NCBI GenBank assembly: GCA_031370645.1
Contig: JANMQV010000151.1
Span: 1-64,000, forward strand
Source of the DNA: Candidatus Eiseniibacteriota bacterium
GTDB taxonomy: Bacteria; Eisenbacteria; RBG-16-71-46; SZUA-252
Direction: 5' to 3'
Length of the DNA: 64,000 nucleotides
In this document: piece after piece, positions 1 to 64,000 of the stretch
How positions within the stretch are numbered: position 1 is the first letter of the stretch
How the letters are laid out: each line of letters begins with the position of its first letter
The notes under the pieces: model-generated
Told to the model about the DNA's origin: nothing
The model's database searches: none
Seen by the model: the letters and a program-made list of their open reading frames with translations, nothing else
Program-made: the position numbers and the translations under genes

Positions 1-1161
1 GCCGCCACCGGTCGCTACGAAGACGAGGGGCGACCGACCGCTTACCGCTCCGTCGGCTATCCCGCGTTCACCGCGGCGATTTACCGAGTCGCCGGGCCGC
101 GCCCCGAGGCGGTGAGAGTCGTTCAAGCGATCCTCGATGGCGCGACCGCGTTCCTCCTCTTCCTCCTGGCGCGAGGCAGCGGAATCGCGGCGGCCCGAGG
201 CGCCGCGCTGTTGTGGGCCTTCTTCCCTCCCGCCATTCTCTACTCTCGGTTTCTGAGACCGGAAACCGCCACGGCGTTTCTTCTCGTGACGATCGCGGTC
301 GCGTTGTCCCGTGAATCGTCGCTCTCCCGTACTCGCCGATTCGGCGTCGGGCTCCTCCTGGGTCTGGCGGCGCTCGTCCGATCCGAATTCCTGCTGGTGC
401 TTCCGATGATCCCGTTCGTGATCGAGCCGGGCGCCGGCCGACTGCGACGGTCGGCGCTGCTTCTCGCTGGAGCCTGCTTGGTCATCGTCCCCTGGGTGGT
501 GAGAAATGCCGTGGTCGTGGGAGCGCCCACGATCGCCACCAGTGTCGGCGGAGCCTTCCTCATCGGAAACCACCCGGCCGCGACGGGCGGCTACGCGCCC
601 TCGGTACCCGACTCGATGCGTCCTCGCGCGGCGGGGGAAGCTGAAGCCTCGAAGGAGGCCTACGAAAACGCCGCGAGATTCATCTCCGACCACCCGGCGC
701 GCTTCGTCACCGGCATCACACGGAAATGGGCCTTCATGATCATGGGCGAATCGGAGCTCGTCGTGAGTTCCTTCCATCCCCACCCGGCGGATGGCGCCAC
801 GTCGTTTCGGGAAAAGGCGCGAGCCGTGCCGGTCTGGATCCACGCCGCCGTGAGCGTCCCGTACGCGCTGCTCCTCCTGCTCGGCATGATCGGATATTTC
901 TCTCCGCCCGGTGGCATCGCGCCTCGGTTCTTCCTCTCGATCGTGGCGGCATGGCTCATCGTCCACGGCGTGACGTTCGGCGGGAGTCGCTTTCACTTTC
1001 CGTGGATGCCGTTCCTTGCCGCGTCCGCCGCTTCGCTCTTCGGAAATTTCCGCTCCCGGCTGGGGACGATGAGCCTTCGGTCGCGGCTCCTGGCGGTCTC
1101 CATCTCAGCCTTCGCGGTGACGGTCTGGCTCGTCGAACTCTACGTCGTGTGGCATCGCTAG
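1..1161 (+). CDS. GT-C fold (ArnT/GT39-like) membrane glycosyltransferase, 5'-truncated by window edge
   Basis: Frame open from base 1 (…RPTAYRSVGYPAFTAAIY…), upstream of the listed GTG at 112; polytopic hydrophobic protein with RPET, PWVVRN and SRFHFP motifs typical of this family. Confidence 0.75.
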   Translation, partial: AATGRYEDEGRPTAYRSVGYPAFTAAIYRVAGPRPEAVRVVQAILDGATAFLLFLLARGSGIAAARGAALLWAFFPPAILYSRFLRPETATAFLLVTIAVALSRESSLSRTRRFGVGLLLGLAALVRSEFLLVLPMIPFVIEPGAGRLRRSALLLAGACLVIVPWVVRNAVVVGAPTIATSVGGAFLIGNHPAATGGYAPSVPDSMRPRAAGEAEASKEAYENAARFISDHPARFVTGITRKWAFMIMGESELVVSSFHPHPADGATSFREKARAVPVWIHAAVSVPYALLLLLGMIGYFSPPGGIAPRFFLSIVAAWLIVHGVTFGGSRFHFPWMPFLAASAASLFGNFRSRLGTMSLRSRLLAVSISAFAVTVWLVELYVVWHR

Positions 1162-1217
1162 CGAGGTTCCGACCGGCCTCTTGACCCGCGGTCCCCGCTC
1201 CCGCACGATCGCTCCCC

Positions 1218-2399
1218 ATGTCCGGACCATTCCGCGCCGCCGTTCCAGAACCTTCCCGTCTCGGCTCCGCCGCCGCCGTCTCGTTCATCCTCTTCGCCGC
1301 GGCACTTCCCTGGTCGGTGGCGCCGATTTCGCTCGGCGTCGCGCTCTGCGGCGCCTTGACGCTCGTCTGGTGGTGGCGTCCGGGCGGCGAGCGCTGGTAT
1401 CGGACACCGCTCGATCTTCCCACGATCGGATGGATCGCGGCACTCGTCCTCGCGAGTCTCTTCGCGCTCGATCCCTCCGGCTCGTGGCCGAACGCGAAGA
1501 AGGGACTTCTGCTCGCGGTCGTGTCGCTCGCCGCCTACCACGCGCGCGAAGAACGCATCGCGAAGGCGGCGCTTGCGGCGCTCTTTGTCTCCGCCGCCGG
1601 AGCGACCGTGTACGCTCTGGTCCGTTTCGCCCACGACGGCGGCGCCTTCCCGGCGCGCGTGCGCGGGCTCGTCGGCCATCCGCTCACCTACGGCGGCCAG
1701 GCGATGCTCCTCCTCTCGCTCTGCGGCGCGATTGTGCTCCGAGTGAAGGATCGCCGCTGGCGCGGCGGCGCGATGGCGCTCGGTCTCCTCGTGACGCCGG
1801 CGCTCCTCGGTTCGTTCACGCGGAGCGCCTGGATCGGCACGCTCGTCTCGTTCACCGTCATCGTGGCGCGCACGAAGGCGAGGTGGCTCCCGATTCTCGC
1901 CGCGATCGCACTCACCGTGCTGCTCCTCCTCCCCGCCGGCTATCGCGTCCGGGCGCTCAGTTCGCTCGATCTACGGAGTTCCTGGAACGTGGAGCGGCTC
2001 CTCCTCTGGGACGCGGGGCGCTCGATGTTCCTCGACCACCCGGTGACCGGGGTGGGACTCCAAGATCTCCATCCTCTGCTCGAGAAATACCGTAAGCCCG
2101 GCGCGCACGAGAAGCACGGCCACCTCCACAACGTGGTGATCCAGGTCGGCGCGACGATGGGAATCGTGGGACTCGCCGCGCTCCTCTGGCTTTGGATCGG
2201 CCTGGCGCGCACCGCACTCGCCCGGCCGTCGCCTTCCACGGACTTCGGAGCCGCCGTTCGAAACGCCGCAGTCGGCGCGCTGGCCGGCTTCCTCGTGGCC
2301 GGGCTCTTCGAGTGGAATCTCGGCGACGAGGAACTGGTCGAGTTCCTCGCGGTCCTCGTCGGGATGGCGTTCGCGGCGCGCGACTGGCGCGATCGGTGA
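1218..2399 (+). CDS. O-antigen ligase family (Wzy_C/WaaL-like) protein
   Basis: About 10-12 TM helices; SFTRSAWIG, ERLLLW, HPVTGVG and HLHNVVIQVGATMGIVG motifs. Confidence 0.85.
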   Translation: MSGPFRAAVPEPSRLGSAAAVSFILFAAALPWSVAPISLGVALCGALTLVWWWRPGGERWYRTPLDLPTIGWIAALVLASLFALDPSGSWPNAKKGLLLAVVSLAAYHAREERIAKAALAALFVSAAGATVYALVRFAHDGGAFPARVRGLVGHPLTYGGQAMLLLSLCGAIVLRVKDRRWRGGAMALGLLVTPALLGSFTRSAWIGTLVSFTVIVARTKARWLPILAAIALTVLLLLPAGYRVRALSSLDLRSSWNVERLLLWDAGRSMFLDHPVTGVGLQDLHPLLEKYRKPGAHEKHGHLHNVVIQVGATMGIVGLAALLWLWIGLARTALARPSPSTDFGAAVRNAAVGALAGFLVAGLFEWNLGDEELVEFLAVLVGMAFAARDWRDR

Positions 2400-3604
2400 C
2401 GCGGCCGCCCGCCCTTGTCCTCACGCCGCGGCTCCCGTGGCCGACCGATGATGGTGGCCGCATCGTCGCCTGGCAGGGACTTCTGGCGGCCGCCGAGTCG
2501 CATGACGTCTCGCTCCTCACGTTCGCACCGCCCGAAGACCGATCGGCGCCGCCGCGCGAACTGACCGATCGCGGCGTTCACGTGATTCGCGTTCCCTTCA
2601 AGCCGCCTTCAACCGTCATCGCCGCGTGGCGGGGGCTCTTCGGCCGCTGGCCCTATTCGCTGGCCCGCTATCGAAGCAAGGCCTTCGATCGCGCGGTTCG
2701 CGAAGAGATCGCGCGGCGGCGCCCCGTTGTCGCCTACGTTCACCATCTCCACCTCGCCACCTACGTCGACGCGCTCGGCGGTGTCCCGATGGTGCTCCGC
2801 GAGCACAACGTGGAGTTCCTCTGGATGGCGCGCTACGCGCGCGCGGAGGGCGCCTCGGCGCGCGGCGCGTACGCCGCCCTGCAGGCCGTTCGGCTTCGCG
2901 GCGCGGAATCGGAACTCTGTCGGCGGGCGGCGCTGGTCTTGGCGATCCAGAATGAAGAGGCCCGCGTGCTCCGCCTCTTGGCGCCGACCGCGCGCGTCGA
3001 GACGCTTCCGGTGGGAGTCGATCTCGCGGCGCTCCCCGCGAGGCAGCCGGTCTCGCCGCCGGTCGTGCTCCTCGCGGCGTCCTTCGAGTGGGCGCCCAAC
3101 ACGACCGGGGCGCTTCGGTTTCTGCGGGAGGGGTGGCCCCGGCTTCGCGCCGCGGCGCCGGGCGCGGTCCTCCGCCTCGCGGGGAAAGGCCCTCCCGCGG
3201 CGCTTCGCGAGGCCTGCGCGGAGGCGGGCGTGGAACTCGCCGCCGACGTTCCTTCCATGGCGGCCGAATACGCGCGCGCCACGCTCCTCCTCGTGCCGGT
3301 TTGGGTCGGCGCGGGCGCACGCGTGAAAATCGTGGAAGCGCTTGCGGCAGGAGTTCCGGTCGTCTCGACGCCGATCGGCGCGGAGGGTCTCGACCTCGAG
3401 GCGGAGAAGCACTTCGTGGCCGGGGAAACATCGGAATCGCTGGCCGATGCCGCGGCGGAACTTCTTCGGAACGCTGACCGCCGCGAGTCGCTCGCGAGGG
3501 AGGGGCGCGCGGTGGCGGCGGCGCGATGGTCGCTTCCCGCGGTCGCGGCGCTTCAAGCCCGGTATCTCGCGGAGGCCTCCGCCGCTTCGAGCGCCCGCGC
3601 ATGA
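2396..3604 (+). CDS. Glycosyltransferase family 4
   Basis: GTG at 2396 overlaps upstream TGA (GTGA); N-term LTPRLPWPTDDGG, C-term GARVKIVEALAAGVPVVSTPIGAEG. Confidence 0.85.
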   Translation: MTRPPALVLTPRLPWPTDDGGRIVAWQGLLAAAESHDVSLLTFAPPEDRSAPPRELTDRGVHVIRVPFKPPSTVIAAWRGLFGRWPYSLARYRSKAFDRAVREEIARRRPVVAYVHHLHLATYVDALGGVPMVLREHNVEFLWMARYARAEGASARGAYAALQAVRLRGAESELCRRAALVLAIQNEEARVLRLLAPTARVETLPVGVDLAALPARQPVSPPVVLLAASFEWAPNTTGALRFLREGWPRLRAAAPGAVLRLAGKGPPAALREACAEAGVELAADVPSMAAEYARATLLLVPVWVGAGARVKIVEALAAGVPVVSTPIGAEGLDLEAEKHFVAGETSESLADAAAELLRNADRRESLAREGRAVAAARWSLPAVAALQARYLAEASAASSARA

Positions 3605-4797
3605 ACGAGGTTCGCCTCTTCGCCCTCTCCGCGCTCCGGACGGCGACTACGAACGCGCTCGGAAAGAGCTCGCCGCGCTATGAATCGCCGCGGCGCATCC
3701 TCGTCGTGAAGCTCGACCATCTCGGCGACACTCTGCTCGCCACTCCTGCGCTCCGCGCGCTCCGTGAGTCGTGGCCCGGAGTTCCGATCGACGCGGTGGT
3801 GCACCCGGGATCGGGAGTTCTCCTCGAGGGAAGCCCGCTCGTCGACCGAGTGTTCGCCTACGATTCCCCGCGATTCCGTCGCGGCGCGGGCGCGGGCGAC
3901 GCCGAGCGCGGGGAACGCGACCGGCAGGACGCGCTTCTTCGCTTGCTCGCGCCGGAGCGTTACGACTGGGTATTTGAACTTCGCGGCGATGAATGGACGG
4001 CCGGGCCGCTCCTCCGCGCGCTCCGGCCGGTGCGCCGCCACGATCGTGGAACGGTCCGGGTTCTCGACTGGCTCTCGCGCCGGATCGGGAGACTTCGCGG
4101 GCGGAGGCCCCCGCCGCCGCTTCACGAGATCGACACGAATCTCGCGATCGTTCGTCCGACCCTCTCGCGCTGGCCCGACACGCCCAGGGTGGAAGCGCCG
4201 CCCTGGCCCCACGCGGCGCTCGAACTCGAACGCGTGGCGCGCGATCTCGCCCCCGGTTTCGATCCGCGCCGCCCCTACGCGGTCATCCAGCTCGGAGCAA
4301 CCTGGGCGCCGCGCGCCTGGCGCGCCGAGCGGTTCGGCGCGGTTGCCGCGGCACTTCGCACCGCCTATGATGCGTCCGTCGTGGTGATCGGCGCCGCCGA
4401 GGAGGCGCCGCTCCGTGCCGCATTCCTGGCCGGCGGCGGACCGGCGGACAGCGCGTTTTTCTTCGGCGCCCTTTCCATTCCGGCGGTTGGCGCCCTTCTT
4501 CGCCGCGCCGGATTGTTCGTGGGGAGCGACGGAGGGATGGCTCACCTGGCGGCAGCCTGCGGCACGCCCTCGCTCGTTCTCTTCGGTCCGCAGAGCCCGG
4601 CGCGCTTCGGGCCCCGAGGGACGGGAATCGTCGTGCTCCATCGGCCGGTCGAATGTTTTCCCTGCGCCCAGGTCGTCTGCGTCCACCCGGAGAATCCCTG
4701 CGTGAACCTCACGACCGTCGAGGAAGCGGTGACCGTCGCGAAGCGGCTTTGGAGTGCGGCGACGCCTCCATCAGAGCCCACCACGCCGCGGAACTAG
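3601..4797 (+). CDS. Glycosyltransferase family 9 (heptosyltransferase-like)
   Basis: ATGA overlap at 3601; KLDHLGDTLLATP, GSDGGMAHLAAA, LFGP and CFPC..CVH..NPC motifs. Confidence 0.85.
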   Translation: MNEVRLFALSALRTATTNALGKSSPRYESPRRILVVKLDHLGDTLLATPALRALRESWPGVPIDAVVHPGSGVLLEGSPLVDRVFAYDSPRFRRGAGAGDAERGERDRQDALLRLLAPERYDWVFELRGDEWTAGPLLRALRPVRRHDRGTVRVLDWLSRRIGRLRGRRPPPPLHEIDTNLAIVRPTLSRWPDTPRVEAPPWPHAALELERVARDLAPGFDPRRPYAVIQLGATWAPRAWRAERFGAVAAALRTAYDASVVVIGAAEEAPLRAAFLAGGGPADSAFFFGALSIPAVGALLRRAGLFVGSDGGMAHLAAACGTPSLVLFGPQSPARFGPRGTGIVVLHRPVECFPCAQVVCVHPENPCVNLTTVEEAVTVAKRLWSAATPPSEPTTPRN

Positions 4798-4801
4798 ACG
4801 C

Positions 4802-6220
4802 ATGTTCGCGAAGAACCGCCAGGTCCTCCTGACCGCCGTCTTCTTCCTCGACGCCGCGCTCCTGTACGCGGCGTGGATCGGCGCCTACGCGCTCCGCTTC
4901 TACGTGCTTCCGTTCGCGGCGCCGCTCGGAGTTCCGCCGCTCTCGTCCTACCTCTGGTACGGCGCCGTGGTCGTGCTGGTCGCGCTCCTCGTCCTTCGGA
5001 CGCTCCGACTCTATCGATCGCGACGCACGTCGCGGCTCGGCGCCGAGCTGACGGCAATCGCGCAAGGGATGGCGATCGTGATGGCGCTCGCCGCGCTCGG
5101 GTCGTTCTTCTTCCGCGGCGAATTGGCGCGCTCCGTCCTCCTCCTGTTCGCGGTGGCGGGCACGGGGGTGCTCTGGCTCCACCGAATTCTCATTCGCCTG
5201 GGACTTCGCGCGCTCCGCCGGCAGGGGCGAAATCTCCGACACGTCCTCATCGTCGGGACCGGCCCGCTGGCGCTCGCGGTCGCGAAGAAGATGCGCGAGA
5301 ACCCCGACTTCGGATTCGAAGTGAAAGGGCTCGTCTCGCCGCGGCCCGGCGCGGCGGCCGCGTCTCCGGCGGCGGCGTCTCCGGCGGCGGCGGAGTTCGC
5401 GATCGTCGGGAGCGTGGCCGACTTCCCGGCGCTCGCGGAGCAAACCGGAGCAGAACTCGTCTACTTAGCACTCGGCCGCGCGGAGTGGGAGGCCGAGCAG
5501 GACGCGCTCGATCGCCTCTCCGACTCCACCGTGGCCGTCCGGCTCGTGCCCGACCTCGCGCGCGCCTTCACGCTGAACGCCAGCGTGGAAGATTTCGACG
5601 GCACGCCGGTCGTCCTCGTGACGGAGAGCTCCGAGCAGGGATGGAATCAAGTCCTGAAGCGCTCGTTCGACCTTTTCGGCGCCACCGTCGGTCTCATCGT
5701 TCTGTCGCCGATCCTCGTGGCGCTCGCCCTCTGGGTGAAGCTCGATTCGCCCGGCCCCGTCTTCTACGCGCAGGAGCGGGTCGGCATGAACGGCCGGCGC
5801 TTTCGGATGCTCAAATTCCGCACGATGCGCGTCGGCTCCGACGCGGGCGGCCCCCAGTGGACCACGAAGGGCGATCCGCGCCGCACGCGGGGCGGGACGA
5901 TTCTCCGCCGCTTCTCGCTCGATGAATTGCCGCAGCTCTGGAACGTCTTCGTCGGGGAAATGAGCCTCGTCGGCCCTCGTCCCGAGCAGCCGGCCTTCGT
6001 GGAGCAGTTCCGCGGCTCCATTCCGCGCTACATGCTTCGCCATCACATGAAGGCGGGAATCACCGGCTGGGCGCAGGTGAACGGGCTCCGCGGCGACACG
6101 CCGCTCGAGCGGCGGATCGAGTATGATCTCCACTATGTGCAGCACTGGTCGCTCTTCTTCGACATCCGGATTCTCGCGCTGACGATCGGGCGCGTCTTCC
6201 GCGATCCCTCCGCGATCTGA
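4802..6220 (+). CDS. wcaJ: Undecaprenyl-phosphate glucose phosphotransferase (WcaJ/WbaP family)
   Basis: N-terminal TMs plus Bac_transf motifs [41 protein letters not shown]. Confidence 0.9.
5360..5389 (+). repeat. 2 x 15-bp in-frame tandem repeat GCGTCTCCGGCGGCG (ASPAA x2)
   Basis: Exact copies at 5360-5374 and 5375-5389. Confidence 0.85.
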
Positions 6221-6235
6221 GGAACTGAGCGCCGC

Positions 6236-7402
6236 GTGCGTCTTTTCCTCGCCATTCCGAGGAGTCCGAACGCGGCGTTCGACTCCGATCTCTGGACACG
6301 AAATCTCCGCGATCCGCTCGTTGCCCTGGGCCACGACGTCGTTCTATTCACCGAGGGCGTTCAGCCGCTCTTCGATCTCGACCCGGCGGCGCCGGGGACG
6401 GCCCCCGCGCGCGAGGCGTTCACCGCGCGCTTCCTTGCCGCGGTGGAAGCCGCGAATCGAACGTCTCGTCTCGACTTCGTCCTGACCTACCTCTCCGATA
6501 GCCATCTCACGCAGGAAGCGATCGCGCGCGTGCGCGAGTCGATGGCGCCGATTGCGAATTTCTTCTGCAACAACGTGCACCAATTCCATCTCGTGAAGGC
6601 GATGGCGCGTCACTACAGCTGCTGTCTCGTGCCGGAGGAGGAAGCTCTGGCGCGTTACCGGGACGCCGGCGCGACTCCGATTTTCTTTCCGATGGCGGCG
6701 AATCCGGAGGTCTATCGGCCGCTCGATCTTTCACCTCGCTACGACGCCACATTCGCGGGGCAGCGCTATGGCGAACGGACGCAGGGCATCCTGGCGTTGC
6801 GGGAGGCCGGCATCGACGCGCACGCGTTCGGCCAGGGATGGGGCGCGGCCGGCAGCTCTGGCGGCAAGGCGCCGGTCGCGACGGAGCGAAGCGGCGCGCT
6901 CGCCTGGCTCGCGCGAATCGCGGAGCTCGTCGGGCAGGGAAGGAACCCCCTCGCCGCCGCGGCCGACCGCCGTGCCTTCGACCGGCTCCGCGCGCGCCAC
7001 GCCGGGGCGCTTCATCCGATCCTCTCCGACGAGGAGTACGTGGCGCTCTTTAGCGAAAGCAAAATCAGTCTCGGATTTCTGATCGTCGGCGACACGAACC
7101 GAACGTGGCGCCCCATGCGGCAGGTGCGCCTCCGCGAATTCGAAGCGCCGATGGCGGGCGCCTTCTACCTGACGGGATTCATGGAGGAGATCGGGCGGCA
7201 CTATGAGATCGGGAGGGAGATCGTCTGCTATCGCTCGCTCTCCGAGATGGTCGATCTCTGCCGTTACTACCTGACGCACGAAGCGGAGCGGGAGCGGATC
7301 CGCCTCGCCGGCCACGCGCGCGCGCGGCGCGACCATACCTGGACGAAGCGATTCGAAGGCCTCTTCGCGGATCTTTCTCGGAGAGGGATTCTTCGCCGCT
7401 AG
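6236..7402 (+). CDS. CgeB-like glycosyltransferase (Glyco_trans_1_2)
   Basis: PMAANP, LREFEAPMAGAFYLT, YEIGREIVCY, DHTWTKR motifs. Confidence 0.8.
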   Translation: MRLFLAIPRSPNAAFDSDLWTRNLRDPLVALGHDVVLFTEGVQPLFDLDPAAPGTAPAREAFTARFLAAVEAANRTSRLDFVLTYLSDSHLTQEAIARVRESMAPIANFFCNNVHQFHLVKAMARHYSCCLVPEEEALARYRDAGATPIFFPMAANPEVYRPLDLSPRYDATFAGQRYGERTQGILALREAGIDAHAFGQGWGAAGSSGGKAPVATERSGALAWLARIAELVGQGRNPLAAAADRRAFDRLRARHAGALHPILSDEEYVALFSESKISLGFLIVGDTNRTWRPMRQVRLREFEAPMAGAFYLTGFMEEIGRHYEIGREIVCYRSLSEMVDLCRYYLTHEAERERIRLAGHARARRDHTWTKRFEGLFADLSRRGILRR

Positions 7403-8778
7403 CCGGCGACCGCGCGAACGAGAAGCGCCAGCAGCGTGAAGACGACGATGAGGAGCCCCACGCCCCGTGCATGCAGCGTGACGCCGCGGCGGGCCAGGAG
7501 CACCAGCGCGACGACCAGATTGATCGACGACGCCGCGGCGTAGGCGAGCGGCAGACTCTCCATCCCGGCGCCGCCGCGCGCGAACCAGACATAGGCCGCG
7601 GCGAGCGCCAGCGGCTGCGTGACGCCGATGGCGAGCCAGAGCCTCGTCCCTCCCACCGCGAGGGCGCCGAGCCCTACCGCCTGCACCGCCACCCGTCCCA
7701 TCTCCCCCCCGAGCGTGAGCGCCATCAGGGGCCGTGCCGCGTCGAAGCGGTCGGAGTAGAGAAGGCGGAGAAGCGGAGCCGCGGCAACGATCGCGATACC
7801 GATGGCGGTGAAGGAGAGGAGGAGAAGCGGCGTCCACTGCCGGCGCGTGTACGCCGTCACGCCCGCGGTCCCCTCGACGGCTGCGACCGCGTTGATCTTT
7901 CCGAAGGCATAGCCCGCGAGGTAGGCATAGAAGATGGCGCCGACCTGCTGCGAGAGCGCGAGGGCCGCTTGCAACAATCCGTTCGCCTCGACGCCGTTCG
8001 CGCGGAGATAGTGGGCTCGGAGCGCCACCATGGTCCCCAGGTCGAAGAGTCCGAGCCCGAGCGCGGCCCCCGCCACCGCGAGGAGCGGTCGTGCCTCCCG
8101 GAAGGCGATCGCGAGGAGCGGACGCGGGCGAGGCCAGATCGCCGCGGCGTGCGCCGGCGCGTGCGCCACGAGCATCCCGACCAAACCGATCGGGTAGAGG
8201 AGCGTCACCGCCGTCACCGCGCCGAGGAGGCCGAAGCGGGGGACGAGGAAGAAGGCAAGAATCGTGGCGCCGCCGCCGCCCACGATCGCGAAGGTGAGCG
8301 GCGCGCGAAGGTCGGAACGGCCCGCGAAGAATCCGGTCGCGGGCGACCAGAGCGCCACACCGACCACACCGATCATCGAGAGGCGTACCATCGCGGCGTG
8401 CGCTTCGGTGCCGAGCAGGGCGCGCGAGATCGCGGGAGCGGCTACGATTCCGATCGCCGCCGCGATCGTTCCCGCGATCGTCGCCAGGAGCGCCGCACTC
8501 CATATCGCCCGCCGGCCCGCGTCCGCGTCCGCGCCTTCACCCGATGCCGCGCCGACGGCGCGCGCCACCGGGAGCGAGAGGCCGAGGCTCGCCGCCAGGC
8601 CAAACCAATTCTGGCCCGAGACCACCTGCGAGAGAACGCCGATGCCGGTCGTATCGAGGTGATGCGCGAGCCACTTGTTTCGGATGACGCCCGTGAGCGC
8701 CGTGACGATGGTTCCGGCCGCGCCGGCCAGAAGGCGGGCGAAGCGCTGCCACCAGAACGAAATGTCGACGCGGCGCAT
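7399..8778 (-). CDS. wzx: Wzx/WzxE-like O-antigen/oligosaccharide flippase (MOP superfamily)
   Basis: About 12 TMs; IRNKWLA…GIGVLSQ N-terminus and LLYSDRF motif as in WzxE-type translocases. Confidence 0.75.
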   Translation of the reverse strand: MRRVDISFWWQRFARLLAGAAGTIVTALTGVIRNKWLAHHLDTTGIGVLSQVVSGQNWFGLAASLGLSLPVARAVGAASGEGADADAGRRAIWSAALLATIAGTIAAAIGIVAAPAISRALLGTEAHAAMVRLSMIGVVGVALWSPATGFFAGRSDLRAPLTFAIVGGGGATILAFFLVPRFGLLGAVTAVTLLYPIGLVGMLVAHAPAHAAAIWPRPRPLLAIAFREARPLLAVAGAALGLGLFDLGTMVALRAHYLRANGVEANGLLQAALALSQQVGAIFYAYLAGYAFGKINAVAAVEGTAGVTAYTRRQWTPLLLLSFTAIGIAIVAAAPLLRLLYSDRFDAARPLMALTLGGEMGRVAVQAVGLGALAVGGTRLWLAIGVTQPLALAAAYVWFARGGAGMESLPLAYAAASSINLVVALVLLARRGVTLHARGVGLLIVVFTLLALLVRAVAG

Positions 8779-8878
8779 GGGACCCGAGTCTCGACGAGCC
8801 CCGCCGGGGCGTCAAGCGACGGCCGCGCCGCCCGCGGGAACCGGCGCGCCGATTCTCCGTGCTACACTCCCGCGCCTG

Positions 8879-10732
8879 ATGTGCGGGATTGCCGGCGTCT
8901 ACGCGCTCACGGAGCGCCCTCCCGACCCCGCGTGGGGAACCCTCCTCGCGCGGGCCCTTCGTCATCGCGGCCCCGACGGGAGCGGCGTCTACCACGACGA
9001 CCGCGTCGTCCTGGCGCACACGCGCCTCGCCATCATCGATCTCTCCGATGCCGGACGCCAACCGATGGCGTCCGCCGACGGCCAGCGCCAGCTGACCGTG
9101 AATGGCGAGATCTACAATCACGCCGAGATCCGCCCGTCGCTCGAGGCGGAGGGCGCGCGGTTCCGCTCCCGCTCCGACACCGAAGTTCTGTTGGAACTCC
9201 TCGCCCGCCATGGCGCCGCCGGCCTCGAACGAGTTCGCGGCATGTTCGCCTTCGCCTATTACGATCGTGGGGAGGGGACGCTCCTCCTGGCGCGCGATCG
9301 CCTCGGCAAGAAGCCGCTGCTCTACGTTCGGACACCGGAGTTCGTCGCGTTTGCGTCCGAGGCCGCGGCACTTCTCTCGCTCCCCTTCGTTCACGCGGCG
9401 CTCGACCGGGAAGCGCTCCGCCCCTATCTCCACTATCTCTACGTCCCGGCGCCGGCGACGCTGCTCGAAGGGATTCAGAAGCTCCCGCCGGCGTCGCTCC
9501 TTCAGCTTTCCCCAGCGGCCGCCGGCGGCGTCGGCTGCGTGAAACCATACTGGGCGCTCCCCGACGTCGATCCGGACGCGCGCCCCGACGCGACGTGGCG
9601 GCGGACGCTCGACGAGCGGCTCGAGGAGGCGACGCGTCTTCGCACGGTGAGCGACGTGCCGATCGGGCTCTTTCTCTCCGGCGGGATCGATTCGAACGTC
9701 GTGCTGGAGCGGCTTCATCACGCGGGGCATCGCCCGATTCAGGCGTTCACCGTCGGATTCGAGGGACTTCCCGACGAGCGGGCAGTCGCGGCCGAAGGAG
9801 CAGGGCGCTACGCCGACGCCCACACGCTCCTTCCCGTTCGCGCCGACGTGGCGTCGGAACTACCGGCCATCCTCCGGCACTTCGGAGAGCCGCTCGGGGA
9901 TAGCGCCGTCGTCACGACCTACCTGGTCGCGCGCGAGGCGGCGAAGCACGTGAAGGTGATCCTGAACGGCGACGGAGGCGACGAGCTCTTCGGCGGCTAC
10001 GCGCGCTACCCCTTCGCGCGCCGCGCCGACATCGCCCGGTCGCTCCCCGGAGGCGGAGCCCTCCTTCACGCGCTCTACAAAGGCCGCCACCGGCTCGATC
10101 CCGTCTGGCCCGCCCTCGATCGCCGCGATTTCGGCGCGGCGGCGCGATCGCTTTCCTCGGTGTTGCCGCCATCCGACGAGCGCGCGCTGCTTCGCGCGCC
10201 TCTCGCGGAGGGGGCGAACGCCATCGCGACACGAACCGGTACCGGACTCGCCGCCGCCGTCGCTGCGTGGGACGCGGGCGCCTACCTCCCGGACGATCTC
10301 CTCGTGAAAGTCGATGTCGCGTCGATGGCGCACGCGCTCGAGAATCGTTCGCCCTTCCTCGATCACCGCCTCTGGGAGCACGTGGCGGCACTTCCGCCGG
10401 CGCGACGATTCCACTGGAGACGAACGAAGCCGCTCCTCCGCGACTACGCGCGTGGAAGGATCCCGGCCGCCGTGCTCCGCGCGCCGAAGCAGGGATTTCA
10501 ACTTCCGCTCGAGGCGTGGCTTCGCGGCCCGCTCCGCGGCTGGTCCGAAGCGCTCCTTCGCGACCCTCAGGCCACCGGGACGCTCTATCGAGAGGGAGCC
10601 ACCTCGCGTCTTCTCGACGCGTTTCACGCGGGAAGCGCGGACGTGATGGCGCCCCATCGCATCTGGTCGCTCGCGGTACTGGAGCTCTGGGCGCGCGAAT
10701 TTCACGTGGCGATGCCTCGGGACATGGGATGA
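8879..10732 (+). CDS. asnB: Asparagine synthetase (glutamine-hydrolysing) family amidotransferase, probably glycan-modifying
   Basis: MCGIAG Ntn start at 8879; HRGPD, NGEIYN, LSGGIDS, GDGGDELFGGY, RSPFLD motifs. Confidence 0.92.
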   Translation: MCGIAGVYALTERPPDPAWGTLLARALRHRGPDGSGVYHDDRVVLAHTRLAIIDLSDAGRQPMASADGQRQLTVNGEIYNHAEIRPSLEAEGARFRSRSDTEVLLELLARHGAAGLERVRGMFAFAYYDRGEGTLLLARDRLGKKPLLYVRTPEFVAFASEAAALLSLPFVHAALDREALRPYLHYLYVPAPATLLEGIQKLPPASLLQLSPAAAGGVGCVKPYWALPDVDPDARPDATWRRTLDERLEEATRLRTVSDVPIGLFLSGGIDSNVVLERLHHAGHRPIQAFTVGFEGLPDERAVAAEGAGRYADAHTLLPVRADVASELPAILRHFGEPLGDSAVVTTYLVAREAAKHVKVILNGDGGDELFGGYARYPFARRADIARSLPGGGALLHALYKGRHRLDPVWPALDRRDFGAAARSLSSVLPPSDERALLRAPLAEGANAIATRTGTGLAAAVAAWDAGAYLPDDLLVKVDVASMAHALENRSPFLDHRLWEHVAALPPARRFHWRRTKPLLRDYARGRIPAAVLRAPKQGFQLPLEAWLRGPLRGWSEALLRDPQATGTLYREGATSRLLDAFHAGSADVMAPHRIWSLAVLELWAREFHVAMPRDMG

Positions 10733-10736
10733 GGGC

Positions 10737-11777
10737 ATGACGGCGAACGTCCCCGATCCCGCTTCGACGCACGCGCGCCTCGATGCGCTCCGGCACTCGG
10801 CCCTCACGCCGCTCGTGAGCGTGCTCCTCTCGACGCGGAACGGATCGCGTTACCTCGAAGAGGCGCTCGGGAGCCTGGCGGCGCAGACGTATCCGGAACT
10901 CGAGATCGTGGCGGTCGACGACGGATCAAACGACTCCACGCCCGACATCCTCGCTCGGTTCGTCGCGCGCCATCCCCGCACTCGCCTCCTCCGGACGGAG
11001 GGTGTCGGGCTCGCGGCCGCGCTCCACCGCGCGGCGGGCGAAGCAACCGGCGCCTACTTGGCGAGGCAGGACGACGACGACCGTTCCCACCCCGAGCGAA
11101 TCGCGCGACAGATCCGATTCTTTCAAGCGCACCCCGAGGTCGGCGTGCTCGGAACGGCGGCGACGCGGATCGATGAAGGCGGGAAGGCAATCGGCCCCTA
11201 CCCGGTGCCGAGCACGCGCGCCGAAATCGCCGCCGCGCTTCGGCGTGGGACGCCGTTCGTTCATGGTTCGGTCATGATGCGCCGCGAAGTCTACGACGCC
11301 TCGGGAGGGTACCGCGCGGCGTTTCAGGCGGCCCAGGATGTCGATCTCTGGCTTCGAATCCCCAAGGGGATCGGATTCGTCAACCTCCCCGAGCCGCTCT
11401 ATGAATGGCGAGAGCACCCGGGCGGAGTGTTCGCGAGAGCGCGCAACCGGCAGCTCTTCTTCGCCGCGGTCGCCCGCGTGTTCGCGGAGGAGCGCCGCGC
11501 GAGCGGCGCCGATTCGATCGCGCTCCTGGCATCCGCGGAATCTCCGGAGGATTTCTTCGCGCGCTACCCGCGCGCCGACCGCGCGCTCCTTCGCCTCGGC
11601 GAACTCCAGGTGCGCGAAGGACGCACCACCGAAGCGCGCGAACTCTTGCGGCGCGCCATGCGCTCGCCCCGCTCACTGGCCCCATCGCTCCTTTGGTGGG
11701 CGCTCTCGGTTCCCGTCGCCTGGTCGCCTCGGGGAAGACGCGCGGCGGCCGCTTCGAAGGGCGAGCGAGCCCGATGA
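10737..11777 (+). CDS. Glycosyltransferase family 2
   Basis: PLVSVLL…VDDGSND…ARQDDDD…QDVDLWLR. Confidence 0.88.
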   Translation: MTANVPDPASTHARLDALRHSALTPLVSVLLSTRNGSRYLEEALGSLAAQTYPELEIVAVDDGSNDSTPDILARFVARHPRTRLLRTEGVGLAAALHRAAGEATGAYLARQDDDDRSHPERIARQIRFFQAHPEVGVLGTAATRIDEGGKAIGPYPVPSTRAEIAAALRRGTPFVHGSVMMRREVYDASGGYRAAFQAAQDVDLWLRIPKGIGFVNLPEPLYEWREHPGGVFARARNRQLFFAAVARVFAEERRASGADSIALLASAESPEDFFARYPRADRALLRLGELQVREGRTTEARELLRRAMRSPRSLAPSLLWWALSVPVAWSPRGRRAAAASKGERAR

Positions 11778-12829
11778 ATGTCCTTCTCGTCGCGGGGGTC
11801 GACCTCTCGCTCCCGGGCGGGCTCGAGACGCACGTCCTCGAACTCGCTCACGGGCTCGGAGCGCGCGGCCATCACGTCGACATCCTCGCCCGCGCGAGTC
11901 GGGAGCTCCCCGGCCCGGCGCTTCGGCTCGTCGATCGCTTCGGCGATGGGGCCTACGACATCGTCCACCATCACGGCGGCCTGTGGGTGTCCGCATGGAA
12001 CGCGGCGATCGACACGACAGCGGCCACGGGCCGCGCGCGCTATCTCCGCACCTTCCATTTCTCGGTCGCGGCGAAGATGGGCGTCTACCTCCGCATGGGG
12101 CGGATCCGCACGCTCTTCAATCCGGGGAATCATCGCGCACTCCGCGACGAGCGGACTTCGCTCGGGCGCGGGCCGCTCCACATCGCCGTCTCCCGCGCGC
12201 TCCGCGATGAATTGGTGCGCTACCACGGCGCGCCGAGGGAACTCTTCGAGTCGATTCCGAACGGCGCCTCCTTCGCGCAGCCCCGTCTCGGCCGCGCGGC
12301 TTGGCGGGAGCGAAAGGGAATTCCACCGGAGGCGCCGCTCCTCCTCACGATCGGCCGCGACGACTACGTGAAGGGGTTCGACCTCCTCGCGCGGGCGTGG
12401 TCGGCGCCGAACGCTCACCCGCCCGGCGCTATCTGGGTCTCGGTGGGTGGTGCCAAGCCAGGGCGTTCGGGCGATCGGATCTCGACCGGACCGATCGCCC
12501 CCTCCGAAGTAACCGAATGGATCCACGCCGCCGACCTCGGCGCGTTTCCTTCGTACTACGAAGGGGGAGGGATCGCCCTCGCCGACATGCTCGCGGGCGG
12601 CCTTTACGTGCTGACTCATGCGGTCGGCGTGGCCCCGGAGGCCGTCCGCCCCGGCGAGAACGGGGAATTCGTGCCGCGGAGGCCCGATGCGTGGAGCGCG
12701 GCCCTCGCCCGCACGTTGGCAGCGCCTCCGCGCCCGACCGGGCCGGGACTCCCGCCCGAATGGAGCTGGGAATCGATGGTGGAACGGGTGGAGCGCGTCT
12801 ACCGGAGGCTCCGCCCCGATTCCGCGTAA
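11774..12829 (+). CDS. Glycosyltransferase family 4
   Basis: ATGA overlap at 11774; GGLETHV, IPNG, KGFDLL, FPSYYEGGGI motifs. Confidence 0.82.
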   Translation: MNVLLVAGVDLSLPGGLETHVLELAHGLGARGHHVDILARASRELPGPALRLVDRFGDGAYDIVHHHGGLWVSAWNAAIDTTAATGRARYLRTFHFSVAAKMGVYLRMGRIRTLFNPGNHRALRDERTSLGRGPLHIAVSRALRDELVRYHGAPRELFESIPNGASFAQPRLGRAAWRERKGIPPEAPLLLTIGRDDYVKGFDLLARAWSAPNAHPPGAIWVSVGGAKPGRSGDRISTGPIAPSEVTEWIHAADLGAFPSYYEGGGIALADMLAGGLYVLTHAVGVAPEAVRPGENGEFVPRRPDAWSAALARTLAAPPRPTGPGLPPEWSWESMVERVERVYRRLRPDSA

Positions 12830-12869
12830 CCGCGCCCGCCGAGCCGGTTTCTGCTAGACTCAGAACGCG

Positions 12870-14108
12870 ATGCGCATCCTATTTCTGACCTCTCGGATGC
12901 CGTCCCCGCCTGTGGGGGGCGACCGATTCCGCGTTTATCATTTGCTCCGCACGGCGGCCGAAGCGGGCCACCGCATCGACCTCGTCACGTTCGATGACGG
13001 CCGGAGCGACGTCTCCGCGTTGGAGCCGCTTCGCCGCTTCACCTCGAGCTATGAAATCGTGCACCAGCCGAAGCTCGTCTCGTGGTGGCGCGCCGCGCGC
13101 GCGCTTCCGACGCGCCTCCCTCTTCAGGCTGCCTACTACCGTTCCGAAGCGATGAGCCGCCACGTGGCCCGGGCGTTCGACCGAAATCCTCCCGACGTGG
13201 TCTACACGCACCTCTTTCGCATGGCGCCCTACGCGCTCGCCGAGCGGGAACGCCGTGACGCGCGCTGGATCCTCGACCTGACCGATGTCATTTCGGCGGG
13301 GATCGAGCGCTCGCTTCCCTACCGGAGCGGACCGCAGCAGTGGCTCTACCGGGAAGAGGGAAGGCGGATCGCTCGCTATGAGGCGCTGGTGGCACCGCGC
13401 TTCGACGACTGCTGGGTGATCAGCGAAGCCGAGGCACGCGCGCTCGGCGCCATCGCGCCGCGTGCGTCGATCCGCGTCGTCCCGAACGGATTCGAGCCGG
13501 AGCGAAACATCGTTCCACCAGCGCGCGATTCGGCCTCGCTCCTCTTCTTCGGAAATCACGACGTGCTCCACAATCGCGACGCGGCGCGGTTCCTCGCCAT
13601 GGACATTCTCCCACGCGTGCGCGCCTCCGTTCCCGGCGCCACGCTCGATATCGCCGGAAAGGGGGCCGAGGGGCTCGGCGGCTGGGTGCGCCGTCCCGGC
13701 GTCCGCGTCCTCGGATTCGTTCCCGATCTCGACCGTGAATTGCGGCGCGCCGCTCTGTTTGTGGCGCCGCACCGCTTCGCAGCCGGCGTTCAGAACAAAG
13801 TGCTCCAGGCTCTATCCGCCGGCACTCCGGTCGTGACGACACCGGTCGTCCACCAAGGTCTCGCTCCAGCGCCCGACGACGTTCTCTGCGTCGCCGAGGG
13901 CGCCGCCGCGATCGCCGATCGGGTGGTGGCGCTCCTCCGCGATCCGGTCGAGGCGGCGCGCCTCGGAGAGCGAGGGCGCGTCTGGGCATGCTCGCGTTTC
14001 AACTGGCGCGAGTCGCTTGCGGCGTTCGAGGAGGGGAGTTCCGCCGCGGCTTCGGAAGAGGGAGGGCCTGTCGCGGCGCCCGTTGCGGTCGCCGGCTCGC
14101 TCGCTTGA
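12870..14108 (+). CDS. Glycosyltransferase family 4
   Basis: MRILFLTSRMPSPPVGGDRFR; AGVQNKVLQALSAGTPVVTT. Confidence 0.88.
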   Translation: MRILFLTSRMPSPPVGGDRFRVYHLLRTAAEAGHRIDLVTFDDGRSDVSALEPLRRFTSSYEIVHQPKLVSWWRAARALPTRLPLQAAYYRSEAMSRHVARAFDRNPPDVVYTHLFRMAPYALAERERRDARWILDLTDVISAGIERSLPYRSGPQQWLYREEGRRIARYEALVAPRFDDCWVISEAEARALGAIAPRASIRVVPNGFEPERNIVPPARDSASLLFFGNHDVLHNRDAARFLAMDILPRVRASVPGATLDIAGKGAEGLGGWVRRPGVRVLGFVPDLDRELRRAALFVAPHRFAAGVQNKVLQALSAGTPVVTTPVVHQGLAPAPDDVLCVAEGAAAIADRVVALLRDPVEAARLGERGRVWACSRFNWRESLAAFEEGSSAAASEEGGPVAAPVAVAGSLA

Positions 14109-15115
14109 CCGGAGCGCCGCCGTTCCTCCTCGTCGCGCCCCTCTCCTTCGGCGCGGCGCTCCTCTTCACTCCGCTCGTCCGCGCCCTCGCGCGGCGGACC
14201 GGCTATCTCGATCATCCAGACGAGCGAAAACCCCACCTCGAGCCGACGCCGCTCCTCGGCGGCTTGGCCGTCTTCGGCGCGCTCGTGGTCGGTCCGCTCC
14301 TCGCGCGGCTCCTCGTGGGAGCGCCGATCGGGATGCCGGCGCCGGGCGTCCTCCTGGGCGGCGCGCTCTCGCTCCTCCTCGGCCTCGTGGACGATCGCCG
14401 GCCGATGCGCCCTCTCGGCAAACTGATCGGACAGCTCGCCGTCGCGATTTCGCTCGTCGTGTGGGGCGGCGCGCCGCACATCGTGGCGGAACAGCCGCTC
14501 CTCGCGCTGGCCGCCATCGTCGCCGTCGTGTCGCTTTTGAACGCGGTCAATTTCCTCGACGCCATGGACGGCATCGTGAGCGCACTCACTCCGGTGACGG
14601 GACTCGGATTCGTGGCCTTGGCGCTCGTGCACGGGGCCGCCGTCGATCTGGCGCTCGCCTGGGGCGCTGTGGGAGCGGCCGCGGGATTTCTCGTCTACAA
14701 CGCGCCTCCGGCGCGCATCTTCCTCGGTGACGCGGGGAGCCACGTGCTCGGCTTCGTCCTTGCCACGCTCTCCCTCCAAGCGCTCGATTCCAGCATCTCG
14801 TGGCCCCACGTCGCGGCCCTCCTCGTGCTGCTCGCCTACCCCCTGTTCGACGTGATCTTCGTCATCGTCACCCGCCTTTTGGCGAGGCGTCCCATCCATG
14901 TGGGAGGGGTGGACCACACCACGCATCGACTTGGAAGGATTTGTGGACGGTGGGGGACCGTCGCGGCGATTACCGCCGCGGGGGTGCTCAGCGCGGGGCT
15001 CGGAACGTGGCTTTGGGGGGTGAAAAGCGACCTCATCGCATTCCTCGCAGTCTCAATTTTTGGGCTTGGATACGCGGTTTTTGGGGTCTGGCTGGGACGA
15101 ACAAGTCCCACCTAG
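14105..15115 (+). CDS. WecA/TagO (MraY-like) undecaprenyl-phosphate sugar-1-phosphate transferase
   Basis: TTG at 14105 overlaps upstream TGA; DHPDERKPH..PTPLLGG, GLVDD, NAVNFLDAMDG, IFLGDAGS, DHTTHRL. Confidence 0.85.
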   Translation: MTGAPPFLLVAPLSFGAALLFTPLVRALARRTGYLDHPDERKPHLEPTPLLGGLAVFGALVVGPLLARLLVGAPIGMPAPGVLLGGALSLLLGLVDDRRPMRPLGKLIGQLAVAISLVVWGGAPHIVAEQPLLALAAIVAVVSLLNAVNFLDAMDGIVSALTPVTGLGFVALALVHGAAVDLALAWGAVGAAAGFLVYNAPPARIFLGDAGSHVLGFVLATLSLQALDSSISWPHVAALLVLLAYPLFDVIFVIVTRLLARRPIHVGGVDHTTHRLGRICGRWGTVAAITAAGVLSAGLGTWLWGVKSDLIAFLAVSIFGLGYAVFGVWLGRTSPT

Positions 15116-15126
15116 CGGTTCGACAC

Positions 15127-15155
15127 TTGACAAACAAGTTTTACAGATGTACCTT
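15127..15155 (+). promoter_or_regulatory. sigma70-type promoter TTGACA-N17-TACCTT
   Basis: Perfect -35 at 15127-15132, -10 at 15150-15155 in an AT-rich gap before the GAF activator. Confidence 0.7.
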
Positions 15156-15166
15156 TCATTTTCGTA

Positions 15167-16897
15167 ATGGCCACACGGCACTACCTGCCGGGCGAGAACG
15201 AGCGAGGCAAGGACGCGATGTCGCCACTTCCCGACCCCCTTCGAGAACCTGAAGCCTCTGGCGGCCGTATCGAGCAGGATCCGCTCGATCGGTTGAACGA
15301 CGGGCTGACGCAATGGGAGCGCGAGCTCCTGGCGGAGCCGTCCACCCAGTCGCGGCCCCGCGCGCCCCATCTCGGACGCTACAAAGACCTTCTCGATGCC
15401 AGCCGCTCCGTTACCGGCACGCTCGACCCGAACGAACTCCTCCTCCGCGTGGTGGACGCCGTCATTCGCATCGCCGGCGCCGACCGCGGCTTCCTCATGC
15501 TCATGCACGAGGAAGGAAAGCTCCAATTCGAGATCGCCCGTAGCAAGGACGAGACGACGCTCCCGCCGAGCGAATTCCAAATCTCCTTCGGCATCGCCGA
15601 GGAAGCCGCGCATCGCCGCGAGACCGTCTGGGTTCCCGACGCCGTCGGCTCCTCGCTCTTCCAGGACCGGAAGAGCGTCCGCGCGCTTTCGCTCCGCACG
15701 GTCGTCGCCATTCCGATTCTGAATTCGGGGCGCGTTCTCGGCGTCCTCTACATCGACTCCCATTCCATCACGCACGAATTCTCGACCGAGGACATCGCGC
15801 TTCTCGAAGGGTTCGCCGCTCAGGTGGCGATCGCGCTCGAGAACGCCCGCGTCCACGAGTCGCTCCGCGACACGAAGAACCGCCTCGAGATCGAAAATCT
15901 GAATCTGCGCCGAGCGCTGAAGGAAGACGTCCGGTACGGATTGCTCGTCGGGCGGAGCCCCGCCATGGGGCAGGTCGTGGATTTGATTGAAAAGGTGATT
16001 CCGACGCAAGTCACCGTGCTGATCCACGGCGAGACCGGAACCGGTAAGGAAGTCGTGGCGCGCGCCATTCACCTGAACGGTCCGCGGAAGGACGAGAACT
16101 TCATCGCCGTGAATTGCGGCGCCGTACCCGAGGCGCTTCTCGAAAGCGAGCTCTTCGGGTACAAGAAGGGAGCCTTCACCGGCGCCAACGAAGACCGCGT
16201 CGGACTCTTCGAGGCGGCCGACAAGGGGACGCTCTTCCTCGACGAGGTCGGGGAGATGCCGGCGAGCCTTCAGGTGAAGCTTCTCCGCGTGCTCCAGGAC
16301 TCTCACATTCGGCGCGTGGGCGACACCGTCTCGCGGAAGGTCGACATCCGGCTCATCGCCGCGACGAATCGCGATCTCCGCGCCGAGGTCGACGCCGGTC
16401 GCTTCCGTCAGGACCTCTTCTACCGCATGAACGTCGTGCCGGTCACGCTGCCGCCGCTTCGCGATCGCGGCGACGACATTCTCCTCTTCGCGCAGCATTT
16501 CCTGGAGGCGTCGGCCAAGCGCCAGCGGAAGTCGATCGTCAGTTTTACGCCCGAGGCGCGCGAGCTTTTGCTCCGGCACCCGTGGCCGGGAAACGTTCGC
16601 GAGTTGGAGAACGCCATGGAACGCGCGGTCGCCCTCTCCGACGACGGCGTGGCCCTCGAGCCGCATCTCTTCGGACTCGGCGCATCCGTTGCGCGCCGCT
16701 GGGACGGGCAGCACTCGCTCCGCGAGACGATGGAGGCCGTCGAAGCCGAAACGATTCGCGAGGCGCTTCGCCAGAGCGAATCGAACGTCTCTCGCGCGGC
16801 GCGCGCCCTCGGCGTGAGCCGCCAGCATCTTCACAACCGGATGAATTTCCACGGCATCCGGCGTTCGCGAATTTTGAACGAGTCCGGGGGTAAGTGA
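15167..16897 (+). CDS. sigma54-dependent enhancer-binding protein (GAF + AAA+ + Fis-HTH); alternative start 15218
   Basis: GAF region, [37 protein letters not shown]-terminal HTH. Confidence 0.92.
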   Translation: MATRHYLPGENERGKDAMSPLPDPLREPEASGGRIEQDPLDRLNDGLTQWERELLAEPSTQSRPRAPHLGRYKDLLDASRSVTGTLDPNELLLRVVDAVIRIAGADRGFLMLMHEEGKLQFEIARSKDETTLPPSEFQISFGIAEEAAHRRETVWVPDAVGSSLFQDRKSVRALSLRTVVAIPILNSGRVLGVLYIDSHSITHEFSTEDIALLEGFAAQVAIALENARVHESLRDTKNRLEIENLNLRRALKEDVRYGLLVGRSPAMGQVVDLIEKVIPTQVTVLIHGETGTGKEVVARAIHLNGPRKDENFIAVNCGAVPEALLESELFGYKKGAFTGANEDRVGLFEAADKGTLFLDEVGEMPASLQVKLLRVLQDSHIRRVGDTVSRKVDIRLIAATNRDLRAEVDAGRFRQDLFYRMNVVPVTLPPLRDRGDDILLFAQHFLEASAKRQRKSIVSFTPEARELLLRHPWPGNVRELENAMERAVALSDDGVALEPHLFGLGASVARRWDGQHSLRETMEAVEAETIREALRQSESNVSRAARALGVSRQHLHNRMNFHGIRRSRILNESGGK

Positions 16898-17892
16898 CCG
16901 ACCTCGCCTCGCTCCGCCTCGCGTCGCTCCGGGCCATCCTGATGCAAAGCGACGCGGAACTCCGCGCGCATCTTCCCGAGTATTTCCTCACCTACTACAA
17001 GCATCTCAACATCCTCCGAAATCCCGCCCGCATCGAGCACGTCTTCCAGAAGGGCCGGGAGATGTTCGAGTACCTGGAGGCGGACGGAAAGGAGATCCTC
17101 GACCTCGGCGCCGGGTTCGGCATCGAGGCACTCCTCGTCGCGATTTACGGAGCGAAGAAGGTGATCGCGACCGAGATCGATCACGACATGGTGGCGGTCG
17201 GCACCTACCTCGCCGGCGCGATCACGCCCAAGGTCGAGCACTTCGAGTCGCGCTACGGCGACGGCATCGCCATGGAATTTCCCGCCGCCTCCTTCGACGG
17301 CGTCATGGCGAACTGCGTCATCTCGCACGTGCGCGACCTGGAGGGATTCCTGAGCGAGGCGCACCGGCTCCTCCGGCCGGGCGGAATCTTTTTTCTCAGC
17401 GACGAGAACAATTCGCTCTACCTCCCGGCTCGGTCGCGGCGCCGGAGGGGGTGGAACGACATGGAGCGGGAGCCGGGCGGTCCTTATTTCGCGGCCCGCT
17501 TGGCCATGGTGAAGGAACGCTTTCCCGAGCTGAAGGGCGCCGCGCTCTTCACCGCCGTGCGGGCGACCCGCGGCCTCTGGGGCGATACGGTGGCGGAGGG
17601 AGTGCGCGAACTCCAGGCGAAGGGGCGGCTCTCGGCTCCTCCGGAGTTCCTCTATCGCGACCCGCGGGACGGGCAGTATCCAGAACGGGAGTTGAATCCC
17701 TTTTGGATGATGGAACGATTCCGGGCCGCGAAGTTGGAGCCAGAACTCCTCCCGGCCTTTTTCTCCCGGGGAATCGAAGTCCATCTTCGCCAGGTGGTGA
17801 AGGACGTGCTCCGCTTCTTCTGCAGCCGCTGGCCTGTGCTCTCCGTCTATGTTTGGCCCATTATGAGGCTTCGGGGCCGAAAAGCCCGTTGA
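16894..17892 (+). CDS. Class I SAM-dependent methyltransferase
   Basis: ILDLGAGFG motif I, FPAASFD, HRLLRPGG; GTGA-coupled to the activator. Confidence 0.85.
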   Translation: MTDLASLRLASLRAILMQSDAELRAHLPEYFLTYYKHLNILRNPARIEHVFQKGREMFEYLEADGKEILDLGAGFGIEALLVAIYGAKKVIATEIDHDMVAVGTYLAGAITPKVEHFESRYGDGIAMEFPAASFDGVMANCVISHVRDLEGFLSEAHRLLRPGGIFFLSDENNSLYLPARSRRRRGWNDMEREPGGPYFAARLAMVKERFPELKGAALFTAVRATRGLWGDTVAEGVRELQAKGRLSAPPEFLYRDPRDGQYPERELNPFWMMERFRAAKLEPELLPAFFSRGIEVHLRQVVKDVLRFFCSRWPVLSVYVWPIMRLRGRKAR

Positions 17893-17917
17893 CACCCTCG
17901 TAGCACCCGCCTAGGCT
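17889..17917 (+). promoter_or_regulatory. sigma70-type promoter TTGACA-N17-TAGGCT for the four-gene membrane operon
   Basis: -35 contains the upstream TGA stop; -10 ends 8 nt before GTG 17926; no SD. Confidence 0.65.
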
Positions 17918-17925
17918 CCGCTTCC

Positions 17926-19119
17926 GTGCGACTGACCGCGTCGAGCCTAGCCGTCCTGACGCTTCTGGTGCTCGCGAGGCCCGCCGGGGCTGTCGCGCCC
18001 GTCACAACACCACCTCCACCTCCCGAACTTCCTGCCCCCACCGACTTCGCCGCCGTTGACCGGCCCGGAGACGGCGGCGGCGCGATCCTCCTTACCTGGA
18101 AGGACCCCGAAGCGCTCCCTGCGGGAACCGTGCTCGAAGTCCGGCGCGCGGAGCCGCCCGCCGATGAGTTCACGGCACTGAAGACCGTGGCCCCCGGGGC
18201 GCAGCGCTACGTCGATACCTCGGCGAAGGACGGGATGACCTACCGCTACGAACTCCGCGTTCGGGGCGAAGAGACGCCCGATTCGCTCGGCATTGCGGGC
18301 GCCGTCGGCCCCGCGCTCGTGAGCGAACCGATCTCGCCGCATGACAATTGGTTCCGCAACGAGCGGATGAACTCGCTCATCGCCTCGATCCTCTTCATCA
18401 CCTTCATCCTGGCCTCGATCGCCTACGCTCGCTCCGGAAAGCCGATCTTCATTCGCCGCATCGCCGGCTTGAATGCCATCGATGAAGCGATCGGCCGCGC
18501 CACCGAGCTCGGGAAGAAGGTGCTCTACATTCCCGGCATCCAGAGCATGGACGAGATCCAGACGATCGCGAGCATCGCGATCCTGGGGCACGTGGCGCGC
18601 GCCACGGCCCGATACGGCACCGACCTCGACGTTCCCAATAAGGACCCGCTCACCTTCGTCTCGGCGCGCGAGGCGGTCCAGTCGGCCTATTTGTCCGAAG
18701 GTCGGCCCGACCTCTTCCGCGACGACATGGTCCATTACGTCACCTACGATCAGTTCGCCTTTACGGCCGCCGTCTCCGCGCAGATGACGCGCGAGAAACC
18801 GGCGGCGATCTTCCTGGTCGGGTACTTCTTCGCGGAATCGCTCATCCTAGCCGAGACCGGGCAGTCGACCGGCGCCATCCAGATCGCCGGGCAGGCGGAT
18901 CCGACGCAGCTCCCGTTCTTCGTCGCCACCTGCGACTACACGCTCATCGGCGAGGAGCTCTACGCCGCGAGCGCTTATCTTTCGCGGGAGCCGGTGCTCC
19001 TCGGCTCCATGCGCGGGCAGGATATCGCCAAGGCGGTGCTCCTCGCGGTGGGGATCCTCGGGATCATCGCGGTCAGCTTCGGCGCCACCTGGGTCCTCGA
19101 TCTGGTGAAGACCCAATGA
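17926..19119 (+). CDS. Uncharacterised membrane protein: signal peptide, Pro-rich linker, FN3-like domain, TM, DUF6754-like domain, C-terminal TM
   Basis: FN3 pattern (ILLTW…YVDTS…TYRYELR); IRRIAGLNAIDEAIGRATE…FFAESLILAE…QLPFFVATCDYTLIGEELYAASAYL recalled as DUF6754. Confidence 0.75.
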   Translation: MRLTASSLAVLTLLVLARPAGAVAPVTTPPPPPELPAPTDFAAVDRPGDGGGAILLTWKDPEALPAGTVLEVRRAEPPADEFTALKTVAPGAQRYVDTSAKDGMTYRYELRVRGEETPDSLGIAGAVGPALVSEPISPHDNWFRNERMNSLIASILFITFILASIAYARSGKPIFIRRIAGLNAIDEAIGRATELGKKVLYIPGIQSMDEIQTIASIAILGHVARATARYGTDLDVPNKDPLTFVSAREAVQSAYLSEGRPDLFRDDMVHYVTYDQFAFTAAVSAQMTREKPAAIFLVGYFFAESLILAETGQSTGAIQIAGQADPTQLPFFVATCDYTLIGEELYAASAYLSREPVLLGSMRGQDIAKAVLLAVGILGIIAVSFGATWVLDLVKTQ

Positions 19120-19916
19120 ACCTCGAATTCGGCCGCGTGACGCTCGTCGTTCTCTTCGCGATCATCCCCATCGTGGGGATCGTGCTCGGGATGCGCGCGC
19201 CGGCGCTTCGAAGCAAGATTCCGCTCCTCGTCGCGTTCTTCGCCGGCCTCATCCCGATCTTCTCGATGTACATCCCGAAGAAATTCCTCTCCGGCGAAAG
19301 CGGCATGAGCCCTCGTCTCGATCAGTGGCTCATCATCGTGGCCGGCTTCGCGCTCCTGCTCGGAATCACAAACGTCATCTCGAACGGCGCTCGAAAAATT
19401 TCCCGCCGGGACCGCGGCTGGCCCTACGCCATCGTGCTCTTGACGGGACTCTTCGTCATGGGTGGGTTCGGGATCTACGCGGCCGTCTCGGGGCAGGGGA
19501 TGGGGTTCCTCCCGAATGGAACGCCGACACCGTTTCGCTGGGTGGAGAGCACGGTGTTCCAGCCGCTTCAGTCGACCATCTTCGCGCTCCTCGCCTTCTT
19601 CATGGCGAGCGCCGCGTTTCGCGCCTTCCGCGCTCGGAACACCGAGGCGACGATTCTCCTCATCGCAGGCGCCATCGTGATGACGGGCCGCGTGCCGCTT
19701 CTCGAGTTACTGGCCGCACCGTTCCCGCCGCTTCAGCCCGCGGCGGCCGCCGCGAGCCAGTTCATGGGGAAGGCGACGGAGTGGATCATGGACACGCCGA
19801 ACGGGGCCGCCCAGTCGGGAATCATCATCGGCGCCGCACTCGGCGCCGGCTCCATGGCGATCCGCGTGATTCTCGGCATCGAACGCGGCTACCTCGGCCT
19901 CGGGAAGGGGGAGTAG
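19116..19916 (+). CDS. Uncharacterised polytopic membrane protein (operon subunit B)
   Basis: ATGA overlap; about 6-8 hydrophobic segments; STIFALLAFFMASAAFRAFRAR and GIIIGAALG..AIRVILGIER. Confidence 0.8.
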   Translation: MNLEFGRVTLVVLFAIIPIVGIVLGMRAPALRSKIPLLVAFFAGLIPIFSMYIPKKFLSGESGMSPRLDQWLIIVAGFALLLGITNVISNGARKISRRDRGWPYAIVLLTGLFVMGGFGIYAAVSGQGMGFLPNGTPTPFRWVESTVFQPLQSTIFALLAFFMASAAFRAFRARNTEATILLIAGAIVMTGRVPLLELLAAPFPPLQPAAAAASQFMGKATEWIMDTPNGAAQSGIIIGAALGAGSMAIRVILGIERGYLGLGKGE

Positions 19917-19917
19917 C

Positions 19918-20796
19918 GTGCAAGCCTTCTTCCGGTTCCTTCTCGCGCTCGACCGTCGCTGGATCTTTCTCCTCGTTCTCTTGAGCGTGACGATCCCGAT
20001 CGTCGTCCCGATCGGGCTTCCCGTCACGACAACTTCCTCCACGCGAAACGCCTTCGAGTTCGTGGAGGCGCTGAAGCCCGGAGATCTCGTCTGGCTCTCG
20101 ATCGATTACGGTCCGTCCTCGGCGCCGGAAAACGATCCGATGGCGGAGGCGTTTCTCCGGCAGTGTCTGCTCAAGAAGGTCCGCGTCATCGTGACCGCCC
20201 TCTATCCGCTCGGCGGCCTCGGTCTCGCGAACGCGGTGGTGGCGAAGATCACGGCCGAGTATCCGGAGGCGAAATACGGCGTCGACTACATCAACCTCGG
20301 ATATAAGGACGGTGCCGCGGCGGTGATGCGGACGCTGGGGCAGGACATCACGTTGTCGTTTCCGACCGACGTGAACGGGCGCCCCGTCTCCGAATTTCCG
20401 ATCATGCAGGGCCTTCGCACGATCCGACAGCTCGACCTCGTCTTCACCGCGGCGACCGGCCTCATCGGGGAGTGGTGGATCACGCAGGTCCACTCCCAGT
20501 TCGGCACGCCCGTCATCATCGGGCCGACCGCCGTGAGCGCGCCGAAGTACTACGCCTTCATCAATTCGGGGCAGCTGGTCGGGATGCTGGGCGGGATGAA
20601 GGGCGCGGCCGAGTACGAAAAACTTCTCGCGGCCAAGCACGAATCGCTCGGGAGGTTCTACCGAGGCACACACGCCTTCACGGCCACGAAGGGGATGGAC
20701 GGGCAGACCGTGCTCCACGGCGTCATCCTGGCGCTCATCGTGCTTGGGAATCTGGCGTTCTTCATGACGCGCGGCAAGAAGGCGGGGGCGGCGTAA
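19918..20796 (+). CDS. Uncharacterised membrane-anchored protein (subunit C): TM, soluble alpha/beta domain, TM
   Basis: 1-nt gap after B; DRRWIFLL, DYGPSSAPE, YGVDYINLGY, SGQLVGMLGGMKGAAEYE. Confidence 0.8.
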   Translation: MQAFFRFLLALDRRWIFLLVLLSVTIPIVVPIGLPVTTTSSTRNAFEFVEALKPGDLVWLSIDYGPSSAPENDPMAEAFLRQCLLKKVRVIVTALYPLGGLGLANAVVAKITAEYPEAKYGVDYINLGYKDGAAAVMRTLGQDITLSFPTDVNGRPVSEFPIMQGLRTIRQLDLVFTAATGLIGEWWITQVHSQFGTPVIIGPTAVSAPKYYAFINSGQLVGMLGGMKGAAEYEKLLAAKHESLGRFYRGTHAFTATKGMDGQTVLHGVILALIVLGNLAFFMTRGKKAGAA

Positions 20797-20798
20797 CG

Positions 20799-21431
20799 AT
20801 GGAATTCGTCGGAATCGGGACCTGGTTGGCCGCCTTCCTCACGCTGGCCGCCCTCTCCTTCCTCTACAAGGACAATCCGTTCTTCCGTTTCGCCGAGAGT
20901 CTTTTCGCCGGCGTCTCGCTCGGCTACTACGTGGGAATCGTGCTGAACCAGACGCTCGTCCCGAATCTCTTCGAGCCGCTCGCGAAGGACTTCAAGACGA
21001 ACTGGGATCTGTTGGTTCCCGGGCTCTTGGGGCTGATGCTCTACGTGCGGTCGGTGCCGCGCATCGGTTGGATCTCGCGCTACGCGCTCGGGATCTACGT
21101 CGTCTACTACATCGGGGTCGATTTCACGCGGCGGATCCATGGGGAGGTGATGCCGCAGATCGCGCGGACGATTCGGCCGCTCCAGGCCTTCGACGGGCCG
21201 ACGCTCGTCTCGCTCATCTTCATCATCGGGGTCTTCAGCGTGCTGATCTACTTCTTCTTCTCGAAGGAGCAGAACGCGGTCACGCGGCCGATCGCCCGGC
21301 TCGGGACGTGGTTCCTCATGGTCTCCTTCGGCGCCGCCTTCGGGTTCACCGTCATGGGGCGCGTGGCGCTCCTGATCGGCCGGCTCAACTTCCTCATTCA
21401 GGACTGGATTTACCCGACGATCGGTCGGTAG
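20799..21431 (+). CDS. Uncharacterised polytopic membrane protein (subunit D)
   Basis: ATG at 20799, 2 nt after C; SFLYKDNPFFRFAE..FAGVSLG, LIYFFFS, FLMVSFGAAFGFTVMGR. Confidence 0.8.
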   Translation: MEFVGIGTWLAAFLTLAALSFLYKDNPFFRFAESLFAGVSLGYYVGIVLNQTLVPNLFEPLAKDFKTNWDLLVPGLLGLMLYVRSVPRIGWISRYALGIYVVYYIGVDFTRRIHGEVMPQIARTIRPLQAFDGPTLVSLIFIIGVFSVLIYFFFSKEQNAVTRPIARLGTWFLMVSFGAAFGFTVMGRVALLIGRLNFLIQDWIYPTIGR

Positions 21432-22185
21432 TCCCCCTCGGTTTCACGCCGTCCTTCTCGCCCGCCGCCTCCGCCCGGTTGCGCGTTTCGTCCGTTTCGA
21501 AAAGCTCCGACGACGCCCGGAGATTCACCATCGGGACCGTCATCTTGTTTCCGGCCGGGTAGTCGGTCGTCACCACGTCTCGCAGGGCCGAGACGCGGTG
21601 GGTGAGGTTCGCGATCGCCTCGGTCGCGGCGCGGATCCGCTGGACCTTGTCCCGGACTTCGGGCGCCAGGTTCGGCAGGACGTGCAGGAGTTGCGCGTTC
21701 CCCTGAATCACCTGGAGCGGGTTGTTGATCTCGTGGTTCAAGGCCACGGCCATGGCCGAGACGGCCTTCATCCGCTCCGTGCGGAGCCGTTCTTCCGAAG
21801 CCTGATGAAGCGCGAGGGCGTTTCGGACCTTGATCGGCAGCTGAAAGCGGATGTCCCAGTCCGTGAGCGGCTTCATGAAGTAGTCGACCGCGCCCAATTC
21901 CAGACTCCGCTCCACGTCCTCCGGGGAGGTCGAGGCGCTCGCCACGATGACCGGAAGGTCGCGAAGCCGTTCGTTCGCGCGCATGGAGGTGAGAACGTCG
22001 AATCCATTCGGAGGCGGCATCATGAGATCGAGGAGAACCAGATCGATCGCTTCTCCGGCCAGGTGCCGCAGGGCCTCGTGGCCGTCGTCCGCCTCGAAAA
22101 ACTCGTAATCGCCCTTCCGGAGAACCATCCGGAGGAGCTTCCGGTGGTGCGGCTCGTCGTCAACGAGCAGGATGCGATGCAGCAT
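21394..22185 (-). CDS. Response regulator receiver domain + HisKA dimerisation/phospho-acceptor domain (no ATPase)
   Basis: ILLVDD…LLDLMMP…YFMKP, then NHEINNPL H-box and a short tail. Confidence 0.85.
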   Translation of the reverse strand: MLHRILLVDDEPHHRKLLRMVLRKGDYEFFEADDGHEALRHLAGEAIDLVLLDLMMPPPNGFDVLTSMRANERLRDLPVIVASASTSPEDVERSLELGAVDYFMKPLTDWDIRFQLPIKVRNALALHQASEERLRTERMKAVSAMAVALNHEINNPLQVIQGNAQLLHVLPNLAPEVRDKVQRIRAATEAIANLTHRVSALRDVVTTDYPAGNKMTVPMVNLRASSELFETDETRNRAEAAGEKDGVKPRGTTDRSSGKSSPE

Positions 22186-22588
22186 GGCTTCCCTTCCCGA
22201 TGAGGGCCTTCACCCGGTCGATCAGATCGTCCGCGCTCAGGATCGGCTTGGAGACGTAGTCGTTCGCGCCGGAGTCGGCGAGGAATTTTTCCCGCGACCC
22301 CTTCATGGCGTGCGCCGTGGCCAAGATCACCGGAACCCGGCTCGCTCGCGGGTCGCCCTTCAATATCCGGGTGATCGCGAGGCCGTCCACGGGCGCTCCT
22401 TGATACGTGCTGTTCGAGAGCGAGACATCCATGATCACGAGATCCGCGCGGCCCTCGCGCGCCTCCTCGATCACGTAAGCGGGGTCCTCGGTCACGACAA
22501 CTTCGAAGCCGGCCTTCCGAGCGAGAATCAGTTGGAAGAGCTTCGCGTTCATCGGATCGTCTTCGACGACGAGGATGCGCGGTTTCAT
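22160..22588 (-). CDS. Single-domain response regulator (DivK/CheY-like)
   Basis: ILVVEDD, IMDVSL, TAHAMKG, YVSKP. Confidence 0.9.
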   Translation of the reverse strand: MKPRILVVEDDPMNAKLFQLILARKAGFEVVVTEDPAYVIEEAREGRADLVIMDVSLSNSTYQGAPVDGLAITRILKGDPRASRVPVILATAHAMKGSREKFLADSGANDYVSKPILSADDLIDRVKALIGKGSHAASHPAR

Positions 22589-22601
22589 GGTTTCCTCCTG
22601 G

Positions 22602-24590
22602 TTACGCCTGCGATCCGGCCGCCTCGGCGGCCGGAGGCGCGGGGGCGCTTTCGACGGGGAAGGAGAGGCGAACCCGAGTTCCGCGGTTCGCCCCGTCGCT
22701 TTCGACGCTGATCGAACCGCCCATCTTTTCGACGAGTCCCTTCGAGATGGCGAGGCCGAGACCGGTGCCCGGCCTTCGCCGCGAGTACGACTCCTCGCGC
22801 GACGCGTATTTGGTGAAGAGCTTCGACTGGCGGTCGAGCGGAATGCCGATGCCGGTGTCGGCCACGACGACGCAAACCTCCATGCGATCGTCGTCCCGCC
22901 ACGCGCGAACCGAGACCTCGCCGCGATCGGTGAACTTCACCGCGTTTCCGACGAGGTTCAGCATGACCTGGCGGAAGCGAGCGGAGTCGTGCGGGAACGT
23001 GAGGTCGCTCTCGGGGAGTTCGATCCGAACTTCCAGCCCCTTCCCGTCGGCCTCCGGCGCCACGGCGGCGACCGCCGCGCGCACCGCGTCCCGCCCGTCG
23101 CCCCGTTCCACGGTCAGGTCGAGACGCCCGGCCTCCATCTTGGCGAGATCGAGGATGTCGTTCAGGAGCCCGAGGAGATGCTCCGCGCTCAGCCGCACCG
23201 AATTGGCGAAGGAGCGGACCTCTTCGGCCGATTCGGCCGACCCCTGTTCCAGAAGCGAGGCGAAGCCGATGACGCTGTTGAGCGGCGTGCGAAGCTCGTG
23301 CGACGTGTTCGCGAGGAATTGCTGCTGCGTCTGTCGCGCTTCCTCGAGTCGCGTGTTCGCTTGCCGCAACTGATCGTTCAGATGGCGCTGGGCCTGGGCG
23401 TTCACGCGGAGCGCCTCTTCTCGCTCGCGGCGCTCGGTGACGTCGCGGGCGATCACGAGGCAGGCGCTTCCCCCGCTCTCGGGATGGGCGACCGCCGTGA
23501 CCATGGCGTCGCACGGGACCTGCCGGCCGTCGGACGCGCGCAGACGAATGGCGACTTGCACCGATTTCCCGTCGGCGACGAGGTTCCCCGGCAGGAACGG
23601 CCGGCCCGAAGCCTCCTCGATCGCGAACTCGGAAAGGGCGCGCCGCCGAAGCGTTCCGGGTGCGGCGCCGATCGCGCGCTCCGCCGTCTCGTTCGCGTCG
23701 GCCACGCGCCCCTCTTCGTCGAGCAGGAGAACAAGCTCGCTGCTTCCGCGGAGGTAGGTCGCAAGCATCCGGTCGCGCCGCTCCATCTTCAGTCGCTTGA
23801 GTCCCACGGCGAGTTGCGAGGCCGTCCACCGAACGAGCGCCAGCTGGTCCCCCTCGAAGCCCCTCCGTCGCGGCACGAAGCACTGGAGCACCCCCACCGC
23901 CTCGCCGCGATCGGTGAGCGGTACGGAGACGACGATCGGATCGGCGCCGAGTCCCACCGTCGATGCGGGGAACGCGTAGCGGGGGCCCGAGCCGGGATCG
24001 CGCGAGACAATCGTATCGACGAGCCAGGCGGCGCGCGTCGCGGGGGAGTGGGCGTTCGGTCCGATCGGATCGGGCGCCAACTCCGCCGTCGCGCCGTCCG
24101 GAAGCCCGCGCGTGGCGGTGAGGCGGAAGGCGCCGTCCCGCTCATCCCTCCGATAGATGGCCCAGAACGACAGGCCCGTTCCCTCGGCAATGACGTCGAG
24201 CGCGCAGCGGACGAGCTCATCCTCGCGATCGAGGCGCTCCAGCGTTTCGCCGACGCGGTAGATCGTGAGCTGCGCGCGGAGGTTTCGGATCCGTTCCATC
24301 TCGGCGAAGCGGCGACGGAAGGCGAAGAGGCCGAGAAGCGCCGTGGCCGCGACGACGGCGGTCCCGAAAAAGATCCTCGCGTGGTGGCGAACTTCGACGG
24401 GGACGCCGAGCGCCTCTCCCGGCGTGAGCTGATACGCCGTGTAGCCGAGTACGGCCATGAGGAACGCGACGCCGAACGCGTAGCGTCGCGCGAGGGAATA
24501 GCGAAGTTGCTCTCGGCTTTCGGCCGCCGACGGCAGCGGGGCCTGAATCGACTTCTTCTGCTTCGTCGGACGCGCCAAGTACCCCTCCAT
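22602..24590 (-). CDS. Membrane sensor histidine kinase (2 TM, GAF, PAS, HisKA, HATPase)
   Basis: SHELRTPLN H-box, NLVGNAVKFT N-box, DTGIGI and GTGLGLAI G-boxes. Confidence 0.92.
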   Translation of the reverse strand: MEGYLARPTKQKKSIQAPLPSAAESREQLRYSLARRYAFGVAFLMAVLGYTAYQLTPGEALGVPVEVRHHARIFFGTAVVAATALLGLFAFRRRFAEMERIRNLRAQLTIYRVGETLERLDREDELVRCALDVIAEGTGLSFWAIYRRDERDGAFRLTATRGLPDGATAELAPDPIGPNAHSPATRAAWLVDTIVSRDPGSGPRYAFPASTVGLGADPIVVSVPLTDRGEAVGVLQCFVPRRRGFEGDQLALVRWTASQLAVGLKRLKMERRDRMLATYLRGSSELVLLLDEEGRVADANETAERAIGAAPGTLRRRALSEFAIEEASGRPFLPGNLVADGKSVQVAIRLRASDGRQVPCDAMVTAVAHPESGGSACLVIARDVTERREREEALRVNAQAQRHLNDQLRQANTRLEEARQTQQQFLANTSHELRTPLNSVIGFASLLEQGSAESAEEVRSFANSVRLSAEHLLGLLNDILDLAKMEAGRLDLTVERGDGRDAVRAAVAAVAPEADGKGLEVRIELPESDLTFPHDSARFRQVMLNLVGNAVKFTDRGEVSVRAWRDDDRMEVCVVVADTGIGIPLDRQSKLFTKYASREESYSRRRPGTGLGLAISKGLVEKMGGSISVESDGANRGTRVRLSFPVESAPAPPAAEAAGSQA

Positions 24591-24717
24591 GGTTCAAATT
24601 CGCTCGCGTTGGAAGGTATCGGCAGCGGGAAGGCGGAACTGGAGCCGAGAGAGGCGGTTTTAGGGGGAAATGCCTTTCTCTAGCGTGCGCAGCGACAACG
24701 GATTATCATGGGCGGCC

Positions 24718-25908
24718 ATGCGTCCGGCCCGGCTTCCCTTTTCCATTCCCGCGATCCTCTTCGCCCTCCTCGCCTTGGGGGCGTTCGGCTGCTCCAAGAA
24801 GGATGGTCGGCTCCTCGGCAACGAGCGACTCCTCCGCGGCCCGAACGGCTTCGGAACGACCACCAGTGAAGCCCTCTTTCCCGATCGCGATACCTACGTC
24901 TCGCCGGGGGCGGCCAATTTTTCACCGACGCTTCTCGTCGGGAACGACGGGGTCTTTGAATCCCGCGCGTTCTTTCGCATCCCGGCGTGGTCGCTCCCCG
25001 ATACGACCGCGGCGGGATTCGCCGTCTCCTCGATCTTTCTCGAGGTGCCGTACGACACGTTCACCGCCACTCCGTTCTCGCTCGTCCTGAATTTCGCCAC
25101 CGCCTCGGCGTACGATTCGCTCGCCGCGTTTCCGGGAGCGGCGCCGATTCAATCGCTCGGAACGGCCGATGCGGGGATCGTGCTCCCGTTCGTCGTCCCC
25201 ATTCCGACCTCGACGTTCAGCCCGATCAAGGACTGGGCGCACGCCCCGGCGTCGTTGCCGGGTCTCATGCTCTACACGGTGGGCGGCACCGGAGTCACGG
25301 CGCTCCGGGCGGGGCAGGCGAGGCTGAGAATCGGCTACGACCACATCGTTTCGAACGCGAGCCGGCGCGACACCATTTCGACCGCCATCCCGCTCGACTT
25401 CACGCTTCACACGCCGGGGACGCCGGCTCCCACGGGAACCGATTCAACGTTGATTCTCGGCGGGATCTACGATTGGAGGGTTCCCCTCCATTTCGCGCCG
25501 CTCGCGGTTCCGGCGGGTTCCACCGTGAACGAGGCCACGCTTCGGCTCCGCGTGGAATCCGCGAACGCCGTCTTCACGGCCAATCGCGGAGTCGACTTGG
25601 AAGTGCGGCGAATTCGTAACACGTGGCTCGAATCGGAGAACTCCCTCACGCCGCTCGGCACCGATTCCACCACCATCGTGACCACGAAACGGATCGCCTA
25701 TGGCGGTACAGCCGACAGCGTCATCATTGTGACACTGCCGCAGTCGCTCGTTCGGGAGTGGACCGCGGCCGGGGGTGTGAACGAGGGACTTCTCCTGACG
25801 CTGAAGAGCAACAACACGCTCCCGGAACTTCGCCTTCGTTCGCGCGAATCGTCGAATCCGATCGAACTGCGCGTCAGCATCACGACACCGCCGCCGGGGA
25901 GATTCTGA
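24718..25908 (+). CDS. Uncharacterised beta-rich lipoprotein
   Basis: Signal peptide with lipobox LGAFG-C; Thr/Ser-rich beta-sandwich-like sequence; TATCAT 8 nt before ATG. Confidence 0.7.
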   Translation: MRPARLPFSIPAILFALLALGAFGCSKKDGRLLGNERLLRGPNGFGTTTSEALFPDRDTYVSPGAANFSPTLLVGNDGVFESRAFFRIPAWSLPDTTAAGFAVSSIFLEVPYDTFTATPFSLVLNFATASAYDSLAAFPGAAPIQSLGTADAGIVLPFVVPIPTSTFSPIKDWAHAPASLPGLMLYTVGGTGVTALRAGQARLRIGYDHIVSNASRRDTISTAIPLDFTLHTPGTPAPTGTDSTLILGGIYDWRVPLHFAPLAVPAGSTVNEATLRLRVESANAVFTANRGVDLEVRRIRNTWLESENSLTPLGTDSTTIVTTKRIAYGGTADSVIIVTLPQSLVREWTAAGGVNEGLLLTLKSNNTLPELRLRSRESSNPIELRVSITTPPPGRF

Positions 25909-25912
25909 TCGA

Positions 25913-27154
25913 ATGAACTCTCGTCGCCGGAAGTCGCTCGCGCTGACGATCGCCGTCGCCTTCGCCATCGCTCTTCCGGCGCTTCCTCCGTCCGCCGCCC
26001 GGGCCACCTCCGTCTATTCCATCGGAGGACTCGGGGAGCCGCAGCTCGACGAAGGGGCGCGAGTCCGCGCGCTCGGCGGTGCGGGTGTCGCGGAGTTCGG
26101 GGTCGATCTCTTCTCCCAGGTGAACCCGGCGTCGACGGCCGGCGTGCGCCATCTTCTCCTCCAGGGAACGATCGTCCCCGCCTACCGCCGCGTGAGCGGG
26201 CTCAATGGAGATTCCGAGAACGCCAGCGAGACCGAGGTTCCCCTGCTCCGGGCGCTCGTGAGGCTTCCGGCCCGATTCGTTCTCGGCGCCTCCTACGGCG
26301 TCGGCACCGACGCGCAATTCCGCGTCGAACGAGCCGACACCGCCGGAGCGCTCTCCACCACCCGCATCGACGGGACGGGTGGCATGCAGCTGATTCGAAT
26401 TACCGCGTCGCGGGAGTTCGGCCCGTCGCTTCGCTTCGGGATCGATCACGAGATCGTGGCTGGCTATTACCGCGAGGAGTGGACGCGCGATTTCGCCGAC
26501 ACGAATCTCGCGACGTCTCGCGACACGCTGGAAAGCCGCTACGAACGGCTCGGACGGTGGCGCCTCGGCGTGCAGGGAACCGTTCGCGGCTGGACCCTGG
26601 GCGGCGTCTTCGAGACGAAGCGGCGTCTACCGCTCACCTCCTTCCAGCGCGCTTCCGGCACGACGGTGGAGGCGGGCGGCACGAGCCTCACGATCCCTTC
26701 CGGATTCACGCTCGGCGCGAGCACGCCGGTCTTCTCCCGCTGGCGCGCCACGGCGCAGTATCGCCGCGCGAACTGGGAGCGCGCTTCGCTCGCGAGCGAC
26801 CTCGTCGATCTTCAGGCGCTCGAGCGCCTGTCGTTCGGAGTCGAACGGCGCGGAAAGAAGGCGGAGGAGTCGCACTCCTGGCGCGAGCGCTTGCCGCTTC
26901 GCGTCGGAGTCAGTTACCTCCAGTGGCCCGATCTCCTTCCGGTCGCCGGCGCCTCCACCATCGCGGGGGGCACGGCCGGCGTGAAGGAGTGGGCGGTCTC
27001 GCTCGGGACGGGAATCGTCACGCAGGACAAAGGTGGGACGATCGACTTCTCGCTGGAGGCGGGATCGCGGGGGAACAAGGACGACCTCGGCGTGAGCGAG
27101 CGCTTCGTGCGCGCCGCCTTTACGCTACAGGTCGGCGACGACTCCTGGAAGTGA
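25913..27154 (+). CDS. Outer-membrane beta-barrel protein (FadL/PorV-like superfamily)
   Basis: Signal peptide; SVYSIGGLG…ARVRALGGAG…NPAS N-terminal motif; amphipathic strands; aromatic C-terminus. Confidence 0.65.
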   Translation: MNSRRRKSLALTIAVAFAIALPALPPSAARATSVYSIGGLGEPQLDEGARVRALGGAGVAEFGVDLFSQVNPASTAGVRHLLLQGTIVPAYRRVSGLNGDSENASETEVPLLRALVRLPARFVLGASYGVGTDAQFRVERADTAGALSTTRIDGTGGMQLIRITASREFGPSLRFGIDHEIVAGYYREEWTRDFADTNLATSRDTLESRYERLGRWRLGVQGTVRGWTLGGVFETKRRLPLTSFQRASGTTVEAGGTSLTIPSGFTLGASTPVFSRWRATAQYRRANWERASLASDLVDLQALERLSFGVERRGKKAEESHSWRERLPLRVGVSYLQWPDLLPVAGASTIAGGTAGVKEWAVSLGTGIVTQDKGGTIDFSLEAGSRGNKDDLGVSERFVRAAFTLQVGDDSWK

Positions 27155-29176
27155 TCCGGCGCGCAGTGCGGGCGCCCCGGCCCGCCGCCGTTCCCGCCTC
27201 GCGGGGGAAGGCTCGCCGCATCGATCGCAGCGCGTGAGGAGCCGCACCCGCTCGCTGTAGTCGATCGCCGTCTGCACGAACCACGCATGCGCCGCGAGCG
27301 ACGGCGCCGGGCCCACCGTTCTTCCCCGATACGGATGAAGCCGTTCCGGCAGGAGTCCGATCCCTTCCGCGCGTGCCGCCGCCCAGAAGAGAATCGTCCG
27401 CGCCGGCTCGAGGTCTTGAAGCCGCCGCGCCGCGCGAATCGCGTGAAGCGCGAGCCAAAGGGTCGCCGCGACATTCGGACTCCCCGGAACGTCCGTCGGG
27501 GCGGTCACGTCGCCGCCCACGCTTCCGACGCGATCGCCTTCGTAGCGCGCCAGCCCGCCCGTCCCGGTTCTCACCCAGAGGCGCTCCTTCGTCTCGGCCA
27601 CCGTCGCCCGAACGCGCGGATCTTCCGGTTCGAAATCGTCGAGCAGACCGAGGAGAAGGAGCGACGCGTCCGCGGTTCCGTCCAAGCGCCATTCGCCTTC
27701 CGTCTCCGAGAGACCGCGGTGGAAGGGAGCCGTCGCACCCGGCGAGAGCGTCGCCGTCATGCCACGCGCGATCCGGTCGGCCGCGGCCGACCACGCGCGC
27801 GCGCGCCCCGCTTCGCCGAGGGTGGCCGCGATGCGCGCCGCGCCGCGGAGCCCGCCGCGCACCGCGCCCGCGACGGGCGCATGGATGCCGCGGCGCTCGT
27901 TCCACCAATCCGTCGAAGCGGGGAGCCCGGTGCGCGCGTCGATGGAGCCGACCAAGCGCTCGGCGGCCGGTACCAGGAGCGTTTCCCACATCGGAGAGAG
28001 AAACTCGACGTCGCGATCGCGCTCCACGTGCCTCGCCGCCGCCCAGAGATGGAGCGCCGTTCCAAGAAGTGACCCGGCCTGCTCGCCGTCGATCATCACC
28101 GCTTCTCCCGATGTCTCGTAGGCGGAGGCGAGCCGACCCGCGCGCCGCGCCGCGTCGGCTACGAAACCGAAGTAGCGCCGCGCCGCGCCGAGATACCCCG
28201 CGCGACCGAGCGAATCGGCCGCGATCGCCGCATCGGCTAGCCAGCACCAGCGTGACTCGCCTCCAGCCACCGCCGAGTGACCCTCCTCCATGCCGGAGAC
28301 GATCGCGCCCTCCGGAGTCTGGTGGAGCCGAAGCGCGAGGAGACTCTGCCCGTAGATCGTGCCGACCGCTTCCGGGAGATCGGCGAAGTCGCGCGCTCCC
28401 TCGCTCGACCAGAGATTCCAATGACCGCGCGTTCGCGTGAGCGAAGCCGCGATCCCTTCGCGCCGGAACGCCTGATCGAACGCGCGCGCTTCCTCGGGAG
28501 ATGTCGCGCAGGCGAGCCACGCGGTCACCATGGCGGAGCCACCCGCGGGAAGCGAGAGCGCCACGCCTGCGACCGAATCGGCGAACCCGGAGGCCTCCGC
28601 CTGCGGCTTCGCGTGGCCTTCGAGCGCTTCCGCGTCGGCGCCGGCGGACGACTCCGAGGCGCGCGAGGAGATCCGAGCAAGGGGAACACCCACACCCTCC
28701 GGTCCCTCGAGGTTGAAGAGAATCGCGCGCCGCCCGGAGACGTGGAGGAGTCCGCCGGACTCGGCGTCGCGCCGCACGCTTTCGTGCGGCCGGCCGGCGG
28801 CGAGCCGGAGATCGTGATGGAAGGCGAGTGTCGCCGCGCGGTGGACGTCGCTTCGATTCGTCACCTGCACCCGGCGGACCACGATCGGCATTCTCGCGTC
28901 GATGTAGCTTTCGATCCAGAGTTCGACTCCGAGCGCGGGATCGGTGGGTAGAAGTGTCAGGTCGGCGATCGGAGCGTCGCTCGCTTCGCCCGCCCGTGCG
29001 TCGAATCCGTCGGGGAGCCAGCGAAGCGCGCCGTCGATGGCGAGCCCGAGCCGCGCGGGGCGCCGAATCAATTGTGTCTCGGGGGAGAGTGCCGGTGCGT
29101 AGAGTTCGTGAAGCGCGCCGCTTCGGTCTCCCAGGGCCGTCACGGAACCGTTTCCGATGAGAAACGCGCGCGCCAC
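27125..29176 (-). CDS. Glycoside hydrolase family 15-like protein with degenerate active site
   Basis: GH15 layout (IGNG start, GAIV, W.W..D, DASLL, GLARYEGD, GLLPE) with GGGAGGG RBS, but WLAD and DWWNE replace WxRD and DLWEE. Confidence 0.8.
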   Translation of the reverse strand: MARAFLIGNGSVTALGDRSGALHELYAPALSPETQLIRRPARLGLAIDGALRWLPDGFDARAGEASDAPIADLTLLPTDPALGVELWIESYIDARMPIVVRRVQVTNRSDVHRAATLAFHHDLRLAAGRPHESVRRDAESGGLLHVSGRRAILFNLEGPEGVGVPLARISSRASESSAGADAEALEGHAKPQAEASGFADSVAGVALSLPAGGSAMVTAWLACATSPEEARAFDQAFRREGIAASLTRTRGHWNLWSSEGARDFADLPEAVGTIYGQSLLALRLHQTPEGAIVSGMEEGHSAVAGGESRWCWLADAAIAADSLGRAGYLGAARRYFGFVADAARRAGRLASAYETSGEAVMIDGEQAGSLLGTALHLWAAARHVERDRDVEFLSPMWETLLVPAAERLVGSIDARTGLPASTDWWNERRGIHAPVAGAVRGGLRGAARIAATLGEAGRARAWSAAADRIARGMTATLSPGATAPFHRGLSETEGEWRLDGTADASLLLLGLLDDFEPEDPRVRATVAETKERLWVRTGTGGLARYEGDRVGSVGGDVTAPTDVPGSPNVAATLWLALHAIRAARRLQDLEPARTILFWAAARAEGIGLLPERLHPYRGRTVGPAPSLAAHAWFVQTAIDYSERVRLLTRCDRCGEPSPARRERRRAGAPALRAGSLPGVVADL

Positions 29177-29221
29177 GGCGGATGCCCTCCCTGGGTGAAC
29201 AGCAACTCCTTGCCTGGCGGC

Positions 29222-29251
29222 ACGTTAGCAGACCGTTACCCTCGCGGTCAA
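29222..29251 (-). promoter_or_regulatory. sigma70-type promoter TTGACC-N18-TAACGT (TGn extended -10) for the GH15-like gene
   Basis: Read on minus strand 29251-29246 and 29227-29222. Confidence 0.55.
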
Positions 29252-29270
29252 TTCATCCGGGCGGGCGCGG

Positions 29271-29298
29271 TTGACAGGTCGCGTGGGACCGATAGGAT
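29271..29298 (+). promoter_or_regulatory. sigma70-type promoter TTGACA-N16-TAGGAT for the GT2 gene
   Basis: Back-to-back with the GH15 promoter. Confidence 0.5.
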
Positions 29299-29308
29299 GA
29301 GCGCCCCG

Positions 29309-30799
29309 ATGATGCTCCCGATTCTTCTCCGTTCGCCTCTGGCCGGCGACCTTCTCCTCACGCTCTATCTCCTCGTCTGGGTCGTACTCGCCGCGTTCGG
29401 AATTCATCGCCTCCATCTCGTTCGCCTCTACCGCCGCGGAGAGCGTGAGCGCCTTGTGGCGCCGCCTCCCGCGCCGCCGCGCGAATGGCCGCTCGTCACC
29501 GTGCAGTTGCCGGTCTACAACGAGCAGTACGTGGTGGAACGCCTGCTCGACGCCGCGGCTTCGCTCGACTATCCGCGCGACCGATTGGAAATCCAGCTGC
29601 TCGACGACTCGACCGACGCGACGACCGAGATCGCCGCCGCGCGAATCGCCGCGTGGCGAGCGCGCGGGACGAACGTCGTCCATCTTCGCCGGCCCGATCG
29701 CGCCGGCTTCAAGGCGGGTGCGCTTCAGGCCGGACTCGAATGCGCGTCGGGAGATCTCCTCGCCATTTTCGACGCCGACTTCGTGCCGCCCCCCACGTTC
29801 CTGCGCTCGCTCGTTCCGTATTTCCAGGACGGCGGGGTCGGCATGGTGCAATCGCGGTGGGAGCACCTGAACGAAACCTACTCGCTCCTCGCGCGCGCGC
29901 AGGCCATCTCCCTCGACGGTCATTTCCTCGTGGAGCATTCGGCGCGCATGGCGGGAGGTTCGTTCTTCAACTTCAACGGCACGGCCGGCATTCTTCGAAA
30001 GGCGTGCATTCGCGACGCGGGCGGCTGGCAGTCCGACACGCTGACGGAGGATCTCGATCTCTCCTACCGCGCGCAATTGAAGGGGTGGCGTTTCGTCTTC
30101 GCGCCGCACGTCGCCTGCCCGGCCGAACTCCCGGTTGAGATGAACGCCTTCAAGGCTCAGCAGCACCGCTGGGTGAAGGGCTCCATTCAGGTGGCTCGAA
30201 AACTCCTCCCGGTGATCTGGCGATCTCCCGCGCCGCTCTCCGTGAAGGTCGAAGCGACGTTTCATCTCACCTCCAACGTCGCCTACGTGGCGCTCCTCCT
30301 TCTCTCGATCATCGTCTATCCGGTCGTGCTCGAGCGCTACGAGAGCCGGAGCCTCTTCTTCACGATCGCCGACGCGCTCCTCTTTCTCACCGCCACCACC
30401 TCCACGCTCGTCTATTTCGGCGTCGCGCAGAACGATCTCCGCGGCGGCTGGAAGAAACGAATCCAGTACTTGCCGTTCGTCATGTCGCTCGGGATCGGGC
30501 TGGCGGTGAATAACACGCGGGCGGTGCTCGGAGCCTTGTTCGGGACGCGAGGCGCCTTCATCCGGACGCCCAAATTCCGGATCGCGTCGCGGAGCGATTC
30601 GTGGCGGAAGAAGCGCTATCGGGCGCCGGTTAACGGATGGGCGCTCCTCGAACTCGGGCTCGGCGGCTACTTCGCGTGGGCCATGGTGTCGCTCTACCAC
30701 GCGGCCCGCTTCGCTTCGATTCCGTTCTTCTTTCTCTACCTCTTCGGATTCCTCTACGTCGGCGTGCTCTCCGTGACGCACGCCTCCGTCCGCCGGTAG
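29309..30799 (+). CDS. Processive GT2, cellulose-synthase-like (CslA/glucomannan synthase-type); alternative start 29297
   Basis: VTVQLPVYNE, LDDSTD, GFKAGAL, FDAD, TLTEDLDL, QQHRW (QxxRW), flanking TMs. Confidence 0.9.
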   Translation: MMLPILLRSPLAGDLLLTLYLLVWVVLAAFGIHRLHLVRLYRRGERERLVAPPPAPPREWPLVTVQLPVYNEQYVVERLLDAAASLDYPRDRLEIQLLDDSTDATTEIAAARIAAWRARGTNVVHLRRPDRAGFKAGALQAGLECASGDLLAIFDADFVPPPTFLRSLVPYFQDGGVGMVQSRWEHLNETYSLLARAQAISLDGHFLVEHSARMAGGSFFNFNGTAGILRKACIRDAGGWQSDTLTEDLDLSYRAQLKGWRFVFAPHVACPAELPVEMNAFKAQQHRWVKGSIQVARKLLPVIWRSPAPLSVKVEATFHLTSNVAYVALLLLSIIVYPVVLERYESRSLFFTIADALLFLTATTSTLVYFGVAQNDLRGGWKKRIQYLPFVMSLGIGLAVNNTRAVLGALFGTRGAFIRTPKFRIASRSDSWRKKRYRAPVNGWALLELGLGGYFAWAMVSLYHAARFASIPFFFLYLFGFLYVGVLSVTHASVRR

Positions 30800-32049
30800 C
30801 GCTCCGCCCGGAGCGCCAGGGCCGCGCCAAGGGAGGCAGCCGCCCATCCACCGTACTCGACCCACGGAATCCAGGCCGGGAGCTCCCAGACGCCGGTGGC
30901 TCGCGAGGCGCCGAGCGCCGCGTAGGAGAGCGCGACCAATCCGCTGAAGAGAAGAAGGCCCGCCTCGGCGTGAAGCGGCAGGAGCGCGACCAATAACACG
31001 AGATACCAGGGATAGACGGTGGGGCTCGCGAGAATCCACGCGGTCAAGAGAAGGAGTGCCGCGCCCGTGAGAGTTCGCGCCCGCCAGGCGACGACAAGCG
31101 CCGCGACCGCGAGGAGTGCTAGGAGAATGGCGCGGGGAGACTCTCCCGTTTCGAAGTGCGGCCGGAGGAGCGCGTAGAGCGAGCCGTTGAATTCCCAGTT
31201 GCGGAGGTACGTCGCGAGCCCTGTCCAGAGCGCGCTGCCGGCGGAGAGGAACGGCACGAAGAGCGCGGCCGCGGCAACCGCCGCCACGGCAAGCGTCCGG
31301 AAAGCACGGCGCCGGATGAGCGCCGGGACGAGGAGGAGGGGCATATACTTCACGAGTACCGCCGAAGCGAACGCCGCGCCTGAGAGCCCCGGCCGTCCGC
31401 GCTCGTGAAGCGCGAGCGCGAAGAGAAGGAAGGCGGCGGCAGCCAGGTCGACGTGCCCGCTCCCAAAGCTCTCGACGATCACGAGCGGATTCCAGAAGTA
31501 GAGAAGGAGCCGCTCGGTGGGAAGTCCCCGCGCGCGCAGGAGCGAAGCGAGCGCGAGGAGAAGCAGCGCTTCGAGCGCCAGGAGCGTCGCCTTCCACGCC
31601 CAGGGCTCCGCGGCAAGCCGGGCCGTCGCGCCGAAAAGGACCTGCGCCATCGGCGGGTAGATCGTCGGGACGTCGGCGTGATTGAGGCGGGAGAGGAGCG
31701 CGTCGTGGTAGCGTGCAAGCGAGGGATCGGAGGGCGCATGCGGGAAGGGATTCACCCCTTCCGCCACGAGGCGCCCGTCCCAGAGGTAGCGATAGACGTC
31801 TTCAGAGAGTTTCGGTTCGAGCGGGAGCAAGAGGAGCCGCGGCAAAAGCCCGACCGCGAGGAGAAGCGGGAGCCTCAGGCGCGCGCCGCGCCGCAAGACG
31901 AGCCAAGCGCCGACAAGATAGAACGCATGCGCCGCCAGCCACGGAACGAGGAGCTGGGCCGCGCGTGAACCGTCCGCGAGTCCGGCGGCGGCCGTGAGGG
32001 CCGCCGAGGCGACGCCGACGAAGAGGAGCGTCCGTTCAAGATGACTCAA
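30754..32049 (-). CDS. GT87/DUF2029-like membrane glycosyltransferase (GT-C)
   Basis: LSEDVYRYLWDG, NPF..AP, TIYPP, WNPL…GSGHVD, WEFNGS, PTVYPWY. Confidence 0.85.
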   Translation of the reverse strand: MSHLERTLLFVGVASAALTAAAGLADGSRAAQLLVPWLAAHAFYLVGAWLVLRRGARLRLPLLLAVGLLPRLLLLPLEPKLSEDVYRYLWDGRLVAEGVNPFPHAPSDPSLARYHDALLSRLNHADVPTIYPPMAQVLFGATARLAAEPWAWKATLLALEALLLLALASLLRARGLPTERLLLYFWNPLVIVESFGSGHVDLAAAAFLLFALALHERGRPGLSGAAFASAVLVKYMPLLLVPALIRRRAFRTLAVAAVAAAALFVPFLSAGSALWTGLATYLRNWEFNGSLYALLRPHFETGESPRAILLALLAVAALVVAWRARTLTGAALLLLTAWILASPTVYPWYLVLLVALLPLHAEAGLLLFSGLVALSYAALGASRATGVWELPAWIPWVEYGGWAAASLGAALALRAERYRRTEACVTESTPT

Positions 32050-33162
32050 TCAGGCCGCGATTCTAAGAAGCGCCCGCCCGCGGGTCAACGCGCTCCGGCG
32101 GAGCTCGCTTCGACCGACCCGGAGGTGCGAGGCCTCTGGGAGTTCGATTCCGCGGGCCCCGAATCGACGGAGGAGGCGCGCGCCCGAAAGCGCGAGGTCG
32201 CCCGGGAGCGGCGGTCGGTCGTCCAGAATCTCATCGGCGTGAGCGCTCGGATGCAGCGGGTCTTCCGATTGATCGAGAAGGTCGCGCCCACCGACAGCTC
32301 GGTGCTCCTCACGGGCGAGAGCGGAACCGGGAAGGAAATGGCCGCCGCCGCCATCCACCTCTCGAGCCACCGCGCGCACCGCCCCTTCGTGACCGTGAAC
32401 TGCGCTGCCATCACCGAATCGCTCTTCGAAAGCGAACTCTTCGGGCACGTGCGCGGCGCCTTCACGGGCGCCGTCTCGGATCGCGTCGGTCTCATGAAAC
32501 AGGCCGACGGAGGCACGCTCTTCCTCGACGAGGTGGCGGAGATGGTGCCGGGGGTCCAGGTAAAGCTCCTCCGGGCGCTCCAGAATGGAGAGGTTCGCCG
32601 CGTGGGGGGAACCGAGACGTTCCGTGTCGACGTTCGGATCGTCGCCGCGACCAACGTCGACGTGCGAAAAGCGCTCGCCGACGGGAAGCTGCGCGAGGAT
32701 CTCTACTACCGGCTCAGCGTCTTTCACATCGAATTGCCGCCGCTTCGGGAGCGTCGCGAGGACATTCCGATCCTGGCGAACTTTTTCCGCGAACGAGCCG
32801 CCGCGAGGTTGGGGAAGAGAGTCGAGCGCTTCAGCGAGCGGGCGCAGTACTACCTCCTCCACTACGACTATCCCGGCAACGTGCGGGAATTGCTGAACGG
32901 CGTCGAACGGGCCACGGTCCTGGCCGACGGGCCCGAGATCAGCCACCTCGACCTCCCTCCTTCATTTCGGGAGGCACCGATCCAACTACTTCACGAGGGG
33001 ACCGCCTTTCCGTACGCGGAAACCATGACGCTCGCTCAGTTGGAGAGGGAGCACATCTCCCGCGTCCTCGTTCACCACGCCGGCAACAGCACGAAGGCAG
33101 CCAAGAGCCTCGGGATTTCACGTTCCACTCTCTGGCGAAAAATGAGAGACTATCGAATATAG
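32041..33162 (+). CDS. sigma54 enhancer-binding protein lacking an N-terminal sensory domain (start uncertain, possibly GTG 32125)
   Basis: GESGTGKE, ESELFGHVRGAFTGA, FLDEVAE, YPGNVREL, HTH LGISRSTLWRK; at most ~60 aa precede the AAA+ domain. Confidence 0.9.
   Translation: MTQSGRDSKKRPPAGQRAPAELASTDPEVRGLWEFDSAGPESTEEARARKREVARERRSVVQNLIGVSARMQRVFRLIEKVAPTDSSVLLTGESGTGKEMAAAAIHLSSHRAHRPFVTVNCAAITESLFESELFGHVRGAFTGAVSDRVGLMKQADGGTLFLDEVAEMVPGVQVKLLRALQNGEVRRVGGTETFRVDVRIVAATNVDVRKALADGKLREDLYYRLSVFHIELPPLRERREDIPILANFFRERAAARLGKRVERFSERAQYYLLHYDYPGNVRELLNGVERATVLADGPEISHLDLPPSFREAPIQLLHEGTAFPYAETMTLAQLEREHISRVLVHHAGNSTKAAKSLGISRSTLWRKMRDYRI
32060..32088 (-). promoter_or_regulatory. sigma70-type promoter TTGACC-N17-TAGAAT for GT87
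   Basis: Minus strand 32088-32083 and 32065-32060, 10 nt before TTG 32049. Confidence 0.65.
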
Positions 33163-33163
33163 G

Positions 33164-33222
33164 TGATCCATATTGAAACTATAATGCGCTTCGAAATGGA
33201 ACAATTGATACGGTTTGGAACA
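33164..33222. promoter_or_regulatory. Three degenerate 17-bp elements (TG.TCC-N5-GGAACA-like), putative upstream activator sequences
   Basis: TGATCCATATTGAAACT (33164-33180), CGCTTCGAAATGGAACA (33187-33203), TGATACGGTTTGGAACA (33206-33222) in an AT-rich gap upstream of a sigma54 promoter. Confidence 0.5.
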
Positions 33223-33288
33223 GCCTCTAGCGCGCGATATAATCCGCTAAATCGCTGTTAATATTACAAATAATCAATGCCAAGAGAG

Positions 33289-33304
33289 TGGCACGTTGGG
33301 TGCA
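33289..33304 (+). promoter_or_regulatory. sigma54 (-24/-12) promoter TGGCACGTTGGGTGCA for hsp20-dnaK
   Basis: TGGCACG at -24 and GG-N10-GC spacing (GG 33290-91, GC 33302-03). Confidence 0.85.
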
Positions 33305-33377
33305 ATACCCCTCCAGCGAGTTACCGGCGAGGCCACGATGGCCGCGCCCTAGTCACCACCACGCAGGAGGAATTACC

Positions 33378-33821
33378 ATGACGCTCGTACGCTGGAACCC
33401 GGTCCGGGAAATGCTCACCCTCGAAAGCGAAATGGGTCGCCTCTTTCACGGTCTCCCCGGCGGCACTCCCGAAGCCGAGACTTCGGCGCCCTGGTCGCCC
33501 CGCGTCGATATCGAAGAGGGGCGCGAAGGATATGTCGTGAAGGCGGAGCTCCCGGGCATCAAGCTCGAGGACATCAAGATCACGGTCGCCGACAATCGCC
33601 TCGTCATTCAGGGCGAGAGGCGGCGCGAAGCCGAAAAGAACGACACCGCCTATCATCGCGTGGAGCGGATCTACGGCGCCTTCGAGCGCGCGTTCACCCT
33701 CCCGAAGGCGGTGGCCGCGGACAAGATCGAGGCGATCTACCGCGAGGGCGTCCTCGAGGTTCGCGTTCCGAAGGCCGAGGAGGCCAAGGCCCGCGAGATC
33801 CAGATCAAGATCGAGAAGTAA
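33378..33821 (+). CDS. Small heat-shock protein (Hsp20/alpha-crystallin)
   Basis: AGGAGG RBS; MTLVRWNP, WSPRVDI, ELPG, ER.YGAFER.F.LP, GVLEVRVPK. Confidence 0.95.
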   Translation: MTLVRWNPVREMLTLESEMGRLFHGLPGGTPEAETSAPWSPRVDIEEGREGYVVKAELPGIKLEDIKITVADNRLVIQGERRREAEKNDTAYHRVERIYGAFERAFTLPKAVAADKIEAIYREGVLEVRVPKAEEAKAREIQIKIEK

Positions 33822-33870
33822 CGGAATCGACCGCGGCTCGGCATCGTGCCGGCCGCGAGATGAAGTCTGA

Positions 33871-33901
33871 CGCGCGGAGGGGCCCTGGGCCCCTCTGCGT
33901 G
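33871..33901 (+). other. Strong GC hairpin between hsp20 and dnaK, just 5' of the dnaK SD
   Basis: CGCGCGGAGGGGCC-CTG-GGCCCCTCTGCGTG, 14-bp stem with two G-U pairs. Confidence 0.7.
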
Positions 33902-33915
33902 CAACGGAGGGAGCA

Positions 33916-35865
33916 ATGGGAAAGATCATCGGCATTGACCTTGGCACCACGAACTCGTGCGTCGCCGTGATGGAAGGCGGAGAGCCGGTCGTGATCGCAA
34001 ACGCCGAGGGAAATCGCACGACTCCCTCCATCGTGGCGTTCACGAAGAGCGGCGAGCGGCTGGTGGGACAGGTCGCGAAGCGGCAGGCGGTCACCAATCC
34101 GCAGAATACCGTCTATTCGGCCAAGCGCTTCATGGGCCGGAAGTACTCGGAGATTTCGACCGAGGCGAAGAACGTCCCCTACACGGTGAAGGACGCGAAG
34201 GGCGGCGGCGTTGAAATCCCGCTCGGCGACAAGTCGTACAGCCCGCCCGAGATCTCCGCGATGATTCTCCAGAAGATGAAGCAGACGGCGGAAGACTATC
34301 TCGGCGAGCCGGTGACCGAAGCGGTCATCACGGTCCCGGCCTATTTCAACGACGCGCAGCGGCAGGCCACGAAGGATGCCGGGCGGATCGCGGGCCTCGA
34401 GGTGAAGCGAATCATCAATGAGCCGACCGCGGCGGCGCTTGCCTACGGGCTCGACAAGAAGAAGGACGAAAAGATCGCCGTCTACGACTTGGGCGGCGGC
34501 ACCTATGACATTTCGATTCTCGAACTCGGAGACGGCGTCTTCGAGGTGAAGTCGACCAACGGCGATACGCACCTAGGCGGCGACGACTTCGACAAGAAGG
34601 TCATCGACTGGCTCGCCGCGGAGTTTCAGAAGACGGAGGGAATCGACCTTCGGAAGGACCCGATGGCGCTCCAGCGGCTGAAGGAGGCCGCGGAGAAAGC
34701 GAAGATCGAGCTTTCGACCGTCATGCAGACCGACGTGAACCTGCCGTTCATCACGGCCGACGCGACCGGTCCGAAGCATTTGAACGTGACGCTCTCGCGC
34801 GCCAAGTACGAGGCGCTCGTCGACGACCTGATCGAGCGGACGATCGGCCCCATGGAGCGGGCGCTGGCGGACGCGGGGATCAAGGCCTCTGAAGTCGACG
34901 AGGTGATCCTGGTCGGAGGCGCGACGCGCACGCCGAAGGTGCAGGAGATCGTGAAGAAGTTCTTCGGCGGGAAAGAGCCGCACCGCGGCGTGAATCCCGA
35001 CGAGGTGGTGGCGATCGGCGCGGCCATTCAGGGCGGCGTCCTCGGCGGCAGCGTGAAGGACGTGCTCCTTCTCGACGTGACGCCGCTTTCGCTCGGCATT
35101 GAAACGCTGGGCGGCGTGGGCACGAAGCTGATCGAGCGAAACACCACGATCCCGACCAAGAAGAGCGAGACCTTTTCGACCGCTTCGGACAGCCAGCCGC
35201 AGGTGGAAATCCACGTGCTGCAGGGCGAGCGTCCAATGGCGATCGACAACAAGACGATCGGCCGCTTCCAACTGACCGGCATTCCGCCGGCGCCGCGGGG
35301 CATTCCGCAGATCGAGGTGACGTTCGACATCGACGCGAACGGCATCCTCCACGTCTCGGCCCGCGACAAGGCGACCGGCAAGGAGCAGAAGATTCGCATC
35401 GAGGCCTCGAGCGGACTCTCCGAGCAGGAGATCCAGAAGATGGTGAAGGACGCCGAGTCGCATGCGGACGAGGACAAGGAACGCCGCGAGCAGATCGAGG
35501 TGAAGAACCGCGGCGATGCCCTGGCCTGGGAGACCGAGAAGCAGCTGAAGGAACTCGGCGACAAGGTGGACGCCGAGTCGAAGGCGAAGGTCGAAGGCGC
35601 GCTCGAGACGCTGAAGAAGGCGCTCGAGCGGAACGACACGGCCGAGATCAAGTCGGGGAGCGAGGAGCTCTCGACGATCTGGAATGACGTCTCGGCGAAG
35701 CTCTATGCCGACGCGGCGAAGGCCGGCGGCGCGGGCGGTCCCGAGATGGGCGGCCCGGAAGGCCCCGGCCCCGGTCACAATCCGGCCGGCGAGCCGGGCG
35801 CGTCCGGAAAGAAGGACGGCGGCGAGGACGGCGCGGTGGACGCGGATTACGAGGTGGTGAAGTAG
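33916..35865 (+). CDS. dnaK: Molecular chaperone DnaK
   Basis: [33 protein letters not shown]-terminal DADYEVVK. Confidence 0.99.
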
Positions 35866-35902
35866 GGACGCCGCCGATCCAGCCATTGAGAATCGAGATA
35901 TC

Positions 35903-35936
35903 CCGCCCCGGCAGGGAAACCCGCCGGGGCGGTCTT
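35903..35936 (+). terminator. Hairpin terminator after dnaK
   Basis: CCGCCCCGGC(A)GGG-AAA-CCCGCCGGGGCGG followed by TCTT. Confidence 0.7.
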
Positions 35937-35969
35937 GCATTCAAGTCCCACCGGCTCCGCGAATTCGTA

Positions 35970-35991
35970 ATTCAAACGAGATTCAAACGAG
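35970..35991. repeat. 2 x 11-bp tandem direct repeat ATTCAAACGAG upstream of msrA
   Basis: Exact copies at 35970-35980 and 35981-35991. Confidence 0.8.
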
Positions 35992-36105
35992 CGGAGACAA
36001 ACCTCTCGAAAAACCCGAACCCGGACGCCGCGGCACGGCGTCCAACCTACGTCGGAGTCGTCGCCGCCGCGCGGGAACTCCGGTCCTCGAAAGGAGCCGA
36101 ATTCC

Positions 36106-36591
36106 ATGAAGGCCGTCACCCTCCAAAAAGCAACCTTCGCCGCCGGCTGTTTCTGGGGTGTCGAAGAGACGTTTCGCCAGACCCGTGGCGTCATCGGCAC
36201 GGCGGTCGGCTACGTCGGAGGCAAATCGACCGAGCCGACGTACGAGCAAGTCTGTTCGGGACGGACGGGACACGCCGAGGCCGTCGAGGTGACGTTCGAC
36301 CCGTCGGTCGTGACCTACGAGGCGATGCTCAAAATCTTCTGGGAGAACCACGATCCGACGACCCTCAATCGCCAGGGTCCGGACATTGGGGAGCAGTATC
36401 GTTCCGCCATCTTCGTACATTCGCCGGAGCAGGAAGCCTCGGCGAAGATTTCGAAGGCGAGCCTGGAAGCGTCGGGGCAATTCCGACGGCCGATCGTGAC
36501 GCAGATCGTGCCGGCCACGACCTTCTGGCGCGCCGAGGAATACCATCAGCAGTATCTCGCGAAGCGAGGTGCCCGCTCCTGTCACATCTAG
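36106..36591 (+). CDS. msrA: Peptide-methionine (S)-S-oxide reductase
   Basis: [40 protein letters not shown]. Confidence 0.98.
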
Positions 36592-36783
36592 GAGCGGTTT
36601 GAAGGAGTGAGTATTGAAGTAGCGGTACAAGGGGCGAAAACGCGGCGCCTGCTCAGGCACTCCCCATCTTTAGTACAGCGCCGCGTCTAGCCCCGTCCAA
36701 TTTCCCGAAGCCGATTCCCTCCCCACGTCGTCCTCGCCGGCAGCCCACCGGCTCACGACCGATCGCCTCATCGCCTCCGCGCC

Positions 36784-37842
36784 TCATCGCCGTCGCGGAA
36801 TCTTGTGGGCGGTGACGGGGAGGCGTCTGCGCCCGGCGAACGGCATCTGGACCAGCGCCACGGCGAGCACGAGCGCGATGTGCGCGGCGAAATAGCGAAG
36901 AAGGATCGACAGGGCGGGGGCAGGGTGCTCGGCGTTCGACCCGAAGAGGTATTGAATGACGGAGATGACGTATCCGTTTCGAACGACGTTCGACGTGGTT
37001 CCCAGCGTGAAAGCCCAGAGGCCGAGTGGAAGGCCGAGCGTGACCACGATCGCCACGCCCACGAGATTCGCCCGAACGCGCATCGCCGCGGCGAGACTCG
37101 AAGCGCTGGTCGAGAGGTTCAGGAACCAGATGCCGAGCCAGAAACTCGAAAGAAGGGTTCCGCCTCCCGCCATCAGGTCGACGATGCTGTCGGTGGGCGC
37201 CCGGCGGATGACGAAGACGTGCGACAAACTCAGAAGGAGTGCCGCCGCCACGCACCAGCGGGCCAGCGCCTCGCGGTCGGGGTCCACCTGCGGTCCGACA
37301 ATGGAAGCGGCGAGATGCGCGCCCCCGACGAAGAGCACGGAGACGCAGCCGAAGAGCGCGAGGAAGCGTCCCATGATCTCGAGATCGCCGCCCCAGTGAA
37401 AGATCGGCGTTCCGACGACGTGGTGGATCGTCTCCAACGGTGCGGTGGCGCTCAATCCCGACCAGACGACGAGCGCGTGGCTGAAGACGAAGAGGGGAAG
37501 GAGGAAGGTTCGGTCCCACCCTCCACGGGAGCACCAACGAGCAAAGAAGATCGGCGGGGCGAACGCGGCGAAAACGCCGAGGGGGAGGCCGAACACCACG
37601 AGGGCGCCGCCCCTGGCGAAGAAGTCGTGCACGTAGGGGGGAACCGCTTTCGTGGTAGCGGCGAGCATCGAAGCCCCTAGAAGGAGCGCGTAGACCAGAA
37701 ACGATCGGAAGAACATCTTCCCGATCTGGTTCGACCGCCTCGATCGAGAGTGACGCCGTCCCAACGCCGCGCTGACGGGGGACTGCGCCGCTGGATCCGC
37801 GGCTACCGGCTCCCCACTCACCCCTGTCGAATCCATCGACAT
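36784..37842 (-). CDS. Uncharacterised polytopic membrane protein
   Basis: ATG 37842 with GGAGG upstream; about 8-9 hydrophobic segments. Confidence 0.7.
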   Translation of the reverse strand: MSMDSTGVSGEPVAADPAAQSPVSAALGRRHSRSRRSNQIGKMFFRSFLVYALLLGASMLAATTKAVPPYVHDFFARGGALVVFGLPLGVFAAFAPPIFFARWCSRGGWDRTFLLPLFVFSHALVVWSGLSATAPLETIHHVVGTPIFHWGGDLEIMGRFLALFGCVSVLFVGGAHLAASIVGPQVDPDREALARWCVAAALLLSLSHVFVIRRAPTDSIVDLMAGGGTLLSSFWLGIWFLNLSTSASSLAAAMRVRANLVGVAIVVTLGLPLGLWAFTLGTTSNVVRNGYVISVIQYLFGSNAEHPAPALSILLRYFAAHIALVLAVALVQMPFAGRRRLPVTAHKIPRRR

Positions 37843-38085
37843 CCGCCCGCCCTCCAATTCCGTGGCCGCATCCCGCCCCTCGCGGTGCCGCCGACCGGGC
37901 GCATGCCCCGGAAGTGACGCCGCCGCCGCCGCATGGAAGCACAACCAGGCCCCCGGACGCCAGCCCCGGGCTTCTTTTCCGCTAAGCAATCGGCTGAAAC
38001 GGGCCGATATCCCTCACGTCACGGCGGGTCGCCATCGGCGGCCTGGCGCCACGGGGGCGCCGCCGCCGTAGGGGGTAACTGCTCG

Positions 38086-39561
<1,476 letters not shown>

Positions 39562-39618
39562 ACCCCCCCTCGCCCCGCCGTTACCCCGAAGAGGCCGAAC
39601 TCCTCGCGGGGGCTTCGC

Positions 39619-39647
39619 TTGACACGATTCGGCCCCGCCCGTAGCCT
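39619..39647 (+). promoter_or_regulatory. sigma70-type promoter TTGACA-N17-TAGCCT
   Basis: Upstream of the ECF sigma gene. Confidence 0.6.
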
Positions 39648-39714
39648 TTCTCGGTAGCCTCCAAAGAATAGCGAACCCAATCCCACCCCCGACGCGTCTC
39701 TAATCGAGGCAACA

Positions 39715-40326
39715 GTGGCCCAGGAGCTGAAAGCTGTTCCGGACGAAATGCTCGTGCGCCGCTCCCAAGCGGACGACGATCGGGCATTTGGCGAACTGCT
39801 GGAACGGTACGAGACGAAGGTCTACAGCCTGGCCCTGAAGATGCTGCGCAATCCCGAGGACGCCGAGGACGTGCTGCAGGACACCTTCCTCCGGGCCTAC
39901 CGCGGCATCAAGTCGTTCAAGGGGAATTCGACGTTTTCCACCTGGATCTACCGCATCACCGCCAACTCGGCGTTGATGAAGCTCCGGAAGAAGCAACTCC
40001 CGACGGTCTCGATCGACGACGCGGACGAGCGCGAGACGCCGATCAACATCGCGGACTGGGCCCCCGGCCCGGTGGAGCAACTCTTGAACGAGGAGACGCG
40101 GCAAGCCATGAGCGACGCGATCGACGCCCTCCCCGCTGAATTCCGACAGGTATTCGTTCTGAGGGATGTGGAGGGGTTGTCGAACGCGGACGCCGCCGAG
40201 ATTCTCGATCTCTCCGTGGCGGCGGTGAAGTCCCGTCTCCATCGCGCGCGGCTGAAGGTGCGGAATCACCTCGCTCACTTCTTCAACGACACGCGCGGTC
40301 GGCGGACGATGGGAGCCCGCTCATGA
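39715..40326 (+). CDS. ECF sigma-70 factor
   Basis: DAEDVLQDTFLRAY, STFSTWIYRI, VKSRLHRAR. Confidence 0.95.
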   Translation: MAQELKAVPDEMLVRRSQADDDRAFGELLERYETKVYSLALKMLRNPEDAEDVLQDTFLRAYRGIKSFKGNSTFSTWIYRITANSALMKLRKKQLPTVSIDDADERETPINIADWAPGPVEQLLNEETRQAMSDAIDALPAEFRQVFVLRDVEGLSNADAAEILDLSVAAVKSRLHRARLKVRNHLAHFFNDTRGRRTMGARS

Positions 40327-40595
40327 TGTCGTGCAAGGACGTCCTCGATTCGATGTCTCTCTACCTGGACGAGGAACTGAAGCAGGACATCGTAGTCGAG
40401 ATGCAGCGTCACATCGGGAAGTGCTCCGACTGCAGAGCCGAGTTCGATACCCTCACGATGACGCTCAAGCTCTACCGACACGACGAAACCCCGCAGATGC
40501 CCGCCGGATGCCACGACCGCCTCATCAAGGTCCTCCAGATCGAGACGATGCGGGAGAAGCAGCCCGACGTGGACCCGGACCCGACGAAGGCCTAA
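40323..40595 (+). CDS. Soluble zinc-binding anti-sigma factor (zf-HC2/ZAS)
   Basis: C…YLDEEL…HIGKCSDC (HxxxCxxC); ATGA-coupled to the ECF; no TM. Confidence 0.9.
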   Translation: MMSCKDVLDSMSLYLDEELKQDIVVEMQRHIGKCSDCRAEFDTLTMTLKLYRHDETPQMPAGCHDRLIKVLQIETMREKQPDVDPDPTKA

Positions 40596-40602
40596 CCTCC
40601 CC

Positions 40603-41589
40603 GTGACGGTGGACGCCGCTCCGAGCCGCATCCACCTCTACCGTCCCCACAATCAGTTCGGCGATCTCCTCTTGAACGTGCCGGCCATCCGGGCCGTGCG
40701 CGAGCGCTTTCCCGCCGCGCACCTGACACTCGTCGTGGGAAGGCAGAATGCCGCCGCCGTCGTGGGGCAAGCGTGGGCCGACGAGGTCCGCGTCGTCGAC
40801 ACGAAGAACTTCATCGGCGTCGCGCGCGCGGCGCTTCGCCGCGGGCCGCGCCCCGACCTCGCGATCTCCTTCACGACCGTCTCCTACTCCCGAAGCGGAT
40901 CTCTCCTCGTCGCCCTCTCGGGCGCCCGCGAGCGGCTGGGGTTCAATGCGAGCCGCTGGAACGAGCGCGATGCCGCGCGGCTGACGCGCGTCGTTCCGTA
41001 TCCGGAAGGGACGCCGCATCAATCGGAAGTCTCGATGGCGCTCGCGCGCGCGGCCGGCGCGGAGCGGAAACCGCCGCCTCCCTATTTCGTCGCCGACGCC
41101 GCTTCCGTTGCGCTCGCGCCGGAGGGCGCCGTCTACCTTCACCCCGGCGCCGGGAAGTTGAAGAACCGCTGGCCGGCCGATCGCTTCGCCGCGCTGGCGC
41201 GGGAACTCCTTCATCGCGGCCGGGAAGTCTGGCTGCTCGAGGGGCCGCAGGACGGCGGCACGGTGGAGGCGGTGCAGGCGTCGCTCGGCCGGGCGCTTCC
41301 GGTGGTGCGGGGCGAATCGATCTCGCAACTGGCGGGGCGGTTCGCGCGTGCGTCGCTCTACATTGGAAACGACACCGGCCCGCTCCATCTCGCGGGCGCG
41401 GTCGGTGCTCCAACGGTCGGGATTTACGGCTGGAGCGATCCGCGCGAGTGGGCCCCTGTCGGGCGCCTGGTCCGCACGGTTCGCGCGGCCGATGCTTCGC
41501 TCGATTCGATCGATCCTGTGTCGGTGCTCGACGCCGCGCTCCCGCTTCTCGCCATGGAAGGAACGGAGGAACGATGCGCCACGAAGTGA
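40603..41589 (+). CDS. Glycosyltransferase family 9
   Basis: NQFGDLLL, HPGAG..NRW, GNDTGPLHLA. Confidence 0.88.
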   Translation: MTVDAAPSRIHLYRPHNQFGDLLLNVPAIRAVRERFPAAHLTLVVGRQNAAAVVGQAWADEVRVVDTKNFIGVARAALRRGPRPDLAISFTTVSYSRSGSLLVALSGARERLGFNASRWNERDAARLTRVVPYPEGTPHQSEVSMALARAAGAERKPPPPYFVADAASVALAPEGAVYLHPGAGKLKNRWPADRFAALARELLHRGREVWLLEGPQDGGTVEAVQASLGRALPVVRGESISQLAGRFARASLYIGNDTGPLHLAGAVGAPTVGIYGWSDPREWAPVGRLVRTVRAADASLDSIDPVSVLDAALPLLAMEGTEERCATK

Positions 41590-43595
41590 GAATCGCGGGA
41601 GCCCGGTTGGCCCGGTTGGGGGCGGGGTTCGCGCTGGCCGTTTGCTGCACCGGGGTCGCCATCGCGATTGCCATCACCATCACCATCACCGTCGTCCCGT
41701 CCGCGGATGCGGCCGCCCTGCTCACCCTGTCCGCGTCCTCCGAAGCGGCATTTCTCAAATCGGAAGGGAGCCGCGACACGACCGGCCTCGCCTCCCTCGC
41801 TCGGCATGACGCGAAGCCTGCGGTTCGGGCCCGCGCCGCTCGGGCTCTCGGGCACATCGGGAGCCGCGGAAGCCGCGCGCCTCTCGAGGCAGCGCTTCGC
41901 GATCCTTCCGCACTCGTTCGGCGGGAGGCGGCGTTCGCACTCGGCCTCGTCGCCGACTCCCTCGCCGCGCCGGCGGTCGTGGAGCGCCTGGCCCGCGAGC
42001 CCGACCCCGCCACGCGCGTCGCCCTCGTGACAACGCTCGGAAATCTCGGTGCGCGTTCGGGCGGCGGCGTCGGGAGGGTGCTCGCCTCATCGCTCCGTTC
42101 GCCGCGCGCACCGGAGCGATGGGCCGCCGCGTTCGCGGCCGCCCGGCTTCGCGACTCCTCGGTCGTCGAGCCGCTCACTCGCGCGACACGCGATCCACGC
42201 CCCGATCTCCGCTGGAGGGCGGCCTACGCTCTCGGGAAAATCGGCGATCGCCGTGGCGCGACGGCGCTTCGCACCCTCTCCTTCGACCGCGATCCCATGG
42301 TTCGGGCCATCGCGGCCCGCGCGATCGGGGAAGTGGGCGACTCGACCGCGACCGCACGGCTGGGGGCGCTCCTCCACGACGAGGCGTGGCGCGTGCGCGT
42401 GAACGCCGCGGCTTCGCTCGGCACGCTCAAGATCGCGCGCGAGTCGCGCACGCTCCTTCCGCATCTGGACGATCCGCATGCCCACGTCCGCTGGCAGGTG
42501 GCGATCTCGCTCGGAGCGCTCCGCGATTCGCTCGCCGTGCCGGCGCTTCTGAAAGCGCTCGGCGATTCCTCGACCGGCGTCGTTCAGGCGGCGGCCATCT
42601 CGCTCCTCAAGATCCAGGGCGATCGAGCCGTCCCGGCGATCGCGCCGGCGCTCGATTTGCTTCCGGCCTTCCTTCGCGGCGGTCTGGCCGAGGCGCTCGG
42701 CGACACGGAGGGACCGTCCGCCCGCGAGCTGATGCTCGCCCGCGCGGCACAGAGCGGAGATCCTTCGCAGTCGGCGGGAGCCGCATCGGCGCTCGCGAAG
42801 CGCCCGGAGGCGCGCGACGCATCGATTCCGGTGCTCCGTCCGCTCCTTCAAGATCGCGACTTCAGCGTCGTCTGTTCGGCCGCCGAGGCGCTCGGGACGC
42901 TTCGGGATTCAGCCTCGGTTCCCGCGCTCACGGCGCTCTTCGCGAGGCGCACAACACCGCAGGACGCCGACGTCCGCTCCTCCGCCGCCACAGCACTCGC
43001 CTCGCTCGCGACACGTGACGCGCTCGCTGCGCTCCGCGGTGCGCTCCACGATCCCGACCGGCGCGTCCGCGAGATCGCCGTCCACGCGCTCGAACTTCCG
43101 GCCGACTCGATCGTTTCTGGGGGCGCCCCGTCGCCGCCGCTCAAGACCCGCGCCACGCCGGCGACGGAGGGGCGGCGCTTGACCGCCGTCGTCACGACGG
43201 AGCGGGGCGCCATCACGATTGCGCTCGATCCCGCCGCGGCGCCCGAAAACGTGGAGAACTTCGCTTCGCTCGCGCGGGCCGGCTTCTTCGACGGGATTCA
43301 GTTTCACCGCGTCGTTCCGAACTTCGTGATTCAGGCGGGCTGTCCGCGCGGCGACGGCTGGGGCGGACCAGGGTACGCCATCCCCTGCGAGTACGACGAT
43401 CGTCCCTACGAAATCGGCACGGTTGGAATGGCGCTCTCGGGGAAGGACACGGGCGGGAGCCAGTGGTTCGTAACGCTCTCCCCGCAACCGCGGCTCGAAG
43501 GGCGCTACTCGATCCTCGGCAAGGTGACGCTGGGGCTCGACGTGGCGGAACGGATCATGCCGGGCGACCGGATCGTGAAGATCACGATCCGATAA
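41574..43595 (+). CDS. Exported HEAT-repeat protein with C-terminal cyclophilin-type PPIase
   Basis: ATG 41574 after GGAGG; signal peptide; many VR..AA.ALG repeats; FHRVVPNFVIQAG, GMALSGKDTGGSQWF. Confidence 0.9.
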   Translation: MRHEVRIAGARLARLGAGFALAVCCTGVAIAIAITITITVVPSADAAALLTLSASSEAAFLKSEGSRDTTGLASLARHDAKPAVRARAARALGHIGSRGSRAPLEAALRDPSALVRREAAFALGLVADSLAAPAVVERLAREPDPATRVALVTTLGNLGARSGGGVGRVLASSLRSPRAPERWAAAFAAARLRDSSVVEPLTRATRDPRPDLRWRAAYALGKIGDRRGATALRTLSFDRDPMVRAIAARAIGEVGDSTATARLGALLHDEAWRVRVNAAASLGTLKIARESRTLLPHLDDPHAHVRWQVAISLGALRDSLAVPALLKALGDSSTGVVQAAAISLLKIQGDRAVPAIAPALDLLPAFLRGGLAEALGDTEGPSARELMLARAAQSGDPSQSAGAASALAKRPEARDASIPVLRPLLQDRDFSVVCSAAEALGTLRDSASVPALTALFARRTTPQDADVRSSAATALASLATRDALAALRGALHDPDRRVREIAVHALELPADSIVSGGAPSPPLKTRATPATEGRRLTAVVTTERGAITIALDPAAAPENVENFASLARAGFFDGIQFHRVVPNFVIQAGCPRGDGWGGPGYAIPCEYDDRPYEIGTVGMALSGKDTGGSQWFVTLSPQPRLEGRYSILGKVTLGLDVAERIMPGDRIVKITIR

Positions 43596-43611
43596 GCGCG
43601 GCAGCGACCGC

Positions 43612-44496
43612 TCAGACGATCGCGACCACCAGCCGTTCGAGCATCGACTTGAGCGGTACCGCGGCACCGGCGACCGCTTTCGTGACGTCGTCGTGGGAGA
43701 GGGGCGTGGCGGAGCGACCCGCGGCCCAGTTCGTGACGCAGGAGATGGCGACGCAGGGAAGCCCGAGCGTCGTAGCCTCCGCGGCTTCGGCACCGGTCGA
43801 CATGCAGACCACGTCGGCGCCGAGCCGTTCCAACATGTCGATCTCCGCGGGCGTTTCGTAGGAGGGTCCGAGCATCACGCCGAGGACGCCCCGTTCGAGT
43901 CGCACGCCCGCCACGCCCGCCGCGCGCGACGCTTTCCCTTTCAGATCGGCATCGTAGACGGGGCGATGCGTCAGTCCGCGGCCGAGACCCGCTGCGCTCT
44001 CTTCCGATTCCGGCGCGAACGCCCCCACGCCTCGAAGGGGCGATCGCCACTGCAGATTCACCTGATCCTCGATCAGGACGAGGGCCCCGGGCGACATGCA
44101 GGGAGCGATCCCTCCCGCGGCGTTCGTGAGGACGAGCCCCTTGGCGCCGAGCGCGGCCAAAAGCCGCGTCATTCGCGTGACGACCTCCGGTTCGTACCCC
44201 TCGTAGAGATGCAAGCGCCCTTGCGCGATCGCGACCGCGCGTCCCGCCCACCTTCCAAGAAGCAGCCGCCCCGCGTGACCCGCCACCGAGGATCGGGGCA
44301 TTCCCGGAATATCGCCGTAGGGGATCGCCGCCTCCCAGGCCGTTCCTTCCGCGAGCACGCCGAGACCGCTCCCGAGGACCAGCGCCGCGCGCGGCACGAG
44401 CGGAGTGCGGCGGCGGACGACGGCGAGCGCTTCGTCGAGCGGAAAGGGAAGACTTGCGGGATCGGCGGTGAGCGACGGTTGGCGACGCGTCGACAT
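43612..44496 (-). CDS. punA: Purine-nucleoside phosphorylase (trimeric class)
   Basis: VLGSGLG, GHAG, GRLHLYEG, TNAAGG, GPSYETPAE, MST, VTN. Confidence 0.92.
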   Translation of the reverse strand: MSTRRQPSLTADPASLPFPLDEALAVVRRRTPLVPRAALVLGSGLGVLAEGTAWEAAIPYGDIPGMPRSSVAGHAGRLLLGRWAGRAVAIAQGRLHLYEGYEPEVVTRMTRLLAALGAKGLVLTNAAGGIAPCMSPGALVLIEDQVNLQWRSPLRGVGAFAPESEESAAGLGRGLTHRPVYDADLKGKASRAAGVAGVRLERGVLGVMLGPSYETPAEIDMLERLGADVVCMSTGAEAAEATTLGLPCVAISCVTNWAAGRSATPLSHDDVTKAVAGAAVPLKSMLERLVVAIV

Positions 44497-44504
44497 CGGG
44501 CCCC

Positions 44505-45389
44505 TCACAGCGTGTCGGGGTCGAGCCGCGACTGCCGCGTGGCGGTGATGCGGAGCGCCCGGCGCGACAGGAAGATCAGATAGACGAGCGCCAGGAGAAA
44601 AGGCGCGATCTCAAACGAAACCGCGGCGGGGCCGGAAACGCCGGCGTAGGGCCGAAGAGTACGCAGGAGCGCGATGCCCGCTGCAAGCAGGAGCGAGGGC
44701 GCGAACGCCCACCGCCCGGCGACCGCGCACGCGAGCGCCAGGAGCCCGATCGCCACCGGGGGCGAGGGCCCAGACTGCCGGAGGAGAAGGGCCGCCCCGG
44801 GAACGACGAAGAGCGATCCGGCGGCGATTCCGAGGAGCCGCGTTCGGACGGCGCTCGCGCCCGGCACGCGAAGGCTCGGCGTTTCGCCGAAGGCGCGAAG
44901 ACGAAGTCCGAACGGAGTCCGCCAGTAGATCCACGACGCGAGCGCGACCAAAAAGGGCGCCGCCACGAGCCAGGGGCTCCCGATCAGATCCTCCGCGTAG
45001 GTCCCGTCGAAAATGGTTCCGCGAATGAGTCCCGGCGCCGGCTGCTCGGTGAGGAGCGCGTGCGTGCCGCTCCGCGTGAGAAGTCCGAGACCGCAGGCGG
45101 CGACGAGGCTCGCCGCGAAGGCGCCGATGGCGCGGTCGGTTCGAAGGAGTTGGAGCATGGTCCCGGTCGCGAGCGCGAAGAGCACGGCCGCCCCGGCGGC
45201 GATACCGGAAGCCGCGGCGTAGGAAGCGGTGGCGTCGTAGCCGGCGATGAAGCCGATCATCGCCGCGGCGATGCTCCCCTCCACGCCGAGTCCCGTGAAG
45301 CCGGCGCGCTCCCAGTAGAGGCAGGCGACGACGAAGAGCGCGAGCGCCCCCCACTCGATCGGGAAGCGGAGGAGCGGAATCCAGTTCAT
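44505..45389 (-). CDS. Divergent nucleoside/sugar ABC-transporter permease (BPD_transp_2)
   Basis: ERAG..GLGVEG, YWRTPFGLRLRAFGE.P, LALACAVAGRW. Confidence 0.75.
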   Translation of the reverse strand: MNWIPLLRFPIEWGALALFVVACLYWERAGFTGLGVEGSIAAAMIGFIAGYDATASYAAASGIAAGAAVLFALATGTMLQLLRTDRAIGAFAASLVAACGLGLLTRSGTHALLTEQPAPGLIRGTIFDGTYAEDLIGSPWLVAAPFLVALASWIYWRTPFGLRLRAFGETPSLRVPGASAVRTRLLGIAAGSLFVVPGAALLLRQSGPSPPVAIGLLALACAVAGRWAFAPSLLLAAGIALLRTLRPYAGVSGPAAVSFEIAPFLLALVYLIFLSRRALRITATRQSRLDPDTL

Positions 45390-45400
45390 GCGCGTGGGGC

Positions 45401-46036
45401 TCAGCGCTTCTCGGCGAGTAGCGCCCGGATCTTGGTCTTCAGGAGGTCGATGGCGACCACGTTATAGCCGCCCTCCGGAATGACGAGGTCGGCATAACGC
45501 TTGGAGGGCTCCACGAATTGAAGATGCATGGGGCGCACGCTCGACTCGTATTGGCGAATGATCGAGTCGAGGGTGCGCCCCCGCTCGGTCAGGTCGCGCT
45601 TCAAGCGGCGGATGAAGCGTATGTCGGGGTCGGCGTCGACGTAGAGCTTGATGTCCATCAGCTGGCGGATCGCCGGATCCTCGAGGATCAGGAGTCCGTC
45701 GAGAATGATGATCGGGCGAGCCTTCACGCGGACCGGCTCGGGGAGCCGCGTGTGGGTGCGCATGTCGTAAACCGGCATCGCGATTTCGCCGCCGTTCAGG
45801 AGCGTCTCGATGTGCTGGCGCAAGAGTTCGCGGTCGAAGGCGTCGGGATGGTCGAAGTTGTGATTCTCGCGCTCTCCGAGCGGGATGCTCTGGAGATCGC
45901 GGTAGTAGGAGTCCTGCTCGATCAGGAGGACCTTGTCCTGCCCCAGGTCCTGCGCGATCGACTGCGCCACGAGCGTTTTCCCCGCCCCGGTTCCCCCCGC
46001 GATCCCGATCAGGATCCCGCGCCCGCGCGCCGGCAT
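45401..46036 (-). CDS. udk: Uridine kinase
   Basis: IGIAGGTGAGKT, QDSYY, NFDHPDAFD, RDLTERGR, VRPMHLQFVEPSKRYAD. Confidence 0.97.
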   Translation of the reverse strand: MPARGRGILIGIAGGTGAGKTLVAQSIAQDLGQDKVLLIEQDSYYRDLQSIPLGERENHNFDHPDAFDRELLRQHIETLLNGGEIAMPVYDMRTHTRLPEPVRVKARPIIILDGLLILEDPAIRQLMDIKLYVDADPDIRFIRRLKRDLTERGRTLDSIIRQYESSVRPMHLQFVEPSKRYADLVIPEGGYNVVAIDLLKTKIRALLAEKR

Positions 46037-46038
46037 CG

Positions 46039-46587
46039 CTACGCCACCTCTTCGTGACGGCCTTCCGCCTCGATCTCGGCGGGGCTCAGCGCGGCGATGT
46101 AGGGGAGGTGGCGGAAGCGTTAGGCGAAATCGAGTCCGTAGCCCACGAGGAAACGGTCGGGAACCTGGAATCCGACGTAGTCGAGCGGCACCTCGCGCTC
46201 GCGACGGTCCGTCTTGTCGAGCAGCGTCGCGATGCGAAGCGACCGCGGCGATCGCCCGAGAAGCGTTTCCCGGAGGAAATGGAGCGTGTGCCCGCTATCG
46301 ACGATGTCCTCCACGAGGATCACATCGCGTCCGGCGATGTCCCGCTCGAGGTCTTTCACGAGGCGTGGGTCGCGGCTCGATTGGGCGGCGGTGCCGTAGG
46401 AAGAGACGCTCACGAAATCGAGTTCATGCGGAATGGCGATGGCCTGCATCAGGTCGGAGATGAAACAGATGCAGCCGTTCAGCACTCCGACGAGGAGCGG
46501 GGTGCTGTCGGGATAGTCGCGGGCGATCTGATTTCCAAGCTCGCAGACGCGGCGCCGGATATCCGCCGATGCGATCAGGACTTCCAT
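46039..46587 (-). pseudogene. hpt: Hypoxanthine phosphoribosyltransferase interrupted by an in-frame TAA at 46122-46120
   Basis: VGVLNG, VSSYG, VEDIVDSGHT, FLVGYGLDFA* then RFRHLPYIAAL…EEVA* continues in frame to TAG at 46041-46039. Confidence 0.88.
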
Positions 46588-46621
46588 GAGGCGTGGCACC
46601 TCCCGAGGGGTCGTTTCGCGC

Positions 46622-46650
46622 ACTCTAGCACCCCCCCCGGGGGGTGTCAA
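46622..46650 (-). promoter_or_regulatory. sigma70-type promoter TTGACA-N17-TAGAGT with C6G8 homopolymer spacer, for hpt-udk-permease-punA
   Basis: Minus strand reads TTGACA CCCCCCGGGGGGGGTGC TAGAGT. Confidence 0.75.
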
Positions 46651-46731
46651 ATCAGGCGCAAGTTCCAGGCGCATAGGCCGATATATGCCGAGACGATTGG
46701 CACGTGACAGACATGCCGGGAGGGGACGATC

Positions 46732-47124
46732 GTGGCGGCGACGACAACGGTTGCAGAGCGGCGGGGTGTGAAGCGGCGGCGGACCGATCGCCGGGCGGCG
46801 GGCCGGCTGGAACGGCGGATGTATTTTCTGCTCTGGGGGGTCGGGATCCTCAACTACGCCGACGCCGCGCAGACCATCTACCTCCTGAACGTGAAATTCA
46901 TGGTCGAGGCGAACCGCTTCATGGCGTTTCTCCTCGACCATTCGCCGTACGTCTTCTGGATGTACAAGACGCTCGTGCCGACGCTCGGCTGCGTCCTCCT
47001 CTGGCGCTTCCGCAACAAGGTGAAGTGGCTCCCCGGCGCCGTCATCACGGTCTTCGCCGTCTACCTGACGGTCGTGATCCGGAGCTTCCTCTACATGCTC
47101 CTCCCCACCGTTCCACCGGCCTAA
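46732..47124 (+). CDS. Small membrane protein, DUF5658-like
   Basis: GGAGGGG RBS; Arg-rich N-term, LNYADAAQT…EANRFM, three TMs. Confidence 0.65.
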   Translation: MAATTTVAERRGVKRRRTDRRAAGRLERRMYFLLWGVGILNYADAAQTIYLLNVKFMVEANRFMAFLLDHSPYVFWMYKTLVPTLGCVLLWRFRNKVKWLPGAVITVFAVYLTVVIRSFLYMLLPTVPPA

Positions 47125-47136
47125 GGGATTCGGAAC

Positions 47137-47961
47137 ATGGGCGAGCACTATCTCAGGCTGGCGTCGATCGGGGGCGAAGGGGGCGCGCCGCCTCCGGCGG
47201 GCCCCGCCACGCGCGAGGACGTCGGATACTTCTTCATCAATTCGTTCCTCCTCTCGCGCATCGATTCCGACATGCCGTCTGACTTGAAGGAATACGACGA
47301 GGACGTGAACGTCTACACGGCCTCGCTCTTGGCCGGCATCGTGACGGGGCGCGAGGATCTCCTCCGCGCCGACCTCGTGTCGCCGCGGGACACGGATGTC
47401 TTCGCCCGCGTGCAGGAGAGCAAGGACCGCCGCTATCGCTACCAGGTCTACAAGGCGAACGCCGATTTCATCTACGTCTCGCTCGGCATCTTCAGCGGCG
47501 GCGCGGCGCCACGCGGCCCCGTGGCGGAGGACCTGGAAGAGCGCGAGCAGCACCAGACCGGCCGCGGGAAGTCGTACTACCACTTCGCCGCCGCGTACGC
47601 GGAACGGCTCTACGGAAGCCGCGCCGGCGTGGCCGAGGTCATGGACAAGCTGTCGCGGAATTTCGAGTGCTACACGAAGGTGATGGCGTGGATGAGCGGC
47701 GAATATCTTCACCTCCTTCGGCGGATCAGCGACGGCGAGGTCTACCACCTGAACCGCGACGCGCAGAGCCGCTTCGAAGTCGCGCACAAGACGCACATCT
47801 GGGACGAACTCCTCGACTCGTATGTGACGTGGCAGAAGACGCACGCCGCCGAGGCGCGCCGTCGCCTCCACCGCGCCGCGCGCGAGCTGCGAAAGATCGA
47901 TCCCGACTTCTCGTTCCGCGCGTTCCGCGAGCGCTGGAACGACCGCCGACCCTCCGTTTGA
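47137..47961 (+). CDS. Hypothetical cytoplasmic alpha-helical protein
   Basis: Coding-like composition; Tyr-rich motifs YQVYKANADF..SLGIF and GRGKSYYHFAA. Confidence 0.75.
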   Translation: MGEHYLRLASIGGEGGAPPPAGPATREDVGYFFINSFLLSRIDSDMPSDLKEYDEDVNVYTASLLAGIVTGREDLLRADLVSPRDTDVFARVQESKDRRYRYQVYKANADFIYVSLGIFSGGAAPRGPVAEDLEEREQHQTGRGKSYYHFAAAYAERLYGSRAGVAEVMDKLSRNFECYTKVMAWMSGEYLHLLRRISDGEVYHLNRDAQSRFEVAHKTHIWDELLDSYVTWQKTHAAEARRRLHRAARELRKIDPDFSFRAFRERWNDRRPSV

Positions 47962-47987
47962 CGGGCCGGCGGCCGCTGCCGTAGGCT
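47958..47987 (+). promoter_or_regulatory. sigma70-type promoter TTGACG-N18-TAGGCT for hom
   Basis: -35 contains the upstream TGA stop; -10 ends 8 nt before ATG 47996. Confidence 0.55.
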
Positions 47988-47995
47988 CCGGGCTC

Positions 47996-49300
47996 ATGTC
48001 TTCCACTCCGGTTCGCGTCGGACTTCTCGGTTGTGGTGTCGTGGGGAGCGGTCTCCTGGGTCTTCTGGGAGCGCGCGAGCGCGCCGTCGCAGAGGCGGCC
48101 GGAGGGCCGATCCGCGTCACGCGAATCGCCGTGCGCGAGCCGGGGAAGCGCCGCGAACTCGATTTGCGCGGGATTTCCCTCGGTGACGATTCGATGGCGG
48201 TGGTGAACGCCGACGACGTCGACGTGATCGTGGAGTTGATGGGCGGGCTCGACCCGGCGTATCCCGCCGTTCGCCGCGCGCTCGAGCGCGGACTCCCCGT
48301 CATCACCGCGAACAAGCACCTGATCTCGGTACACGGCCCGGAACTCGAAGTGCTCGCGGCGAAGAGCGGCAGCGTGCTTCGTCACGAGGCCTCGGTGGCC
48401 GGGGTGATTCCGGTGCTCCAGTCGCTCGACCAGGGTCTCCGCACGGAGCGCTTCTCGCTTCTCGTCGGCATTCTGAACGGCACGACGAATTTCATTCTCT
48501 CCACGATGGAGCGGGAAGGGCGCGATTTCTCCGAGGCGCTCGAGGCGGCGCGCGCGCTCGGGTTCGCCGAGGCCGATCCCTCGCTCGATCTCTCCGGCGC
48601 CGACACGGCCCAGAAACTGACGCTTCTCGCGCGCCGCGCCTTTCGCACCGACGTTCCCCACAACTCCATTCCGACCGAAGGGATCGTCGGCATGGAGTTG
48701 GAGGATCTCCGGCAGGCCGAGCGTTTCGGCTACGTGGTGAAACTCCTCGGCATCGGCCAACGGACGACGGAGGGGCTCGATCTTCGCGTCCACCCGGCCT
48801 TCATTCCGCGCCGCTACCTCCTGGCGTCGGTCCGGGACGAATTCAACGGCGTCTATCTCCGGGGCGAAGCGTCGGGCTCCATGCTTCTCTACGGAAAGGG
48901 CGCGGGAGCGCTTCCGACCGCGCAGGCGGTCCTCGGCGACCTGATCTCGATCGTCCGCGAGAAGCGCCTTCGCGGGAGCGCGGCCCCGGCGCCTCAGCCG
49001 CCGCCGCCGGTGCCCGATCCCGAAGCGAGGCTCTCCCTCGACGACGTCCGGACGAAGTACTACGTCCGCCTTCTGGTGGACGACAAGCCGGGCGTGCTCG
49101 CCCAGATCTCGCAGCGGCTCGGCGGCGCGCGGGTGAGCGTGGCGCAGATGTTCCAGGAACCGGGCACGCGCGGGGAGGCGTCGATCACGCTGCTCACGCA
49201 CGAGGCGCGCGATCGGGACCTGCGCGACGCGGTCGCGGCGATCGGCTCCCTCGCCACCGTCCGACACACGCCGCGCGCCATCCGGATCTTCGACCGATGA
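47996..49300 (+). CDS. hom: Homoserine dehydrogenase with C-terminal ACT domain
   Basis: [43 protein letters not shown]. Confidence 0.96.
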
Positions 49301-50358
49301 CGCCGCTTCCCTGGCGCGGGATCTGCCGCGAATTTCGCGAAATCCTTCCGCCGATTCCCGACGTCGCGGTCGTGACGCTGCTCGAAGGGAACACGCCGCT
49401 CGTGCCGGCGCCGCGGCTGGCCGCGCGCATCGCCCCCGGGTTCTCTCTCTATCTCAAAGTGGAAGGGGCGAACCCCACCGGCTCCTTCAAGGACCGCGGC
49501 ATGACCGTGGCGGTCTCCCGCGCCGTCGCCGCCGGAGCGAAGGCGGTGATCTGCGCGTCGACCGGAAATACCTCGGCCTCCGCTGCGGCGTACGCGGGGC
49601 GGGCTGGGCTTCGCTGCGCGGTGGTCATTCCGGACGGGCAGATCGCGCTCGGCAAACTGGCGCAGGCGATGGTGCACGGCGCCAAGGTCGTCGCGGTGCG
49701 GGGGAATTTCGACCGGGCGCTCGAACTCGTCCGCCTCCTGGCCGAGGATGGGACGGCGGTCGTGGTCAATTCCATCAATCCCGATCGGATCGAAGGGCAG
49801 AAGACGATCGCCTGGGAGATCGCCGCGGCCCTCGGGCGCGTCCCCGAACTCCACGCGCTCCCCGTGGGGAACGCCGGAAACATCACGGCGGCGTGGAAGG
49901 GATGGACGGAACGCGACGCCCGCGACGGGGGCGGGCGTCCGCGCATGCTCGGCTTCCAGGCGGAGGGGGCGGCGCCGATCGTGCGCGGCGAGAAGATCGC
50001 CGATCCGAAGACGATCGCCACCGCCATCAAGATCGGAAACCCCGCCTCGTGGAAGGGAGCCACCGACGCGCGCGACGAATCGGGCGGCGCGATCGAATCC
50101 GTGACGGACGAGGAGATCCTCGACGCCTACCGTCTCCTCGCCTCCATCGAGGGCGTCTTCGTCGAACCCGCGTCGGCGGCGGGAATCGCGGGACTCCTGA
50201 AGCTTGGCGCGCGCGGGGCGCTAAACGGCCGGATCACCGCGGTCTGCACCGTCACGGGACACGGGCTCAAGGACCCGGAGCGCGCCGTGAAGGTCTCCGG
50301 CGGGTTCGAAACGGTCGATGCCGAACCGGACATGCTTCGCCGGGCCATTCTCGCGTGA
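49297..50358 (+). CDS. thrC: Threonine synthase
   Basis: [39 protein letters not shown]. Confidence 0.97.
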
Positions 50359-51323
50359 AGCGCCGAGCGCGCCCCGGGGCGAAACGCGGCCGGCCGTTTC
50401 GGTGGCGCGCCGTCGCCCCCGCGTCCACCTCGAATCTCGGGCCCGGGTTCGATTGCCTCGGCATGGCCATGGCGCTCCCGCTTTCGGTCACGGCCGAGCG
50501 CATCGCCGACGGATTCCGCATCGCGCGCCGCGGCGAAGGGAGCGACCTCGCGTTCGATCCTCACCGCGATCCGGTCCTCCACGCGTTTCGCCACCTCTGC
50601 CGCGCCGCGCACGAGCCCGTTCCGACCGTGGCGCTCACGATCCGCTCGGCGATTCCCGTCGCGCGCGGACTCGGAAGCAGCGCGGCGGCGATCGTGGCGG
50701 GACTCACGCTGGCGAATCACTGGCTCGGCGGACGATTCGGCGGCGAGGAACTCCTGGCGCAGGCCGTCCGCCTGGAAGGACACCCCGACAATGTCGCGCC
50801 GGCGCTCCTCGGCGGGCTCATTCTCTCCATGCCACTTCAGCGCGGCGGCTTTGAAGCGCTCCGCCTGGCGCCGCCGCGCGGACTCGGCATCACGCTGCTC
50901 GTTCCCGATCTCCGCGTGAGCACGAAGAGGGCGCGGGCGCTCCTCCCGAGGACCATCGCGCTTCACGACGCGGCCGCGAACACGGCGCGGGCGCTCGCGC
51001 TCCTCACCGTCCTCGCGGAACGCCGCTTCGATCTCTTGGCCGACGCCCTCGTGGACGTGTACCATGTGCCGCACCGCGCGCGTCTCATCCCCGGATACGT
51101 TCGGGTCGTCGCGGCGGGCCGGCGCGCCGGCGCCTACGGCGTGACGATCAGCGGAAGCGGACCGACGCTCCTCGCGTTCCACGCGCCGGGAGCGGGGGGC
51201 CGCGTCGGCGCGGCGATGGTTCGCGCGTTCCACCGCGAAGGCATCGCCTCCCGGGCGCTTCCCGGCCGGATCGCGGCCAAGGGCGCCTCCGCGCACACCC
51301 TGCTTGAAACTCGGAACCGCTGA
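50355..51323 (+). CDS. thrB: Homoserine kinase
   Basis: GTGA overlap at 50355; [34 protein letters not shown]. Confidence 0.95.
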
Positions 51324-51324
51324 C

Positions 51325-52542
51325 ATGGGTTTGTTGGTTCAGAAGTATGGCGGGACGTCCGTCGGCACGCCGGAGCGAATCCAGCGCGTGGCGGATCGCA
51401 TCGTGGGAACGCGTCGATCGGGAACCGACCTCGTCGTCGTCGTCTCGGCGATGGGCGACACGACCGATGAATTGGCTGATCTCGCGCGTCAGGTGTCTAC
51501 GGAGGAGCATCCGCGGGAAATGGACATGCTCCTCACCTCGGGAGAGCGCATATCGATGGCGCTCGTCTCGATGGCGGTGAACGACCGGGGCCAGGAGGCG
51601 GTCTCCTTCACCGGCTCGCAGAGCGGGATCGTCACCGACACGTCTCATACGCGGGCGAAGATCGTCGAGATCAAGGGCGACCGCATCCGCGAGGAGCTGG
51701 CGAGGGGTCGCGTCGTGATCGTCGCCGGATTCCAGGGTGTGAGCAAGGATCGCGAAGTGACGACGCTCGGCCGCGGCGGTTCCGATACGACGGCGGTGGC
51801 CCTCGCGGCCGCGCTCGGCGCGGAGGAATGCGAAATCTATACCGACGTGGACGGCGTCTACACGGCCGATCCGCGCATTGTCCCGGACGCGAGAAAACTT
51901 CCGGCCCTCACGTACGACGAGATGCTGGAGCTGGCGTCGCTGGGGGCGAAGGTTCTCCACAATCGCTCGGTCGAGATCGCGCGGCGCTTCGGCGTCCCGG
52001 TCCACGTCCGCTCGAGTTTCAACGGGAACGAGGGCACGCGTATTCGAAAGGGTGGAGCGATGGAACAGGTCGTCATTCGCGGAATCGCGCACGACGCGGA
52101 CATAGCGAAGATCGCCTTGCTGGGCGTTCCCGACCGTCCCGGCGTCGCCGCGGAGATCTTCCGCGGCGTCGGAGGGCATGGCGTGAACGTCCGCATGATC
52201 GTGCAGGCGAGCGGCGAGGGCGGGAAGAACGACGTCACCTTCGCCGTCGGCTCGCACGACGTGAAGACCGTGCTCCCGATCGTCGAGGAGATGCGAAAGC
52301 ACCTGAACGCCCGAGCGTTCGTCTACGACCCCGACGTGGCCATCCTCTCGGTCGTGGGCGAGGGGCTTGCCACGTCGCCCGGTACGGCCGGAGCCGTCTT
52401 CGACGCTCTCGCGAAGGCCGACGTGAACATCGAGTTGATCTCCACCTCGTCCATCACGATCACCTGCATGATGCGCCAGCAAGACGTGGAGCGGGCCGTC
52501 CGGTCGCTTCACCAGGCGCTGCAACTGGAGCAGGGGCCCTAG
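51325..52542 (+). CDS. lysC: Aspartate kinase (alpha subunit; probable internal beta start at 52060)
   Basis: VQKYGGTSV, SAMG.TTD, TTLGRGGSD, TDVDGVYTADP, two ACT domains. Confidence 0.97.
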   Translation: MGLLVQKYGGTSVGTPERIQRVADRIVGTRRSGTDLVVVVSAMGDTTDELADLARQVSTEEHPREMDMLLTSGERISMALVSMAVNDRGQEAVSFTGSQSGIVTDTSHTRAKIVEIKGDRIREELARGRVVIVAGFQGVSKDREVTTLGRGGSDTTAVALAAALGAEECEIYTDVDGVYTADPRIVPDARKLPALTYDEMLELASLGAKVLHNRSVEIARRFGVPVHVRSSFNGNEGTRIRKGGAMEQVVIRGIAHDADIAKIALLGVPDRPGVAAEIFRGVGGHGVNVRMIVQASGEGGKNDVTFAVGSHDVKTVLPIVEEMRKHLNARAFVYDPDVAILSVVGEGLATSPGTAGAVFDALAKADVNIELISTSSITITCMMRQQDVERAVRSLHQALQLEQGP

Positions 52543-52567
52543 CGGCGGGCCCGGGAACGCACCCGCC

Positions 52568-53314
52568 ATGGAATGGCGCGAGAAACCATCGGTTCTGCGC
52601 CGCGGAGCGGCACCCCCGGACGAACGTACCTCGGCGATCGTGGTCGCGATCGCCTGTATCCTCCATCTGATCTTCCTTCCGTTCTTCTTCTACAAGGTCC
52701 GGCCGGCCACCGAGATCTCGCTGCCGGCGAGCACGGGGGCGAGAACGCGCTCGCAGCTCGTCCGCCTCTCGCCGCTTCGCACCCTTCCAACGCCGGAGGC
52801 GGCCCCCGCCGCCGCGAAGGCGAAGCCGAAGCCCGCGCTCCTGAAAAAATACCAGCCGGGATCGAAGATCACGATCCGCGACGAGCGGGCGCCGAACAAG
52901 AAGGGAAAGGCCGCGGAGACGAAGCCCGCGCCGAAGGACGCCGACGCGCCGGCCGCGACCGACCTGACGCCGCGCTGGTTTTCCTCCGACTCTTCGCGCG
53001 TCACGAGCGCGAAGACCGACGGCGACTTCCGATTCGCGTACTATCTCGCCACGCTCCGGAACAAGATCGGTTCCCGCTGGGTACCTCCCCCGGGAGTCGA
53101 CGCCCGCGGGCGTCCGGTGAAGACCACCGTTTATTTCCGCGTTCACCGCGACGGCCAGATCTCGCAGGCGACGATCGAATCATCTTCCGGGTACGCGTTC
53201 TTCGATCAGACCGCGATGCGGGCGCTTCTCTCGGCGACGCCGCTTCCGCCGCTTCCGGCGGGATTCACGGACAACTACCTGGGGGTTCACTTTGGCTTCG
53301 AATTCGAACAGTAG
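52568..53314 (+). CDS. TolA/TonB-family energy transducer
   Basis: N-terminal TM with His, Pro/Ala/Lys linker, TonB_C-like domain (SSG..FFDQ.A.RA…PLPPLP). Confidence 0.85.
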   Translation: MEWREKPSVLRRGAAPPDERTSAIVVAIACILHLIFLPFFFYKVRPATEISLPASTGARTRSQLVRLSPLRTLPTPEAAPAAAKAKPKPALLKKYQPGSKITIRDERAPNKKGKAAETKPAPKDADAPAATDLTPRWFSSDSSRVTSAKTDGDFRFAYYLATLRNKIGSRWVPPPGVDARGRPVKTTVYFRVHRDGQISQATIESSSGYAFFDQTAMRALLSATPLPPLPAGFTDNYLGVHFGFEFEQ

Positions 53315-54584
53315 GCTCCTCGCCCCTGGCGCGGTCGCGGGGCTCGTCGTTCTGGCGCTGGCGCTGACGGCTCGCCCCGCGAGGACGCAGACCGACGTCC
53401 GGATCGGCGTGCAGACGTCGGGCAGCACCAAGTCGCCGCTCCTCCTCGCGACGTTTCGCGGTCCGGGCGTGGCCGATGGGGTCCGGGACGTCCCGCGCGG
53501 CGATTTCGAACTCTCGGGACTCTTCAACGTGCGCGACGTGCCGCCCCTGGAAACGAAATTGAGCCCCGACGCCTCGCTCTCCGGGGGCGTTCGTGTCGAG
53601 GGGCTCGTGGAGGCGGAGGGCGCGGGCTGGAAATTCACGGGGGAAGTGTTCGACCTCGGCACCGCGGAGTCGGTCTTCCGCCGCGCTTACACGTTCGATC
53701 GCGGGTCGCTTCGCGCCACCCTCCATCGCTTCTCCGACGACGTCATCGAGGCGCTCACCGGAGAGCGGGGCATCTGCGAGACCTCCGTCGCGTTCGTCCG
53801 GCAGAGCGGAAGAGTGAAGGAGGTCTGGGTGATGGACTACGACGGCGAGAACCAGCGGCAGGTGACGCACGACCGGAGCATCGCGCTCTCGCCGGCGTGG
53901 GCCCCGTGGGGAAGCGAATTCGCGTTCACCACGTTCAAGCGCGGGAATCCCGACATCTATCTCTTCGATCTTCGCCGCGGCGCCTCCTTCCCCTTCTCCA
54001 CGCGCCCCGGGCTCAACACGGCGCCCTCCTATTCGCCCGACGGAAAGTGGATCGCCTGCACCCTGTCGCGCGACGGGAACGCCGAGATCTACCTCGTGAG
54101 CCGCGATGCGCAGACGGCCCGGCGCCTCACGCGAAACCCGCGCATCGACTCTTCGCCCTGCTTCAGCCCGACGGGGCGAGAGATCGTCTTCACGTCGGAC
54201 CGTGGCGGATCGCCGCAGCTCTACGTGATGGACACCGAGGGCCTGAACCAGCGCCTCCTCACGCTCGAGGGGAAGTACAATGATTCGGCCCAGTGGTCGC
54301 CGAAGGGAGAGAAGATCACCTACGCCGCGCGCCACGACGGGACGTTCGACGTCGTCATCATCGAATCGGACGGCCAGAACGCCGTGCAGGTCACGTCCGA
54401 AGCGGGCCAGAACGAGAATCCCCGGTGGTCGGCCGACGGCCGTAAGATCTACTTCTCTAGTTCCCGCACCGGGCGCCGCCAGATCTACCTGATGAATCCC
54501 GACGGGAGCGACGTCGTTCAATTGACGAAGAACGACGAGAACTACAATCCGTCGGCGGGCCCACAGGTCCGGAAGAAGGGATAA
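53292..54584 (+). CDS. tolB: Tol-Pal beta-propeller protein TolB
   Basis: Signal peptide; repeated P.WSP.G / PD40 motifs, FTSDRGGSPQLY. Confidence 0.9.
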   Translation: MASNSNSRLLAPGAVAGLVVLALALTARPARTQTDVRIGVQTSGSTKSPLLLATFRGPGVADGVRDVPRGDFELSGLFNVRDVPPLETKLSPDASLSGGVRVEGLVEAEGAGWKFTGEVFDLGTAESVFRRAYTFDRGSLRATLHRFSDDVIEALTGERGICETSVAFVRQSGRVKEVWVMDYDGENQRQVTHDRSIALSPAWAPWGSEFAFTTFKRGNPDIYLFDLRRGASFPFSTRPGLNTAPSYSPDGKWIACTLSRDGNAEIYLVSRDAQTARRLTRNPRIDSSPCFSPTGREIVFTSDRGGSPQLYVMDTEGLNQRLLTLEGKYNDSAQWSPKGEKITYAARHDGTFDVVIIESDGQNAVQVTSEAGQNENPRWSADGRKIYFSSSRTGRRQIYLMNPDGSDVVQLTKNDENYNPSAGPQVRKKG

Positions 54585-54598
54585 TCCCTCCGCGCGGG

Positions 54599-54628
54599 TT
54601 GACGCTCGCCGGCAGGCTGTGCTACGGT
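54599..54628 (+). promoter_or_regulatory. Putative internal sigma70 promoter TTGACG-N18-TACGGT for pal
   Basis: In the tolB-pal gap; TGC before the -10. Confidence 0.5.
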
Positions 54629-54684
54629 TTGAAATTGGCCGGAAGTCCTTGTCTGACAACACTCTGACCCAAACGAGGGATCGA

Positions 54685-55215
54685 ATGATGCGCCATACAC
54701 CACGGATGGTCAGGTTAGCGATGGCGGGCTTGCTCGCCGCGCTCCTCATGGCTCTCGGATGTGCTTCGCGGAAGCAGGTCTCGACGTCGCAAGTGGAGCC
54801 GCCTCCGCCTCCGCCGACCTCGCAGCAGGACACGCCGACGCCGCCTCCGTCGTCTTCGACGGAGACGCAGGACGAGCCGGAGACGCGGTCGGCCCTCAGC
54901 GATGCCTTCTTCGACTTCGACGAAGCCTCGCTTCGCGCCGACGCGAAGAGCGCGCTCGAAGGCAACGCCAAGTGGATGGAGAAGCATAGCGGGAGCGTGA
55001 TCGTCGAGGGGCACTGCGACGAACGCGGCTCCGTGGAATACAACCTGGCGCTCGGCGAGAAGCGCGCGAAGGCGGCGAAGGAATATCTCGTCTCCTACGG
55101 CATCGCCGCGAATCGTCTGACGACGATTTCCTACGGCAAAGAGCGGCCCTTCGATCCTGGCCACGACGAGAACGCCTGGTCGCAGAACCGCCGGGCCCAC
55201 TTCGTCTCCAAGTGA
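54685..55215 (+). CDS. pal: Peptidoglycan-associated lipoprotein
   Basis: Lipobox ALG-C; FFDFD, EGHCDERGS.EYNLALGEKRA, SYGKERP, NRRAHF. Confidence 0.96.
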   Translation: MMRHTPRMVRLAMAGLLAALLMALGCASRKQVSTSQVEPPPPPPTSQQDTPTPPPSSSTETQDEPETRSALSDAFFDFDEASLRADAKSALEGNAKWMEKHSGSVIVEGHCDERGSVEYNLALGEKRAKAAKEYLVSYGIAANRLTTISYGKERPFDPGHDENAWSQNRRAHFVSK

Positions 55216-56009
55216 TCTCGTCGCGCCGTCCTCCGCGCGCTACCGGGGCGCTTCGGGCGCCGGCCGCTGCCCTCGCGCTCGCCGCCTTCGTGACGGCGGG
55301 CGCTTCCGGCTGCGCTCCGAGCGGCTACTACCGTTCGAGCCAGTCGTCGCTCGATAGCCTGCTCACCACGCAAGCGGAACTCATGAAGCACGTGAATGCG
55401 CTCGACCGGAAGGTGGAGACGACGCGAGAGTCGGTTCAAGCGACCCGCGCGAGCAGCGAGAACCGGATGAACGACCTCTCGGCGCGCATGGAAGTGATCG
55501 AGGGCAAGGTGGACGCCTCGGGCGAGCGATTCAGCCGTGTCGCCGATAAGATCGACAACGTGAAGGAGCGGCTCACTCGCGCCGATAGCGTCCGGGACGC
55601 GGGCGGCTCGATGGTCCGCGATTCCACCGCGATCCTCGACCCCGAGAGCGCTTACAACGCCGCCTACGCGGATCTTTCGGCGGGGCGCTACGATTTGGCG
55701 CGGCAGGCGTTCGTCGAGTACCTGAAGCACTATCCCAGCACCGAGCGCTCCGACAACGCGCAGTACTGGGTCGGGGAGTGCCTCTACGCCACCGGCGATT
55801 TCGACGGCTCGATCGTCGAGTACGCGAAAGTCGTGGAGCGTTACCCGAAAGGGGACAAGGTGGCCGCGGCGCTTCTCAAGTCGGGCTACGCGCACGCTCG
55901 GATGAACCGGCCGGAAGAGGCGAAGAAGTCGTTCCGGCTGGTCGTGCAGCGTTTTCCGAAGAGCGACGAGGCGCGTCTCGCGCGGGAGCGTTTGGCCGCC
56001 AAGTCGTAG
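55212..56009 (+). CDS. cpoB: Tol-Pal protein CpoB/YbgF (coiled coil + TPR)
   Basis: After pal; coiled coil, YP…DNAQYWVGE, ALLKSG TPR motifs. Confidence 0.9.
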   Translation: MISSRRPPRATGALRAPAAALALAAFVTAGASGCAPSGYYRSSQSSLDSLLTTQAELMKHVNALDRKVETTRESVQATRASSENRMNDLSARMEVIEGKVDASGERFSRVADKIDNVKERLTRADSVRDAGGSMVRDSTAILDPESAYNAAYADLSAGRYDLARQAFVEYLKHYPSTERSDNAQYWVGECLYATGDFDGSIVEYAKVVERYPKGDKVAAALLKSGYAHARMNRPEEAKKSFRLVVQRFPKSDEARLARERLAAKS

Positions 56010-56033
56010 ATTTCAAGTCGCCCCATCGTTCGT

Positions 56034-56053
56034 CGCCGGGGAACGCCCCGGCG
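56034..56053. terminator. Hairpin between cpoB and clpB
   Basis: CGCCGGGG-AACG-CCCCGGCG; no clear U-tract. Confidence 0.45.
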
Positions 56054-56065
56054 CGGTAGAACCAG

Positions 56066-58711
<2,646 letters not shown>

Positions 58712-58791
58712 CGCCCTCGCGGACCGGCGGCTAGCGTGGCGGTTCGCGTTTCAGGAACCCGATCGAAGTCCACATCACCCCGCCGAGGACC

Positions 58792-59274
58792 ATGACGGTC
58801 GGTCTATTCATGCGCCTTTCCGAGCTATTGAACGAGCAATCGATCAGTCTGTCTCTCACGGCTCGCGACAAGGAGTCGTGTATCAAGGAGTTGGTGCAGC
58901 TCCTCGAGACGGCGCATGGCGTGAACACGAAGGGGGAGATCCTCAGTAAGGTTTTGCAGCGCGAGTCGATGATGTCGACCGGCATCGGAAACGGTGTCGC
59001 CATTCCCCACGGCAAGACCCGCCTCCTCGATCATCTGGTGGCCGCGTGCGCCGTCAGCCCCGCCGGCGTGGAGTTCGACACGATGGACGGGGAGCCGGCG
59101 ACCCTCTTCATTCTCCTGGTCTCCCCCGAAAGCCTCCGCGGTCCCCACGTGAAGGCATTGGCGAACGTGTCGCGCCTCCTGAAAGAGGAATCGATCCGAA
59201 CAGCCCTTCGCCAAAGCGCCACGCCGCAGCAGTTTCTCGAGGTCCTTCGGGACGCCGAGAGCCGGTTTCTGTAG
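58792..59274 (+). CDS. ptsN: PTS EIIA (Ntr/fructose-mannitol type); alternative start 58810
   Basis: RE..MSTGIGNGVAIPHG phospho-His motif; TTGACG-N18-TAGCGT at 58708-58737 upstream. Confidence 0.9.
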   Translation: MTVGLFMRLSELLNEQSISLSLTARDKESCIKELVQLLETAHGVNTKGEILSKVLQRESMMSTGIGNGVAIPHGKTRLLDHLVAACAVSPAGVEFDTMDGEPATLFILLVSPESLRGPHVKALANVSRLLKEESIRTALRQSATPQQFLEVLRDAESRFL

Positions 59275-59370
59275 GGATTTCCGCCGAACGGCCGTGTTGA
59301 CGTCGGGGCCGCCCCCCTGGTACCGTTCCGCCATCACCTGCCGTCCCCCAGAAAGGAGTCAATCCCTTCC

Positions 59371-60711
59371 ATGAAGTCGTTTCATGGCCTATTGGTGGGC
59401 GCCCTTTTGCTTGCGGCGTTCGCCGGTTGCTCCCCCAAAGATAAGAGGGTCAACAGCGTAGGTTCCTACGCTCCCATCATCACGGGGATGAAGAACACCA
59501 CCGGAGAGCCGGCGATTCGCGGCATTCCGAACGAACTCCAGGTCCTCATCACGAACGTCAACAATCTGACGCTGACCATTCACTGGAAGGCGACCGCCGG
59601 GACGCTATCGGACTCCACCGGCACTACGGCCGTCTGGACCCCTCCCAACGCGGTCGAGACCGACACCATCGTTGTCTCCGTCGAGGCGAACGACGGCACG
59701 CAGTCCTTCTTCAAGACGACGACCTTCCCGATGTACGTGGACAACCGCTACGAGCGGTGGACGAGGGACATCGGGATTCAGTACGACCTCGCGCCTACGA
59801 CGAGCGGTGCGCTGGTCTACGCGCAGCTCCGGAACAACCTCACCGGGGAGGGGGACGTCTACCGCGTCACCTCGCCTCTTGGCCTCACCGAGAAGCTGAC
59901 GACCGACTTCTTCTCCGTCTCGTCGCCCACTCCGCGAGGGGACGAGCAGATGGTCGCCTTCGCCGGACGCCGGCGCACGACCGATGCGACCTCGATCTGG
60001 CTGACCCCGTGGGCGGGCGCCGACACCTTGACGGCCACCCTGCTGACGTCCACCAACACGATCTTCCAGCGATACGTCTCGAACCCGCGCTTCTCCTGGA
60101 TCGGCGGCTTCCTCATGTACGCCTCCGATTCGCTGCTGACGGGTTTTCCGAAACTCCGGTACCGCGACATCATCAACAACACGTCGCCGGTGAACATCAT
60201 GGACATCACGATCAACGCCAATCTGATCTTTAATTCCTATTTCCCGGCCAACTGGGGGCCGGGCGGCACGAACACGACCCCGCCGGATTCGGTGGTCACT
60301 CCGTCCGTTTTCTCCTTCAACGCGGTCGGACAGACGGCGCGGGGAACGTTCAAGTTCCAAACGCCGCGCTTCATCGATCCCCCGCCGCTCGACGACCAAG
60401 TCTGGATGGCCGACACAACGATGGCTGAGCCCGATTGGACGTTCGACGGAAACTACATCGTCTACTCGCGGCGCGATCCGACGCGCACCGACCGCGATAT
60501 CTGGATCATCGCGACGAACGCGACGAGTCTCGCTCAGGCCAAGCAGGTCACGCGCGGCCCCGCGGACGACTCGCACCCGCGCTTCTCGAAGGACGGGACG
60601 AAGATCTTCTTCGTCTCGAATCGACAGGACCGATACGGGCTGAATGGAATCTTCGCCAGGGAACGGCGCGGAACTAATCTCTGGAGCGTCCAGCTCTACG
60701 ACTTACCCTAG
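59371..60711 (+). CDS. Lipoprotein with N-terminal Ig-like domain and TolB-like (PD40) beta-propeller
   Basis: AAGGAG RBS; lipobox FAG-C; PDWTFDG, HPRFSKDG.KIFFVSNR; TTGACG-N18-TACCGT at 59297-59326. Confidence 0.75.
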   Translation: MKSFHGLLVGALLLAAFAGCSPKDKRVNSVGSYAPIITGMKNTTGEPAIRGIPNELQVLITNVNNLTLTIHWKATAGTLSDSTGTTAVWTPPNAVETDTIVVSVEANDGTQSFFKTTTFPMYVDNRYERWTRDIGIQYDLAPTTSGALVYAQLRNNLTGEGDVYRVTSPLGLTEKLTTDFFSVSSPTPRGDEQMVAFAGRRRTTDATSIWLTPWAGADTLTATLLTSTNTIFQRYVSNPRFSWIGGFLMYASDSLLTGFPKLRYRDIINNTSPVNIMDITINANLIFNSYFPANWGPGGTNTTPPDSVVTPSVFSFNAVGQTARGTFKFQTPRFIDPPPLDDQVWMADTTMAEPDWTFDGNYIVYSRRDPTRTDRDIWIIATNATSLAQAKQVTRGPADDSHPRFSKDGTKIFFVSNRQDRYGLNGIFARERRGTNLWSVQLYDLP

Positions 60712-60764
60712 GGAAATCGATCGGGGGACCGGACGGCCCGCCCGGTTCCCCCGATGAGGTCCCC

Positions 60765-61964
60765 ATGAAGCAGCGAGATCCCTCTCGCCTGTCGTTCAAC
60801 ACCCTCTGCGTGCACGGCTCCGGCGGCGCCGACCCGGCGACGGGGGCCATTTCCACTCCCATCTACCAGAGCAGCACCTTCGCCTTCGAGAGCGCCGAAG
60901 CCGGCGCCGCCATTTTCGCGGGCGAGCGCGAAGGCTATTTCTACACGCGACTCGGGAATCCGACCCAGGCGGCGTTCGAACGGGAAATGGCGTTCCTGGA
61001 GCGGGGAGAAGCCGCGCTCGCCACCGGAAGCGGCATGGCCGCCACGACGACCGCGGTCCTCACGCTCGTCCGCGCGGGCGAGAATATCGTGGCCGCCCAC
61101 ACGCTCTACGGCGGAACGCACAAGCTCTTCAACGAGCTTCTCCCTCGCTTCGGGGTGGAGGCTCGCACGGTCGACGCCAACGACCCTGAAGCCATCGCGC
61201 GCGCCGTCGACGGAAAGACGCGCCTCCTTTTCGTCGAGACGCCCGCCAATCCGACGCTCTCGATCATCGACCTCCGGCTCTGCGTCCGCGAATGCCGCCG
61301 GCACGGCATTCCGCTCATCGTGGACAACACGTTCGCCACGCCCTACTACCAGCGCCCGCTCGAGCTCGGCGCGGACGTCATCATTCACAGCGCGACGAAG
61401 TACATCGGCGGCCACGGCGACACGGTGGCGGGCGTGATCGTCGGCAAGAAGGATTTCATCCGGAAGGCGCGCTTCGAGATGATCCGCGATCTCGGAGGCA
61501 TCTTGAGTCCGTTCAACGCGTGGCTTCTGCTGCGCGGGCTGAAGACGCTTCCGGTGCGGATGGAGCGGCACTCCGAAAACGCCATGCAGATCGCCCAGTT
61601 CCTCAATTTTCATCCGAAGGTGTCGCGCCTCTGGTATCCGGGTCTTCGAACGCATCCGCAGCATGAGATCGCGGTGAAGCAGATGAGCGGGTTCGGCGGC
61701 ATGCTGGCGTTCGAGCTGAAGGGTGGCCGTGCGGCGGGTGTCACGCTCCTCAACTCCGTCGAGCTCATGACTCTCGCCGTGAGTCTCGGCGACTGCGACA
61801 CGCTCATCGAGCACCCGGCCTCGATGACGCACTCCACCTATTCCTCGGAGGAACTGGCGGCGGTCGGAATCACCGACGGTCTGGTCCGGCTCTCGGTTGG
61901 AATCGAGGGTGTTCAGGATCTGATCGCCGACCTCGACCAAGCCCTGGCCCGGGTGGCCGCGTGA
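60765..61964 (+). CDS. PLP-dependent Cys/Met metabolism enzyme (methionine gamma-lyase / cystathionine lyase-synthase family)
   Basis: PIYQSSTF, YTRLGNPT, SGMAA, ETPANP, DNTFATP, HSATKYIGGHGD, AVSLG, RLSVGIE. Confidence 0.92.
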   Translation: MKQRDPSRLSFNTLCVHGSGGADPATGAISTPIYQSSTFAFESAEAGAAIFAGEREGYFYTRLGNPTQAAFEREMAFLERGEAALATGSGMAATTTAVLTLVRAGENIVAAHTLYGGTHKLFNELLPRFGVEARTVDANDPEAIARAVDGKTRLLFVETPANPTLSIIDLRLCVRECRRHGIPLIVDNTFATPYYQRPLELGADVIIHSATKYIGGHGDTVAGVIVGKKDFIRKARFEMIRDLGGILSPFNAWLLLRGLKTLPVRMERHSENAMQIAQFLNFHPKVSRLWYPGLRTHPQHEIAVKQMSGFGGMLAFELKGGRAAGVTLLNSVELMTLAVSLGDCDTLIEHPASMTHSTYSSEELAAVGITDGLVRLSVGIEGVQDLIADLDQALARVAA

Positions 61965-62416
61965 CCGCCGCCCCGGGCAGTCCCGCCGGGGCGAACGTAC
62001 CGTCGTTCGCCGCGGTCTTCTTCCGCTATTGGTTTCCGGTCTTCGCCTACATCGGACTCATCTTCTCCCTCTCGTCCATCAAGGGGAGCGATATCCCCGG
62101 CGGCTTCCCGAATATGGACAAGATCGCGCATCTCTTGGAGTATTCGCTGCTCGGACTCCTGATCGGGCGCGCCATCCGGTTCACCATGGCCGGCAGGGGG
62201 CTGAAGGTCGCTGCCGTCGTGACGGTGTTGCTCGGGGCGGCGATCGGAGTGGCCGACGAACTTTATCAGCGGCGCGTGCCGGAACGGACCAGCGACGTGC
62301 GGGATTGGATCGTCGATGTGACGGCGGTTGCGTTCTCCGTCCTCTTCACCCAATGGGTGACAACGCGGGCGCTCCGAAAGCGCGCCGCGCGCGAAACTCC
62401 GGAGGCGAATCGATGA
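61961..62416 (+). CDS. VanZ-like membrane protein
   Basis: IFSLSS, DKIAHLLEY, DELYQ..VPER…D. Confidence 0.88.
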   Translation: MTAAPGSPAGANVPSFAAVFFRYWFPVFAYIGLIFSLSSIKGSDIPGGFPNMDKIAHLLEYSLLGLLIGRAIRFTMAGRGLKVAAVVTVLLGAAIGVADELYQRRVPERTSDVRDWIVDVTAVAFSVLFTQWVTTRALRKRAARETPEANR

Positions 62417-63708
62417 AATTCCAGGTGCCGCGCGGGACGCGCGACATCGTGCCTCCCGATTCGGAGCGATGGGCCGAGATCGAGGAACAGGCGCGGCGGA
62501 TTCTCGGGAGTTACGGCTACCGGGAAGTTCGCACGCCGATCTTCGAGGCGACGGAACTCTTCGTGCGAAGCGTCGGGGAATCGACCGATATCGTCCGGAA
62601 GGAGCTCTACACCTTCGTGGACAGGAAGGGGCGCTCCCTGTCCCTCCGGCCCGAGGGCACGGCGGCGCTCGTGCGGGCCTACCTCGACAGTCCCGTGCTC
62701 CGGCAGGAATCGCCCGCGCGCCTTTCCTACCTGGGACCGTTCTTCCGCTATGAGCGGCCGCAGGCGGGGCGCTACCGGCAGTTCTGGCAGATCGGCGCGG
62801 AGCTTCTGGGTTCGAAGGATCCTTCGGCGGACGTGGAGATGATCGATCTCTTCGTCTCCATCATGCGCGCGGTGGGCCTTCCGGACGTGAAGGTGCTCTT
62901 GAACTCACTGGGCGACGCCACCTGCCGGCCCATCTATCGCGAGAGCATCCGCGAGTACTTCGGCCGCCACCTCGACCAACTCTGCGAGGACGACCGCGAG
63001 CGCATCAAGACGAACCCGCTTCGGATATTGGATTGCAAGATTCCGTCCTGCCAGCCGATCCTGGCGGGGGCGCCGAGCGTGCTCGACGCGCTCTGCGACG
63101 ATTGCCGCGCGCACTTTACCGCCGTCCAGGAGGGGCTCCGCGTGCTCGGCATCGAGGTGGAAGTGGCCCCGCGCCTCGTCCGCGGTCTCGACTACTACAC
63201 GCGCACCGTGTTCGAAGTGCACGCTTCGAATCTCGGCGCGCAGAGCGCCGTCGGAGGCGGAGGGCGCTACGACCAGTTGGTGCAGGAGCTGGGCGGCCCC
63301 GAAACGCCGTCGATCGGATTCTCGATCGGGACCGACCGCCTCTTGATCGCCACCGCGAGCCCGCGCGCCGAGGGGGCGCCGGCCGAGCCCGATGCGTTCG
63401 TGGTCGCGCGCCAGCCCGAGGCGGCCTCCGAGGCCCTCTCGGCCGCCCGCGCGCTTCGCGGCGTGCTCGATCCGGGCGAAGGCCGTCCGCTTCGCGTCAT
63501 GACCGACGTGCAGGGACGGAGCGCCTCATCCCAGATGAAAGTCGCCTCGCGCATCGGCGCCAAACACGCCGTTTTCGTACCGCGCGAGGCAGATGGATAC
63601 GCCGTTCGCGACATGATCTCCGGAAAGGACGAAATGAAGCAGCCCGACCTCGACACGCTGCGCGCCTGGCTCCGTGCCCGCCGCGCGACCGCGGGGACCA
63701 CGCGATGA
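62413..63708 (+). CDS. hisS: Histidine--tRNA ligase
   Basis: ATG 62413; PRGTRD, LRPEGTA, FRYERPQAGRYRQF, LVRGLDYY, GGGRYD. Confidence 0.98.
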   Translation: MKFQVPRGTRDIVPPDSERWAEIEEQARRILGSYGYREVRTPIFEATELFVRSVGESTDIVRKELYTFVDRKGRSLSLRPEGTAALVRAYLDSPVLRQESPARLSYLGPFFRYERPQAGRYRQFWQIGAELLGSKDPSADVEMIDLFVSIMRAVGLPDVKVLLNSLGDATCRPIYRESIREYFGRHLDQLCEDDRERIKTNPLRILDCKIPSCQPILAGAPSVLDALCDDCRAHFTAVQEGLRVLGIEVEVAPRLVRGLDYYTRTVFEVHASNLGAQSAVGGGGRYDQLVQELGGPETPSIGFSIGTDRLLIATASPRAEGAPAEPDAFVVARQPEAASEALSAARALRGVLDPGEGRPLRVMTDVQGRSASSQMKVASRIGAKHAVFVPREADGYAVRDMISGKDEMKQPDLDTLRAWLRARRATAGTTR

Positions 63709-64000
63709 CCTCGATCGATCCGCTCCTCCAACGCCGGCGGTCGCATCGCTGCGGCGATCTCCGCCCCGAACAGGCCGGGACGCACGTCCGCCTCATGGGC
63801 TGGGCCCACCGCGTCCGCGACCACGGGGGGGTTCTCTTCCTCGACCTCCGCGATCGGTACGGTCTCACGCAGGTCGTCTTCCGCCCCGAGAAGTTGAACA
63901 CGAAGACGCTCGAGCGCGCCCGGGAGATCGGGAGCGAATTCGTCGTGCTGGTGGAGGGGACCGTCCTTCGCCGACCGCCCGGGAGCGAGAATCCCGATCT
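63705..64000 (+). CDS. aspS: Aspartate--tRNA ligase, 3'-truncated by window edge
   Basis: ATGA overlap; RSHRCG.LR…GWAHRVRDHGGVLFLDLRDRYGLTQVVF. Confidence 0.95.
   Translation, partial: MTSIDPLLQRRRSHRCGDLRPEQAGTHVRLMGWAHRVRDHGGVLFLDLRDRYGLTQVVFRPEKLNTKTLERAREIGSEFVVLVEGTVLRRPPGSENPD

Follow-up and report, generated by a model that had tools for sequence, protein, structure and literature searches.

Group II ECF transporters combine a shared energizing module with several membrane modules, and they offer a described point of reference for the gene set considered here. Two protein families are also concerned. One is DUF6754 (PF20539), a family to which, to our knowledge, no function has been assigned and whose name was not found in the literature searched. 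The other is the GlmL/MutL family, for whose GlmL-type members we know of no demonstrated activity; the literature searched for GlmL-family ASKHA proteins and PF13941 yielded nothing relevant. The window, i.e., the whole stretch of 64,000 nucleotides analyzed from a Candidatus Eiseniibacteriota genome, harbors four genes, A, B, C and D, which the original prediction depicted as a single ATP-independent membrane machine, e.g., a secondary uptake system. The new element reported here is the association of such A-B-C-D modules with a single-copy gene set, V-W-X-Y, located outside the window.

The four genes are co-oriented and tightly packed (Table 1). Reading of the open reading frames bears out the junctions expected, with a 4-nt overlap between A and B, a 1-nt gap between B and C and a 2-nt gap between C and D, as well as the convergent gene that bounds the cluster. 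The module is neighbored by genes for a sigma-54 activator and a methyltransferase on one side and by two-component genes on the other, a regulatory neighborhood found only in close relatives (loci L016-L018).

Table 1. Coordinates of the A-B-C-D genes and adjoining features in the window.
Feature	Position	Strand	Length	Remarks
TTGACA-N17-TAGGCT promoter-like element	17889..17917	+		overlaps stop codon of upstream methyltransferase gene
Gene A	17926-19119	+	397 aa	GTG start, kept in orthologues
Gene B	19116-19916	+	266 aa	
Gene C	19918-20796	+	292 aa	
Gene D	20799-21431	+	210 aa	internal ATG of longer frame 20472-21431
Convergent gene	21394-22185	-		Response_reg + HisKA (Pfam); overlaps end of D

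The promoter proposed for the cluster is present, with TTGACA at 17889-17894, a 17-nt spacer and TAGGCT at 17912-17917. In 6/6 orthologous upstream regions GTTGACAC and TAG(G/T)CT are invariant and lie 17-18 nt apart on either side of a variable spacer; a generic sigma-70 scan reported 0 sites for this element. An overlapping sigma-54 candidate, TGACAC-N5-TAGCA at 17890-17905 (2 mismatches), was rejected in favor of the sigma-70-like element because such matches occur at chance frequency (15 found, 11.4 expected) and the orthologues do not retain its -12 part.

That the four genes form one unit is clearly apparent from their distribution. All four occur in the invariant order A-B-C-D in 64 of the 77 loci fetched, spread over more than a dozen phyla, and the remaining 13 break off at a contig end, 225-674 bases past the last gene, or run into masked N. 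The full set is found in Eisenbacteria, Latescibacterota, Zixibacteria, Ignavibacteria, Poribacteria and WOR-3, and also in Nitrospirota, Fermentibacteria, Coatesbacteria, Neomarinimicrobiota, Acidobacteriota and one Bacillota MAG. Recurrence in archaea, which had also been suggested, was not confirmed, the titles of all 77 loci being bacterial or unclassified. Two or three sets stand in tandem in 14 of these loci, and the present genome contains three paralogous sets. Within the phylum, DUF6754 is held by 137 of the 151 genomes sampled, with 1-9 matches per genome. The DUF6754 profile retrieves 2547 representatives at 50% identity (1160 with E <= 1e-30), and no member occurs in any of the 14 well-known control genomes searched. 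The genes surrounding A-B-C-D differ between paralogues and between phyla, and no match to a characterized complex was obtained for A-D in Pfam, NCBIfam or the PDB. A four-subunit complex of A-D is therefore well supported, and the four proteins would associate physically in the membrane. A multimer model was computed for A (10-266 of the domain) with B (29-266), C and D, A being the scored partner; the score did not drop when an unrelated protein took the place of C, and it speaks on neither side of the question of binding.

Protein A consists of a signal-peptide-like N-terminus, an outer β-rich region of ~100 residues, a first transmembrane helix (TM1), a Rossmann-like domain and a second helix (TM2). 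The stretch from TM1 to TM2, residues 139-392, corresponds to DUF6754 (Pfam E 7.4e-114; 379.6 bits for a cut-off of 27), in full agreement with the membership originally assigned to A. The AF2 model of A (pLDDT 91.8) reproduces the predicted succession of helix, α/β domain and helix, and the charge distribution together with the reading of the alignment suggests that the Rossmann-like domain is cytoplasmic. The FN3 domain also attributed to A fared less well: residues 1-138 match no Pfam family even at E <= 10, the best PDB match of the N-terminal part, an ephrin-receptor chain, is at chance level (E 0.31), and a weak pairwise match (E 4e-4) links it to the repeats of P0207, a homologue carrying PF00041, so that an FN3-like nature of the outer region is unproven. 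Among homologues this outer part is variable, being either absent or made of FN3, PQQ-type β-propellers or RHS, a diversity suggesting that the partners are macromolecules and not small solutes. An apparent fusion of DUF6754 with Peptidase_S49 in locus L028 was discarded as an artefact, a masked run having been read through as X.

Such variable outer domains, of a binding type, and the place of the window's module, with a sigma-54 activator on one side and two-component genes on the other, would also suit a trans-membrane signaling or scaffolding device, in which A and C sense the state of the envelope with their outer domains and the DUF6754 domain reports it to the cytoplasm. However, the regulatory neighborhood is confined to the close relatives mentioned above, four membrane subunits in an unvarying order, totalling at least 12 conserved TM helices, are unusual for a sensor, and no known output domain occurs; a device of this kind seems very improbable.

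The DUF6754 domain itself is strongly conserved, with 46-60% identity to the window copy across phyla and 33 invariant columns among 66 sequences, including R46, R60, T62, E63, E173, E179, Q188, D206, E212 and E213. Conservation of this degree is typical of active sites, and the invariant Arg, Glu, Asp, Gln and Thr residues might constitute a catalytic or nucleotide(-sugar)-binding site in a membrane-bound enzyme complex that would, e.g., make or modify a polymer or lipid of the envelope, with B and D holding or flipping the lipid-linked substrate. In this respect, GT-B half-domains (LpxB, MurG, heptosyltransferases, PseG) rank among the top structural neighbors of this domain (Z 9.2-10.2), and the genes on either side of the C203 paralogue encode two polytopic proteins, a large one with TPR repeats and one whose F5/8 type C match stays under the Pfam cut-off (25 vs 28.2 bits). 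These fold matches are nevertheless generic; A has no PDB match by sequence and none by Foldseek at E <= 0.001, and the wide VIA-align search returned generic Rossmann folds only for both A and C (top Z 10.3 and 9.7). Moreover, no subunit carries a Pfam enzyme family, the neighbors vary with the paralogue and the phylum, and the role of X and Y is left unexplained, which renders an enzyme complex decidedly unlikely.

For B, C and D, neither Pfam (above cut-off) nor NCBIfam yields a family; the three proteins are 32-54% identical across phyla, and their alignments list no invariant Cys. The α/β domain of C lies between two TM helices, as predicted, and is Rossmann-like (AF2 model pLDDT 94.1; alignment of 54 homologues); it would be periplasmic and both termini of C cytoplasmic. 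PDB matches of C are at chance level by sequence (E 0.85 or worse) and limited to three low-TM matches by Foldseek (TM 0.27-0.32). B is polytopic, with ~6 conserved TM helices and one extra N-terminal helix in this orthologue group, and its invariant residues are P150, S165, A166, R169, F171, G239, G243, E256 and R257 (alignment of 60 homologues); its PDB matches by sequence are also at chance level (E 0.41), and an Atlas search returned unnamed clusters only. D, polytopic as well with ~6 TM helices and probably an N-terminus located outside (alignment of 55 homologues), has N26, E33, Q120, F152, F154, S155, F177, G178, F181, G182, T184, M186 and R188 as invariant residues. It has at least 7999 homologous clusters at 90% identity, the 120 listed of which show no Pfam family or informative name, and it has no PDB match by sequence. 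The Gly/Ala-rich segments originally noticed in B and D do occur, within the most conserved stretches of each protein; no classic ion- or substrate-binding signature was recognized in either. The subunits seem to fall into pairs: A and C, predicted to present the same succession of TM helix, Rossmann-like domain and TM helix in opposite orientations, and B and D, with ~6 TM helices each and probably opposite topology. This idea of inverted pairs derives solely from architecture, profile comparison revealing no sequence kinship of A with C (probability 1.8%) or of B with D (0.3%).

On contig C32 of the same genome, another module occurs in the order gcvT-gcvH-gcvPA-gcvPB-V-W-X-Y-A-B-C-D. V and W are small proteins, the former with two TM helices, and Y is a soluble protein of 376 residues; the four genes are single-copy in this genome. 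X corresponds to PF13941 along its entire length (E 1.5e-129; 433.2 bits) and scores under the cut-offs of the NCBIfam models NF040745 (234.6 vs 475), NF040744 (220.3 vs 600) and TIGR01319 (170.1 vs 204), from which we infer that it is a separate branch of the GlmL/MutL family. The motif ATDCGSTTTK is kept in all 15 X sequences listed from the N-terminus, and X, which possesses about 120 extra C-terminal residues and has no PDB match by sequence, is presumably an ATPase of the ASKHA type. Glycine-cleavage genes are also observed near the module in a Fermentibacteria locus (L051). They more likely reflect inherited synteny than a functional clue, since in other phyla the neighbors, as judged from the first ORF residues only, are aroK/aroB, ribosomal or unrelated genes.

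At least one of V, W, X and Y adjoins A-B-C-D in 23 of the 77 loci, from several phyla. Among 41 relatives, DUF6754 and Y occur in the same 39 genomes and are missing from the same two, and among the 151 genomes of the phylum both are found in 135, neither in 13, and the two disagree in three (148/151 in agreement), all these counts being drawn from related genomes which are not independent samples. Two of the three discordant genomes are only 81% and 88% complete. In other phyla, five genome records, each covered through one record, C1, similarly contain 1, 1, 6, 2 and 6 DUF6754 matches and one Y each, X (PF13941) being single in four of them and in pieces in the fifth. In the two Poribacteria among them, the module and the partner genes lie megabases apart. 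Adjacency and co-occurrence, taken together, suggest a coupling of X and Y to A-B-C-D.

These observations bear directly on the ATP-independent secondary uptake system originally proposed. As foreseen, none of A-D carries an ATPase or enzyme motif recognizable as a Pfam or NCBIfam family, and neither the window's module nor the C203 module adjoins V-W-X-Y. With two polytopic subunits of probably opposite topology, as in many transporters, and KTN/RCK domains among the structural neighbors of A and C (VIA-align Z 8.0-9.5, rmsd 2.8-5.5 Å, 113-139 aligned residues), A-D might act as a self-sufficient transporter or channel whose substrate is captured by the outer domain of A and whose Rossmann-like domains serve as RCK/KTN-like gates. 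Against ATP independence, however, stands the close co-occurrence of DUF6754 with a single-copy set that comprises a GlmL/MutL-family ASKHA protein and is often adjacent. The KTN matches are no better than those with Sir2, GT-B halves or dehydrogenases, the domain of C would lie in the periplasm, a compartment in which a nucleotide sensor of the RCK type would be hard to explain, and FN3, β-propeller and RHS outer domains fit macromolecular partners; secondary uptake is not directly supported. A self-sufficient transporter is accordingly considered unlikely, and the data are better accommodated by an ATPase-like module in the cytoplasm, shared by 1-9 membrane modules.

Protein Y introduces a further comparison. 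Its only PDB match by sequence is RraA (E 0.0078) and its only Pfam match is Biotin_lipoyl, under cut-off (E 0.023); its nearest Atlas clusters bear, besides Biotin_lipoyl labels, RnfC_N on 11-30% and NQRA_N on 10% of their members, weak labels according to which the N-terminus of Y may be a barrel-sandwich domain. From these labels, and from the size of B and D, comparable to RnfA/E with a probably opposite topology, a cofactor-free relative or analogue of the Rnf/Nqr ion pumps could be imagined, in which Y corresponds to the N-terminal part of NqrA/RnfC, B and D to NqrD/NqrE, and C to NqrC. Yet B and D do not match PF02508, and their hhalign probability with RnfE/RnfA of the same genome is <= 3.8%, a comparison of low power, the RnfE-RnfA control reaching only 37.9%. 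In addition, C is Rossmann-like and not of the FMN_bind type, no invariant Cys is listed in B, C or D, and a separate locus of the Rnf/Nqr family (PF02508) exists in the genome. A pump of this kind appears extremely improbable.

The reading retained, which we place just short of an even chance, is that A-B-C-D constitutes one obligate four-subunit inner-membrane complex, one of three in this genome, within a larger housekeeping system that includes V-W-X-Y. The highly conserved, cytoplasmic Rossmann-like domain of A would dock the shared X/Y module, and nucleotide-driven changes would travel through the B/D core in the membrane and reach the domain of C in the periplasm as well as the outer domain of A, which is variable, with the result that a substrate would be moved across the membrane or work performed on a component of the envelope. 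The gene unit, with its conservation, copy numbers and co-occurrence with Y, and the folds of A and C are seen in the sequences and predicted structures; the physical association of A-D, their topology, the coupling to X/Y and any transport are inferred. For the Rossmann-like domains, an enzymatic or a regulatory role is just as conceivable.

A bolder extension, possible but rather doubtful, is that V-W-X-Y and its one to nine A-B-C-D modules represent an unrecognized class of housekeeping trans-membrane machine, in which a shared ASKHA-fold ATPase energizes interchangeable modules, each built of two inverted-topology pairs (A/C and, with 6 TM helices, B/D) and each addressing a different envelope or extracellular partner through its outer FN3 or β-propeller domain. 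If true, this would be a new energizing principle for bacterial membrane transport or mechanotransduction, in a machine present in many candidate phyla and in Nitrospirota and not found in the model organisms searched. The conservation of DUF6754 across phyla is usual for core machinery, and the eight proteins A-D and V-Y have no known function and no solved relative that was found. Learning what the machine does could bring to light a core membrane process in Zixibacteria, Poribacteria, Nitrospirota, WOR-3, Eisenbacteria and neighboring phyla, and could give GlmL-type ASKHA proteins a first defined role outside B12-mutase operons.

With respect to known systems, the Trk, Ktr and Kef proteins with KTN/RCK domains likewise attach a Rossmann-like domain to a membrane part, but A-D have no sequence match to the TrkH/KtrB or RCK families of Pfam, the structural matches score on a par with those to many unrelated Rossmann folds, and the domain of C is probably periplasmic. 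Rnf/Nqr resembles the present system as a multi-subunit membrane complex with two polytopic subunits of ~200 residues, a TM-anchored periplasmic subunit and a peripheral subunit with a barrel-sandwich N-terminus, a feature that Y may possess according to Atlas labels on a minority of members. In contrast, neither PF02508 nor FMN_bind is matched, flavin and Fe-S motifs were not encountered, and Pfam reports no redox domain in A-D or V-Y. The GlmL/MutL proteins, accessory to the B12-dependent glutamate mutase, and Or-4, a protein of ornithine degradation (NF040745 and NF040744), share full-length PF13941 with X, which departs from them by scores far under both equivalog cut-offs and under TIGR01319 and by its C-terminal extension; among the loci read, none showed a mutase gene. 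Finally, group II ECF transporters differ in that no ABC ATPase (PF00005) with a matching permease family, EcfT or S-component family occurs in any of the eight proteins (Pfam, NCBIfam), the putative energizer X having instead an ASKHA fold, but they resemble the present system in its most characteristic trait, a single-copy X/Y set that stands opposite one to nine membrane modules per genome and is sometimes unlinked to them.

The four genes A, B, C and D of the membrane module are joined, as had been claimed, by a 4-nt overlap, a 1-nt gap and a 2-nt gap according to the ORF list and its translation, in a window with a G+C content of 64-71%, and the convergent gene said to bound them is present as a response-regulator/HisKA gene. 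The coordinates of the module, its surroundings and its paralogues are collected in the table. The assignment of A to DUF6754 (PF20539) rests on a Pfam match of residues 139-392 (E 7.4e-114), and the only family of this protein is a domain of unknown function (DUF). The FN3 domain proposed by the original prediction was not confirmed, no Pfam match occurring in residues 1-138 at E <= 10; the best PDB match of this N-terminal part is an ephrin-receptor chain (E 0.31), and a pairwise match (E 4e-4) links it to the repeats of a homologue carrying PF00041. B exhibits only a sub-threshold Pfam match (7TMR-DISM_7TM, 19.8 bits for a cut-off of 29) and there is none for C or D; NCBIfam yields no meaningful match to A, B, C or D.

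Coordinates of the membrane module, of its surroundings and of related loci in the same genome
Feature	Location	Strand	Details
Activator gene	window 15167-16897		GAF, sigma-54-interaction and HTH_8; upstream of A
Methyltransferase gene	window 16894-17892		SAM-dependent; 4-nt overlap with activator gene; upstream of A
Promoter-like element	window 17889-17894 (TTGACA), 17 nt, 17912-17917 (TAGGCT)	+	just 5' of A
A	window 17926-19119	+	397 aa, GTG start; ORF list and translation
B	window 19116-19916	+	266 aa; ORF list and translation
Extra N-terminal segment of B	window 19116-19200		hydrophobic, about 28 residues
C	window 19918-20796	+	292 aa; ORF list and translation
D	window 20799-21431	+	210 aa, begins at internal ATG of a longer frame; ORF list and translation
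Response-regulator/HisKA gene	window 21394-22185	minus	convergent, overlaps end of D; receiver and HisKA, devoid of kinase ATPase domain
142-aa ORF	window 22160-22588	minus	looks like stand-alone receiver (translation read by eye)
662-aa ORF	window 22602-24590	minus	looks like histidine kinase (translation read by eye)
Paralogous A-B-C-D set	C32 17511-20851	+	tblastn
V-W-X-Y-A-B-C-D region	C32:9280-23226 (locus L093:1280-15223)		embedded, gcvT to gpmI
Paralogous A-B-C-D set	C203 13932-11025	minus	tblastn
Locus of the C203 set	C203:8888-16005 (L094)		third paralogue set
Rnf/Nqr-family locus	C34:76428-81003 (L095, L096)		two PF02508 matches; RnfG-like and RnfD-like ORFs beside them, by eye

The promoter claimed for A is backed by the conservation of its hexamers, since GTTGACAC and TAG(G/T)CT are invariant, around a variable spacer, in the alignment of six orthologous upstream regions; the TTGACA/TAGGCT site is absent from the matches of a generic sigma-70 scan. 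A sigma-54-like reading of the same bases (TGACAC-N5-TAGCA) was rejected: the window contains about as many such sites as chance predicts (15 for 11.4 expected) and the -12 part is not conserved in the orthologous upstream regions. The methyltransferase gene located upstream clusters with its positional counterparts in L016-L018, the three closest loci, and the activator-like ORF is present in L016 as well.

According to tblastn searches with A-D, the genome contains three co-linear A-B-C-D sets, located in the window (contig C157) and on the contigs C32 and C203, with 36-51% identity among the paralogues. Of 41 relatives, 39 contain DUF6754, in most cases with three matches per genome. In a sample of 151 genomes of the phylum, including one unpublished genome (G048), 137 contain it (108 of 118 in the good-quality subset), with 1-9 matches per genome. 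None of 14 well-known control genomes, including that of E. coli, contains the family. On a wider scale, the DUF6754 profile retrieves 2547 representatives at 50% identity among 1.84 billion proteins (1160 with E <= 1e-30), and the D profile at least 7999 clusters at 90% identity; the 120 D clusters listed carry no Pfam family and no name beyond "hypothetical protein".

A locus survey limited to one genome per species, in which at least 543 relatives were confirmed among at least 626 pattern matches, returned 77 loci, all from metagenome-assembled genomes. Their titles refer to Eisenbacteria, Latescibacterota, Zixibacteria, Ignavibacteria, Neomarinimicrobiota, Poribacteria, Coatesbacteria, WOR-3, Stahlbacteria, Edwardsbacteria, Fermentibacteria/Aegiribacteria, Nitrospirota, Acidobacteriota, a CSSED10-310 candidate division bacterium and a Bacillota MAG. 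For each gene, a profile derived from its three paralogues was searched against these loci, with ORF starts taken as the first start after a stop, and the expected co-location holds: all four families occur in the order A-B-C-D in 64 of the 77 loci. Two seeming exceptions to this order correspond to over-extended or split ORFs, 12 of the 13 incomplete loci end 225-674 bases past the last detected gene, and the remaining one, L028, contains 300 masked bases. An apparent DUF6754-Peptidase_S49 fusion in this last locus (L028:7509-9896) is an artefact of reading through the masked run, visible as X in the translation, and the same caution applies to other loci containing N. Two or three sets, mostly arranged head to tail, occur in 14 of the 77 loci. 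Owing to this conserved order, to the tight junctions and to the paralogous and tandem sets, A, B, C and D very likely form an obligate complex.

In the models computed with AlphaFold2 for the DUF6754 part of A (pLDDT 91.8) and for C (pLDDT 94.1), an alpha/beta domain of five to six strands is preceded by a long N-terminal helix and followed by a long C-terminal one. Foldseek returned nothing specific with either model. In wide VIA-align searches, A recovers generic Rossmann neighbours, e.g., Sir2 proteins (Z 10.3, rmsd 3.6-3.7 A over 142-144 residues), LpxB (Z 10.2), MT0777 (9.6), KtrC (9.5) and transhydrogenase dIII (9.3), and C recovers MT0777 (Z 9.7, rmsd 3.7 A over 139 residues) followed by KtrA and TrkA (8.8-8.9), so that the nearest structural neighbours are common to both domains. 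As an interpretation of the module to which these folds belong, a membrane enzyme complex is rather improbable.

Topologies were predicted from where Lys and Arg residues lie in the aligned sequences of the four proteins. A is predicted to expose an outer N-terminal domain followed by a transmembrane segment (TM), a cytoplasmic domain, a second TM and an external C-terminus, and C would have both termini inside and a periplasmic domain. B is predicted to comprise six conserved TM with both ends inside, and D six TM with both ends probably outside. On the basis of these topologies, A/C and B/D look like two pairs of like architecture and opposite orientation; profile comparison of A with C and of B with D detects no sequence kinship. 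The extra N-terminal segment of B adds one TM in the orthologue group of the window; it also occurs in at least L017 and, judging by their longer B envelopes, in L016 and L018, and most other phyla lack it in their B.

The outer part of A is the variable element of the module. It is absent in the C203 paralogue, a bare A of 266 aa, and longer homologues carry FN3 (PF00041), PQQ-type beta-propellers (PF13360, PF13570, PF01011), RHS (PF05593) or other domains, always N-terminal to DUF6754. A role of the module as a sensor or a scaffold is considered distinctly improbable, even more so than an enzymatic one. Two polytopic proteins flank the C203 set, one of 680 aa with TPR repeats at its C-terminus and one of 774 aa with an F5/8 type C match of 25 bits for a cut-off of 28.2; both look like large envelope-modifying membrane proteins. 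A family of about 156 aa occurs some 3-5 kb downstream of D in L051, L056, L070, L072 and L075 (Fermentibacteria, WOR-3, Stahlbacteria); by eye, it looks ExbD/TolR-like in L051 and L072, and an adjacent ORF looks ExbB-like in L072.

Clustering of the neighbours of the 77 loci by BLAST (E <= 1e-8) identified four recurrent families, with lengths of about 375 aa (19 loci), 614 aa (17 loci), 133 aa (12 loci) and 150 aa (7 loci). Their arrangement is V(150)-W(133)-X(614)-Y(375), immediately upstream of A-B-C-D or, where sets are in tandem, of the first one. One or more of these partners occur at no fewer than 23 of the 77 loci, a lower bound as the upstream flanks are short in many of them, and the loci concerned originate from Zixibacteria, Ignavibacteria, Nitrospirota, Fermentibacteria, Coatesbacteria and Neomarinimicrobiota. 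The C32 copy is arranged in this way too: gcvT, gcvH, gcvPA and gcvPB precede V-W-X-Y-A-B-C-D, which is followed by an LplA/LipB-like gene and gpmI. Judging from printed N-terminal sequences, the same four gcv genes seemingly lie directly upstream of V in the Fermentibacteraceae locus L051; their vicinity may reflect either shared synteny or a link with glycine/lipoate metabolism.

X gives a full-length match to PF13941 (MutL/GlmL, E 1.5e-129) and scores under the NCBIfam cut-offs for GlmL, Or-4 and TIGR01319. The motif ATDCGSTTTK is kept in each of the 15 X sequences whose listing starts at the N-terminus, and X from C32 also carries VDIGGATTD and VGSGGV; we take these three motifs to be the phosphate-1, phosphate-2 and adenosine motifs of the ASKHA fold. 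The members of PF13941 are not known to have a demonstrated activity. Y matches no Pfam family, and in its nearest Atlas clusters a minority of members are labelled Biotin_lipoyl, RnfC_N or NQRA_N, and one of these clusters is named KOW; its identity across phyla amounts to 51-56%, with 103 invariant columns among 14 sequences. V displays two hydrophobic segments and a weak YcxB-like match (E 0.018), and W has no family match. No solved structure, curated family or paper covering B, C, D, V, W or Y was found, nor any paper on DUF6754, PF13941 or the ASKHA-GlmL link in a search with most subscription journals outside its reach, such that a description may exist elsewhere.

Among the 41 relatives, Y occurs in exactly the 39 genomes holding DUF6754, G025 and G033 being devoid of both. 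Throughout the 151 genomes of the phylum, 135 possess both, 13 neither and three disagree, i.e., G119 with Y only (88% complete) and G145 and G094 with DUF6754 only (81% and 98% complete); as related genomes are not independent, these counts are descriptive and do not amount to a test. The 13 double absences span six families, and the losses thus do not correspond to a single event. Most genomes yield one Y match, and most of the multiple matches listed are pieces of one gene. Five genome records from other phyla, reached through survey loci (one record, C1, each), contain 1, 1, 6, 2 and 6 DUF6754 matches and one Y each; X (PF13941) occurs once in four of them and is fragmented in the fifth. 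In the two of these that come from Poribacteria, A, X and Y are megabases apart.

The single-copy state of V-W-X-Y, its adjacency and co-occurrence with A-B-C-D, and the exceptionally conserved cytoplasmic domain of A suggest that V-W-X-Y could constitute a shared cytoplasmic module serving interchangeable A-B-C-D membrane modules, X being its likely nucleotide-driven component. A self-sufficient secondary transporter or channel, in which A-B-C-D would function by themselves, seems unlikely, though it is the most probable of the other readings. We tentatively favour the association of A-B-C-D with a shared X-driven module, devoted to energised transport or mechanotransmission at the envelope. 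With respect to known systems, B and D have no profile similarity to RnfE and RnfA of the same genome in a comparison of low power, and the genome possesses its own Rnf/Nqr-family (PF02508) locus on contig C34; a cofactor-free analogue of Rnf/Nqr is the least probable interpretation and very doubtful.
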